Of a stretch of DNA of 64,000 nt, positions 1 through 64,000 are shown piece by piece. Numbering within the stretch: the stretch's first letter is position 1; every line of letters starts with the position of its first letter. The stretch is from assembly GCA_951406725.2 (NCBI GenBank), contig OX597820.1, forward strand, positions 99,386,001-99,450,000, given 5' to 3'. The notes under the pieces are model-generated. The model was not told where the DNA came from. It was given only the letters and a program-made list of their open reading frames with translations, and did not search any database. The position numbers and the translations under genes were made by a program. The stretch is from Octopus vulgaris. Lineage: Eukaryota.

Positions 1-95
<95 letters not shown>

Positions 96-97
96 CA

Positions 98-144
<47 letters not shown>

Positions 145-192
145 TATGCATATATATACATATGAATACATATATATACATACACACACATA
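1..192. repeat. (TA)n/(CA)n microsatellite
   Basis: Direct reading of TA and CA dinucleotide runs. Confidence 0.95.
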
Positions 193-3061
193 CTTCTATG
201 AAGAAACATCTATGGAAATGCCAGACCCAGGAATTCACAGTAAACACCAAGGCGACACTGCAGAACAGGGGCAACCTCAGAATCATACATATATCATCAT
301 CATTTAACATCTATGTTCTATGTTGTCACGTGTTAACGGTTTGATTGAAAACTGATAAGCTGGGGAGCTGCACCAGGTTCCAATCATATTTGACACTGTT
401 TTTAAGGCTGGATGCCCTTTCTAACACCAAACACTCCAAGAATGTAGTGTATATATATAAATATATATATGTAGTAGCTGGCTTCATGCTGTCAAAAACG
501 ACAGCTAATATTATATATAAATACGGTACATAATAATCACAGATACAAACATTCACATACTTCCCTTATACACATATACTCACAGAGTTGAAACGCTGTT
601 TGATTTTTCTTTTGAACATTGAATGTTCACCATTCCACTTCCAGTTTGATATCACCTCTTTCTTCCTTATTCATCTATCACCCCTTACTTTTTCAGTCAT
701 ATGTTGTGATGGAGAAATACAGAAGAGTATTATTATAGTAGACATTTACACACACACACACAGATAATGTGTGCATTAGTGTGTGCACTTGTCTGAATAT
801 CATATGATGGTTGTAAATGGTATCATCATATAAGCGAAGTTGTTTGTCTCTAGTCTTCTGTGAAAAAACATTTCTAAATATCTAGATATGGGAAAATATT
901 ACCTTACTTGGAACAAGTGAGATAGCAGGAAGGGCACCCAACTGTAGAAAATCTACCTCAACAAATTCCGCCTGACCCATGCAAACTTGAAATAGTGGAC
1001 ATTAAATGATGATCCTGTGTGTGTATTTGTCCTGACATCATGTGATAGCTGTAAGCAACTGTCATTGTAATATAAATGATGTCCTTCGTTTTCAATCTTC
1101 TATGCAAACACGTCCAGCCATAAAGAGATATTTCCTTGCTAGTAAACAAAGTAAGGGTTGACGATAGGAAGGGCATCTGGTTGCAGAAAATCTGCCTACA
1201 CGAATTCCGTTTGATTCAGGCAAGCAGGAAAGTGGACTTGAATACGACGACGACTTATCACAAAATGTAAGCAAACTCATGTCACAATGAGCCAACGACA
1301 GAACCCCACCCTTACATAGCCACCTACACACGGCAGTTAAATATGCCACGAATAACATTCTATCGTCTTTAGATAGGAAGAACATATTGGTCAACACAAT
1401 CAAATATACAAAGATAGTAAAATGAAAAATATAACACCTTTGATCATCAGTCATTTTCGATCAGAGTTGACCAGCAACTATCATTATTCATGTATTTAAA
1501 TTAGAGCATTCCTATACAATAGAGTCGGAAATTATTATCAGCACCAAGAACCATTATTTCTTTGGCCGTGTAGGTTTCATGCGTTATATTCTGGGGGAAA
1601 AATAAAAAGTAGCACTCCATACCACCGCCTTCTTTTGTGATTTTTCAGTTTGACATTTTTCTTTCGAAATTATTTTCCGTATTTGTCTTATATATATCCA
1701 AGATTATGTTTCTTTAAAAATGAGAGTAGCATAAATGTGGAAATTTTTTGGAAAAAATTCAAAACTGAAAAACCAAAAAAAAGAAGAAAAAAGAGCGAGG
1801 TGGGGAGAGGAATCTCACCACTATTTTTTTTTCTTTCTGCAGGATCGTAATCTATGATGCTTGAAACATACGCAAAGAAATTATGATGTTAGTTGTTTTG
1901 TTTTCGCTTTGCTTGTTATTATTATTATTATTATTATTACTATTTATTATTTTTTTTTGAGTATTAGATAATTTTCGACTCTATTCTAAACGAATAATTT
2001 CAATATTTATCCTGTATTCTTAGACTGCTTCGTCAAGATCACTTTTATTAAACGCAAACAAGTACAGCTGTACGCGTCTTCTCTCGGGGCGAATAAAATT
2101 CTTGTAAAGCGAACAAATTAGGGAAACCGAAATGCCAAATTCCCGTTGTCATTCAAACGCTTGTAACTGCGTAAATTTACAGCGATGAGGTGGAATAAAA
2201 CTATTTAAATAAGTCCTCTTGAAAATTTTTTAATTAGCTTTTAAATTTCAATTAATTTTCGCATTTAACAATATTTCACATGCAAACACCACAGACTGAG
2301 CAATCCTCAGTAGATGCTTCGAAATCAACTTGAGCGTACATTTTCGACTTGAAGTCATAAACACATTCGAGGCAGAAAACAACAACAACAACAAAAAAAA
2401 AACGTAATTCTAGATATACTATGTTCAGAAGAAAACATAAGATGCTTACGACTGGAACAAATTTAATCATAGATCTGTTTAATCAGACAAACCTATGATC
2501 AAACTATAAACAGGGGTGGTACGAATGTTTTTAGGTGTGTGTGTGTGTGTGTGTGAAACTTTTTCAGTCAATTTGTTTTGAATTTAAATACCACCAGATT
2601 GAAATTATGTTTTACATTTTTCCCAATCTGTTTCCGTGTTGGGAGGAAAAAAAATAATAACTAACAAAATTGTAATTCTATCCGTATCTTTTAAAATCAA
2701 TTTAATTATATAAACATGGAGGATTCAGGTGAATTTCAGAGGAGATTAATACGCGACTGAATTCTCCACATTTGCAAACAAAATACAATATTAATGTTTT
2801 TGTTTTTTAAAAATAAAATCGGCGCAAGAACCTCTTGATACTAGTTATATACAATCCATAGAAATTTATAAATATGAAGATGTAAATACAAATGTTAATA
2901 CAGGGGGAAATATCAAAGGATAGTAAGTGATTCATTCTTGTAAACGATATTGAACAATCCCAGGTTCAAGCCAATACATAACATAGTGAAGTAAAAAATA
3001 TGTAAAATAGATCCAACGGTACAGAAGCGCAATTCGTAAATTAGTGGACAATATATCTCAC

Positions 3062-3174
3062 CTGGATGTTGTCTTCCCAACACCACCTTTTCCACCGACA
3101 AACACCCACTTTAAGGACTGTTGGTCAATAATGTTTTTAAGTGAAGGATCATATTCAACTTCAGCGGCAGCCAT
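3062..3174 (-). CDS. ASNA1: ATPase ASNA1/GET3 (TRC40, ArsA family), first coding exon; gene continues left of the window
   Basis: Reverse strand translates to [37 protein letters not shown]. This contains the deviant Walker A motif GKGGVGKTT and the preceding SLKW(I/V)FVGG typical of GET3. It ends in a phase-2 donor AG/gtgaga. It is absent from the ORF track because it is short. Confidence 0.93.
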
Positions 3175-3310
3175 GATGATACTATTCGGTGTTTCAACTG
3201 ATATTGTCCCTTGTTAAAAAAAATACCGAAATTAAATCGTACCGCAAAAAATATAAATTTGATACATATCTCTATAATAAGCTAGTCGTTGTGGGGGCGG
3301 AACGGACACA
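3175..3310 (-). promoter_or_regulatory. Probable 5'UTR/proximal promoter of ASNA1
   Basis: Directly upstream of the ATG, relatively CpG-containing, with a GC box (GGGGCGG) at ~3294-3300. TSS not determinable. Confidence 0.35.
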
Positions 3311-3332
3311 CGCATACACACACACATGTAAG

Positions 3333-3389
<57 letters not shown>

Positions 3390-3515
3390 CATCATCATCA
3401 TCATCATCGTTTAGCGTCCGTTTTCTATGCTAGCATATATATATATATGTGTGTGTGTGTGTATATATATATGTGTGCGTGTATATATATATATATATGT
3501 ATGCGTGTATATATA

Positions 3516-3576
<61 letters not shown>

Positions 3577-3651
3577 TCAAAATAAGCAACAAGAATGACT
3601 CCAGTAATTTAGAGTCCAAATTACCGGAGTCATTCTTGTTGCTTATTTTGA
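3577..3651. repeat. Fold-back hairpin (34-bp arms, 7-nt loop) abutting a (TA)n tract
   Basis: TCAAAATAAGCAACAAGAATGACTCCAGTAATTT / AAATTACCGGAGTCATTCTTGTTGCTTATTTTGA, one mismatch. Confidence 0.9.
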
Positions 3652-4064
3652 TTATAATCACCCCACGGATTTATATGGATAACACCATGCAGAATTCTGG
3701 TGCATCTAAATTAAGTACCATATTCATTTGAATCTAAATTTTGCTGAACTTATATATATGCACACGCGCGCGCGTGTGTGTGTGTGTGTGTATGTGTGTG
3801 TGTATGAATATGCATACATGCACACACATATATATACAAAAATATATATGTATGTATATATATATAACTCATGTTCAGTTAATTGAAGGAAAGAAAATGA
3901 AGAGTTAAAAGTTAATAATTATTTATTATCACAAAAATTGGTAATCTTCATTTCTTTACGGTTGTTTCCATTAGTGCCCAATAGGTAAATGATAAATTTA
4001 TGCTTTAAATTTGCATTTATATGTTATGAGCATTATTTCATCAGAAAAAAAGATATACTAACTG

Positions 4065-4268
4065 GCCCTCATGCCGGTGGTGCATAAAAGGTACCCACTA
4101 CACTCTTGGAGTGGTTGGCGTTAGGAAGGGCATCTAGCTGTAGAAACTCTGCCAGATCAAGATTGGAGCCTGGTGAAACCTTCTGGCTTGCCAGCCCTCA
4201 GTCAGACCGTCCAACCCATGCCAGCATGGAAAGCAGACGTTAAACAACAATGGTGATGATGATGATGA
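4065..4268 (+). mobile_element. RTE LINE 3' end with (GAT)n tail
   Basis: Same sequence as the 3' terminus of the RTE copy at 45213-46513 (GTTAGGAAGGGCATC...CCAACCCATGC...GACGTTAAAC(GAT)n). Confidence 0.8.
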
Positions 4269-4379
4269 TAGAAATATTACATTTCTAAATCTCTCAGAGA
4301 GATTTATACAGTAGCTGGAAAACAAACAAAAGTATTGAAAAGAAATTGGAGGTATTTCAAAATAAATGTTTACAAAAAA

Positions 4380-5190
4380 TTTTGAAGGTCTACTGGCTGA
4401 ATATGATGTCAAATAGCCAACTATAGACCAAAGCTAATGTGATACCAATAAGAGAAACTATTGAAACAAGGAGCTGGAAATGGTTGGGTCGAGTCTGTCA
4501 CAGTAAACTGAACTCAATTGTCTGAATCATATTGCAATGAGTTCCACAAGGTAAAAGAAGATGTGGCTGACCAAAGAAAATGTGGTGGAGAACATTAACA
4601 ACAGACCTTAAAAGCTGAGGGTTAACAATGGAACAAGCAGTCAAGCATGCTCTCAGTGCAACCCAATCTAGGCCCCCATGTCTACGGCGTTCGCCGCTAG
4701 AATAGGGAGTGGTTGGAGATCACGCGGTCATTAGCCTCAAGTCGCTAGGCCTGGTCGGCGTTTGTGAGAGATGCAGCATTGAGGATGAATGAAGCCAGCT
4801 CAACCCACCCCGGATGATTGCTGTCTCAGGTCAGATCTGTTTCTTTTCTTAAAAAATATTGATTTCTTTACTACCCACAAGGGGCTAAACACAGAGAGGA
4901 CAAACAATGACAGACAAACGGATTAAGTTGATTATATCGACCCCAGTGCGTAACTGGTACTTATTTAATCGACCCCGAAAGGATGAAAAGCAAAGTCGAC
5001 CTCGGCGGAATTTGAACTCAGAACCTAACAGCAGACGAAATACAGCTACGCATTTCGCCTGGCGTGCTAATGTTTCTGCCAGCTCGCCGCCTTGTCTCAG
5101 GTCAGATCAGGATGCTCTCAGTGCTAGAAGGTGGAATGATCTCACTGTCACCTGAAGTGGCACAAGGCACAATGAGACTGAATGAATGAA
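4380..5190 (+). mobile_element. Nested retroelement stack: old LINE RT C-terminal fragment > LINE 3' fragment > SINE
   Basis: Degenerate RT C-terminal coding (WKWLG...PQGKRR) at 4470-4620. TSD ATGCTCTCAGTGC at ~4647 and ~5112. Inner TSD TGTCTCAGGTCAGATC at ~4822 and ~5093 around a SINE. Confidence 0.65.
4862..5091 (-). mobile_element. tRNA-derived SINE family A (Nin/Deu-like central domain)
   Basis: Minus strand starts GGCGGCGAGCTGGCAGAA (A box), has a GTTCAAATTCC B box, a central CTTTCATCCTTTCGGGGTCGAT..AAGTACCAG-type segment, and ends CCCCTTGTGGGTAGTAAAGAAAT. Many copies in the window. Confidence 0.85.
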
Positions 5191-5332
5191 TGAATTGCTG
5201 AGAAAGGTTGATGTGTAAATTCGTGAAGCTTTCCATATTTTTATGTAAGTAACAAAGATTTAATACATTTGAATGAAATGTCACACCTGATTTTGTCTCT
5301 TTGATTTTTCTTAAAGGTTTATGATGATGATA

Positions 5333-5757
5333 ATCATCATCATCGTTTAACGTCCGCTTTCCATGCTAGCATGGGTTGGATGGTTCAGACTGGGGTCTGG
5401 GAAACCAGAAGGCTGTACCAGGCCCAGTCTGATTTGGCAATGTTTCTATGGCTGGATGCCCTTCCTAACGCCAACCACTCTGAGAGTGTAGTGGGTGCAT
5501 TTTACGTGCCACCGGCACAGGTGCCAGACAAAGCTGGCAAACTGCCATGATCGGATTGTGCTTTTTACGTGCCACCGGCATGGAGGCCAGGCAAGGCTGG
5601 CAACAGCCATGGATGGTGCTTTCTACATGCCACCGGCACAGAGGCCAGTCGGGGCGGCGCTGGCAACAGCCACGTTCAGATGGTTCTCTTACGTGCGACC
5701 GGCACTGGTATCACAGCTACAATTTCCATTAATGTTGATCGATTTCGATTTTGATTT
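5333..5757 (-). mobile_element. RTE LINE 3'UTR with ~57-bp internal tandem units and (GAT)n tail
   Basis: Matches 46150-46513 in reverse; repeated GGTGCTTTTACGTGCCACCGGCAC units. Confidence 0.8.
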
Positions 5758-6093
5758 TTCTAAATCAAATTTTTTTGATAATTCTCTTAATTTATGTATT
5801 TCTTTTGCAAGATTCCTGATGTGAAATTGTGTGCTGAAACAGATATTGTTATACCTGGGGATGGTCATATTTTACTAATTAAACACACACACTCTACATT
5901 TGATCTTCACTTGACCTTTAAAATAATAGTAATAAAGCTGAAGTGAAGACCAAATATATTGTACATGTTTTTAAATTGGCAAAATAGGACCATCTCCAAG
6001 TATAACAGTTCTCTTAGTGTTATTGTGAATTTTCAACTATGGTTTATTTATATAACACAACCTATGCAGAAATCCCTAACTTTTTTTCACTAT

Positions 6094-6510
6094 AGGTGCA
6101 GGAGTGGCTGTGTGGTAAGTAGCTTGCTTACCAACCACATGGTTCCGGGTTCAGTCCCACTGCGTGGCATCTTGGGCAAGTGTCTTCTGCTATAGGCTCG
6201 GGCCGACCAATGCCTTGTGAGTGGATTTGGTAGACGGAAACTGAAAAGAAGCCTGTCGTATATATGTACATATATATATGTGTGTGTGTGTGTGTGTTTG
6301 TGTGTCTGTGTTTGTCCCCCTAGCATTGCTTGACAACCGATGCTGGTGTGTTTGTGTCCCCGATACTTAGCGGTTCAGCAAAAGAGACCAATAGAATAAG
6401 TACTGGGCTTACAAAAAGAATAAGTCCCGGGATCGAGTTGCTCGATTAAAGGCGGTGCTCCAGCATGGCCGCAGTCAAATGAATGAAAACAGTAAAAGAG
6501 AGTAAAGAGT
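6094..6510 (+). mobile_element. tRNA-derived SINE family B (internal TA/TG microsatellite, AAGAG-type tail)
   Basis: GCAGGAGTGGCTGTGTGGTAAG A box, GGTTCAGTCCC B box, CTTGGGCAAGT core-like motif; about 15 copies in the window. Confidence 0.88.
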
Positions 6511-6541
6511 ATACACATGTACATGCATGCATGCGCACACG

Positions 6542-6593
<52 letters not shown>

Positions 6594-6595
<2 letters not shown>

Positions 6596-6810
6596 GCAGT
6601 GGTCAAAATTAGAGAACAAAAAGAAAAAAATAATGATATTTACATTTCTACTTCATTTTTCTGAACAGGATTTTTATAGAATATATTTCAAAGTATGTTC
6701 ATTATTTACAATAAGTTTTGTAAGAAGTAAATAATAACTAAATAATTTATAATAGAAAAATGTTTATTTGAAAAATACAAGATAAACCAAATTAGAGAAC
6801 ATATGACGTA
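6594..6810. mobile_element. Possible Tc1-like transposon end (TA-CAG terminus with inner direct repeat)
   Basis: TA|CAGCAGTGGTCAAAATTAGAGAACA, with AAATTAGAGAACA repeated ~185 bp inward as in IR/DR-type Tc1 ends. Partner end not found. Confidence 0.35.
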
Positions 6811-6871
6811 AAATCCATAATTTTGCTAACAATTTTTACAATCCACATCAATGTATTAATAAGATGTGTAC

Positions 6872-7271
6872 AGGCGCAGGAGTGGCTGTGTGGTAAGTAG
6901 CTTGCTTACCAACCACATGGTTCCGGGTTCAGTCCCACTGTGTGGCATCTTGGGCAAGTGTCTTCTACTATAGCCTCGGGCCGACCAAAGCTTTGTGAGT
7001 GGATTTAGTAGACGGAAAATGAAAGAAGCCCGTCGTATATATGTATATGTATATATACATGTGTGTGTGTTTGTGTGTCTGTGTTTGTCCCCCCGACATC
7101 GCTTGACAACCGATACTGGTGTGTTTATGTCCCTGTAACTTAGCGGTTCAACAAAAGAGACCGATAGAATAAGTACTAGGCTTACAAAGAATAAGTCCTG
7201 GGATCGATTTGCTCGACTAAAGGTGGTGCTCTAGCATGACCGCAGTCAAATGACTGAAACAAGTAAAAGAG
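6872..7271 (+). mobile_element. SINE family B copy
   Basis: Near-identical to 6094-6510. Confidence 0.88.
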
Positions 7272-7689
7272 CAAAGAAATTTTTGGAAGAAATTGCCCAG
7301 TTCACTTACATGGAGAACAAAAGTTAGTTCATTGGAGTTATGTCCCTTGGATTAGGACTTAAAACCGCTGCTTCAGTATACATGATATAGTTTGGTTGAA
7401 GTGAGCGTGAAGTGGGGGTAGAGGTGTGGGGGGATATTTGGAGTGGGGATGAGGGATGGTGGGGAAGAGTTAATTTTAAAATCATGTATGTATATGTGTG
7501 TATGTGCATGTATACATATCAAAGTTGGGTCACCACATCTTAAATTCATCAGATTGCAGTGAAAGGTAACTCCAATGGCAGAGCTGCAATGTTTATATTT
7601 ATGGTACAGTTGGCCAGTTTGCCAAGGCATATCTGTATTCATGAGGGCAAGAGCAAAAAATCTCACTTTTACAGGTTACTTAGGTACCT

Positions 7690-8570
7690 GGATGAAGAGA
7701 GTTCTTTCGGATGATTTTTCAGCCAAACAGAGCCTGCACCACTTACTGCTGTTAAAGTATGGTTTCCACTTTTCTAATATCATCCACTTGATATTTTATT
7801 GCACAGTATTTTTCTTCATGAATTACAACCGTGTTTCGTGATCTGCTACCACAACAGCTCGTTTATAGGATCCAGTTAGCTCAAGACATCATCAGGAGGA
7901 ACCACATCCGGTTTCGGTCCCTACTCCTCTACTGATTTGACGTGGCGCCCCTCCCTCCTTTCAGAGGTGTCTTCAGCTCTGGTGTTGGGTGCATGTCTTC
8001 TTTCTTCTGTTCCCTGGCCTCTACGATGTATCGTCAGCCGGTGACTGACTTTTTTGTCAAATTTTTCCCTTTAAATACCTGCCGCATAGGCTCCAGCAGG
8101 CAGCCCCAGCAAGTTGTCACGTGACACTGTCTCACCTTAACTGACTAGTGAAGGTGTGTAGTTTTAGCCCGCGCTTTTTCTAAACGACTGTCACCTGTCA
8201 GTCAGCGAAGCTCATTCAGTCAGCTTGTCTCACCTAATGATGTTTTTTCCCGTCGGCGTGTTTATGACTTTCAAGCCATTTTCGGTCTTCCCGCTTCAGC
8301 CATATATAGAAGCTGGCTTTTTTGACCGCCTCCTGTACTCTGCTTTGTTCAAACATGCTTCCTACTGTTGTGATATTTCAACTTCCTAATATATTAAACA
8401 AAGATTTGTGGTTGTAGAGTCTGGTTCTGAAGGGACCCTCTATTGCACCCACATATTTTTGCACATCCATCACTCCATTGATATCTTTCAACATCACCTT
8501 CACCTCATATACAATGGTTTCTGTATTGCACTGGCCATTTAGTAGTCATATGGCATTACCTCCAAATAAG
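7690..8570 (-). mobile_element. Penelope-like element GIY-YIG endonuclease relic, interrupted by a ~520-bp insertion
   Basis: Minus strand ~8400-8545 reads LLNGQCNTETIVYEVKVMLKDINGVMDVQKYVGAIEGPFRTRLYNHKS. ~7710-7795 reads NIKWMILEKWKPYFNSSKWCRLCLAEK. These match the IVY..YVG..F..R..NH and C.LCL.EK motifs of PLE endonucleases. Confidence 0.75.
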
Positions 8571-8913
8571 CAACCAGCCTCTATGTTACCTAGGAACCAT
8601 GTTGGACGGTTTTAGTTTCCGCCATAATGATATATGAGGTAATCTATAGTGTAATGCTTCAGCTACAGTTATTTCTAATGCTGCCATTTTTGTTCTGTGA
8701 AAAGTTAACAATGCTTTGAAGAGGTTTGTTTGTTTCAGTATGCAGTTTATTGTTTTCACAGTAACACTGAAACCATCCATCCACCCATCTTCTCCATCCA
8801 CTCTTACTGGGAGTGTCACGAAGTAAAGTCCTCAGACACTTCTTCCATAGGGTCCTATCAAAAGCAACCATCATTATACTTTTTGGCATGATCAACTGAG
8901 ACTATCAATACTT

Positions 8914-9143
8914 ATTTCTTTACTGCCCACAAGGGCCTACACACAGAGGGGACAAACAAGGGCAGACAAATAGATTAAGTCAATTATACCAACCCCAGTG
9001 TGTAACTGGTACTCAATTTATCGTCCCCAAAAGGATGAAAGGCAAAGTCAACCTCGGCGGAATTTGAACTCAGAATGTAGCAGCAGGCGAAATACCACTA
9101 AGCATTTTGCCTGGCATGCTAATGTTACTGCCAGCTTGCCGCC
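8914..9143 (-). mobile_element. SINE family A copy with TSD (TGAGACTATCAATACT)
   Basis: Homology to 4862-5091; 16-bp duplication at ~8897 and ~9144. Confidence 0.85.
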
Positions 9144-11540
9144 TGAGACTATCAATACTATCCAACCATTACATTCCTGGTCTACCTCTAGGTCTCCTGT
9201 CAGTTAGCTTGGCTTGAAGAATTTGTCCTACACGTGGAAGGTAGGCATGAAAACCAAATTGAAGAATGCAAGTTTGACACCAAACTCTATGGGTGAATTA
9301 TTGATTTGCACAATGATTATGCTTGACAAGTTTGTCAGTAGGTACGAGATTTCAAGAAATTACAAATAAATTTTGTTTGCCCCATATATTTTGACCATCA
9401 GCTTCAAAGAGATTCACATCTATTAGCTATTATTATTATTATTATAAAAGTTGGATTAATAGTGGTTCTTTCTCTGCTCTCCTTTAGTTGGTTACGCACT
9501 GTGTACAAGTTGGTAACCTGTTCTCAATCACTGCATTGATACCAGGATAACCCTAAAGAGAAGATTAGTCCTTCTCTTTAGGGCTAACAGATATTTCAGC
9601 CCCCAGCAGCAGCTGACACACTGAGGCTCACCATCACTCTGGCACCTTGATCAACTCATCTCCTGTAGAAGTGTTGAGGAAACAACATTTGATGAAACAA
9701 CATTTGCACATCAAACTTGGCCATGCAAAGTCTTACCATTTTATCCATTCTACACAACTATCAGAAAATCACAAGTTTCACCACGAAAGATCTTCTCATT
9801 TACGTCCATCTGATAAAGGTGACAGTATTATTTGCCCAGCACTTTTGTTCTCAATCTTTGTGGTCAACTAGTTACATAGTAGATACAGTTGGTCTGCAGT
9901 TTTTCCTAATTTGACAACAAAATGCCTTATTATCAGCGTCAAAAAATCATATCAAGTCGCGTTACTGTGTACTGAGCCAACACCTCCATCTTTCTACAAT
10001 AATCTTAGATCCTGTGCTGTGGGGCCGAAATTGCCTGCCCCCTGCTTTTAGCTGGTGATTCACCCTCAGTGAACAACATACTAAAACGTCGATTTCGTCA
10101 TTATTCGATTGTGATTGATGTCAAATCAGACAGTCCTTTCCTCCTAGGGAAAAAAGAAACCCCCGAAAATTAAAAGAAATTTTCTTCGTCCTTTTTATCT
10201 TTTTCGCTTCAAGCTGATTTTGACCTCCTTAAATAAGTAGTAAAAAACAATTTTCCAAGATCTGCCTTTTGTTTATGTTTCAAATTGTAGCATTTCCTTC
10301 TGTGACCTATTATAACAGCTGTAAAAGATTGTAGTGTACGATTGTACAGGAGGTAATTAACTGAGTTAACACCGGTAGGTCTCCAGTTAGTTGATGGTGA
10401 TTCAGCGTAACGTGTCCGAATTGGTGGTTACATAAAAGTATTGCACCACAAAATTAGCTTTATTTTTTGATAAACCGCACAGGAAGTATGTGGGATGACT
10501 TCGTAGGGTCAAACTTTGACACAATATCCAACATTAATTCTCGTCTTTTAGTCTCTACGGGATTAATGACGAAATCAATAAAGTGAAGGGAAACAACTTT
10601 AACAAATTGTTTTCAGGCACTGACTCTGTTTACTTCTGAAAAAGTAAAGTTGACTAATATTTTCTTTTAAGTCTGTAATAATAAGTGTAAAGAATAGAAT
10701 TACGTCTGCTCTCCACGATACAGTAATTATATTCGAGTGAAAAATATATAACAATATTAGACAATTAAGAAAAATAAAAAACGAAAGTAAAAACAAAAGC
10801 AAAACGAATAATTTTAGACTCACGCGTAATAATTAAATTAATTTAACAATTAAGAAAAAAAAAAAAACGTAAGGCTAAAATTTAGGGTTTGGGTTAGTGA
10901 CAGGATGTTGTCTCAGTTTTAGACGCAGCAAATAATTTTAGCTCAATAGAGGCAATCGATTGGTTAAAATTCGAAAAACTAAACTACGTTAAACTTACAA
11001 ATTACAATTTTCTCAAGAAAGCCAAGAGAAAAAGATGTTTTATTTTGACACATTCTACCAGTATACGAAGTTTAAAAGTGTTTAGTTAACTAGAAATTGT
11101 GTTGAAAACTACTGTTCAAAAGGAAAAGATCCAATGATATTTCATAACTATTAAACATGCAACAATGCTTTGTCCGTTGCAAGGATAAGTTCGATTCCAC
11201 GTCTGCATCGGTACCAGGATCGGTGCTGATGTATGATGAGAATGAGCTTTCGTTGCCGTAAGCCTAATATCCTCGATTCTTGAGGTTTTTATGGAGTATC
11301 ATACACGCTGACTGAATACTAGTCGCGTTGATTGCCACGAGGAGATAATCCTATTTATTCAACGAATCCCTATATAAAATATCCCTTCCGGCATTAGTTT
11401 GATTGTCAGATGATGAATCACTTTTTACCTGTTGGCCAGAGGCAGATACCTTGTAGAGGATGCCACCGATAGCGACTCATTTGCTCTATCAAGTCTTTAA
11501 TGTTGCTATAGAGTTAGGGTGGAGTTACTGATTTACCCAT

Positions 11541-11675
11541 ATCTGTGGTAGATCATTCTCTCAAGCAAATGATTTAACTACTCACAAACAAAATCACACA
11601 GAAGAGAAACCATATCACTATAATGTTGGCAATAAATCATTCTCCACAAGAAGTCTCTTAACTAGACATAAACGC
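11541..11675 (+). pseudogene. C2H2 zinc-finger gene fragment (1.5 degenerate fingers)
   Basis: Translates to [45 protein letters not shown]. The second finger has lost both Cys and there is no start or extended ORF. It closely resembles the fingers of the 21537 gene. Confidence 0.8.
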
Positions 11676-12589
11676 CCTAGTTGAACTTGTGCTAAAATAA
11701 CACAAGGCTTGTGTGGTTCACTCCACATTTCTCTGCTGCCCTTTTTCACCCCTGGATTTACTGCTTCACAGCGTTTTTCACCTCAGGAATTTACCACTGT
11801 ATTTCTGAACTCTCTCCCAGTGTATAATAAACATTTTTAAAAAAAACGCTTTCAACAAATAAACTTGAACTTGAAAATATTAGATAAGAAGTATTAATGA
11901 TTGATTAAAAGCTATTAATCAATTATAAAGAGATTTTATTTTCAGTATTACATTAATAAACTATTACAACTCTCAGAGAAAATAAAGTACAAACATGCTA
12001 TTGTTGCTCCTGTCATTTTTCATGTATTCTTAGAATTCTCCAGTCTGATGATAAAAACCTCCAGAAATGTGATAGACAGGAGTTCTAATATTGGTGTGTG
12101 ATCAGGGGTGGTGTTAAAGTGGAAGATAGGTGAGAGGTTAATAACAATAAAACAAAGATTAGAAAAAAAAATGGAGCTAATCATTGAATTATGATCTTTT
12201 TCTCAATTGGTTTCCTACACAAAAGGCAGTGATGAAGTTGTTCACCATATTTTTTTTACAAGTGGCATGGCCACATTTAAAACCCTGGTTCCAATGTTGC
12301 ATCATAAATACTGTACATGTGTTTTGTCCTTGGAACCCATCTGAAATGATAAATATACAATTTATAGTATTTGTCAGTATATTTAGATAGAAATCTAGAA
12401 ATCAAACAAATCATTAAAGAATTATGAATAAGAAATATTCTGCAGAAATGGTCATGAAAGGGTTAACATGTAGTAAATAAGTGTGTGTGCATGCAACTTT
12501 AGGTGTATAGGTAGAAGGGCGTCCTCTGTAGAAACCATGCCAAATTAGATGTATCTTTTACGTGAGTTGCTGAAGTATGGAACAAACTG

Positions 12590-12858
12590 CCGGCGTCAGT
12601 TGTTAGTTGTCGGAGCACTGCATCCTTCAAAACTTCCATGCTTCCTGAGATTCGCCAACACTACACCTGATTTTCTCACCTCCATCTGACTCATACACTG
12701 TTCACTTTCCAGACATTTGTACATTACTGCATATGCTTTATATGCACTTTTGACAAGTTGTGGTGCACCTGAGCACTGTATACAATAATTTCGTTCTTGT
12801 TGTTGTTGTTTCATTTTTATTATTATTATTATTATTGTTATTATTATTTTTATTATTA
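12590..12858 (+). mobile_element. CR1-type LINE 3' end with (ATT)n tail
   Basis: WNKLPASVV coding at 12578-12605, then GTGCACCTGAGCACTGTA; homologous to 39365-39610. Confidence 0.75.
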
Positions 12859-12987
12859 GTCTGCAGCCATGCTTGGGCACAGCCTTGAAGAATTTTTAGA
12901 AGAATGAATCAACCCCAGTACTTTTATTTTTTAAGCCTGGTACTTATTCATTCTATTATCTCTTTTGCCAAATCACTAAGCTATGGG

Positions 12988-13198
12988 TACTCTTTACTCT
13001 TTTATTTGTTTCACTCATTTGACTGTGGCCATACTGGAGCACTGCCTTTTAGTCGAGCAAATCGACCCCAGGATTTATTCTTTGTAAGCCTAGTACTTAT
13101 TCTATCGGTCTCTTCCGCCGAACCGCTAAGTTACAGGGACATAAACACACCAGCATCGGTTGTCAAGAGATGTTGGGGGCACAAACACAGACACACAA

Positions 13199-13245
<47 letters not shown>

Positions 13246-13530
13246 TACGATGGACTTCTTTCAGTTTCTGTCTACCAAATCCACTCACAAGGCTTTGGTT
13301 GGACTCCTACGTAAACATACCAACCAGTTGTCAAGCAGTGGTGGGGGATAAAGAAACATAGATATATATGTAATAGGCGTCTTTCAGTTTCTATCCCCTA
13401 CACCCACTCACGAGGCTTTGGTTGGCCACGACTACAATAGAAGATACTTGCCCAGGGTGCTACACGGTGGAACTGGACTCAGAACCATGTGGTTGGGAAG
13501 CAAGCTACTTACCACACAGCCACGCCTAAC
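12988..13530 (-). mobile_element. SINE family B copies (two partial, tandem)
   Basis: Reverse homology to 6094-6510. Confidence 0.8.
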
Positions 13531-13724
13531 ATCCATTTTTCCGTGCTTGCGTAGGTTAGATGGAATTTAATGAGGCAGATTTTCTATGGCCAGATGCCCT
13601 TCCTGTCACCAGTCCTCATCTATTTCCAAGCAGGGTAATATTTCACCTTGGCTGCTTGTACAATAGTGATACCTATCATGCACTATCAAGACAAAGAGAT
13701 ACAAACACAAACTTATATATATGT

Positions 13725-14010
13725 CATCATCATCATCCTTTAACATCCACTTTCCATGCTGGCATGGGTTGGACGATTTGACTGAGGTCTGGCAAGCCAG
13801 TGGGTTGCACCAAGCTCCAGTCTGATCTGGCAATGTTTCTACAGCTGGATGCCCTTCCTAATGTCAACTACTCTGAGAGTGTAGTGGGTGCGTTTTACGT
13901 GTCACCGACATGGGAGTCAGTCGGGGGCACTGGCATTGACCACATTCAGATGGTGCTTTTTATGTGCCACCGGCACAGGAGCCAGTTAGGTGCACTGGCA
14001 TCGATACTCT
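13725..14010 (-). mobile_element. RTE 3' end
   Basis: (CAT)n followed by reverse homology to 46300-46513. Confidence 0.75.
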
Positions 14011-14849
14011 CACATGATGGATTGCTTTCAGTTTCCACCTGCTAAACCAACTCATAAGGCATGGTTCAACCCAAGAACTATAGTATAAGAGCCGTGCTGT
14101 GAAACTGAATCTGGTTGGGAGTAAATTTATAACCATATAGCATAATCTGCACATGTGATATGTGTATATCATCATCATCATTTAATGCCTGTTTTTCCAT
14201 ACTGGGTTGGATAGTTTGACAGGAGCTGGCAAGCCAGAGGGCAGCACCAGGCTTCAGTTGTTTGATTTGGCATGATTTCTATGGCTGGATGCCTTTCACT
14301 TTACAGAGCGTACCGGGTCGTTTTCACTTGGCAGCACCCTTTTTAATTTAATATATTTATGTAGTACTCTTATGTAGTTTAATATATTTCATTGTTTGCT
14401 AAGCAAATTCAGAAATATCAGCGCTTCAGTATTTTTGACTTGTTTTAGAATATTTCTCACGATTAGGTATAAATTTAGTAATTATTAGATATGTTCCAAT
14501 TAGACTCACAACACTTGAGACTAATTATAAATAGTTAAGATTTTAATACAAATATATTTGTAAACAACAAATGTTTACATGTACATAATAATAGAGTGGA
14601 TAAATCAATGAATATGTTTTTCTTTTTTCAGTCATTTGACAGCAGCCATACTAGGGCACTGCCCTGAACGATTTTCAGTTGAACAAATCAACCCTAGGAC
14701 TTATTTTTTAAAGCCTAGTACTTATTTTATCTGTCTCTTTTGCTGAACCGCTAAGTTACAGCGATGTAAACATACCAATACCAGTTGTCAAACGGTGTGT
14801 GTTGTGAACAAACACAGACACAAAGATATATATATATATATAAAATTAA

Positions 14850-14908
<59 letters not shown>

Positions 14909-14947
14909 CCATATACATATATATATATATATCCATATATATATAGT

Positions 14948-15905
14948 AGAGGTGTAGGTAAGATGCACCCAGTGTAAGCTATGGACACATAAGAGGTGCA
15001 GTAATATCAAAGGAAGGCTAACTGGGAAGATAGTTTTTGTATGTGGCAGATGCTCGGGAGCGATAAACACTGAAAATGCGCAGAGACCAACTTCCGCCAC
15101 ATTCCAGGGAGAAAAACTAGAAGTAGTTGATAGCTTCCATTATCTAGGTGACCAAATCAGTAGCGGAGGAGGGTGCACTGAAAGTGTAGCTGCTAGAATA
15201 AGAATAGCTTGGGCAAAGTTCAGAGAGCTCTTACCTCTGCTGGTGACAAAGGGCCTCTCCCTCAGAGTAAAAGGTAGACTGTATGATGCATGTGTACGAA
15301 CAGCCTTGCTACATGGCAGTGAAACATGGGCTGTGACTGCTGAGGATATGCGTAAGCTCACAAGGAATGAAGCCAGTATGATCTGATGGATGTGTAATGT
15401 CAGTGTGCATACTCAACAGAGTGTAAGTACCTTCAGAGAAAAGTTGGACCTAAGAAGCATTAGATGTGGTGTGCAAGAGAGACGACTGCATTGGTATGGT
15501 CATGTGTTGCGAATGGATGAGAACATTTGTGTGAAAAAGTGTCACACCCTAGCCGTTGAGGGAACCTGTGGAAGAGGTAGACCCAGGAAGACCTGGGATG
15601 AAGTGGTGAAGCATGACCTTCGAACATTAGGCCTCACCAAGGAAATGACTAGCGACCGAGACCTTTGGAAATATGCTGTGCTCGAGAAGACCCGGCAAGC
15701 CAGATGAAACCATAACCCATGGCCTATGCCAGGAGCATAACCAGCCTGCTTATGCGTAGCTTTTCCTTCTTTGGTCACTAAACTTTGCTTGCGAAGACCT
15801 GTTGTGGCAAGTGAAATCAAAATCAAAATCAAATAAAAACCAAAATCATTTCGATGACTGGCATCCGTGCTAGTGGGGTGCAAAGAGCACCATACGAGTG
15901 TGATC
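14948..15905 (+). mobile_element. 5'-truncated RTE-clade LINE (RT C-terminus plus part of 3'UTR)
   Basis: Encodes FHYLGDQ..ARIRIAWAKFREL..LLHGSETW..RRLHWYGHVLRM..GRGRPRKTW with stops; begins right after a (TA)n tract. Confidence 0.9.
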
Positions 15906-16221
15906 CCATTTTCCCACCAAATAACTTAATTTGTAAAAGATATAATTTTTGTATCATTCAAATTTCCAATGTTTTAAAAAAATGTAAATCTGAAAAAAAA
16001 AAAAAAAAATTTTTTTAAAATTACAAAAGTGGGTGAGGAGAATTAAAATAATGTAGAATATATAGGGTCATAGCTTTATCTTCACTAATGATTGCACTCT
16101 CTCCGTGCTTCCTTGTTTGACAATGAGATTTCTGATTTTCCGTCCATGACCTTTCAGTTGACTGCATGTTTTGACACATAGGTGACAAACGAAAGTTGTA
16201 ACACAAAGCAAACCCACTCAT

Positions 16222-16520
16222 TTCTATACCTATCTATCTGTCGACCTACCTACCCATCTATCTATCTACCTACCTACCCATCTATCTACCTATCTATCTC
16301 CCTACCTATCTACCTACCTATCCATCTATCTATCTCCCTACCTACCTACCTACCCATCTATCTACCTATCTATCTATCTCCCTACCTACCTATCTACCTA
16401 CCTACCCATCTATCTATTTCCCTACCTACCTACCTATCTACCTACCTACCCATCTATCTATCTGCCGGCCTGCCTGTCTGCCTACCTACCTGTCTATCTA
16501 TCTATCTATCTATCTCCCTT
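16222..16520. repeat. (CTAC)n/(CTAT)n compound tetranucleotide microsatellite
   Basis: Direct reading. Confidence 0.95.
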
Positions 16521-16521
16521 T

Positions 16522-16712
16522 TCACAATGACATTTCTGTTGATACACGATCCCTATTGATCGTCCCCACTTTTTTTTCACGATCCCTTTTGATCAGAATT
16601 CGACCCATTGCTTTTTTTATATTTTTTCGTTCTCTTCTTCCGAAAAAGAAAAGCTCAACTTTGTATTTTGTTCCTTCTGCGTTCGGCCCTGCGTGGCCAA
16701 TAAAGAAATCTA
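16522..16712 (+). mobile_element. Dispersed repeat, probable LINE 3'UTR ending ...GCCCTGCGTGGCCAATAAAGAAAT
   Basis: A second diverged copy lies at ~49735-49922. Confidence 0.6.
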
Positions 16713-16759
16713 TCCGTCTGTCATACAGAGAGTATTTATGTATCATTGCTTGTATTGTC

Positions 16760-17466
16760 ACTTCCTTTTGCTTTCTTCCGGTTAACGATTAAGAAAGAAA
16801 CAAACGTCATTCTGGCATCGGAAGCTCCACGTAAGAAATTCTTCGTCGCCATTATTTGTTTGAAATAATTCTTTGGAAAAAGATAAAAACTTGGCTATTT
16901 GGTAGTTTATAATAGAACAGTAAACATCGACATCGAAAAAGAAAGAAAAGCATTTTAAATTTTATGCTAAATAGTTGTTCCAAACAACAACGCAAACCAA
17001 ATTAACTGATCGTGGTATGGCATAATTACAGACCCATGGAGTCCATGGACGATTCACTCCTCCCTTAAAGACATCATAGGTAGTTAAACTGAATAGTGGA
17101 AAGAAGGCGTACGTAAAAGACTAGCGTATTTCCTCCAAGACATCCAAGATACAAATGGAATTATAACAGAAGAATATCTTTGAAGAAGCACATTTTAATA
17201 TATCGTTCGAACCTAATTATTTCTCCACATCGTCTCTGCAGAATTGTTATGTTGTATTCTTGTCATCCTTTAGAAGGATTTGTGTAAATTATCTGACAAA
17301 AGACTTTGATTTTATTGTCTTCTTTGCGATTTTGTCGTAAGAAATGAATTAAAAGAACTGAAATTTGTTTAAACTGTTATTCTTTCTCGTGGATATCTAT
17401 CAAGTTTAACCGGAATGAAGATTTTTTTTTTGCTGAAACTAATTCATCTTCAATCTACATTGATGT
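16760..17466 (+). promoter_or_regulatory. Predicted promoter and non-coding first exon of the ZNF gene
   Basis: CpG-containing unique sequence with ETS-like CTTCCGG (~16774) and YY1-like CGCCATT (~16847). Donor gtaagt at 17467 pairs with acceptor tttctgtttcag ending 21069. Inference only. Confidence 0.45.
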
Positions 17467-17749
17467 GTAAGTATTAAATATAATTCGATATTTTAAAATT
17501 ATTAATATAAAGCTGGGTAAATTTGTAGAGCAGCGGCGTATTTTCAAGAAAAATGTGGATTGTATAAAAATGAACAATGGTTACTTGAAATATCGAAACG
17601 AAACCTAAATTTTGAGAGAAAAATATGAATATTTAAGTAATTCACTAGTATTTAATTAGAAGCATAATTAAAATCTTCAATTCTAAGTTGGAATGATGTA
17701 GAAGTGCAATACTTGAGTTCATTTTTAAGCCGTTTGTTTGTTTTACTCC

Positions 17750-18125
17750 GCCGTTTTGTTTCAGTTACAGAACTGCGGCCAAACTGGGGCACCGCCTTGT
17801 AGGTTTAGTTTATCAAATCGTTTCCACTACTTTAAAAAAAAATGTTAGTTATTTTATCAATGTCTTTTGCTGAACCGCTAAGTTATGAGAACGTAAACAA
17901 ACCAATACCCGTTGTCAAGTGGTGGGGGCGGAGACAACACACACCCCTTACAAGTTAACCTATACGTCAGGCATTCGCAGTTTCCGTCTAACAAATTCAG
18001 TCTACGCATTAGTCGAACTGGTGTTATAGGAGAAGACACTTGCCTAAGGTGCTGTGCAGTGGGACTGAAACCGAAACTATGTGGGTGTGAAGCGAACTTC
18101 CTAATCCTACAGCCATGCCTGTGCC
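17750..18125 (-). mobile_element. Old SINE family B copy
   Basis: Diverged reverse homology. Confidence 0.7.
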
Positions 18126-20203
18126 TTGTGTATAATGAGAAAGGAAAAGAAAACATTTAGGTAGCTTAAAAGTATTTAATTACAACATTAATTAAAAGAT
18201 TTTAAGCACCCCATATATAACCCCTTGTAACTGTTTTTCGTATTTTCAACAATATTTTGATTCTTTGTGTTTTACACACGGGAATTTTTCGAATGTTTTT
18301 TTTTTAATTAAAGTTTAAAATGCGGTCAGTCCCAACTTTTTTTGCTTAAATCCTAGTAATTGACCATTGAATGTGTTTATGGGAAGAAAGATGTTGAAAA
18401 ACATCAATGTCAGAGTGACTAAGAAACGAGGAGGGTATCAGGTGGTCATGAGTGCTAAAAATAACAAGTAAATAGCCCTTAAATCACACACACAAAATTT
18501 GTCTTGGTTTTTGTATACTTGTATGAATTCCTGTGTGTAGAACATAAATTCGCAGAATTTTCAGAAAATTCCAAGAAATAGAAAAGTTATGAGAGGTTGT
18601 ATGAGGTGCTTGAGCAAAGTTTGCAGAGAAGCAGGTATATTTTGATTTGCAATCCTTGAGTTTTTACACTAGCTTGCAGTTAAAGTGTATTGTTATTGGG
18701 TCATCATTTAAGAAAAGCAGATAATTTTCTTGGTTAGATGCACCTATTTCTGGACCAGCAATTTGCTGTAGTTAAATAGCCATTGAAGTAACAACTAGTG
18801 TCAGTAGAGGATAGCTAAGAACTAGCTTTCATAATTAAACCGAAAGATAAAGATTGGCTGAATTGAAAGCTGAAAGTTTCAGAAAAAATGTACCAGCAGA
18901 AGAGACCAGCAATAAAATTAATTATGGAAGGTCAGGTGAAAGATTTTTCTTTTTTGTGAAAGTGGGAATGGTTTGACCAACAGCAATATCACTCAAATGT
19001 ATATTCCATCTTAAGACAATACAAAAATGAACAATGGATAATGTCAACCCTGCAGCCCACTTCTCTTCAGTTTCTTCCAAAATTTTTGTTGAGATTCCTA
19101 TGTTTTCAACACCAGAGATTACCATTTTGCCCCCCCCACCTTAATCTTGCAAAATTTTAATTTACCTACCTACCCTCACCTGCTTTCGCTTTCTCCCCTT
19201 TTATTTCATCTTTTATCTTTTATGCTTGCGAAGACCTGTTGAGGCAAGTGAAATCGAAATCAAATTCGATGACCGGTATCCATTCTAGTGGAGTGCTAAG
19301 AGTACCATACAAGCGTGATTGTTGCCAGAGCAACAAGCTGGCCTCTGTGCAAGTGGCATATAAAAAACACCATTCGAGTGTGATCGTTACCTGCGTTACC
19401 TTGCTGGCACTTGTGCTGGTGGCATGTGAAAAAAACATTCGAGCAAGGTCGTTGCCACTGGAAAACGGCTCAACGGATTTCCACCAAATTTGGCAGAAAT
19501 ACTCATTGGATGAGTGGCTTGAAATTGTGAAAATTTGATTTGTTTATCTACAAACATACATGAATTCATGCATAGATATGCGACTCTGTGTGTATGTATA
19601 CAGTGATAGATTTGAGGGTTTCATTTATTTATGTGTTGATTTCTTAAATTCACTGTTCTTAGGCTTCTAATCCTCTTTTAGTCAAACACTTACAAAGCTT
19701 AATTCAGTTCAATTAAAAAGCATGGGTAAGAAGTGAATTGTAAGCCACACTTATAATTTGCCAAAAAATTTATCTTCATGCAGGGTATGCATCGCCTCTC
19801 CAATGCCATTTTTTTTCATTTATACTGGAACTTGTAGAAAAAAATATTAATATATAAATTGAATAATTATTTTTCTTTTAACCTTGTAATTGAGCTTTTA
19901 TAAGATCATGCAGCAGGTTAGAAATTGCAGCCAAATCTGTCATAACACAAAGTGAAATGGTTAATTGACCTCCAAAAATACCTTCTATGATAAATAAGTT
20001 GTCCATCGTAAGAAAAGATACTTTGGTAGCTGCTAAATAAACTGATACCAACCAAAGGCTTAGAAAGTAAAATTAGTGTGTGACTTGAAGATTATCTAAG
20101 TTTTGAGTAAAAACAACTTTTAAAAGTTCATCAAAATTCTTTGTTTCCATTTTATAAGCAAGAAATAAAAGGGGAAAAAGTGATTTAGTTCTTTACCATT
20201 TAA

Positions 20204-20419
20204 CCCTTTTGTTACCAACCTGACTGAAACTGGCTTTGGCTCTGAATACAAATATCTTGTTTTCATAAGTTTTGAATTAAAATCTTCCACTAAACCTTAG
20301 TCACAATTTATATTCCTAACACTGGCTGAATGATAACTAAGTTATTTTACTAGATTCTTTGTTTTATTTAAAGTAATTGAAAGAAACACAGAGCATCTCA
20401 AAATACAGTAACAAAAGGG
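20204..20419. mobile_element. piggyBac-like MITE
   Basis: TTAA|CCCTTTTGTTAC ... GTAACAAAAGGG|TTAA: TIRs plus TTAA target duplication. Further copies at 57946 and ~40185-40700. Confidence 0.85.
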
Positions 20420-21536
20420 TTAAGGGACATTTAGCTGTTACTTTTAGTAGGTTGAGCAAACAGCAAGGGATTCTGTGGTTATTGAAGGTAGGCAGAAAGT
20501 AAAAGAAGAGAGTAAAAAATAAAAAATAATTAAATTGTTAGGTGCCAGATGAAAAGCAAATTAATTAAGAGAGGTGTAAAATAAACTAGTGCTGAAAATT
20601 TGTTACACTTTTGAAGACAATTGAGGAAACCATTATGTGGTAGCTTGCCTTGGTAAAACTGACTATCAAATCTCTGAAATTACACTGAACAAAGGAAGAA
20701 TACATTGGATAATGGTAGCTCTAGATGTACATCTAAATAAAAGGTGGGATGGTCACAATTGGGATGCTTTTGATCATAGGCCTGCTAATGAGCAATTAAG
20801 AACATCTCTGGTGGAAGCATTTTATGCTTTACTATATTTTGACTTAATGTATACCATAGTACACAATCTCAAGATGTATTTCTGGTTTGTAAATATGAAA
20901 ACTTCACACAAGTTTGTATGATATAATTTTAATAAATTAGAAAATAAAGTTGTGTTACTCAGGTAAAAGTTTATTTCTATAGTTTGTCACTTTGAGAGTA
21001 TAGTAAAATTTTGCTGTTAAATCTTTACTTTTTAAGTATCTTCACTATCTTATACTGTTTCTGTTTCAGATTATTGGATGGTATCAACATAAACTAATGC
21101 TTTTCTTCAAAAACGCACCAACAACATTTATCATCTTTCTAAGATGTTATTCAGAAAATAAAACCTTGTTTACATAAATCTATTGTCGAACAACTGTGAA
21201 ATATTTCCTCTGGACTGAGATTAATAGCAACATTTTTCTACTTCACTGTCTGGAACTTGCACAAGGAACATGGACAAATTTACCATGAGGTTGTAATAGA
21301 ATTTTCAGTAAGAAATTTTATACCGATATATCCTCAGAAAGATTTTATTTCTTATTAGAAGACAAGTTTCTTCTAGGAATAATTATTGCAAATATGTGGT
21401 TATTACTTTGAAGTATTTAACAGATATTCACAGGGATCGTTGTTTATTGAAATATAACTGAAGAAATACTTGTTAGGTTTCAAATATTAAACCCTAACAC
21501 AAGAAATATATTTGTTATTGTATTCAACAGAAAATT

Positions 21537-22970
21537 ATGGAGAATGAATTATGTGAAAATCAAGTTAAATATAAAACACAGTGTAAAAGGATTGATTTTC
21601 CGGGTGAAAGACTGAAAGCGATACGGAAAACAACATTCTACTGTGATATGTGTAAAAAGTCTTTCTCTAAAAAAAGTAATCTAACTAGACACAAGCGTAT
21701 TCATACGGGAGAGAAACCATACCACTGTGATATTTGTGGCAAATCATTCTCTCAGAGTAGTGTTTTAAAAACTCACAAACGCATTCATACAGGAGATAAA
21801 CCATATCCCTGTGGTAAATCACTTTCTCAAAGAAGTTCTTTCACTACACACAATTATACAGGAGAGAGACCATATCACTGTGATATCTGTGGAAAATCAT
21901 TCTCTCAAGCAAATAATTTAACCACTCACAAACGTATTCATACAGGAGAGAAACCATATCACTGTGATATCTGTGGTAAATCATTCTCTATAGATAGTAA
22001 CTTAACTAATCACAAACGTATTCATACAGGAGAGAAGCCATATTACTGTGATATCTGTGATAAATCGTTCTCCATAGCTAATTACTTAACTATTCACAAG
22101 CGCATTCATTCAGGGGAGAAACCATATCAGTGCGAGATCTGTGGTAGATCATTCTCTCAAACAAATCACCTAACTACTCACATACGTGTTCATACAGGAG
22201 AGAAGCCATATCACTGTGATATCTGTGGGAAATCATTCTCTGTAGCATGTAGTTTAACCAAACACAAACGTATTCATACTGGAGAGAAACCATATCAGTG
22301 TGATATCTGTGGTAAATCATTCACTTTAAATAGTCACTTAACTACTCACAAACGTATTCATACAGGAGAGAAGCCGTACCACTGTGATATTTGTGGTAAA
22401 TCATTCTCTCAAAGTGGTGATTTAACTACACATAAACGCATTCATACAGGAGAACAGCCATATCTATGTGACATCTGTGCTAAATCCTTTTCTGATAAAG
22501 GTAGTTTAACTAGGCACAAATGTATCCATACAGGGCAAAAGCCATATAACTGTGATATCTGTGGTAAATCTTTCTCTCAAAACGGTGACTTAACTACTCA
22601 CAAACGTATTCATACAGGAGAGAAGCCATATCTTTGTGATATCTGTGGTAAATCATTCTCTGAAAAAGGTACCTTAACGAAGCACAGACGCATTCATACA
22701 GGAGAAAGACCATACCACTGTGATATCTGTGGTAAATCATTCTCTATAGATAGCCACTTAACTACTCATAAACGCATTCACACAGGAGAAAAGCCATATC
22801 ACTGTGACATCTGTGGTAAATCATTCTCTCAAAGTGGGGATTTAACCACTCACAAACGTATCCACACAGGAGATAAGCCATATCTCTGTGATATCTGTGG
22901 TAAATCATTCTCTGTGATATGTAGCTTAAATAGACACCAGTGCATTCATGCAAAACACTTCCATAAATGA
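21537..22970 (+). CDS. Tandem C2H2 zinc-finger protein, 477 aa, 15 intact plus 1 degenerate finger, no KRAB/BTB/ZAD domain
   Basis: Repeated CxxC-x12-HxxxH units with TGEKP linkers in one uninterrupted ORF. Acceptor at 21069 upstream; AATAAA at 23343 downstream. Confidence 0.96.
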
Positions 22971-23342
22971 GAAAAGCCATGTCACTGTGATACCTGTGGT
23001 AAATCATTCTCTGAAAATAAAGGTAGCTTAACAGACAGCAGAGAAGCCATACCACTGATATTGATGTTAAATCCTTCACTTTAGAATGTTATTTAATTAG
23101 ACAGTTATAGGTGAAGAGCCATGACACTCCTTCCAGTGTTAAATCATATGTTGAATACAAATATGTTTTTCATATAGAAGAGCAACTACATCACATATGC
23201 TTTCTCAGAAAGAAATATATCAAACCATAGGTTTACTCTCACGAAGAAGATGTAACGGTGTGATTACAACACTAATCTATATTTTATATAGACACAAATG
23301 TATCTACATTAGAGACATTTAACTTACTAAATTTCAAATTTT

Positions 23343-23348
23343 AATAAA
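23343..23348 (+). terminator. Probable polyadenylation signal of the ZNF gene
   Basis: AATAAA ~370 nt after the stop, followed by T-rich sequence. An earlier AATAAA sits in the degenerate finger at ~23016. Confidence 0.5.
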
Positions 23349-23849
23349 GCATTCTTTCAGAATTCTCTTATGTATTCCATTTTGGAAATTTCTAGACAGG
23401 GGAAAACTTATTGTTCATTTATTGTGAACAAGTAGCTGGGAAACATGTTAGTTCTAAATCGGGTATTTTATAATTGTACAATTATTGTTTTAAATGAAAT
23501 ACACACACCCTGACAGAAAATATTTCATCTTACTAAGTATATGTATTGGAAGACACTTGGTTAAATAAATGTATACTAAACTCTCAAACCTCCTGACTTT
23601 GTGTTTATATATATATGTGTGTGTATATATATATATATATATATCTTCTTGCATGCATTCTTTTCTGTATCTTATGTATATTCTGGTGTGATATTTAATG
23701 TGTCCTAACATGAGAATAATTCTGTTGGTTAGAATATCTATAATTTCTCATTATAGATGGCATGAGGCCATCATAGTTTGATAGTTGAGACAAATGTTAA
23801 TTTATGTGTGTCAATATAACCTTCAGCTTTTATTTGTGCAAGGAGTTTG

Positions 23850-26230
23850 CCTATGTTCATTGATGTGGGGATTGCAAGACAGTGTGTGAGAGACAATTGT
23901 GATGTCATAGAAGAGAAATGTGTCTGTATGGATGATGGTGCACTTGCATTTAATGATTCTATAAAGAGGCTTGGAGATGCCATTATGAAAGACTGCTGAA
24001 TGTAGAGAATGAATAGGAGGAGGAGAGTCTGCCAAATGTTGACCCAATTCAGGGACCATCTACCTGAATCGACAGTACCCTTGTAGATGAAGCAATTAAG
24101 GATATGAAGACAGGGAAAGCCCCAGCCCATCAGGAATCACCACTGAGATGCTTAAAATATCTGGCAGTGTGGGTTATGGTCTAGTCACCTGTATTGTAAA
24201 TCAGGTGGTTCTCAAAGGAGTTATACCCAATGACTTGTGTAGCAGCACCATAGTCAAATGCTATAAAGGTAAAGGTGATGCCTTAGATAGAAATAATTAC
24301 AGAGGTATCTATTTGTTGGATCAGGTGATGAAAGTTACGGAGAGAGTCATAACCCAATTAATTAGGGAGAGAGTCTAGATGAGATGCAGTTTAGTTTTGT
24401 GCCACTGCTGCTATATTTCTGGTAAGGCAGCTGCAGGAGAAATACCTGGCCAAAGATAAACCTCTGTATTTGGTTTTTGTTGACTTGGCGAAAGCCTTTC
24501 ACAGGGTCCCCTTATTCATTATCTGGTGGTCAATGCAGAAACTAGGGATAGACGAATAATTGGTGAAAGATGTACAAGCCTTGTACAGGGACACTATCAG
24601 TAAGATGAGGGTTGGTAATGAGTACAGCGAAGAATTTAGGGTACAAGTAGGGGTTTACTAAAGATCAGTCTTCAGCCCCCTCTTGTTCATCATAGTCCTC
24701 CAGGCAATAGCAGAGGAATTTAAATCAGGTTGCCCCCGGGAGCTCCTCTGTGCTGATGACCTTGCTCTTACAGCTGAATGACTACCAGAACTAGAAAAGA
24801 AATACTAAGTTTGGAAGCAAGATGTAGATTTGAAGGGCCTTAGAGTTAAACTAGCAGAAACCCAAGTTTTAGTAAGTAGGAAGGTAGACAAATCACAAAT
24901 CCCTTCAGGTAGATGACCCTGCTTGATCTGTAGAAAAAGCTTAGGTAGAAACTCTATAAGATGCATCCTGTGTAAGCTTTGGACAAAAAAGGTGCAGCAA
25001 TATCAGAGGAAGGCTAACAGGGAAAATCGCTTTTGTGTATGGAAGATGCACAGGTACAATAAATGCTGAAAGTGTGCAGAAAATAGACTCCATCAACTGC
25101 CAGTGGGGTAAGCTACAGGTAGTAGATAGCTTCCATTATCTAAGCAACCAAGTTAGTAGTGGAAGTGGATACTCCAAGAGCGTAGCTGTGAGAATAAGAT
25201 TAGGCTGGGCAAAGTTCAGAGAGCTCTTGCCAATGCTGGCAACAAAGGTCCTCTCTCAGAGTGAAAGGCAGATTGTATGATACCTGTGTGCGAACAGCTA
25301 TGCTACATTGCAGTGAAACATGAGCTGTAACAGCCAAGGACATGCGTAGGCTTGAAAGAAATGAAGCTAGTATGCTTCACTGACTGTGCAATGTCAGTGT
25401 ACATTTTTCGACAATGTAAACATCTTGAGAGAAAACTTAGGCATAAGAGGTATCAGATGTGGTGTGCAAGAGAGACAACTTCACTGGTATGGTCATGTGA
25501 TGTGTCTGGACGAAGACAGCTATGTAAAGAAGTGCCGATCCCTAACCTTGGAAAGAACCTGTGGTAGAGGTAGACCCAGGAAGACATGGGACGAGGTATG
25601 ACAGTAACTAGCAACTGAGACCTTTGCTGTGCTTGAGAAGACCCATCAAGCCAAGTGAAATTATAGTCGTGGCTGAGGCTGGTGTCATGTAACTGGCACT
25701 TGCGCTGGTGGCATATAAAGAGGACCTGTCGAGTTTTGGGTCTCAAGGAGGCGAGTTCCTTTCAAGCGTTGGGCCTCACACAGGTGAGTTCCTTTCGAGC
25801 GTTGGGCCTCACGCAGGCGAGTTCCTTTCGAGCATTGGGCCTCATGCAGGTGAGTTCCTTTCGAGCATTGAGCCTCACGCAGGCAAGCTCCTTTCAAGCA
25901 TTGGGCCTCACGCAGGTGAGTTCCTTTCGCGTGTTGGGCCTCATGCAGGTGAGTACTTTTCAAGCAAGTGGCTTCATGGAGGCAATGACAGACCTTTGGC
26001 ATTATGCTGTGCTTGAGAAGAAGTCCCATCAAACCAAGCAAAATCGCAGTTGTGGCAGATACTAGTGTCACACAAATGTTCCTCTTGGATTGGTTGGCAT
26101 TAGGAAGGGCATCCTGCTGTAGAATTCATGCCAAATCAGACTGGTGTCTGATGCAGCCTTCCAGCTTGCCACCCCTGGTCAAACTGTCTAACCTATGCCA
26201 GCATGGGCAACAAATGTTAAATGATGATGA
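23850..26230 (+). mobile_element. Decayed RTE-clade LINE (RT domain through (GAT)n tail)
   Basis: GKAP, YKGKGDALDRNNYRGI, FVDLAKAF, SVFSPLLF, ELL(C)ADDL (YADD site) and GRGRPRKTW motifs with many stops and frameshifts; GAT tail at ~26222. Confidence 0.92.
25736..25966 (+). repeat. 33-bp minisatellite, 7 units, inside the RTE 3' region
   Basis: Consensus TTGGGCCTCACGCAGGTGAGTTCCTTTCGAGCA, head-to-tail with no spacers. Confidence 0.92.
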
Positions 26231-27518
26231 TTTTAAAAAAGGCCTGCACAGCACAATGTATCTTCATGTTTGCCCTGATTTGTTGTCATCTCCAATATGA
26301 AACTCAGAGTTCTGAGCTGTCTTTACCAGTTTGATTTTTATAGTTGAACAATTTTTTTATAAACTTTAATTTTCTTCATAAAAAATGTAGGAACATTTCT
26401 TAAGTATATTTTATGTAAAGTATATGTGACTAAGGTAATTTAAATTGAGACTTGTTTTAGATAAATTTTTAAATGTCATTTGGTAACAAATATAGATATA
26501 TAGTAATACTTCTCTTAACAAAATCTGTTTTAATGATGCTTTTCTTAAACTGTAAAAATAAAAAATTTAATTATCACATTGCATCTGAGTCTTTGTTCAT
26601 TTAATTTGCATGTTGATGAGCATGTTCACTGTTTTCAGTCTTTCTGCAACTCTTTCTTAAAACTTTTGAATTAATTCAAGCATTATTAAAAAGTTGAAAA
26701 TTTCACAATGGAAGCTCCTGCTTATTCTTTCATTCTTAAAAGATCAAAGACGCCTTTTCACATACTCAAAAAGCAATTAATTAAGATTTTCGAGTCCCAA
26801 GATGCAAATTTTGAATTAAGTAGGATTTCTGCAGGTCTAAATATATCTAAATACTAAAATCATGAAATTTATAAAAAAAATAAAAAATGCTGTGATGGAA
26901 ACAAGAAACTCTTGATGCATTTGTAATGGGGATAAAGAGATTCCTTCTTCAACTGTATGAAATGCAAAGGGTGATACCATTTAGGGTGATGAACCCAAAA
27001 GGAACAACACAGAATCATTCAGTGATTGTAAAGGATTTATTCAAATCACAGCACTTGAGATATGACTGGATATTTGCATGAAAGAATTGTAAAACAAATT
27101 CTTTAAGTTGAGTAAAATATTAGGGGACTTAGGAGCAGAGCAAGAATGTGAGATGGTTAGATAATAGACATAGTCTCAGTCAATCTGACCAGAAAATGTA
27201 ATGCTGGTTGCTTTTGATAAGACTCATAAGGAGGAAATGCCTGAAGATTACCTCACCACAACCCTCGCAGGAATAGTAAATGGAAAAATAAATGAATGGA
27301 TGAATTAGTTAGGTTGAAACTGTTATTTTATTGCTTCTATATTTAACACTTTAAAAATTGTTTTATGTCAAATTTCATCAGCCCCACTCTGCAACAATGT
27401 AGCATTATTTCTGTGTAATGTCACCTCTTATTTCAGTATCTTTTACTTAATGGTTGAACATTTGGAACCAGTTTAAATATTAAGTCAGAGTATATATCTA
27501 TATATATATATATATATA

Positions 27519-27712
27519 CCGGAGTAAACACATAAATGTGAAACAAGGTGGGAAAAAAGAGTACTCAAATACCAGTGGTAGAGTAATATGCTTTATTTAA
27601 AGCAGCAGAAAATTCTACAAAACCTCTTACTCTGAGTTTTACGATGAACGGCAACGCGAAACTCAGAGTAACAGGTTTTGTAGAATTTTCTGCTGCTTTA
27701 AATAAAGTATAT
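27519..27712. mobile_element. (TA)n-embedded fold-back element with hammerhead-like core at the hairpin apex
   Basis: Arms 27586-27639 and 27659-27712 are near-perfect inverted repeats. The apex reads CGATGA-ACGGCAACGC-GAAA-CTCAGAG-TA. Confidence 0.7.
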
Positions 27713-27764
27713 ATATATATATATATACAGTTTTTATTAAAACTCTCAGCTTCAGTTATAATAT

Positions 27765-27980
27765 ATTTCTTTATTGCCCACAAGGGGCTAAACACAGAGG
27801 GGACAAACAGATTAAGTCGATTACATCGACCCAAGTGCGTAACTAGTACTTATTTAATCGACCCTGAAAGGATGAAAAGCAAAGTCGACCTCAGCGGAAT
27901 TTGAACTCAGAACGTAACAGCAGACGAAATACCGCAAAGCATTTCGTCCAGTGTGCTAACGATTCTGCCAGCTCGCCGCC
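27765..27980 (-). mobile_element. SINE family A copy with TSD CAGCTTCAGTTAT
   Basis: Homology; duplication at ~27747 and ~27985. Confidence 0.85.
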
Positions 27981-28334
27981 GTTCCAGCTTCAGTTATGAT
28001 AGAAACCTTATCGTCTGCACTGTGTATGGAGCACTCCTTTCTCATTTGTTCAACATTAAGCAGGAAAACACACACACACACATTGTGTGTGTTTATGCCA
28101 CCTCACTTTAAACACTTTTATGTAGTCTGCTTCACTCTCCCATAATCTTTTACTCTTGAAATCCATGAACAGAGACCTTAAGACCATGCTTCAATGGAGT
28201 CAAGATAAACTTATCTCTTTCAGCAGCAGCACAAAGACTTGATTGCTACATTACCAAGGAAAAATCTTGTATTGCTCTTTCTACAGATGCTGGGCCTGAC
28301 AAATTCTCATCTCTTGAGGCAACCTTATATATAT

Positions 28335-28542
28335 AAAGTTAATCCAAACATGAAAACACAAAGAAAAAACACTACAACGTGAGGACATGGAACAAGTATA
28401 GTGTTATTGGATGCTCAGGAAAGGAAAGAAAGAAGTATTTAACGTTTTGAGCGAAGCTCTTCGTCGGAAATATAGGAAAAGGAAAGATCCAAGGAAGGGA
28501 AGACGGAGGAAAAAAAAATCGCCAACAATACACACGAGGTCA
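28335..28542 (-). mobile_element. (TA)n-flanked short PLE-type repeat with a degenerate minimal hammerhead
   Basis: Minus strand reads TATTT-CCGACGA-AGAGCTTCGCTC-AAAA-CG-TT-AAATA (28436-28472); TA runs on both sides. Confidence 0.55.
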
Positions 28543-28568
28543 TATATATATATAACATTTCTAAAACT

Positions 28569-29005
28569 AATTAGAAATATTAAATTTCTAAATGTCTCAA
28601 AGAGACGAGCGGTGGTGGGGCGATAGAGTGGTTGTATAATGTCAACATAACGTGGCAGTCCTGTCACCGCTCATGTCTCTGAGACATTTAGAAATTTAAT
28701 ATTTCTAATTACGGTGACCAGTGAATAGATTTCACTGTAAATATATATATTTGTGAAGGCCAGACAGGCACCTCAGTCAGCAGATCTCACTATCCTGGGC
28801 TGATGACGGGTTAAGACCCAGAAACATGCATGTCCTCAGGTGTGAATCTTGGCTGGTGGGGGTGCTTGCCTCCCCTTCACAAATATAAGGACACAGGAAA
28901 TGTATCAAAGCCGACAGGAAGCGTCGACGCTTCCTAGGGCTAAACAGCAGTGGTGTAATTCCCATACGGGACTGTCACGTTATGTTGACAGTATACAACC
29001 ACTCT
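28569..29005 (+). mobile_element. Retrozyme-like non-autonomous retroelement with 5' inverted segment and 12-bp TSD
   Basis: ATTTCTAAAACT duplicated at 28557-28568 and 29006-29017. 28569-28664 is an inverted copy of the element's end fused to its start. Contains a hammerhead. Confidence 0.75.
28782..28849 (+). ncRNA. Type I hammerhead ribozyme
   Basis: Stem I CCUGGG/CUCAGG, extended by AGAUCUCAC/GUGAAUCU. Core CUGAUGA (28800-28806). Stem II GGGU-UAAG-ACCC. GAAA (28821-28824). Palindromic stem III ACAUGCAUGU. Cleavage triplet GUC (28832-28834). Confidence 0.82.
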
Positions 29006-29465
29006 ATTTCTAAAACTGCATGAGAATAACTAAGAATCCTCTTTAGAGACAGGTAATACTTCAGTCTCAATCACTAAATTTCTACAAAGCTTATAGTAAG
29101 ACCAACATAAGAATATTGCTAAGATCTACGGGACAGAGATGCTGCCATACTCATTATCATCTTAGGATATATCCAAAAGACAGCAGTTTGGTTAGCAAAT
29201 ATTTAATCATGAATAAGTTTCACAAACTTGTTCTGCTTTCATTACTGTAATGACTCCTAAGTTCCTCTGAATTACCTAACTTTATATCTAGATTCACCCA
29301 TTTCTTCAATCTCTGTTATGTACACACTAAACATTTTACCCAATTCTTACACTCCAGAACAGCCGTTTTATGGATTTCCTACATCTTTCCTGTAGATATT
29401 CTATATGAACATCAACCTCACCAATATCACTAGTTTGACAGAATCTGCAAAAAATCATGGCCACT

Positions 29466-29869
29466 ACTCTTTTACTCTTTTACTTGTTTCAGTCATGTGA
29501 CTGTGGCTATGCTGTAGCACCGCCTTTAGTCGAGGAAATCGACCCCAGGACTTATTCTTTGTAAGCCTAGTACTTATTCTATCGGTCTGTTTTGCCGAAC
29601 TGCTAAGTTACAGGGACGTAAACACACCAGCATCGGTTGTCAAGCGATGTTGGGGGGACAAACACAGACACAAAAACATATACACACACACATATATATA
29701 TACATATATATGACGGGCTTCTTTCAGTTTCCGTCTACCAAATCCACTCACAAGGCTTTGGTTGGCCCCGAGGCTATAGTAGAAGACACTTGCCCAAGGT
29801 GCCATGCAGTGTGACTGAACCCAGAACCATGTGGTTGGTAAGCAAGCTACTTACCACACAGCCACTCCT
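29466..29869 (-). mobile_element. SINE family B copy
   Basis: Reverse homology. Confidence 0.88.
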
Positions 29870-30417
29870 CCTCCTTTCATTAACTTACAATAAACAATAA
29901 CAAAGAGATACCATTGTGAATATTTTTTTTATTAAAAATACTCTTTCAGAATATTCATTATACACATATTTTGTGTGACAATTTTCCAGAAGGGAGAAAA
30001 AGATATTGATATACATAGATATATGACATGTCTAAATAGCAGAGAAAAAAAAAGTATTCTTGTAAGTCAATGATAGCATCACTGTACAGTTAAACCAAGT
30101 GTATAGTCACTCGTTTGCTGGTAACCCCATTCACAGCAGTTATTATTATTGATGTTGGTGATATGAAAAAGGAAAAGTATAAAAGAAAGTAAATAAGGTG
30201 ACGATAAAAAATTAGAAAGTTTTATTGAGTAAAAGTTAATTAACATAGGTTAATGTCAGTTAGCAAGCCTGTTGCTAATTTTCTGATGTATAATAAAGTG
30301 GAGTGCAGAATGGATACTATGCAGCTGTAAGTTTATCTGGACTAAATATCTTAATGAGGAAAATAGTTTTAAATCGTTAGTGTATACAATGTTTCTGACT
30401 TTTTTGCTGGTGTAACT

Positions 30418-30595
30418 ATAATAATAATAATAATAATAATGAAATTTTTGTATACAGTGCTCAGGTGCACCACAACTTGTCAAAAGTGTGTATAAAGTAT
30501 ATGCAGTAATGTACAAATGTCTGGGAAGCGAACAGTGTATGAGTCAGATACATGCTTGCGTGTGTATGGAGTGGAGAAAATTAGGTGTAGTGTAT
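30418..30595 (-). mobile_element. CR1-type LINE 3' end
   Basis: Reverse copy of 12660-12790 with (AAT)n. Confidence 0.75.
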
Positions 30596-30997
30596 ACCTG
30601 CAGCACCCTATCTAGTTCTTGATAAAATGGCATACAATTAACAATAATTGTATCTGTCAAATACTTATTTTATTCAATGATTGACATTGAAATTTATTGA
30701 TTGTCTTTGCAAAATCCACTTGTAGTGGGAGCTGTAATTTCATAAGGATGAATGGCTGAAGGTTTAATTTTTAGTGCAATGATATATTTTTCATAATGTT
30801 TAGCTTTAGCTTCCAAAACACTGTTGTCTTTAGGTGATCATGCTTGTAGTCTATGGGTCCATTCCATTGTTTATAATCTCTGAATACTGGCCTGTTGAAC
30901 AGTTCATGACTCCTCTACATCTAGAGCATCAGAATGCTCCAATATCATTTGTGTGTCTTTGTATGCAGAACTGAATTTCTACCAAATTTTTACATAT

Positions 30998-31378
30998 AGG
31001 CACAGGAGTGGCTGTGTGGTAAGTAGATTGCTTACCAACCACATGGTTCCGGGTTCAGTCCCACTACGTTCCTTGGGCAAGTGTCTTCTACTATAGCCTG
31101 GGTCGACCAAAGGCTTGTCAGTGGATTTGGTAGACGGAAACTGAAAGAAGCCCATCGTATATATGTATATTTATATGTATGTGTGTGTGTGTCCCAACAT
31201 TGCTTGACAACCAATGCTGGTGTGTTTACATCCCTGTAACTTATGGGTTCGGCAAAAGAGACCGATATAATAAGTACTAGGCTTACAAAGAATAAGTCCT
31301 GGGGTTGATGTGCTCAACTAAAGGCGGTGCTCCAGCATGGCTACAGTCACATGACTGAAACAAGTAAAAGGGTAAAAG
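30998..31378 (+). mobile_element. SINE family B copy
   Basis: Homology. Confidence 0.88.
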
Positions 31379-32751
31379 TGTATATTTGCAAGCCACTTTC
31401 CAAAAGGCAGATTTTGAGATTTTGTACTCTGTTATTAATGTTGTCTTTTGAGTCTAATTTCTTGACTATTCTTTTGGAAGCTTTTCTGAAAGTCTTTTGA
31501 CATATAAAATTAATCCTAAAGACAACAGTCTTGAAATCCTAAGATGCCTGAAAGTGTAGCAGATGTGGTAACTGCATGCCATTGTAGTTTCACAAGAGAA
31601 AGGCTACATTGAAAATATGTAATCACCAGGAGAGATTTCTAGAGATGGTGGGTCTACCATTTAAAGCAATTGTGTGGGTTCTAGTTACGTGTGATTCATG
31701 TTTAGGGGTGAGTAAGGTAATGTTTTATTGATATGTGTAATGATTGTGGTTTTTTTTTGCTGTTGAAAGAGACAAGATAGGCATGACCCTCCTAGAGGAT
31801 ATTTTTGAGGTCTCTGTTCATGGGGACTGTGCAGATTTGGTGAGTCATGAAATGGTTGCATGTAGATGATCTGGAGTGTAGAAAGTTAGGGAAACCACAT
31901 TCTGATGGAGGTGCTGTGCTATAGGTAACAAACCTATAACTATCACAAAATGTGAAAGAAACATCTATCACTGGCTGTGAAGCTATGGATAAAATTGTTT
32001 TGATTTCATTTTTATGTTGTTTTTTTTTAATGGAGAAAGTTAGAAAATATAGAGACTACCATATTGGCATTAAATTTACTATTATCAAAGATCAACACCC
32101 AAATCTATTCGTTCAACCCTACACATCACTTATGTATAAAAATTTATAGAGTTACATAAAAACATTTTAAAATGATTATCATCATCATCGTTTAATGTCT
32201 GCTTTCCATGCTAGCATGGGTTAGACGATTTGACTGAGGTCTGACAAACCAGATGGCTGCACCAGGCTCCAATCTGATCTGGTAGACTTTCTACAGCTGG
32301 ATGCCCTTCCTAATGCCAGTATATGCTATCCAACTGCTAATTTCAATTATTTGCTGATTCTCTCTTCCTTTTCTATAGGTGCTGTGTCTCCACCAATATT
32401 GGAAATCAAATGAAAAAACCATTACTAACTTTACATAAACAACTAAGTTGCCCTGGTTATTTCAAAACTATGATAAATTTCTTTACATAGTTGAAGATAT
32501 TAAGTTGATAATGAACCATTGCCAGATATGTTAAATCAAATCTAATAATCATCATTAGGAATCAACACCTCTCATGAAAGCTAAACTATAGGATATACAT
32601 CAGAGAATGATGTATTGATATATATAATATGGGTGTATTACATTTACATATATTTATTTGCTGGATCTAAAGAAAGGGAGTAGTACCCATAGCACTTGCA
32701 GGCCCCACTAGATTGTTGATATGATTAATGTTTCACTTAAACCTATTTTTT

Positions 32752-32975
32752 TTTACTACCCACAAGGGGCTAAACACAGAGAGGACAAACAAGGACAGAC
32801 AAATGGATTAAGTCGATTATATCGACCCCAGTGCGTAACTGGTACTTATTTAATCGACCCCGAAAGGATGAAAGGCAAAGTCGACCTCGGTGGAATTTGA
32901 ACTCAGAACGTAACGGCAGACAAAATATGGCTATGCATTTCGCCCGGTGTGCTAACGTTTCTGCCAGCTCACCGC
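32752..32975 (-). mobile_element. SINE family A copy
   Basis: Homology. Confidence 0.85.
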
Positions 32976-34625
32976 CATATAAACCTTTCTAAGGCAACAT
33001 CTTTGGGGAAAGATATGAGCAAGGAGGAAATTCCAAAAGGCCAATATTCTGGGTATAATAATCAGTGTAGGGCCTGTGGGGCAGGACACAACAAGGGTGA
33101 TAAGAAAGAGGAGTGATGAGTGAAGGTGACATGTGTGTGTGTGTGTGTGTATGTAGGTATGTATGTAGGTCTCTTATGTGTACTGTTAGTGACATATAAT
33201 CTAGTACAACTTGTTACATGGTCAGGTCATTGGTGACTAAACCATCACTTACATTAGGCTAGTCAAGTGAGGCAGTTTGCTGGAATTCCAAGGCAAAATC
33301 ACGACCGATCAAAAAAGGACGGAAGACGGTCAATAACTTTCTAGAAAAAAGTATGCGAAAAATTTAAATTAGTGAATTATATCAGTGAGCATGGACGGAA
33401 AAATTGTAAGGGAAAGGGGACTGGAAGAGAGAAATAGACAGTGTGGTAAGGAGTCCTTAGAGAGTCATGGCAAGAGGTGTATGGGTCATGGGATAGGCCA
33501 GATAGAGATGTGAATGATGAAAAGCTAATGAAGTTGAGTATGTAATCCCTGTTCCCTTGTCATTCCATTAATTTCATATTATATTCTGTGTTTGTCTCAC
33601 ACTTTATTCTAAAGCATATATGTATTGAGCTATAACAGCAGGTTATTAAGAATGTGTGTATATGTACAAATAAAAGGTAATGGTAATGAACAGGATAATT
33701 ATATTAATAATGACGTAAAGAAACATTAGCTGTATTGGAGGCATCTTTTCTTTCTTTTTCTATTTACAGCTAGGCCTTTGAATTTTCAGGTCTTTGAATT
33801 TTCCTAAGGGTCACATTGTTTTTGTGTTGTTTAGCCCTGGAAAGTCAATCAGTATTTTATTTCATTTCCTTAGCAAAATTCAAAGACTTTTTATATCTGT
33901 ATATAAATAAATAAAGAAATGATGTCTCCATTACTTCTAACTAATTTTTCTTTCTATCATTATCAATATATATATATATATATTTAAAGCTGGCAAGGTC
34001 ACAGTGTTTTGTTTTGCAACCAAAACATACTATCAAGTATATTAAAATTTTTACAAGTCAATATTGTGTCTCATCTTGTGTTAGCAGTGCAGTATACTCA
34101 CTTTTGAGCTTATAGATTTCTGATAGAACTCAGCGCCTACACTGCACTGCAAATTATGATATTTCATATAGAAATACATCTATGTAAACAAAGATGTATT
34201 CATATACAAAGCTTAACAACTTACAGACCTGTCTCTGAATTCTATAGGAAATCCATAGAGAGAAACTTAAAAGTCAATATATATATGTTGGCTTTGTCAA
34301 TATATATAAGATAGTGCGTTATTGTGATTATGAGTTGTTTTTGACTCTTATATCTAGCACTCTCAGTTGCTTTAGTGACATATATATTTTAGCCTTTTGG
34401 TTGAAAAATTACTAACAAGCCACCCATATTATATATGTATATATATATACACACACACACACACAAACACACATAAGCATACATACATATATATGTACAC
34501 ACACATACATGTATGTATGCATATATATAAAACTTTAGTTGGTATGATGTGCCCCATGATTTTAAATCATAGACAGAGTGTGGGTGCTGTCTTCACATAT
34601 GTAATTCTTCCACTGATATAATGTC

Positions 34626-34668
34626 TTAAGTTGGACTGCTAAATATTCTCAAGCCAGAATGATGAAAC
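34626..34668 (-). CDS. Ceramide kinase-like protein, last coding exon (R)FHHSGLRIFSSPT*
   Basis: Acceptor ttttttttgcag; phase 2 matches the previous exon; resembles the C-terminal R.HP.L..LF segment of CERK/CERKL. Confidence 0.8.
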
Positions 34669-35559
34669 CTGCAAAAAAAAAATAATAATATTAATAATAA
34701 CAACAACAATAACAGGCTTGTGCTGAATATAACAACATGGATGTTGTAACATATCTCTTGGTAAAAATAGAAATAAAATTCAATGTCACCAATTCCAAGA
34801 GCAAAATTAACAAAAATAACAGAAACTGATGCTATACAAATCCTCATTTAGTAAAAATGATAATGGTTTTATATCTTGTATGCACTTATAAAATACAAAA
34901 CCAGAGAACAAGTAAACATTACAACTCCAACAAAACAAAATGAAATTTTAAAAAATGTCCAACCCATGCTAGCATGGAAAACGGACGCTAAACGATGATG
35001 ATGATGATGAAAGAAGTCCTCAATATGAGCACAGGTTGACTTAGTTCCACATTACTCAAAATTTTGCAGGTGCAGGTGAGAGGCCAAAGTTGTAGTTACT
35101 TATTTGCACCTATGAAATATTGAACAATGTGAAGCTGAGTCAACCTGTTTATTTCTACCTATATATATATATATATATGTAAAATCAAAATAAGTATCAA
35201 GGATATCCAGAGGTAATGTTGTATAATCGTTTCATGCAACTCCATTTAATTGAACATTACATCAATTTAAAATGCTGAGCACCCCCCCCCCCAACATATC
35301 TTGCCTTTTTCCCATTATACTTTTGCTTGTTCCATCTTCCCACTCATTTTGGTCCTGATGTGATTGTTCTCTCTCCAATTCTACTCCTCAGTCATCTGAG
35401 CAAATGCACACACCCTATGTTATTGAGTACTTTCAACAGCTGCTCACTCTTAATTACCTCCCAACTACTCATTTCTGGTCTTTCTGCCATCATTGTTCCC
35501 TTTCCTTTCTCACCTAGGTCTACATTCTGAGCACTTTCTATATTTACATTTACAGTGCA

Positions 35560-35900
35560 CATGGCGTCCCTGAGTAGGTCAATCAGTATACTCCAGGTCA
35601 GTAGGGTGGTAGTTCACAACGGTAATGCCAGAGATTTGCTCATTGCACAATTGAAGAAAACCCAATTTACCTGCATGCAGCCCTTGGCACTGCTATAGAG
35701 CTGTCAGAGCAAGATGGAGATCTTGGGAGGCATGCCAACGAGTTTGAGAATTTTCCAGGAGGCTGCATATTCAACTGCGTTGAAAGCTGCTTTGAGGTTA
35801 AGGATACTGAGGGGCTGGCACAGGACCACTAATGAAGGAGAACACTGGTGGACCTGGTCAGCTCTATGCATGATGTTGTCTCTGGGACCACTAACCTGAG
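35560..35900 (-). mobile_element. Old LINE RT fragment
   Basis: LNLKAAFNAV..SWKILKLVGMPPKI resembles the RT motif DLKxAFDxV..LWxxL..GxP. Confidence 0.6.
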
Positions 35901-36027
35901 ATGACTCCAGCCCCATCAAACAAGAGCATAAAGCAAGCATAGCTCTATGTCTACTGTTCATACTGTAAAAATAGTTGGCTAATGAGCTGAGAAAGTGTAA
36001 GGATGTGAGCCAACTGTATGTATATAT

Positions 36028-36330
36028 CACGTGATCACGTGACCGACCAGACCATCAGATCTTGTTACACATCGCTGGTCACAATGCGTTCGCATTGTTT
36101 TAGCCTTCGAATGACGCCACCCCGCTGGCTAAGCGAGCAGGCCAACAGAAGAAAGAGTGGGAGAGAGTGGTGAAGGAGTACAGCAGGGATCACCACACCC
36201 TGCCGGAGCCTCGTGGAGTTTTTAGGTGTTTTCACTTAATAAACACTCACAATGCTCGGTCTGGGAATCGAAACCGCGATCCTACGACTGCGAGACCGCT
36301 GCCCTAACCACTGGGCCATTGCGCCTCCGC
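36028..36330 (-). mobile_element. tRNA-derived SINE family C, tail type 1
   Basis: Minus-strand head GGAGGCGCAATGGCCCAGTGGTTAGGGCAG...GGTTTCGATTCCCAG, shared with 52830-53216. Confidence 0.85.
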
Positions 36331-37641
<1,311 letters not shown>

Positions 37642-37770
37642 TAACACATACAAAATAATACACTCACGCACACAAACTCATATACAAGGCTCAATTATAT
37701 ACATACATATGACCAAATAAGAACACACTCATATCCATTCATTACACCTCCAAATACTCATATTACTCAC

Positions 37771-37913
37771 CTGATATCAATTACATTTGATGTTATAGTT
37801 AATAACTCCCCATCACAGTTCAGGTACACATTTCGATTGCTGATGAGGTTTGGCTCAACAAGTTCGATCCTACATGAGGACATCTGTACACAGTCTACAT
37901 AATTCAGGCCAAA
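37771..37913 (-). CDS. Ceramide kinase-like exon (143 bp) with NCDGE motif
   Basis: FGLNYVDCVQMSSCRIELVEPNLISNRNVYLNCDGELLTITSNVIDI; tttttttag acceptor, gtgagt donor; phase 0 to 2. Confidence 0.9.
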
Positions 37914-38930
37914 CTAAAAAAAGATGGTAAATTAATTTAGTATTAACAATATGCCAGCATGGAAGGCAGGTGTTAAACAATGATTATGATGATGATGGTG
38001 ATAATGAATATTTACAGCATAGGTCATTTAAACTGTTAACTAGAAAGAAATATGTAGTTAAGGTGGGACAATACTCTTCAGTGACAAATATCGGAGCAAC
38101 ACTTCATCAGGCTCCAGTCTGATTAGGCAGTTTTTCTACAGCTGGATGCCCTTCCTAACACCAACCACTCTGTGAGTGTAGTGGGTGTTTTTTATGTGCC
38201 ACTGGCACAGGAGCCAGCACAGGCTGGCAAACGGACACGATCGGTTGGTGCTTTTACGTGTCACCGACACAAACGCCAATCAGGCGATGCTAGTAACTGC
38301 CACGTTCGAATGGTGCTTTTACGTGTCACCAGCTCTGGTGTCTTAACTACAATTACCATTCGAATTTTTGATGTCAACGAACTTGACTCAACAGGTCTCC
38401 TCAAGAATAACGGGTCACTCTACGATCCAAGGTTAGCACAGCAGGCTGTCACTCACATAGTAGTTGTGTGCATGCATGCATGAGTGCACATTAATTACAC
38501 ACAGGTGCGCAAAACCAACATGAATACATTAACACACACACACATATACATATGTGCGCATGCACACACACACTTATATATATACATAAACATACATACA
38601 CAGATATATGTATGTGCATGTGTGTCTGTGATTGTGTTTGTGTGTATGTGTGTTTTTTCTCTTTTAATATTTAAGTTCTTACAAAGACAGGGCTGGTTTC
38701 GAACGAAAGAACAAAGCGCTCTCTCTCTCTCTCTCTCTCCCTCTTTCTCACTCACTCATTCTCTCTCTCTCACTCTCTCTTTTTTGCCCTGGTTCAATTT
38801 ACATGTTGAACCTTTGAAAAATCTTGCACATATTTTTACTGTTCCGCTTACAGTACTAGCAATTTATATATGTATACATATATACATGCACATATTTATA
38901 CACACACACACACACATACACAAAGACATA

Positions 38931-38972
<42 letters not shown>

Positions 38973-39009
38973 CAAACACAAGCAGATAACAAACTGGGAC
39001 TCCATTAGT

Positions 39010-39612
39010 TATGATCACGAGGGTTCTAGTTGATTTGATCAACAGTTTGGAACCCCTATCTTGCTCAGAACATTGACCTCCTGGAATCTGTTCAGAGACA
39101 TGCAACCAAACGCATACCCTCCATCAGACACCTACCATACTCTGAGCGCCTTGTTTCCCTGGGCATGGATTCACTGAAGCTCCGGCGTCTGGTGATGGAC
39201 TTGGTAAACACCCACAAAGTTATCAACCACCTCACCAACAACAACACTGAACACCTTTTTGATCTCCATGTGTCCAACACACATGGACATGCCTACAAAG
39301 TCAGAAAACAGCACAGCTCCCATGACCTTCGGAAACATTTTTTCACGCTCAGAGTTGCTGAAGCATGGAACAAACTGCCTGCGTCAGTTGTTGACTGCCA
39401 TGACACTGCATCCTTTAAGGCCCTCATGCTTTCCGAAATCCACCGAAACTACACCTGATTGTCCCCCTTCCATACTCATACACATATGTGTATGTCATGA
39501 CTCATGCACTGTTCTTTTCCTGACACTTGTACATTACCCTATGTACTATACATACACTTTAGATGAGTTGTAGTGCACCTGAGCACTGTACACAATGTTT
39601 TATTATTATTAT
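39010..39612 (+). mobile_element. CR1-clade LINE 3' fragment
   Basis: LESVQRHATKRI..YSERL..LRKHFFTLRVAEAWNKLPASVV C-terminal motifs, 3'UTR and (ATT)n tail. Confidence 0.88.
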
Positions 39613-39923
39613 ATTATATTTAACACATTCATGACAATCTTCTACACAGACAAGGAAAGAAGAAAAGAGAAGAGAAGAAGCTGGAATGAGACTAGAACAG
39701 TAACATAAAGCAGAGCTGGTTGGAGAGATTGTATTGTGGCCTTATGTGCTTCATGGCATGGAGAGAACTAACTAACCAATCAACCACCCACCCAACCAAA
39801 CAATCAACCAATCAACCAACCACCTAACTAGCCAAGCAACCAACTAACACTGTACACATAAAACTCTGAATAAAAATAAAGACACAGAACAGTAAAGTGT
39901 AAATCCTAACATTCAGTACTTAC

Positions 39924-40153
39924 CACAGATGGTTTATTACTCTTCAAATGACCGTAAAACTTCATATGTTCACCCAAGGAACATTTTTTTATAATGAATA
40001 GCTGGCCACTATTCTCACCAAAGCTGTACTTCAATGTGGGACCAGATTCCATGAAAGACACCAAAAAACTTTCAATTCCTTGGATGTCATCTTCAATAGT
40101 TTCCCATTTTCCCTCTTCCTCATTTGCTCTGCTTGCACTGATCTTTTCGGTAT
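39924..40153 (-). CDS. Ceramide kinase-like exon (230 bp)
   Basis: (D)TEKISASRANEEEGKWETIEDDIQGIESFLVSF...GQLFIIKKCSLGEHMKFYGHLKSNKPSV; ttttag acceptor, gtaagt donor; phase 1 to 0. Confidence 0.85.
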
Positions 40154-40184
40154 CTAAAATAATAATTTCAAAAAATGACATTTA

Positions 40185-40700
40185 ATTTTGTTTTTATAAA
40201 TTTTGAATTAAAATCTTCCACCAAACCTTAGTCACAATTTATGTTCCTAACACTGGCTTAATGATAACTAAGTTATTTTACTAAATTGTTTATTATATTT
40301 ACGTTCGTGGCCGTTGCCAGCCTCGCCTGGCCCCCGTGCCGGTGGCACGTAAAAAGCACCATCTGTTCGTGGCCGTTGCCAGCCTCGCCTGGCCCCCGTG
40401 CCAGTGGCACATAAAAAGCACCATCTGATCGTGGCCGTTTGCCAGACTCATCTGGCACGTAAAAAGCACCCACTACACTCATGGAGTGGTTGGCGTTAGG
40501 AAGGGCATCCAGCCGTAGAAACATTGCCAGATCAAACTGGGCCTGGTGCAGCCTTCTGGCTTCCCACACCCCAGTTTGAACCGTCCAACCCATGCTAGCA
40601 TGGAAAGTGGACGCTAAACGATGATGATGATGATGATGATTTAAAATAATTGAAAGAAACACAGAGCATCTCAAAATAAATACAGTAATGAAAGGGTTAA
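40185..40700. mobile_element. piggyBac-like MITE (left end missing) interrupted by an RTE 3' end (~40302-40639)
   Basis: MITE body matches 20260-20419 on both sides of the RTE tail and ends GGG|TTAA. Confidence 0.8.
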
Positions 40701-40930
40701 ACTAAGCTGGGTGCCATCTGATGTATGAGAATCTATCTATAACATTCCTACTGCATCTAATTTCTTCCATCACACCCTGTACTAATTGTCCGTTTTGGTT
40801 TGGTTGCTATGGCTGGATGCCCTTCCTGATGTCAACCACTTTACAGAGTGTACTGGGTGCTTTTTATGAGGCACCAGCATGGATGCTTTTTACATTTTCC
40901 AGTTATATCATATTTCCAAAATCGACTTAC

Positions 40931-40962
40931 CTACATCGATTCCACAACTGGTGTCAGTGTCC
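40931..40962 (-). CDS. Ceramide kinase-like 32-bp mini-exon (R)DTDTSCGIDV(D)
   Basis: Strong acceptor ctttgtttcttttgcag and donor AG/gtaagt; phase 2 to 1 exactly bridges the neighbouring exons. Confidence 0.78.
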
Positions 40963-41184
40963 CTGCAAAAGAAACAAAGTAAACAAAATAATAAAAACAA
41001 GCCTATTTTGAACAAAATATTTCTTATGATTGTAGTTGTTATCATTGTTCTTCTTATTCATTTACCTTTCATCTTTTGAGGTTGATAAAATAAACACCAT
41101 TTAAGCATTGGGGTCAATGTAATACACTCACTCCCCTCTCAAAACTATGCCTGCGACAGAAATTACTATTATTATTATTATTAT

Positions 41185-41646
41185 TGAGTGAGAGAGCAGT
41201 TCATGCCATCAAAGTGACACTGGGGTAAAATATACGAAGCCCAATATACCCATCATGACTACCCGTCTGATAAGGGTACACCAGGCACATGCATCACAAC
41301 CATATGTGTGCGACATGGTGATCTCATATCAAGATAAACAGCACATGACCTTGCAGGTGGAGCCCAGTTAGAATTTTCTTCAGGTTGAGTAGCCCATCCC
41401 GCTCAAAAAGTCCCTGAATAAGGGTTGTTTAAGGATGTTGAAAGAACCACCCATGTTTCCAGAGGTGAATCATTCAAACCCCAAAGAATCCCTCTCAACA
41501 CATGGCTATGATGCTACCCCACTACTTCTGCTCGTGATCAGAGATGCACATATCGTCAGCCATTAAGGGACATGCTCAACTGGTTATGGTCAAACAACGG
41601 ACAAGCAAATCTGTGGTATTGAGCAGAATATTTGCTGTAGCCTATC

Positions 41647-41650
<4 letters not shown>
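41185..41650. mobile_element. Unclassified dispersed repeat flanked by (ATT)n
   Basis: Its right part recurs in reverse at 48350-48740. Confidence 0.6.
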
Positions 41651-41687
<37 letters not shown>

Positions 41688-41690
<3 letters not shown>

Positions 41691-41933
41691 TTTTACCTGT
41701 TTCAGCCATTTGACTGCGGCCATGCTGGAGCACTGCCTTTAGTCGAGCAAGTCGACTCCAGGACTTATTCTTTGTAAGCCTAGTACTTATTCTATCGGTC
41801 TCTTTTGCCGAACCGCTAAGTTACAGGGACGTAAACACACCAGCATCGGTTGTCAAGCGATATTGGGGGGACAAACACAGATGCACAAACATATACACAC
41901 ACATACATATATATATATACACACATATACATA

Positions 41934-41965
<32 letters not shown>

Positions 41966-42077
41966 CACACACATATATATATATATATACGACAGGCTTC
42001 TTTCAATTTCTATCTACCAAATCCACTCACAAGGCTTTGGTCAGCCTGAGGCTATAGTAGAACACACTTGCCCAAGT
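41688..42077 (-). mobile_element. SINE family B copy (head missing)
   Basis: Reverse homology. Confidence 0.85.
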
Positions 42078-42569
42078 CGTATTGATTTATGTGTGCACAG
42101 ATGGGAGAGATATTAGTTGAGATAGGGAAGAAATATTTATGTGTCTTTGAGTATATTAACTAGAATACAGCTGACAACTCTCAATGATTTTGATTCTAAA
42201 TGGTTAAAGACTACATTCTACACATAATTAACTAGGTTACCACACGTTTTATCCTGACCCCCACTATTACTCTGTTACTCTCTAAATTATAGTTGACTTG
42301 ACGAGGTACGCATTATTTTCTAAACTCTTTCTGCCACAGATATGACAAAAGAAACAATGCAAATACGTTGAGTTCCATTATTGATGTAAATATGTTAAGT
42401 AAATGGTTGTATCCTCTATGTTTGAAGCCTATGCAATCATCTGACAAGAACGGTTTCTTTCAAATGATGTAATGTTTTCATTAATCAACAAAAGGAGTCA
42501 CTAGAAATGGCCATAATGAATTGACACCTGTATATCTTTGTTAGTCATTTATACACATGTGCGTGCGCG

Positions 42570-42609
<40 letters not shown>

Positions 42610-42630
42610 AATATACACAAACTCACTCAC

Positions 42631-42700
42631 CGAACTAATCTGTAGGACAGCTTCAACTTCAGAGGTTGTCGTTTTGAAAATAAACAGGCCAACAGCGAAA
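42631..42700 (-). CDS. Ceramide kinase-like exon (70 bp)
   Basis: (F)SLLACLFSKRQPLKLKLSYRLV(R); ttctag acceptor, gtgagt donor; phase 1 to 2. Confidence 0.8.
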
Positions 42701-43119
42701 CTAGAATAGTAAGGGAATTAATAATTAGAAAATGCACAATATGTGTGTTTGTGTATGTATACACACACACACGCACTCACACACATTTATATTTTTATAT
42801 AATCAAGCAGTATATTCCTGGTTATGGCATTAACTAGTTAGACTGTTACCATTAGTTTCACTTTGACTGCTGCACTAAGCAGTATCGATAACCCTTTAGA
42901 CATGCTGGCTAGAATGCATAACCACCTTTATGAAGCTAGTTATACAGCTCTGGTTCACTTTGAGATGCTGAAAAGCAGAACAAAAATGTGTGATGAAAAA
43001 TTATATCTTTCTATCTTTCAAGAAGGAAAGAAGAGTTACTCCCCATGGGATGAAGTCAGCAGTGGCTGAAGAGGATTAGCTGTGCATGTGAACAGGTTTT
43101 CTATTCTTTAGTCCAAAAA

Positions 43120-43620
43120 GGGGGATAACCACATTGCCAGAACAAATTTTCTATCTTGATGGCAACAATCGAATATTTCGCTTTTTGTGTTCAGGACAGT
43201 ACCTAGATCATACGAATTTTTTAGAATGATTCTTTTCTCAGCCAAACAAAGCTTGCAACATCTTCTATTCAAAAATAATCCAGGCTATTCCAGCGTTTTT
43301 CAGTTGGTTTTGCGCAGCAGTCTTTCCTCTTTTGATCACCATATATTACTGGCTAATGTTGTCATTGCACCTCTTTTGGATTTGAAATGAGGACCTATGA
43401 TTATTGAGCCCCCTCCCAGCCATTGCACCAATACATTTCTCTGTGTATCTCTCCATTGTTGTTGTTTGACAACACTGTCTCAACTTTGTGGATCACAGCC
43501 TGGGCACTGAGGCCACATTAGATAGAATCTCTCACACCGAAAGAAGCTTCATAAAATGTCATCATATATCTAGTACATAGATGTTCCAAATGGCATTTGC
43601 AAACTAGCAATCATTAACAA
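43120..43620 (-). mobile_element. Second Penelope-like GIY-YIG endonuclease relic
   Basis: Minus strand RCCKLCLAEKRIIL at ~43220-43262, with recognisable similarity to 8430-8545 at 43420-43530. Confidence 0.65.
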
Positions 43621-44845
43621 CACACTGGAAATGCAGGCTTTCAAAAGTAAAACCTCAAATTACAAAGCACATAAAATAAGCATATATATACCACCACTGA
43701 CCTCAACAATCGTCTCACCAGGTTACACATGCCTGCTGCAACACTTTAACATTCTGTCAAACACCAATGCTGGGGAAGACTTCAAAGCACTCAACACATC
43801 CTGGTTTTCAAATAGTACAGATAACACAAAATGTAGCCTTATAGTAACACAAATAAACTTCCTTTACATTCTAAACAACCCATAACAATGGTCCCCCCAC
43901 CACACACACTGTAACAAGCCAACTATACCAACTCTTCCTCCAGACATCATTTTTTTTGTGTTCTGCACCAAGCTACCACAATCTGTTGGTAGAACGATCT
44001 TTTAGATATTAGACTATCAATCACCATTTCAACATACACATTATTTAACGAAGAAAGCAAAAATGATTCTACAAGCCCCAAAGCAGCATACTGAAATGGA
44101 GTCCACCAAAGAATAGAATCAAGCATTTTAGGCTTCAACAACAGAACAACAATGACCAGTATAGGCAGTGAAATAGATACATGCAACAAAGTAATTATAG
44201 GTACAACAGAAAAATACAAAAAAACAGCCCATAAAGTAATATAAAAAATACAAAAACTAATTAGAAATAGTCAACGTCATAAAAGCATAGTACAAGAATA
44301 CCACAAAGGAAAAAAATTTGACATCATACAGCTAAATGGAAACAATAAAGAAGAAAGAAAGAAATCAGGAAACTGATAAAGATTTATAATCAATGTAGAC
44401 CATTAGATAGAGTAATTAGCAACAATAACAGTTGTAGCAGTAGCAACAACAGAAACAACAATAGTCACACTACATCTTGTGTCACAACTTCAAATAATAT
44501 ACCCACAACAGAAGTTGACTTGCTGGGAATCTTTTTTAACATGGGCCTTATATCTATTGTTCTAATTCTCAGCAAACTACTTCCATAGTCTATCATAATC
44601 CATGGTTACCACCACTAATTCACGCACATATCATCACTACACAAAACAACAATACTTAGCAAACACCATCACCCCTAGCACCACCAATAACACAGTTTAT
44701 GTACAATTTCAGCATCCCTTCAATCAATCACCTCTAATGAACGACTGCTCCCCTCGCATCACAACAGGCTATACACATCACGACTGCCTGACTCATATAC
44801 CATTATCACAAAGAGAACAAGAGTAATTATTTACTTGCTACTTAC

Positions 44846-44992
44846 ACAGATACTTGGCAGAACCCATCCATTTCTTGCTCAAAGAGGACTTGATTAACTC
44901 TCCTGAAAATCCAAAACCTATCATGAGGAACGAATACAGGGATAATTTGCCATCTTGATAAATGCTGTACATGTTACTGGATTGGTGAAATC
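44846..44992 (-). CDS. Ceramide kinase-like exon (147 bp)
   Basis: (G)FHQSSNMYSIYQDGKLSLYSFLMIGFGFSGELIKSSLSKKWMGSAKYL, matching the CERK-family GYGF.GD..K.S...RW.G..RY block; ag/gtaagt boundaries; phase 1 to 1. Confidence 0.92.
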
Positions 44993-45212
44993 CTATTTGG
45001 ACAGAATCAAAAAAGAAAACAAAAATATAGCCTGGAGTTTTCTTTACGATAAAAAAAATCATTCAGATAAATTTTGAAAATATAAATATGCACCATATAT
45101 GTGTATATAGACATCTACCTATCTGTCTACAACCTACCTAATTACAAACCTACTATCCTACTCACATAGCTATTTGTCTGACTATCTATCTGGCCCATCC
45201 TCTCTCTCTCTC

Positions 45213-46510
45213 AGCTTCCGTTACCTAGGTGACCAAGTCAGTAGCAGAGGTGGGTGCGCTGAAAGTGTAGCTGCTAGAATAAGAACAGCTTGGGCAAAGT
45301 TCAGAGAGCTCTTACCTCTGCTGGCGATAAAGGGCCTCTCGCTCAGAGTAAAAGGTAGACTGTATGACGCTTGTATACGAACAGCCATGCTACATGGCAG
45401 TGAAACATGGGCTGTGACTGCTGAGGACATGCATAAGTTTGCGAGGAATGAAGCCAGTATGATCCGATGGAAGTGTAATGTCAGTGTGCATACTTGACAG
45501 AGTGTAGGTACCTTGAAAGAAATGTTGGACCTAAGAAGCATCAGATGTAGTGTGCAAGAGAGACGATTGCGCTGGTATGGTCATGTGGCAAGAATGGACG
45601 ATGACAGCTGTGTGAAAAAGTGCCACACCCTAGCGGTTGAGGGAACCTGTGGAAGAGGTAGACCCAGGAAGACCTGGGATGAAGTGGTGAAGCACGACCT
45701 TCGAACTTTAGGCCTCACCAAGGCAATGACTAGTGACTGAGACCTTTGGAAATATGCCGTGCGTGAAAAGACCAGGCAAGCCAAATGAAACCATAATCTC
45801 ATGGCCTATGCCAGGGGTGTAACCAGCCCACTTATACGTACCTTTTCCTCCTTTGGACGCTAAAACTCTGCTTGCAAAGACCTGTTGTGGCAAGTGAAAT
45901 AAATAAATCAATCAACCAATCAAAAGCAAAATCAAATTTGATGACTGGCGTCCGTGCTAGCAAGGTGCAAAGAGCACCATACGAGTGTGATTATTGACAG
46001 CAGCTAACCGACTTCCATGCCAGTGGCACTTAAAGTGCACCATCCGAGTGTGAAGGGCACCATTCGAGCGTGAAGGGCACCATTCGAACGTGATCGTTAC
46101 CAGCATCGCCTTCTGGCACTTGTGCCTGTGCTAGTAGGGTGTCAAGAGCACTATCCGAGCGTGATTGTTGCCAGAGCAGCCAACTGGCTTCCGTGCCAGT
46201 GGGCACGTAAAAAGGGCACCATTCGAGTGTGATTGTTACCAAAATCGCCTTCTGGCACCTGTGCTGGTGGCATGTATAAAAGGATTCGAGCGAGGTCATC
46301 GCCAGTACCGCCTGACTGGCCCCCGTGCCGGTGGCACGTAAAAGCACCCACTACACTCTCAGAGTAGTTGGCGTTAGGAAGGGCATCCAGCTGTAGAAAC
46401 TCTGCCAAATCAAGACTGGAGCCTGGTGCAGCCATCTGGTTCACCAGCCCTCAGTCAAAATCGTCCAACCCATGCTAGCATGGAAAGCGGACGTTAAACG
46501 ATGATGATGA

Positions 46511-46513
<3 letters not shown>
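45213..46513 (+). mobile_element. 5'-truncated RTE LINE with complete 3'UTR and (GAT)n tail running into (TA)n
   Basis: FRYLG..HGSETW..RRLRWYGHVARM..GRGRPRKTW, followed by a tandem-unit 3'UTR and tail. Confidence 0.92.
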
Positions 46514-46560
<47 letters not shown>

Positions 46561-46851
46561 TGAGATAGAGGTTGTAAATGCAACCCTATGCACTCATATG
46601 TATATGTATATCTCCGAAGAGGCCTTATGATATTTTTGTAAATGTCTCATTTTTATATATATTCTACTTATTATACAACATTACTCTTTTATGTACACTT
46701 TTTTATGTACATTCCTTTATGCACACTGATTTGATCTGCTTTTTTATGTTTAACCCTACAGTCTCTTATGTGGTGGTTTAATAAAGTATGTGATTGAGTA
46801 TTATCTGGTAATTGATATTTGATTTAGATGTATTTCTCCATTTTCTTATCT

Positions 46852-46884
<33 letters not shown>

Positions 46885-47747
46885 GTCTCTCCTTCACTCC
46901 ATCCCCTCTCTCAATATATAATATATACATGTATATTATATATAGATATATGTATAATGTGTGTATGTGCATGTGTATGTGTGAGTGTATGTGTGAGTGT
47001 GTGTGCATGTGTGTGGAGAACATGTAGGTACAGGCAAACAGTTCAGAACAGCACTCAATGCTGAGGGGCAAGAACTGTTGTTGTTTCACATCTGGTTATG
47101 TGGATTCTACATTCCCACTTGCCATCATACAGTGTGATGATTGAAAATGTGAAATTCAAATGACTAGATGTGAAATGCCAGCTACAGTAACCACACACAC
47201 ATGCACACACACATACACACACATGTAGAAAAAAAGAGAAGAGATTGTTTATGAAATATCAAGTTACACCATCTTACATAATCATTCATTAACAAAGGAT
47301 GCTTACTAGTTGTGTAACGTAAATTAGATAATCAAATTACGCTGTCAAATCTTCAGAGATGCCTAACTTTCATTTGTAATTTTATTAGATTAGTGATTGT
47401 GTTGCCATTACTAAATCAGAAAACAACTATATTAAATTAGGTTAATTATTTGGTATTTGGTGGATGAAGCATCACAAAAAAGGAAGAAGATAGAAAGGGA
47501 AGAAGGCAGAAAAATGATTTATGTGTTGCCAGAACACCTCTGAATAGATTAGACATGTTGCTACAGCTATTGGATAAAAAGGAGTGAGTCAATGGATGTA
47601 GGTGAAGATGCATACATACTACTGTGGTAAAAATAAATAGTTTTCATACATTGCTCAAAGAAAATGATATAAAAAATACTAGAAATATGATAGTACTATG
47701 AGTTGGACTGGGAGATACAAGTACCTATGCTAATACAAATAGATAAC

Positions 47748-48145
47748 GCTCTTTACTCCTTTTACTTGTTTCAGTCATTTGACTGTGGCCATGCTGGAGC
47801 ACTGCCTTTAGTCGAGCAAATCGACCCCGGGACTTATTCTTTGTAAGCCCAGTATTGGTTTCTTTTGCCAAACCGCTAGGTGACGGGGATGTAAACACAC
47901 CAGCATTGGTTGTCAAGCAATGCTAGGGGGACAAACACAGCAACACAAACACACACACACATATATATATACATATATATACGACAGGCTTCTTTCAGTT
48001 TCTGTTTACCAAATCCACTCACAAGGCATTGGTTGGCCTGGGGCTATAGCAGAAGACAGTTGCCCAAGATGCCACACAGTGGGACTGAACCCGGAACCAT
48101 GTAGTTGGTTAGCAAGCTACTTACCACACAGCCACTCCTGTGCCT
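47748..48145 (-). mobile_element. SINE family B copy
   Basis: Reverse homology. Confidence 0.88.
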
Positions 48146-48416
48146 ATGTATAACAAAATTTTAATTATTTTGATTTTTGGTCAGTAAGTGTTATCTCCTA
48201 TTTGGTTCTATCTAGAAATCAATGGAAATTACTACTATTCCATTCAAAGTTTGTTTTTGTGACCTAGACATCAATGTTTTGGAACTGATCTATTTTCCAT
48301 TACATTTCAGACAGATTCAGCACAGAGTAGCTGAAGCAGAAATATTGTTATAGCAAATATTCTGCTCAATGCCACAGATTTGCTTGTCAGTTGCTCAACC
48401 TTAACCGCTTGAGCGT

Positions 48417-48666
48417 TGTGGTGTATGCGAAATAAAGGCACCTATCTTCTCTTCGCTCAGATGGAGACCCTTCAGCGGTAATGGATCCTTCAACACAGCC
48501 CAACCCGAACGCTAGAAATAGCAGCTGCTTCTCCCAACCTTAACAACGCGCTGACGCCGTCTTACCCCCTTGCGACCTGCCTTGAAAAGGAGAATCCTGT
48601 CCTGCCTGCACACGCGTCACTGCTGCCCCTTCCGATCAGCTCCCCAGCTGCTGATGTCATCCCACA
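48417..48666. mobile_element. Probable solo LTR (250 bp)
   Basis: TGTGG...CCACA termini, flanked by AGCGT / AGTGT (5-bp TSD with one transition); splits a copy of the 41185-41650 repeat. Confidence 0.7.
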
Positions 48667-48907
48667 AGTGTGTCCCTTAGAGGCTGGCAATATATGCAGC
48701 TCTGATCATGAGAAGTAGTGGGGGAGCATCATAGGAATTCTTTGGAGCTTGAATAAGTGTTTTAAAAACAAAGTTTGAAGGAAATATTGGCCATTTGTCA
48801 TACTTTCTAAGGGTAAGCAAATGGGAAATAACAGTTGCTACCCAAGGACAGCAATTGTGTTATGCAGTGTAATTTACTTCAAATATGTGTTCGTAATAGT
48901 TGTGATA

Positions 48908-49065
48908 TAGTGGCTGTGTGGTAAGTAGCTTGCTTACAAACCACATGGTTCCGGGTTCAGCCCCACTGCGTGGCATCTTGGGCAAGTGTCTTCTGCTATA
49001 GCCCCGGGCCGACCAATGCCTTGTGAGTGGATTTGGTAGACGGAAACTGAAAGAAGCCTGTCGTA

Positions 49066-49112
<47 letters not shown>

Positions 49113-49320
49113 ATATGTTTGTGTGTCTGTGTTTGTCCCCCTAGCATTGCTTGACAACCGATGCTGGTGTGTTTATGTCCCCGTCACTTAGCGGTTCGGC
49201 AAAAGAGTCCGATAGAATAACTACTGGGCTTACAAAGAATAAGTCCCGGGGTCGAGTTGCTTGACTAAAGGCGGTGCTCCAGCATGGCCACAGTCAAATG
49301 ACTGAAACAAGTAAAAGAGA
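48908..49320 (+). mobile_element. SINE family B copy
   Basis: Homology. Confidence 0.88.
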
Positions 49321-50805
49321 GAAAAAGAGAGTAAGAGAGATATACCAGAAATAGCTTTTACTTGTGGCCATGGTGAAAGAATGTATCTGGTGGACGCGTC
49401 TGAAAGGATTAGAGACAAACACTTTCCTCTCTGGTTAATCTCTCATCAACTTCTTTAAGTATCACTTGAAAAGGAAAGTGAGAGCAGAGCGGCAAGTTTT
49501 GTCTAGTAAATGTTTCAAAAAAAGATGGGTGGATGTAGCAAGGATGGCATGTATGAATGACGAAGCCACCTTAAGCATAATTCTATGAACCCGGAAAAAT
49601 TTAAAACAGAGAGTTACTTACTTGCAAATAAATGTGTTAACATGTGACATTATTGACCGAGGTTACCGTGGTCTTTTCCGTAGGCTTTTCTTTCCACGGA
49701 TAAACCTTATCTGTTTCCCCCTTTACACTTTACATCACGACATTTCTGTGATACATGATCCCTATTGATCGTTTCTTTTTCTTTGTTTTCTTTTTTCTTT
49801 CTTTTTTTACGATCCCTTTTGATCGAAAATCTACCCCACCCTTTTTCTTCTCTCCCAAAAGAAAAACTCTACTTTGTAATTTGTCTCCTCTGTGTTCAGC
49901 CCTGTGTGGCTAATAAAGAAACATATCTTTTACTTGTTCCATTCATTGGACTGTGGCCATACTGGGACACCCATGCTACCTTCAAAGGTTTAGTCAAACA
50001 AATCGACCTCCGTACTTATTTGTAACTCAGGTATTTATTCATTCTATTGGTTGCTTTTGCCAAACTGCTGAGTTACAGGGATGTGCACTAACAATGGTTG
50101 CCAAGTAGTGGGGTGGAATAACACAATACTAATACACACTCACACATACTTCCCACTACACAATCTCTCTCTCTCTCTCACACGCACATACACACTGTGA
50201 GGAGAGAAGTATTCAATGTCTTGGACAAAGTCCATCTTCACAGTAAAGACGATAGATGGGAAATAACAGAAAGACAGCAGTGTTTTACATCCTTTACGTC
50301 TGAGAATCTGACTGAGTCTGATGAAGAATATAAGACAACATGGACTTCACATTGTCATCATCACCATCATTTAACAAATCAAGGACAATGCCTAATATGG
50401 AAAATGAAATTAAATGTTCTATAATACGTATAAAGAGGTCTCTTCATAATCTGCAAATGTGTTTCTTCTTCTTCTTCTTCTTCGTCGTCGTTGTCATCGG
50501 CGGCGTCGTTGTTTAACGTCCATTTTTCATGCTGATATGGGTTGGACGGTTTGAGTAAGGTCTGGAAAGCCAGCAGCTACACCAGGCTCCAATCTGATCT
50601 GGCAAGGTTTCTACAGCTGGATGCCCTTCCTAATGCCAACCACTCCGAGAGTGTAGTGGGTGGTTTTTATGTGCCACTGGCAATGAGGCCAGTCAGGTGA
50701 GCCTGGCATTGATCACATTTGGATAGTGCTTTTTATGTATCTGTAGCTCATTAATTTATTACTAATTCATTAATGGATGACAGACAGATGAAACCGAGAA
50801 CTCAC

Positions 50806-50880
50806 CTCGTATGATGTGAAGTGTTGCTGTTATGATATCATCATTGCCGTGTAACATCTTTACCATCATGTTACCAGTAC
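50806..50880 (-). CDS. Ceramide kinase-like exon (75 bp)
   Basis: (G)TGNMMVKMLHGNDDIITATLHIIR(G); LHG....ITATLHII.G closely resembles vertebrate CERKL; ag/gtgagt boundaries; phase 1 to 1. Confidence 0.93.
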
Positions 50881-51423
50881 CTAGAAGAGAATACGTAAAA
50901 ATTATGTGATACCCAGAATGAAATATGGTGGCCTGAAATAATTCAATATTTACATTATGAACGTAACATCATTAACCTTCATGGAGCAACTGTTTCATAC
51001 ATTATAATATTTCATTTAGATGATGAAGCAGGTGAGCTGCAGAATCATTAGAACACTGACAAAATGCTTAGCAGTATTTCGCCCATCTTTATGATCTGAG
51101 TTTAAATTGTGTCAAGGTGGACTTTGCCTTTCATCCCTTTGCCTATCATCGCTGGGGTTGATGCAACTGTCTTACCCCTTCTCTTGAACTAATTGGCCTT
51201 GTGCCAAAATTTGAAATCTATATTTCATTTAGATGATGGAATTGTATTTCACCCAATGAGCACAGACATGGCTGCACGGTTAAGAAGTTGGCATCCTAAT
51301 TGTGTGGTTTCAGGTTCAATTCCATTGTGTGGCGCCTTGGATAAGTTTCTTCTGCAATAGCTCCAAGTTGACAAAAGCCTTATAAGTGAATTTGGTAGGT
51401 GGATGGCAACTGAAAGAAGCTTG

Positions 51424-51465
<42 letters not shown>

Positions 51466-51659
51466 TCATCATCATCATCATCATCATCGTTTAACGTCCG
51501 CTTTCCATGCTAGCAAAGGTTGGATGGTTCAACTGGGGTCTGGGAAGCCCGGAGGCTGCATCAGGCCAGTCAGATCTGGCGGTGTTTCTACAGCTTGATG
51601 CCCTTCCTAACGCTAACCATATACACACAAATATATATATATATACATATATATAAGGG

Positions 51660-52005
51660 TAAGGGTAACAATCCCATCCCTCGGTCATGAATGACCATGG
51701 GATTGCACCTAGAAAGTTCTCCTCTGAGACACAAGTCTGGGCAAGGTTGTTTACGGAAGACCAGCAGTCACCCATGCATGCCACCCTCCCCTCTACTCAC
51801 CACTGATGTTATCCAAGGGAAAGGCAAAGACTGATACAGCTTGGCACCATTGATGTTGCTGCTCATTTCTACAGCTGAGTGAACTGGCGCAACATGAAAT
51901 AAAGTGTCTTGCTCAAGAACATAACACACAGCCTGGTCTGGGAATCAAACTCACTACCTCATGATTGTGAGCCCGACACTCTAACCACTGAGTTATGTGC
52001 CTTCA
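51660..52005 (-). mobile_element. tRNA-derived SINE family D (CORE-like CTTGAGCAAGACACTT)
   Basis: Second copy on the plus strand at ~55900-56225. Confidence 0.75.
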
Positions 52006-52065
52006 TATGATTGATTGATTGATTCCAGTTTCAGCTCATGAGCTGTGGCCATGCTGGGGCACCGC

Positions 52066-52114
<49 letters not shown>

Positions 52115-52115
52115 G

Positions 52116-52569
52116 ATAATAATAAAGGGTAAAATTAATTAATTAATTAATTAATAATTGATAATTTTACAAAGTAGTTCGGTATGTTAAAAGAACCATT
52201 ATCAGTAAACTTATACAAAAATTCTATAATTATGAGTATAATTATAATTAGGGTTCAGCAAAATTTGCTTCACCACATACTGAAATTTAGAAATAGCAGT
52301 TAAACTACTATTCTACTACTCACGCAGTGTAAGTTGTTGAGTATTACTGACTGGGAGATGTCTTATGGTAGTAGAATAGGAGTTTAACTGCTATTTCTAA
52401 ATTTCAGTATGTGGTGAAGCAAAACTTGCTGAACCCTAATTATAATTATACTCATAATTATAGAATTCTTGTATAAGTACTGATAATGGTTCTTTTAACA
52501 TACCGAACTACTTGGTAAAATTATCAATTATTAATTAATTAATTAATTAATTTTACCCTTTATTATTAT
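52116..52569. mobile_element. Large fold-back element (~204-bp arms, 48-nt spacer) next to (TA)n
   Basis: 52116-52319 is the reverse complement of 52368-52569 with few mismatches. Confidence 0.9.
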
Positions 52570-52829
52570 ATATATTCAAATGGTACTTTATTTTATTGAC
52601 CCTGAAAGGAAGAAAGACAAAACAGTGGTGTTTGAACTCAGAACATAAAGTCAGAAGAAATGCAGTTAAATATCTTTCCTGGTGCAGTAACGATTCTGCC
52701 AGCTTGCTGCCTTAAGGTGAAGATATGTACCGATTTCAAATTTTGGCACAAGGCCAGCAATTTTGGAGGATGGGATAAGTCGATTACATTTGATCCTAGA
52801 GTTCAACCTAGTACTTACTTTATTGATCA

Positions 52830-53216
52830 GTGGAGGCACAATGGCCCAGTGGTTAGGGCAGCGGACTCGCGATCATAGGATCACGGTTTCGATTCCCAGA
52901 CCGAGCGTTGTGAGTGTTTATTGAGCGAAAACACCTAAAAGCTCCACGAGGCTCCGGCAGGGATGGTGGTGATCCCTGCTGTACTCTTTCACCACAACTT
53001 TCTCTCACTCTTACTTCCTGTTTCTGTTGTACCTGTATTTCAAGGGGCCGGCCTTGTCACTCTCTGTGTCACGCTGAATATCCCCAAGAACTACGTTAAG
53101 GGTACACGTGTCTGTGGAGTGCTCAGCCACTTACACGTTAATTTCACGAGCAGGCTGTTCCGTTGATTGGATCAACCGGAACCCTCATCGTCATAACCGA
53201 CGGAGTGCTTCCATCC
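52830..53216 (+). mobile_element. tRNA-derived SINE family C, tail type 2, TSD ACTTTTATTGATC
   Basis: Same first ~180 nt as the 36028-36330 copy but a different 3' half; duplication at ~52816 and ~53217. Confidence 0.85.
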
Positions 53217-53453
53217 ACTTTATTGATCCTGAAAGGTTGAAAGGCAAAGTTGACCTTGGTGGAATTTGAACTAAAAACGTAAAGAAGGATGAAATGCTGC
53301 TAAGCATTTTGTCCAGCGTACTAACAATTTGGCCAGCTCACCACCTTAAAGTAGAGATATATATCAACTCTTATTTAATGTCTAAGACTGTGGAATGATC
53401 ACGCTGCCATGAAATCAAAATCAAAATAACATTGGCTTTAGCTTTGCACTTAC

Positions 53454-53593
53454 CAGCAGGTATAATTCCAATAGGTAAGGGACACTTCTTCTCCTGATTT
53501 GATGGTGGATCAATGCTACCATCCTTCTGAACTTTTTGCATCAGGCAAGTCACTGTTTGGCTTACTGAACCATCTCCTCCAACTACAACTACA
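53454..53593 (-). CDS. Ceramide kinase-like exon (140 bp) with GGDG and IGIIPAG motifs
   Basis: VVVVGGDGSVSQTVTCLMQKVQKDGSIDPPSNQEKKCPLPIGIIPA(G); ttacag/gtaagt boundaries; phase 2 to 1. Confidence 0.95.
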
Positions 53594-54805
53594 CTGTAAC
53601 ATCAAACGATAATAATTTATAACATTTGCACAAGAACTCGAATTCTTAACGAATATAGTTGACATATCTTAATAATTAACTGGAATACAACATCATAAAT
53701 TTTAGAGGGTCAAAAACAATGTTGCCCTTAGGAATGTCCGAACTTAAAATGTAAACTAATGCCTTAATATTAAGCGGAAGGCTAGAAATTAAGTGGAAAA
53801 TAGTTGAAGATATTCACCAGTACTTGACCAAGACTTTATCGCTCATGGAAGAAGGAAAAGTGATGTTAATTTTGATGTGATTTGAACTCAGAAAGTAAAG
53901 GACCATAAATAGATATTGGTTTAAATTTTTGACACAAGGCCAGAAATTTCAAGGGGGACGTAAGTTGAATACATTGACCCCAGGGCTCGACTGGTACCTA
54001 TTTTATTGACTGTGAAAGGATGAAAGGCAAAGTCAATCTTGGTGGACTTTGAACTCAGAACTTAAAGACAGATGAAATGCTGCTAAGCATTTTGCCTGGT
54101 GTGCTAACAATTCTGCCAGTTTATCACCTTACCGTAAGTAAATATTGGCTTCAAATTTTGGCACAAGCCCAGCAATTTAAGTGGTGTGGGTAAGTCCTTA
54201 GTGCTCAACTGGTACTTGTTTCATTGCCCTTGAAAGGATGAAAGGCAAAGTTGACTTCAGTGGAATTTGAACTCAGAATGTAAAGACCGACAGAAATGCC
54301 ACTAAGCACTGCCCAGCATGCTAATGATCCTGCCAGCTCACTGCTTTAATTGTAGTAGTAATATAATGTTGTCATTAAGCATAGAGAACAGTATTACCAT
54401 TGTAAGCAGAAGAACTTTCAGCCACTGTATTTTTCCATTGACAGAAACCAGATATCTGCAATTGCTAGAATTCAAACACATTCTGCAAGTGGATGTGAAA
54501 CTGACACTACAACAATAAGTCTGACTACTGTGACCTTCAGAATTCCACAATATTCCACTGCAACTGAACCAAAGATGAAGCTACAATAATGAATCTGACT
54601 AATATAATCTTTAGAATTAAGCAAAATTCCATAGCAACTGAACACAAATTTGACATAATATGTATCAACAGGGTGTTAGAATATCTTTATCTTTTCCGTG
54701 TTTCAATCACTGGGCTGTGTCCATGTAGATGAGACCAAAGTAACTCATACGAACTGTAGACATATGTTGGTTTTATGTTGGGAAAATTGTTAGTTTTACT
54801 CTCAC

Positions 54806-55195
54806 TCTTTTTACTCTTTTACTTGTTTCAGTCATTTGACTGTGACCATGCTGGAGCACCGCCTTTAGTCGAGCAAATTGACCCCAGGACTTATTCTTTG
54901 TAAGCCTAGTACTTATTCTATCGGTCTCTTTTGCCGAACTGCTAAGTAACGGGGACATGAACACACCAGCATCGGTTGTCAAGCGCTGTTGGGAGGACAA
55001 ACACAAGCACATAAACACACACACACACACATATATATACACGACAGGCTTCTTTCAATTTCCGACCATCAAATTCACACAAAAGGCTTTGGTCACCTGG
55101 GGCTTTAGTGGAAAGCTTAAGGTAGAAAGTGTCACATTGTGAGACTGAATGAAAAACCATGTGGTAGGGAAGCAAATTTCTCAACACAGCCATAC
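54806..55195 (-). mobile_element. SINE family B copy
   Basis: Reverse homology. Confidence 0.85.
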
Positions 55196-55380
55196 CTGCA
55201 CATCATCATCATCATTGTCACCGTCACTCACCATCACCATCACCATCATCATCATCATCATTTAATGTCCGTTTTCCATGGGTTGGAGGGTTTGACAGGA
55301 GCTGGCTAGACAGAAGTCTGCACCAGGTATCACTGTCTATTTTGGCAGGGTTTTAATGGCTGGATGCCCTTTCTAATACC

Positions 55381-55612
55381 TATTTCTTTACTACCCACAA
55401 GGGGCTAAACACAGAGAGGACAAACAAGGACAGAGAAACGGATTAAGTCGATTATATTGACCCCGGTGCGTAACTGGTACTTATTTGATCGACCCCGAAA
55501 GGATGAAAGGCAAAGTCGACCTCGGCGGGATTTGAACTCAGAACGTAACTGCCGACAAAATACGGCTACACATTTCGCCCGGCGTGCTAACGATTCTGCC
55601 AGCTCGCCGCCT
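55381..55612 (-). mobile_element. SINE family A copy inserted in an RTE tail, TSD TTTTCTAATACC
   Basis: Homology; duplication at ~55369 and ~55612. Confidence 0.85.
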
Positions 55613-55899
55613 TTTCTAATACCAACCACTCCACAGAGTGGACTTATAATAATATGTGTGACAATGATGCTTCTTTCTAAATTTGGCACAAGGCCAGCAT
55701 TTGGAAGAACGGAGGCAACTTGATACCAGTGATCTCAGTACTTGACTGATAATTATTTTATTGACCCTGAAAGGATGAAAGGCAAAGTTGACCGTGGCAG
55801 AATTTGAACTCAGAACATAAAAAGCTATATGAAATGCTGCTAAGCCTTTTGTTTGATGCACTAACAGTTCTACTATCTTGTTCCTTTAATAGTAATAAT

Positions 55900-56225
55900 A
55901 TGGCTCAGTGGTTAGAGCATCAGGCTTACAGTCGTGAGATTGTGAGTTCAAATCCTGGATTTGGGCTGTGTTGTTTTCTTGAGCAAGACACTTTATTTCA
56001 CGTTGCTCCAGTTCACTTAGCTGTAGAAATGAGTTGCGACATCACTGGTGCTAAATTGCATTGTCCTTTGCCTTTCCCTTGGATAATATCGGTGTCTTGG
56101 AGAGGGGAGGTTCGTATGCACAAGTGATTGCTGGACTTCCATAAACAACCTTGCCTAGACTTGTGCTTCGGAGGGTAACTTTCTAGGCACAATGCTGTGG
56201 TCATTCACGACTGAGGGGGATCTTT
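55900..56225 (+). mobile_element. SINE family D copy
   Basis: TGGCTCAGTGG A box, GTTCAAATCC B box. Confidence 0.75.
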
Positions 56226-56298
56226 ATCTTTCTTTTTACAGATTTTAATAATTTCTGCTACTGGAAATGTCAATCACAATCGTTTTTGAAACAATTAC

Positions 56299-56694
56299 CC
56301 TTTTACTCGTTTCAGTCATTTGACTGCGGCCATGCTGGAGCACCGCCTTTGGTCGATCAAATTCTTTGTAAGCCCAGTACTTATTCTATCGGTTTCTTTT
56401 GCCAAACCGCTAATTGACGGGGACGTAAACACACCAGCATCGGTTGTCAAGCAATGCTAGGGGGACAAACACAGACACATAACCCCCCCCCACACACACA
56501 CACACATATATACACATATATACATATATACGACAGGCTTCTTTCAGTTTCCGTCTACCAAATCCACTCACAAGGCATTGGTCGGCCCGGGGCTATAGCA
56601 GAAGACACTTGCCCAAGATGCCATGCAGTGGGACTGAACCCGGAACCATGTGGTTGGTTAGCAAGCTACTTACCACACAGCCACTCCTGTGCCT
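56299..56694 (-). mobile_element. SINE family B copy
   Basis: Reverse homology. Confidence 0.88.
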
Positions 56695-56937
56695 ATTGCA
56701 AACTATTTTGCAAACTATTTCGTTGGATATTCTACAGGTTTTGACAATCTTCTCCTTTAAGTATTTCAAATATAAGTGCAAGGTCATAGCATTTTTGGCT
56801 GAGAATGTTAGTAACAGAAACTCAATTTATCAAAATAAAGTCAATTCCAGCAAGAATTTTTGTCTGCTCTACCTATTCAGTCTCTGCAATGTCCAGTTAT
56901 AAATATAATGATAAAAAATAATCAGTTATATATATAC

Positions 56938-57001
56938 CCATTGAATTGAGCTAGATCCTTGTTCTGTATTACAGTTGGTAGGTCATTTGTTTCAGATAAA
57001 A
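56938..57001 (-). CDS. Ceramide kinase-like exon (64 bp)
   Basis: (I)LSETNDLPTVIQNKDLAQFN(G); ttttctag acceptor, gtatat donor; phase 1 to 2 bridges the flanking exons. Confidence 0.82.
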
Positions 57002-57702
57002 CTAGAAAAATATAAGGAAAAGGGAAAATTAAGATATTAAGATAGAGAGATAGAAAAATATAAGGGGCAAAAAAGAAAGGCTGGCTAAAAGACATAAATT
57101 TTAAAAGAGAAAGAAAGAGAGAAGAAAACAAATACAAAAATCTGTAAAGTTAGAAACAAGCAAGCTATTAAAGATGGAAAGAAGAAAGTAAGGAAAGAAA
57201 TGAAGGCAATAGGACGAAATAAAAGGAAAACAGGGAAAGAAAAGAAAGTGTGAAAGGATGAAATATACAGGCCAGTAAGTTAGAAAGGGGGCAAGAGAGA
57301 CAGAAGAAATAAAGGAGAAAGCTTCTTTCCAAGTCATACAGACAGGCTCATCGGACTAGTTTTCCAGATTCTGTGGTGTATATATTCCCTGCTGGATAGG
57401 ATAAGATCCATTATAGAAATACACTCTTTTGTCAGCAACACAAAATTAAGTGTTTTGCTCAAGAATTCAATGCATTATCTGATCCAGGAATCAATACCAC
57501 AATCTTATGATCATGAGTCATAACCACGAAGACATGCAGCTTTACAGACAGAAGAAAGAGGAAAGCGAAAAATTCTCAAGTTTATGAAATATAGCAAAGA
57601 GGGAGTGGAAAGAACAGACCCATTACTACCAAATACTAAAAAAGGTGAAGAAAACAAGAGAGGAAGAGCAAGAGGTGGAGAAGAGAGGATTTGATTACTT
57701 AC

Positions 57703-57825
57703 TTGTGATGTCGCAACTTATTCCAGCAATTTCAAATATAGACTTAGCAGAGGAAAATATCTTTGAGGCATTTCCTGCTCCAGAATAGGGGTTGAGTAGA
57801 ACCATGAGTTTACGAGGTCGCTGAA
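57703..57825 (-). CDS. Ceramide kinase-like exon (123 bp), start of the DAGKc domain; most 5' exon identified
   Basis: QRPRKLMVLLNPYSGAGNASKIFSSAKSIFEIAGISCDIT (RP..L.V..NP..G motif); ttacag/gtaagt boundaries; phase 1 to 1. Confidence 0.95.
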
Positions 57826-57945
57826 CTGTAATAGAAAAAAAGACAAAAAAAAAAAGGATCAAATCAGTATGCATGTATGCTTATTTCTTTGCATAGGTGA
57901 GTGTATGTATGTATGCATGAATGCTTGTCTTGGGTATGGCATTAA

Positions 57946-58165
57946 CCCTTTCGTTACCAACCCGGCTGAAACCGGCTCTGGCTCTAAGTATAAATGTCTT
58001 GTTTTCATAAGTTTTGAATTAAAATCTTCCACCAAACCTTAGACACAATTTATGTTTCTAACACTAGCTGAATGATAACAAAGTTATTTTACTAAATTCT
58101 TTGTTATATTTAAAGTAATTGAAAGAAAAACAGAGCATCTCGAAATAAATACAGTAACGAAAGGG
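57946..58165. mobile_element. piggyBac-like MITE
   Basis: TTAA|CCCTTTCGTTAC...GTAACGAAAGGG|TTAA. Confidence 0.88.
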
Positions 58166-58520
58166 TTAAACTGCATCTATTGGTGGGACGCGAGTTCAGG
58201 GGTTCTGGAATTGTGGGGAGTGTGGAATCACCCCTTAACTACCAATACTCCCAAGTCCATTCTGACCCAGGACAGTAGTATCTATCAGGGTCCCGTCTAT
58301 AGGTTAAATAGGTTTCTTAGGGGTAGAGAAGGCTCCCATTATTTTTCATAAGGCCATGGAGAAGGCAGCTCTTCTAGGAGAAAGATATTCTGATGAAACT
58401 TGCAGTCAAAATAGTGGCGGTCATCTTACAATACTTGTCACTGGAACCAACTACGGTGACAGGGAAAGTGGCAAAAGTGTTGCACATGCTTTTGGTCTTT
58501 AAATTTGATAAAATACATAT

Positions 58521-58890
58521 AGGCATAGGAGTGGCTGTGTGGTAAGTAGCTTGCTTATGAACCACATGGTTCTGGGTTCAATCCCACTGCATGGCACCTT
58601 GGACATGTGAGTGGATTTGGTAGACGGAAACTGAAAGAAGCCTGTCGTATATATGTATATATGTGTGTGTGTGTGTGTAAAATTGTGTGTCTGTGTTTGT
58701 CCCCTCAACATTGCTTGACAACCAATGCTGGTGTGTTTATGTCCCCGTAACTAAGCGGTTTGGCAAACGTGACCGATAGAATAAGTACTAGGCTTACAAA
58801 GAATAAGTCCTGTGGTCGATTTGCTCGACTAAATGCGGTGCTCCAGCATGGCCACAGTCAAATGACTGAAACAAGAGAAAGAGAGAAAAG
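58521..58890 (+). mobile_element. SINE family B copy (internal deletion)
   Basis: Homology. Confidence 0.87.
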
Positions 58891-59433
58891 ATGTTTCACT
58901 ATCATTTCATTTCTTGACCCATTTTGTATTTTATAAAGTCCTATGGTGATGGGTTACTTGACATGAAAAGCCATATCTGTGCACATGCAAGGATGAAAGT
59001 AAATCAGAACAATCAGGTTGAATATGAAATAGCTATCATCTGACAAGATGAGGCACTCATCATATTTGTATGTATGTATGCTTCTGTACAGTATATATAT
59101 TTGTAAAATTACTAGTGTGTTAACAGTGTTTAGTTTCATTGTACTTTAAACATATCAATAGATTTTTAACCAACATTTACATGCTACAATGAATAGAAAC
59201 ATTATGTCAACACACATAGTATGTTTGCAGATAACTGTATACATTGCATGTTTCAAATCTGCTTGATGTTTCATTAGTAGCTGTGTATCTTACTTAACTA
59301 TCCACAGACACACTGCCTATAAACCCACTGATATTAATGGCTAGAGTAAATTGGGTATAATAATTTGCATATTTAACACTTCCTTGGAAGTGAAATTGAA
59401 AATTAACTTACTGGTGTGTTTGTGTATATCACT

Positions 59434-59740
59434 ATACTAGCAGTATCGCCCGGCGTTGCTCGGGTTTGTTTTGACCCTTTAGAATTGGAAATTTTGAAAA
59501 GTAAAAAGTTTGCATTATGTAGCTTGTTATTCTCTTTAAGTGAACATTTTTCTGGTTGAAATACACCGAAATGGCAACACAGCAGTCAAAAAATCGTAGA
59601 AAATAGGGATTTTCATAGAAAAAAAGCACCTTTTTGATGTAAATAATTTTTGGTGTTAACATGGTCTGATTTGAATTTTATCTTCTATGGAAGGAAGAGC
59701 AAGCCTTCTATCATACTCTCAATTTCGGTCAACTTATACA
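59434..59740 (+). mobile_element. Probable non-autonomous Helitron/Helentron-type element, one end
   Basis: Begins ATACTAGCAGTATCGCCCGGCGTTGCTCGGG (CTAG plus a GC-rich subterminal hairpin), as in DINE/HINE-like elements. Confidence 0.5.
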
Positions 59741-60141
59741 TATTATTCTAAAAATAATCGGTCACATCATTGAAATAATATCATTGAAGTTAAAAGGTAA
59801 TGCACAATTCATTCAAAACAATAGGAATAAATAAGGATTACATTTGACAGAGAAATCTGAATGTTAAAGGGTTAAAGGGAGTTAATCATTCTTTTTATTC
59901 TACTCTTTAATTTTTTTGAAGAATAGAAAAAAAAGGTTAGATGTCCTTCCCTTGTCACTACGTTTACCAGATATTTCTCCCAGCAACAGACATAAAAGCT
60001 GACCCCACTGCTCAACTGGTACTTATTTTATTAACTCCATAAGAATGAAAGAAAAATTAAAAGATCTCAGTGAAATTTGAAGTCAGAAATGCCATCAAAT
60101 ATATTGTCTGGTGTGCTAACAATTCTTTTCCTATTAGCTAT

Positions 60142-60372
60142 TATTTCTTTATTGCCCACAAGGGGCTAAACATAGAGGGGACGAACAAGGACAGACAAAC
60201 GCATTAAGTCGATTATATCGACCCCAGTGCGTAACTGGTACCTAATTTATCGACTCTGAAAGGATGAAAGGCAAAGTCGACCTCGGTGGAATTTGAACTC
60301 AGAGCGTAGTGGCAGATGAAATATCGCTAAGCATTTCACCCAGCGTGCTAATGTTTCTGCCAGCTCGCCGCC
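60142..60372 (-). mobile_element. SINE family A copy, TSD TTT(T/C)CCTATTAGC
   Basis: Homology and flanking duplication. Confidence 0.85.
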
Positions 60373-60413
60373 TTTCCCTATTAGCAATATTAGCCTAAAC
60401 ACATTCCTAATAA

Positions 60414-60847
60414 CAGGTTGCCATTGACTTACAAAGTTACGACCGATTGACTTTACGATGATTGATGCACCAGCTCCTAGCAGCAATAATAAATAGTCCA
60501 GTTGAAATCTAATGGATTTAATTTTTTAGAAATAAACCCATCTACAGATGATGTCAGCTAACAAACGGTTCCCCTAGGTTTGTTATCATTGCCACTGTGT
60601 TGGATGGCAATCCCGTCACAGAGACATCGAGGGAACCTTGTATTTGTTTTTATAAGATGACCACTTGAGACTCCCAAATTTCTGACCAGTGCCAGTATAA
60701 TAGTATAATACAGAATGCTGTGTGTGACTTTTACCTGAGAAAGTATCTTAAGAATGTAAAAATATAAAGCAAAGCTACGTAGGCCTACAGGCTGACTTAC
60801 GACCTGTCAGTTGGAACCAATTGTGGTCATAAGTTGATGACGACCTG
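60414..60847. mobile_element. Old Tigger/pogo-like MITE
   Basis: Left CAGGTTGCCATTGACTTA versus reverse complement of right end CAGGTCGTCATCAACTTA; internal ACTT(T)ACGA repeats. Confidence 0.55.
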
Positions 60848-60963
60848 TGCATCAATTTGTACAATATGTGGACTTACTCTAAAAAATAATTTTTCTCTGT
60901 TTTATTATTTAGTGTTTCTTTTCTATCATGTACATTTTCACAGGTTTCAGTCTTTGGATTCCA

Positions 60964-61230
60964 ACCATCCTAGGACACTGCTAATGTTTACTTTAGTATT
61001 ACTAATTAATCTCTCTCTCTCCTTCTCTATCTTCCCATCCTCTCTCTTTCTCTGTCTGTCTGTCTGTCTGTCTGTCTGTATGTATGTATGTATGTATGTA
61101 TGTATATATATATATACATACATACAGATAGCTAGATAGAGAGAGAGAGAGAGGGGGGGGGAAATAGAGAAGGAGAGAGAGAGATTAATTAGTAATACTA
61201 AAGTAAACATTAGCAGTGTCCTAGGATGGT
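60964..61230. repeat. Palindrome centred on a (TA)n tract
   Basis: ACCATCCTAGGACACTGCTAATGTTTACTTTAGTATTACTAATTAATCTCTCTC.. is mirrored at 61160-61230. Confidence 0.9.
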
Positions 61231-61899
61231 ATGATTATGATTCTGCCATCTCACATTATATGCATGTACATTTGTGTACAAATACATGTATGCAAATAAG
61301 TAGTTCAGGGGAAATAACATTGTAAACAAAGCCATTCCTTTATGACTGAAAAAGGAGGTTTGAAATTTGATGGAAGATTTAGGCAGATTGAGATATCTAC
61401 ATATATATAGATATTATGAAGATTTTGTGGTGCAAACTCGAGTAAAAATGGATAAATTAGTAATTACATATATTTTAAATATATCTTGGTTCATATATAT
61501 ATATATATAAATGGATGAATGAATTATATATATATATATAAGTAAATAAATGGAGTTGAATGCCGGTGTTATTCAAATTTTCCATGTTAACTGTAAACAA
61601 AGGATAATTCATTCATCCATTTATATATATATATGAACCAAGATATATTTAAAATATATATAATTACTAATTTATCCATTTTTACTCGAGTTTGCACCCC
61701 AAAATCTTCATAATATCTATATATATGTAGATATCTCAATCTGCCTAAATCTTCCATCAAATTTCAAACCTCCTTTTTCAATCATAAAGGAATGGCTTTG
61801 TTTACAATGTTATTTCCCCTGAACTACTTATTTGCTTACATCTATTTGTACACAAATGTACATGCATATAATGTGAGATGACAGAATCATTATCATGCC
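61228..61899. repeat. Large inverted repeat (~300-bp arms, 76-nt spacer)
   Basis: 61228-61527 is the reverse complement of 61604-61899 with scattered mismatches. Confidence 0.92.
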
Positions 61900-62035
61900 A
61901 GACAAAATGGTTGGTGACATTTTGTCCATTTTTACCTTCTGAATTTAAATTCTGTCAAGGTGAACTTTGCATTCCATCCTTATAGGGGTCAATTAAAAGA
62001 GTACCAGTTGAGCAATGAGATTGACGTAAATAAAT

Positions 62036-62402
62036 AGGCGGCGGTGGCCGATGCCAGCGCCGCCTAGACTGGCATCCGTGCCGGTGGCACGTAAAAAGCA
62101 CCATCTGAACGTGGCCGATGCCAGCGCCACCTCGACTGGCTTTTGTGCCGGTGGCACGTAAAATGCACCAATCCGATCGTGGCCGTTGCCAGCCTTGCCT
62201 GGCACCTGTGCCGGTGGCACGTAAAAAGCACCCACTACACTCACGGAGTGGTTGGCGTTAGGAAGGGCATCCAGCTGTAGAAACACTGCCAGATCAGACT
62301 GGAGCCTGGTGCAGCCTTCTGGCTTCTCAGATCCCCGGTCGAACCGTCCAACCCATGCTAGCATGGAGAACGGACGTTAAACGATGATGATGATGATGAT
62401 GA
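62036..62402 (+). mobile_element. RTE 3'UTR (three ~57-bp units) and (GAT)n tail
   Basis: Repeated GTGCCGGTGGCACGTAAAA.GCACC; tail matches 46350-46513. Confidence 0.85.
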
Positions 62403-63042
62403 AATAGCTCCCACTCCCAAATTTCATGCTTGTGCCTCTAGTAGAAACAATATTTCATTGTTGTTATCATCATCATCATCATCATAATTCAACATCCATT
62501 TTCCATACTGGCAGGGTTGGATGGTTTGACAGGGGCTGGCAAGCCAAAGTGCTGCACCAGGTTCCAGTTGTCTGTTGTGGCATGGTTTCCATGGTTGGAT
62601 GCTCTTTCTAACACCAACCACTTTACAGACAGTGTGTACTGGTTGCCTTTTACATGGCACCAGCACAGGTGCTTTAAACATGGCACCAGCATGGGTGTTT
62701 TTAAATGGTACACAGAGAGTCAACATTTGAAATACTGATATAGGGAAGATAATAAGTAATAAAATTAATAAAATGGTTTATTATAGAAGGGAGGAAAGAG
62801 ATTTAGCAAGATATCAAAAAGTAAACAGTGGAAGAGAAGGATATTTATAATATGATATAGATGGAAAGTTATATATCATTAATAACCTTTCTCTAGTTTC
62901 ATTTATTTTCTCTCTACTATTTTTATTTCTTTACTAATGATAAATACATCATTTATCATCATACTGTATATAGCCTTCTCTTCTATCACAGTAATCAACT
63001 GTTTTCATTTTAATATTTTGTAAATCTCTCTCATTCCTTCTC

Positions 63043-63456
63043 TCTTTTACTCTTTACTCTTTTACTTGTTTCAGTCATTTGACTGCGGCCATGCTGGAGC
63101 ACCGCCTTTAGTCAATCAAATCAACCCCGGGACTTATTCTTTGTAAGCCCAGTATTTATTCTATCGGTCTCTTTTGCCGAACCGCTAAGTGACGAGGACG
63201 TAAACACACCAGCATCGGTTGTCAAGCAATGCTAGGGGGACAAACACAGACACGCAAACATATACACACACACACATATATATACATATATACGACAGGC
63301 TTCTTTCAGTTTCCGTCTACCAAATCCACTCACAAGGCATTGGTCGGCCCGGGGCTATAGCAGAAGACACTTGCCCAAGATGCCACGCAGTGGGACTGAA
63401 CCCGGAACCATGTGGTTGGTTAGCAAGCTACTTACCACACAGCCACTCCTGCGCCT
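63043..63456 (-). mobile_element. SINE family B copy (young)
   Basis: Reverse homology, CpGs largely intact. Confidence 0.9.
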
Positions 63457-63611
63457 ATGTAGTAAATTACTTTATTAATTTTATTACCTATTGTCTTCCA
63501 TATATTAATATTCAAATGTTGACTCTGTGTTTGTATATATGTACGGTATTAACAAGATACTATGCTCTCTCCCCTTAGTTTTCTGTACTTTTTGTACTCC
63601 ATGTAAATTTA

Positions 63612-63985
63612 GCCATGACTGTGCCCATGCTGGGGCACAGCCTTGAAGAATTTTTAGCTGGATGTATTAAACACAGTACTTATTTTTTTAAAAGTCCAGT
63701 ACTTATTCTATTGATATCTTTTGCCGAACTGCTCAGTTACAGGGATGTAAATACACCAACACTAATTATCAAGTGGTGGTGGGGGACAAACACAGACATG
63801 AAGACATACACACAGACACACATATATATACATGATGACCTTATTTCAGTTCCTGTCTACTAATACCACTCATAAGTCTTTGGTTGGCCTGGGGCTATAA
63901 CAGAAGACACTTGCCTAAAGTGCCACTCAGTGGGAGTGAACCTGGAACCATGTGGTTGGGAAGCAAGCTTCTTACCACACAGTCA
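63612..63985 (-). mobile_element. SINE family B copy (older)
   Basis: Diverged reverse homology. Confidence 0.75.
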
Positions 63986-64000
63986 AGTCTGCACTCTCTA

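Follow-up and report, generated by a model that had tools for sequence, protein, structure and literature searches.

The window that we analysed, a stretch of 64,000 nucleotides from Octopus vulgaris, carries a short insertion built of two opposed arms, the parts of which are listed in Table 1 together with the related elements described below. The initial annotation had placed a 12-bp target-site duplication at its ends, and we found that the two copies are indeed an exact direct repeat. We set unit position 1 at window position 28665 and refer to the 351-nt family of the window copy as family A. Read as its reverse complement, 28569-28664 first matches 28966-29007 (3 mismatches in 42 positions), continues through an 8-nt linker and then matches 28665-28710 (3 mismatches in 46), which agrees with the three-piece reading that had been given to this 96-bp arm. 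Both arm matches were recovered by an inverted-repeat search, at 94% and 93% identity. Folding predicted two hairpins in the tail (28569..28622), and the forward arm was more stable than shuffled sequences (z -6.85; 0 of 100 shuffles were as stable). A contig spanning the right junction was present in two runs of one study, which may not be independent. Among the matches listed from sequencing-run contigs, none contained an empty-site joint across the insertion.

Table 1. Positions of the window insertion, its parts and the related elements (window coordinates, or locus and position within it)
Feature	Position	Strand	Remarks
Left target-site duplication, 12 bp	28557..28568	+	Exact direct repeat
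Inverted arm, unit 302-351 then 1-47	28568..28664	-	Outer end is the fixed 3' end 'site 2'
Penelope-type 'tail', about 53 nt, site 1 to site 2	28569..28622	-	8-nt linker and unit 1-46
Forward arm, unit 1-343	28665..29007	+	3' end is the fixed 'site 1'; 5' end is a random truncation
Long imperfect stem around the hammerhead	28746..28887	+	Arms 28746-28781 and 28852-28887; inverted-repeat search and folding
Insertion site of a LINE derivative in other copies	28773..28790	+	Empty in the window copy
Type I hammerhead motif	28794..28840	+	Read from the sequence; predicted cut after 28834
Right target-site duplication	29006..29017	+	Exact repeat; its first 2 bases are also the element end
Family B copies	L099:1437-1990; L105-L159		U3-A8 hammerhead variant
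Young autonomous Penelope-like family	L094:1244-6460; L091-L100		504-nt pseudo-LTR, U3-A8 hammerhead, many intact copies
Passenger, about 1.7 kb, ORF1-only	L191:2773-4455; L190:2775-4450; L192-L244		Target corresponds to window 28773-28790

The type I hammerhead noted earlier in the forward arm is present as a motif. Stem I is formed by 28794-28799 and 28835-28840, and is followed inwards by the core at 28800-28806, stem II at 28808-28819, GAAAC at 28821-28825 and a stem III with a palindromic loop, with GUC standing before the predicted cut. Of 34 aligned family A copies, 29 have an intact core. In the window copy, stem II has a C-A mismatch at its base, the predicted minimum-energy fold partly sequesters the core, and Rfam gave no hammerhead match either at the gathering score or at E<=10. 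Across three aligned homologous families, stems I and II vary yet stay paired, including a change from C3-G8 to U3-A8. A wider hammerhead listing took in fully paired motifs only, and it therefore gives compatibility and not a rate.

Other repeats lie near the insertion. A high-copy repeat at 28326-28545, with TA runs at its bounds and very high contig depth, directly precedes it; at locus L077, a similar copy is placed after a Penelope end. A 61-bp near-perfect inverted repeat with a 5-nt spacer, MITE-like or foldback, occupies 27586-27712. Further upstream, a 490-aa open frame with tandem C2H2 zinc fingers runs on the plus strand from 21498 to 22970. At 4269-4303 on the minus strand, a 35-nt piece of the tail end (site 2) adjoins a GAT microsatellite and is probably an extremely truncated family A copy.

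The initial annotation had called for other copies in the genome, and these were readily found. Family A is dispersed on many contigs at 91-96% identity, as seen in the best 40 of 2191 candidates scored, which do not give a copy number. We mapped 75 family A loci on a tandem ruler, dropping duplicates, and obtained 118 segments; the loci are top-scoring matches, with a bias to long, young copies, and one interrupted copy is counted as two loci, one for each half. The 351-nt unit is non-coding, with a longest stop-free stretch of 77 aa. Head-to-tail read-through of more than one unit occurs in 34 of the 118 segments (maximum 1.81 units), which directly confirms the period of about 351 nt that had been proposed for the monomer.

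The ends of these segments are highly ordered on one side and scattered on the other. At the 3' side, 103 of 118 segments stop at two fixed sites about 53 nt apart: 54 end at site 1 (unit 336-349, mode 343, which is window 29007) and 49 at site 2 (unit 39-51, mode 45, which is window 28568). At the 5' side, just 2 of 81 ends fall at unit position 1, indicating that 28665, previously taken as the start of the unit, is a chance truncation of the window copy. Among 38 inverted pairs in family A, 29 combine an arm from site 1 with an arm from site 2, in 1 both arms come from site 1, and 8 contain an unclassifiable end. In 16 of 51 loci, the insertion is flanked by an exact target duplication of 8-18 bp outside microsatellite sequence, and the rest lie mostly in microsatellites. 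The flanks past the family A ends are 84% AT.

A second family, family B, has the same organization. Its unit is 360 nt long and is 63% identical to family A over 155 nt around the tail and hammerhead. It has two ends 59 nt apart, and its segments reach 2.6 units. All 13 classifiable inverted pairs have one end of each kind (23 pairs in total, 10 unclassifiable), and the flanks past its ends are 94% AT. In addition, at least five further hammerhead repeat types, whose stems are compensated and whose core position 4 is U or C, were noted at L145, L204-L208, L219, L237, L241 and L246.

This anatomy corresponds closely to that of Penelope-like elements. In the in vitro work of Frangieh et al. (PMC11167929), AT-rich DNA was nicked and extended on both strands by a Penelope-like protein, which initiated reverse transcription at two internal positions; the distance between these equals the genomic 'tail'. 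Partial tandems, inverted arms and a tail mostly on one end have been described by Craig et al. and Schostak et al. The window copy is a Penelope-type event of this kind, with its forward arm from site 1 and its inverted arm from site 2. The initial annotation had regarded the joint between 29007 and 28665 as a preserved circular junction. This claim does not hold: 29007 is a fixed start site of reverse transcription, 28665 is a chance truncation, and the linker with the adjoining 46 nt is the Penelope tail. A circle closed by the hammerhead would instead be joined at 28834/28835 (unit 170/171), in the middle of the unit. Of the earlier interpretation, the Penelope-like insertion anatomy and copying from a circular or multimeric template are supported. 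The inversion, in contrast, probably reflects priming on both strands of the target, which accounts better than a single template switch for the finding that 29 of the 30 classifiable family A pairs have one arm from each site.

Family A shares traits with two groups of elements. As in non-LTR retrozymes, there is a hammerhead in each unit, a non-coding head-to-tail unit within 150-450 nt, no LTR, and a target duplication longer than 4 bp. As in non-autonomous Penelope-like elements, there are two fixed ends, 5' truncation, partial tandems, an inverted 5' arm and AT-rich targets. At least two consecutive complete hammerheads, by which Li et al. recognize an active element, are represented by segments that cross the cut twice or more; there are 2 such segments among 78 in family A and 14 among 65 in family B, and the window copy itself is not one of them. 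The unit has no ORF and hence lacks the RT plus GIY-YIG frame of an autonomous element. Together, a multi-copy, non-coding 351-nt unit with Penelope-like insertion anatomy agrees with the retrozyme-like reading made at the outset, and we consider it very likely that the window element is a non-LTR retrozyme mobilised by a Penelope-like element in trans.

The genome has an intact RT+GIY-YIG family with its own hammerhead and two ends about 35 nt apart, and at one locus one end was found on each arm. The ORFs of this young family, an upstream frame of about 470 aa and a 765-aa RT-GIY-YIG frame, overlap. In 44 GIY-YIG loci (from 148 matches, 6136 candidates), we found no significant match to an autonomous Penelope partner sharing sequence with family A or B. 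The only match in the partner search was a neighbouring family B copy. The tails of the GIY-YIG loci examined were about 32-35 nt, compared with 53-59 nt in families A and B.

The available accounts of Penelope-like elements with GIY-YIG (Poseidon of Anolis, PMC11167929; an overview, 10.1101/2021.04.23.441226; Penelope, PMC2377424) describe several features that family A also has, namely two internal starts, a one-ended tail, 5' truncation, partial tandems, an inverted 5'-truncated arm, AT-rich or microsatellite targets and a type I hammerhead. Unlike the elements in these accounts, family A has no ORF, families A and B have a tail of 53-59 nt rather than 30-40 nt, and the family A start sites lie 173 and 226 nt past the ribozyme cut. 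Since the anatomy is Penelope-like and since, according to Li et al. 2026, retrozymes resemble pseudo-LTRs in Xenopus, the copies might be taken for truncated terminal repeats of a long autonomous Penelope-like element, a possibility that the initial annotation had raised. We found that examined copies running past site 2 enter the unit itself or a LINE passenger and never an RT frame. Furthermore, the 30 copies fetched of 100 matches listed (172 read-through matches genome-wide) were all family A, family B or a 77% variant. These findings largely refute the terminal-repeat origin, which we regard as highly improbable.

The next question is the form of the RNA template. In the two families, the ribozyme cut is crossed 112 times (49 in family A and 63 in family B) with zero indels within 5 nt, and 16 segments cross it two or three times. 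The 5' ends did not pile up at the cut, where 1 of 118 family A segments ends as compared with 3.7 expected. A cut linear monomer cannot template these copies, because their start sites lie 173 or 226 nt beyond the cut and the copies then pass through it. Successive passes of one segment also share rare variants. Alleles confined to two passes that belong to a single tandem segment were seen in 2 of 2529 pairs in family A (0.18 expected) and 8 of 6661 in family B (0.30 expected, P 1.4e-9). For the two families together, 10 insertion-private alleles were shared by tandem passes against 0.5 expected from between-insertion pairs, a 20-fold excess. If both passes read from one circle, a template-private variant is expected in both. 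At subfamily-diagnostic sites, tandem passes agreed more often than they disagreed (110 versus 16 in family A and 61 versus 4 in family B).

A different template would be linear, namely an uncleaved read-through transcript of a tandem source. Template jumps would regenerate tandems now and then, the hammerhead would be incidental, and the copies would still be Penelope-mobilised. Penelope insertion in vitro does not require the hammerhead to cleave, and uncleaved RNA was the dominant substrate there according to Frangieh et al. (PMC11167929); Li et al. 2026 (10.64898/2026.07.22.740005) described cleavage in 1 of 9 Xenopus dimers tested. Autonomous elements without known circles form partial tandems too. 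Of the 126 diagnostic comparisons in family A, 16 are discordant, and four at unit 327 are polarised the same way, a pattern that this alternative could accommodate and that hints at some hetero-multimeric templates. A linear template would nevertheless need frequent seamless regeneration to account for the indel-free crossings and the excess of shared private alleles, and the hammerhead has been kept, with compensated stems, in several diverged families. We therefore consider a linear template unlikely, and on balance favour the retrozyme reading with a circular RNA template, which we hold less firmly than mobilisation by a Penelope-like element as such.

Changes after insertion were also considered. 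Gene conversion is common between adjacent repeats, and among neighbouring passes it could also lead to shared alleles. Together with local duplication, it might have turned monomeric insertions into tandems; divergence within insertions is indeed somewhat below that between insertions (5.9 versus 7.5% in family A and 2.9 versus 3.7% in family B). At odds with this origin, a partial tandem lies as a whole within one target duplication, with its 3' end fixed and its 5' end random, and passes in one insertion differ by 3-6%, near background age. Thus, we give very little weight to a post-insertion origin of the tandems.

For copying from a circle, we infer cleavage, circularization and the identity of the enzyme in the following scheme. 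A tandem copy would be transcribed, its hammerheads would cut at unit 170/171, and the cut monomer would be ligated into an RNA circle. A Penelope RT/GIY-YIG protein would then nick an AT-rich target on its two strands, the nicks lying 8-18 bp apart. Internal priming would take place from one nicked strand at site 1 (unit 343) and from the opposite one at site 2 (unit 45). Both cDNAs would run backwards round the circle, each for 0.1-2.6 turns. Joining of the two truncated 5' ends would produce an inverted pair with the tail on one arm and a target duplication.

Metazoan non-LTR retrozymes were defined by Cervera and de la Pena 2020 (PMC7229834), who described circles in mussel with units of 350-390 nt and proposed Penelope-like elements as the mobilisers. 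Li et al. 2026 linked retrozymes to vertebrate pseudo-LTRs; they, too, put forward Penelope-like elements as mobilisers of retrozyme circles and called the mechanism unresolved. According to these accounts, metazoan retrozymes and family A have in common a non-coding unit of about 350 nt, a type I hammerhead, head-to-tail copies and a GC content under 50%, as well as long target duplications, strong self-pairing and co-occurrence with Penelope-like elements. They differ in that the copies of families A and B are dispersed insertions of 0.1-2.6 units with mapped 3' ends, a tail and inverted pairs, whereas the retrozymes described form long arrays, and no start sites are mapped in the accounts consulted. 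Circular RNA has been demonstrated for mussel retrozymes; for family A, support for a circle is indirect and genomic. Among the sequencing runs listed as containing the element, none is on record as RNA. Contigs of two runs, whose RNA origin is a guess, cover family A but carry no weight here, since contigs cannot show strand, ends or circles. Neither 'cephalopod' nor 'octopus' occurs in the accessible text of PMC7229834, and a literature search, to which Repbase, Dfam and supplements were external, returned no paper on family A or on tail mapping in retrozymes. Family A is thus a further non-LTR retrozyme with unusually clear mechanistic footprints of the proposed Penelope mobilisation: mapped starts, one site per strand, seamless multi-turn copies and shared private alleles. 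Its 351-nt unit offers a natural template on which to test target-primed reverse transcription by the rolling-circle route and to ask what part the hammerhead plays in the biology of Penelope elements.

Some retrozyme copies carry a passenger. Two family A copies share the same 1.7-kb insert at unit 108-128, and this insert is itself multi-copy (best 40 of 310 candidates scored). It has one ORF of up to about 480 aa with a CCHC knuckle, a fixed AATAAA-type 3' end and a host duplication of 10-20 nt. We mapped 32 passenger 3' ends in the fetched loci, two of which overlap, and 22 of these ends are followed by a hammerhead core at a distance of 19-35 nt. In the whole genome, the core motif stands 15-40 nt downstream of 80 of 210 exact 16-nt passenger ends, against about 1 expected by composition arithmetic and 0 in a reversed-pattern control; the core motif is what was scored in all, and the 80 include a few identical duplicates and two that are unlike these hosts. 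This share is above the 20% by which PMC4494074 recognizes a target preference. In several retrozyme families, the insertion point of the passenger is about 20-45 nt upstream of the core. Its hosts comprise family A, the 77% variant and a number of further hammerhead families, and in family B a relative occupies the corresponding place (L138).

The passenger has entered its hosts repeatedly. If it were part of an ancestral composite unit, insert and host should have diverged together. We found that their identities are uncorrelated (Spearman -0.03; 190 pairs, 20 of 30 loci) and that further passes within one insertion often have an uninterrupted target (for example L198, L204, L219, L237, L241 and L243), and these two observations argue for repeated later insertions. 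RNA ligation at the ribozyme cut was also rejected as its origin, the junction being 45-60 nt upstream of the cut.

Relatives of the passenger, diverged and ORF1-only, stack head-to-tail with a period of about 1.8 kb (L245, L246, L247, L248-L249). One stack ends in a two-ORF LINE with APE and RT domains and a similar 3' tail; the ORF1s are 35% identical over 178 aa, and one homology match of this LINE is named Transposon TX1 protein. Its own target is not a hammerhead, so we regard it as a relative only and not as the partner of the passenger (the search took in part of the larger stacks). In a word-indexed search, the passenger ORF1 had no homolog at E<=0.001, and its Atlas feature matches, to CCHC and ZCCHC3-like clusters, are leads only. 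ORF1-only elements are termed 'half-L1' and are a near known kind. Judged by homology names rather than by a tree, the passenger would be a Tx1-like, ORF1-only LINE derivative.

Known Tx1 elements include some that have other transposons, snRNA genes or satellites as their targets (PMC4494074). The target-specific Tx1-clade LINEs described there (Tx1L, Keno, Tx1-Mar) share with the passenger a CCHC-knuckle ORF1, an AATAAA-type 3' end, a 10-20 nt duplication, array stacking and a preference for another repeat. Unlike them, the passenger targets the sequence directly before a hammerhead, and it does so in several retrozyme families that have diverged from one another. The literature searched contained no case of a LINE targeting retrozymes and, including the accessible part of PMC9004415, no link between this passenger and Tx1. 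With a LINE derivative placed beside the ribozyme, a new type of target would be added to those of sequence-specific retrotransposons. We tentatively envisage three tiers of parasites, an arrangement that is possible but that we would not yet favour: a Penelope-like RT would copy hammerhead circles by rolling-circle synthesis from two fixed sites on one circle, one for each target strand, and a Tx1-like ORF1-only LINE derivative would be specialised on the retrozymes, entering many diverged families directly before the hammerhead, with host transcription and the flanking ribozymes releasing its unit RNA. One passenger copy (L200) sits outside any retrozyme host. Its short 5' head, just upstream of 3186 on the minus strand, has what we take to be a resemblance to the start of U1 snRNA.
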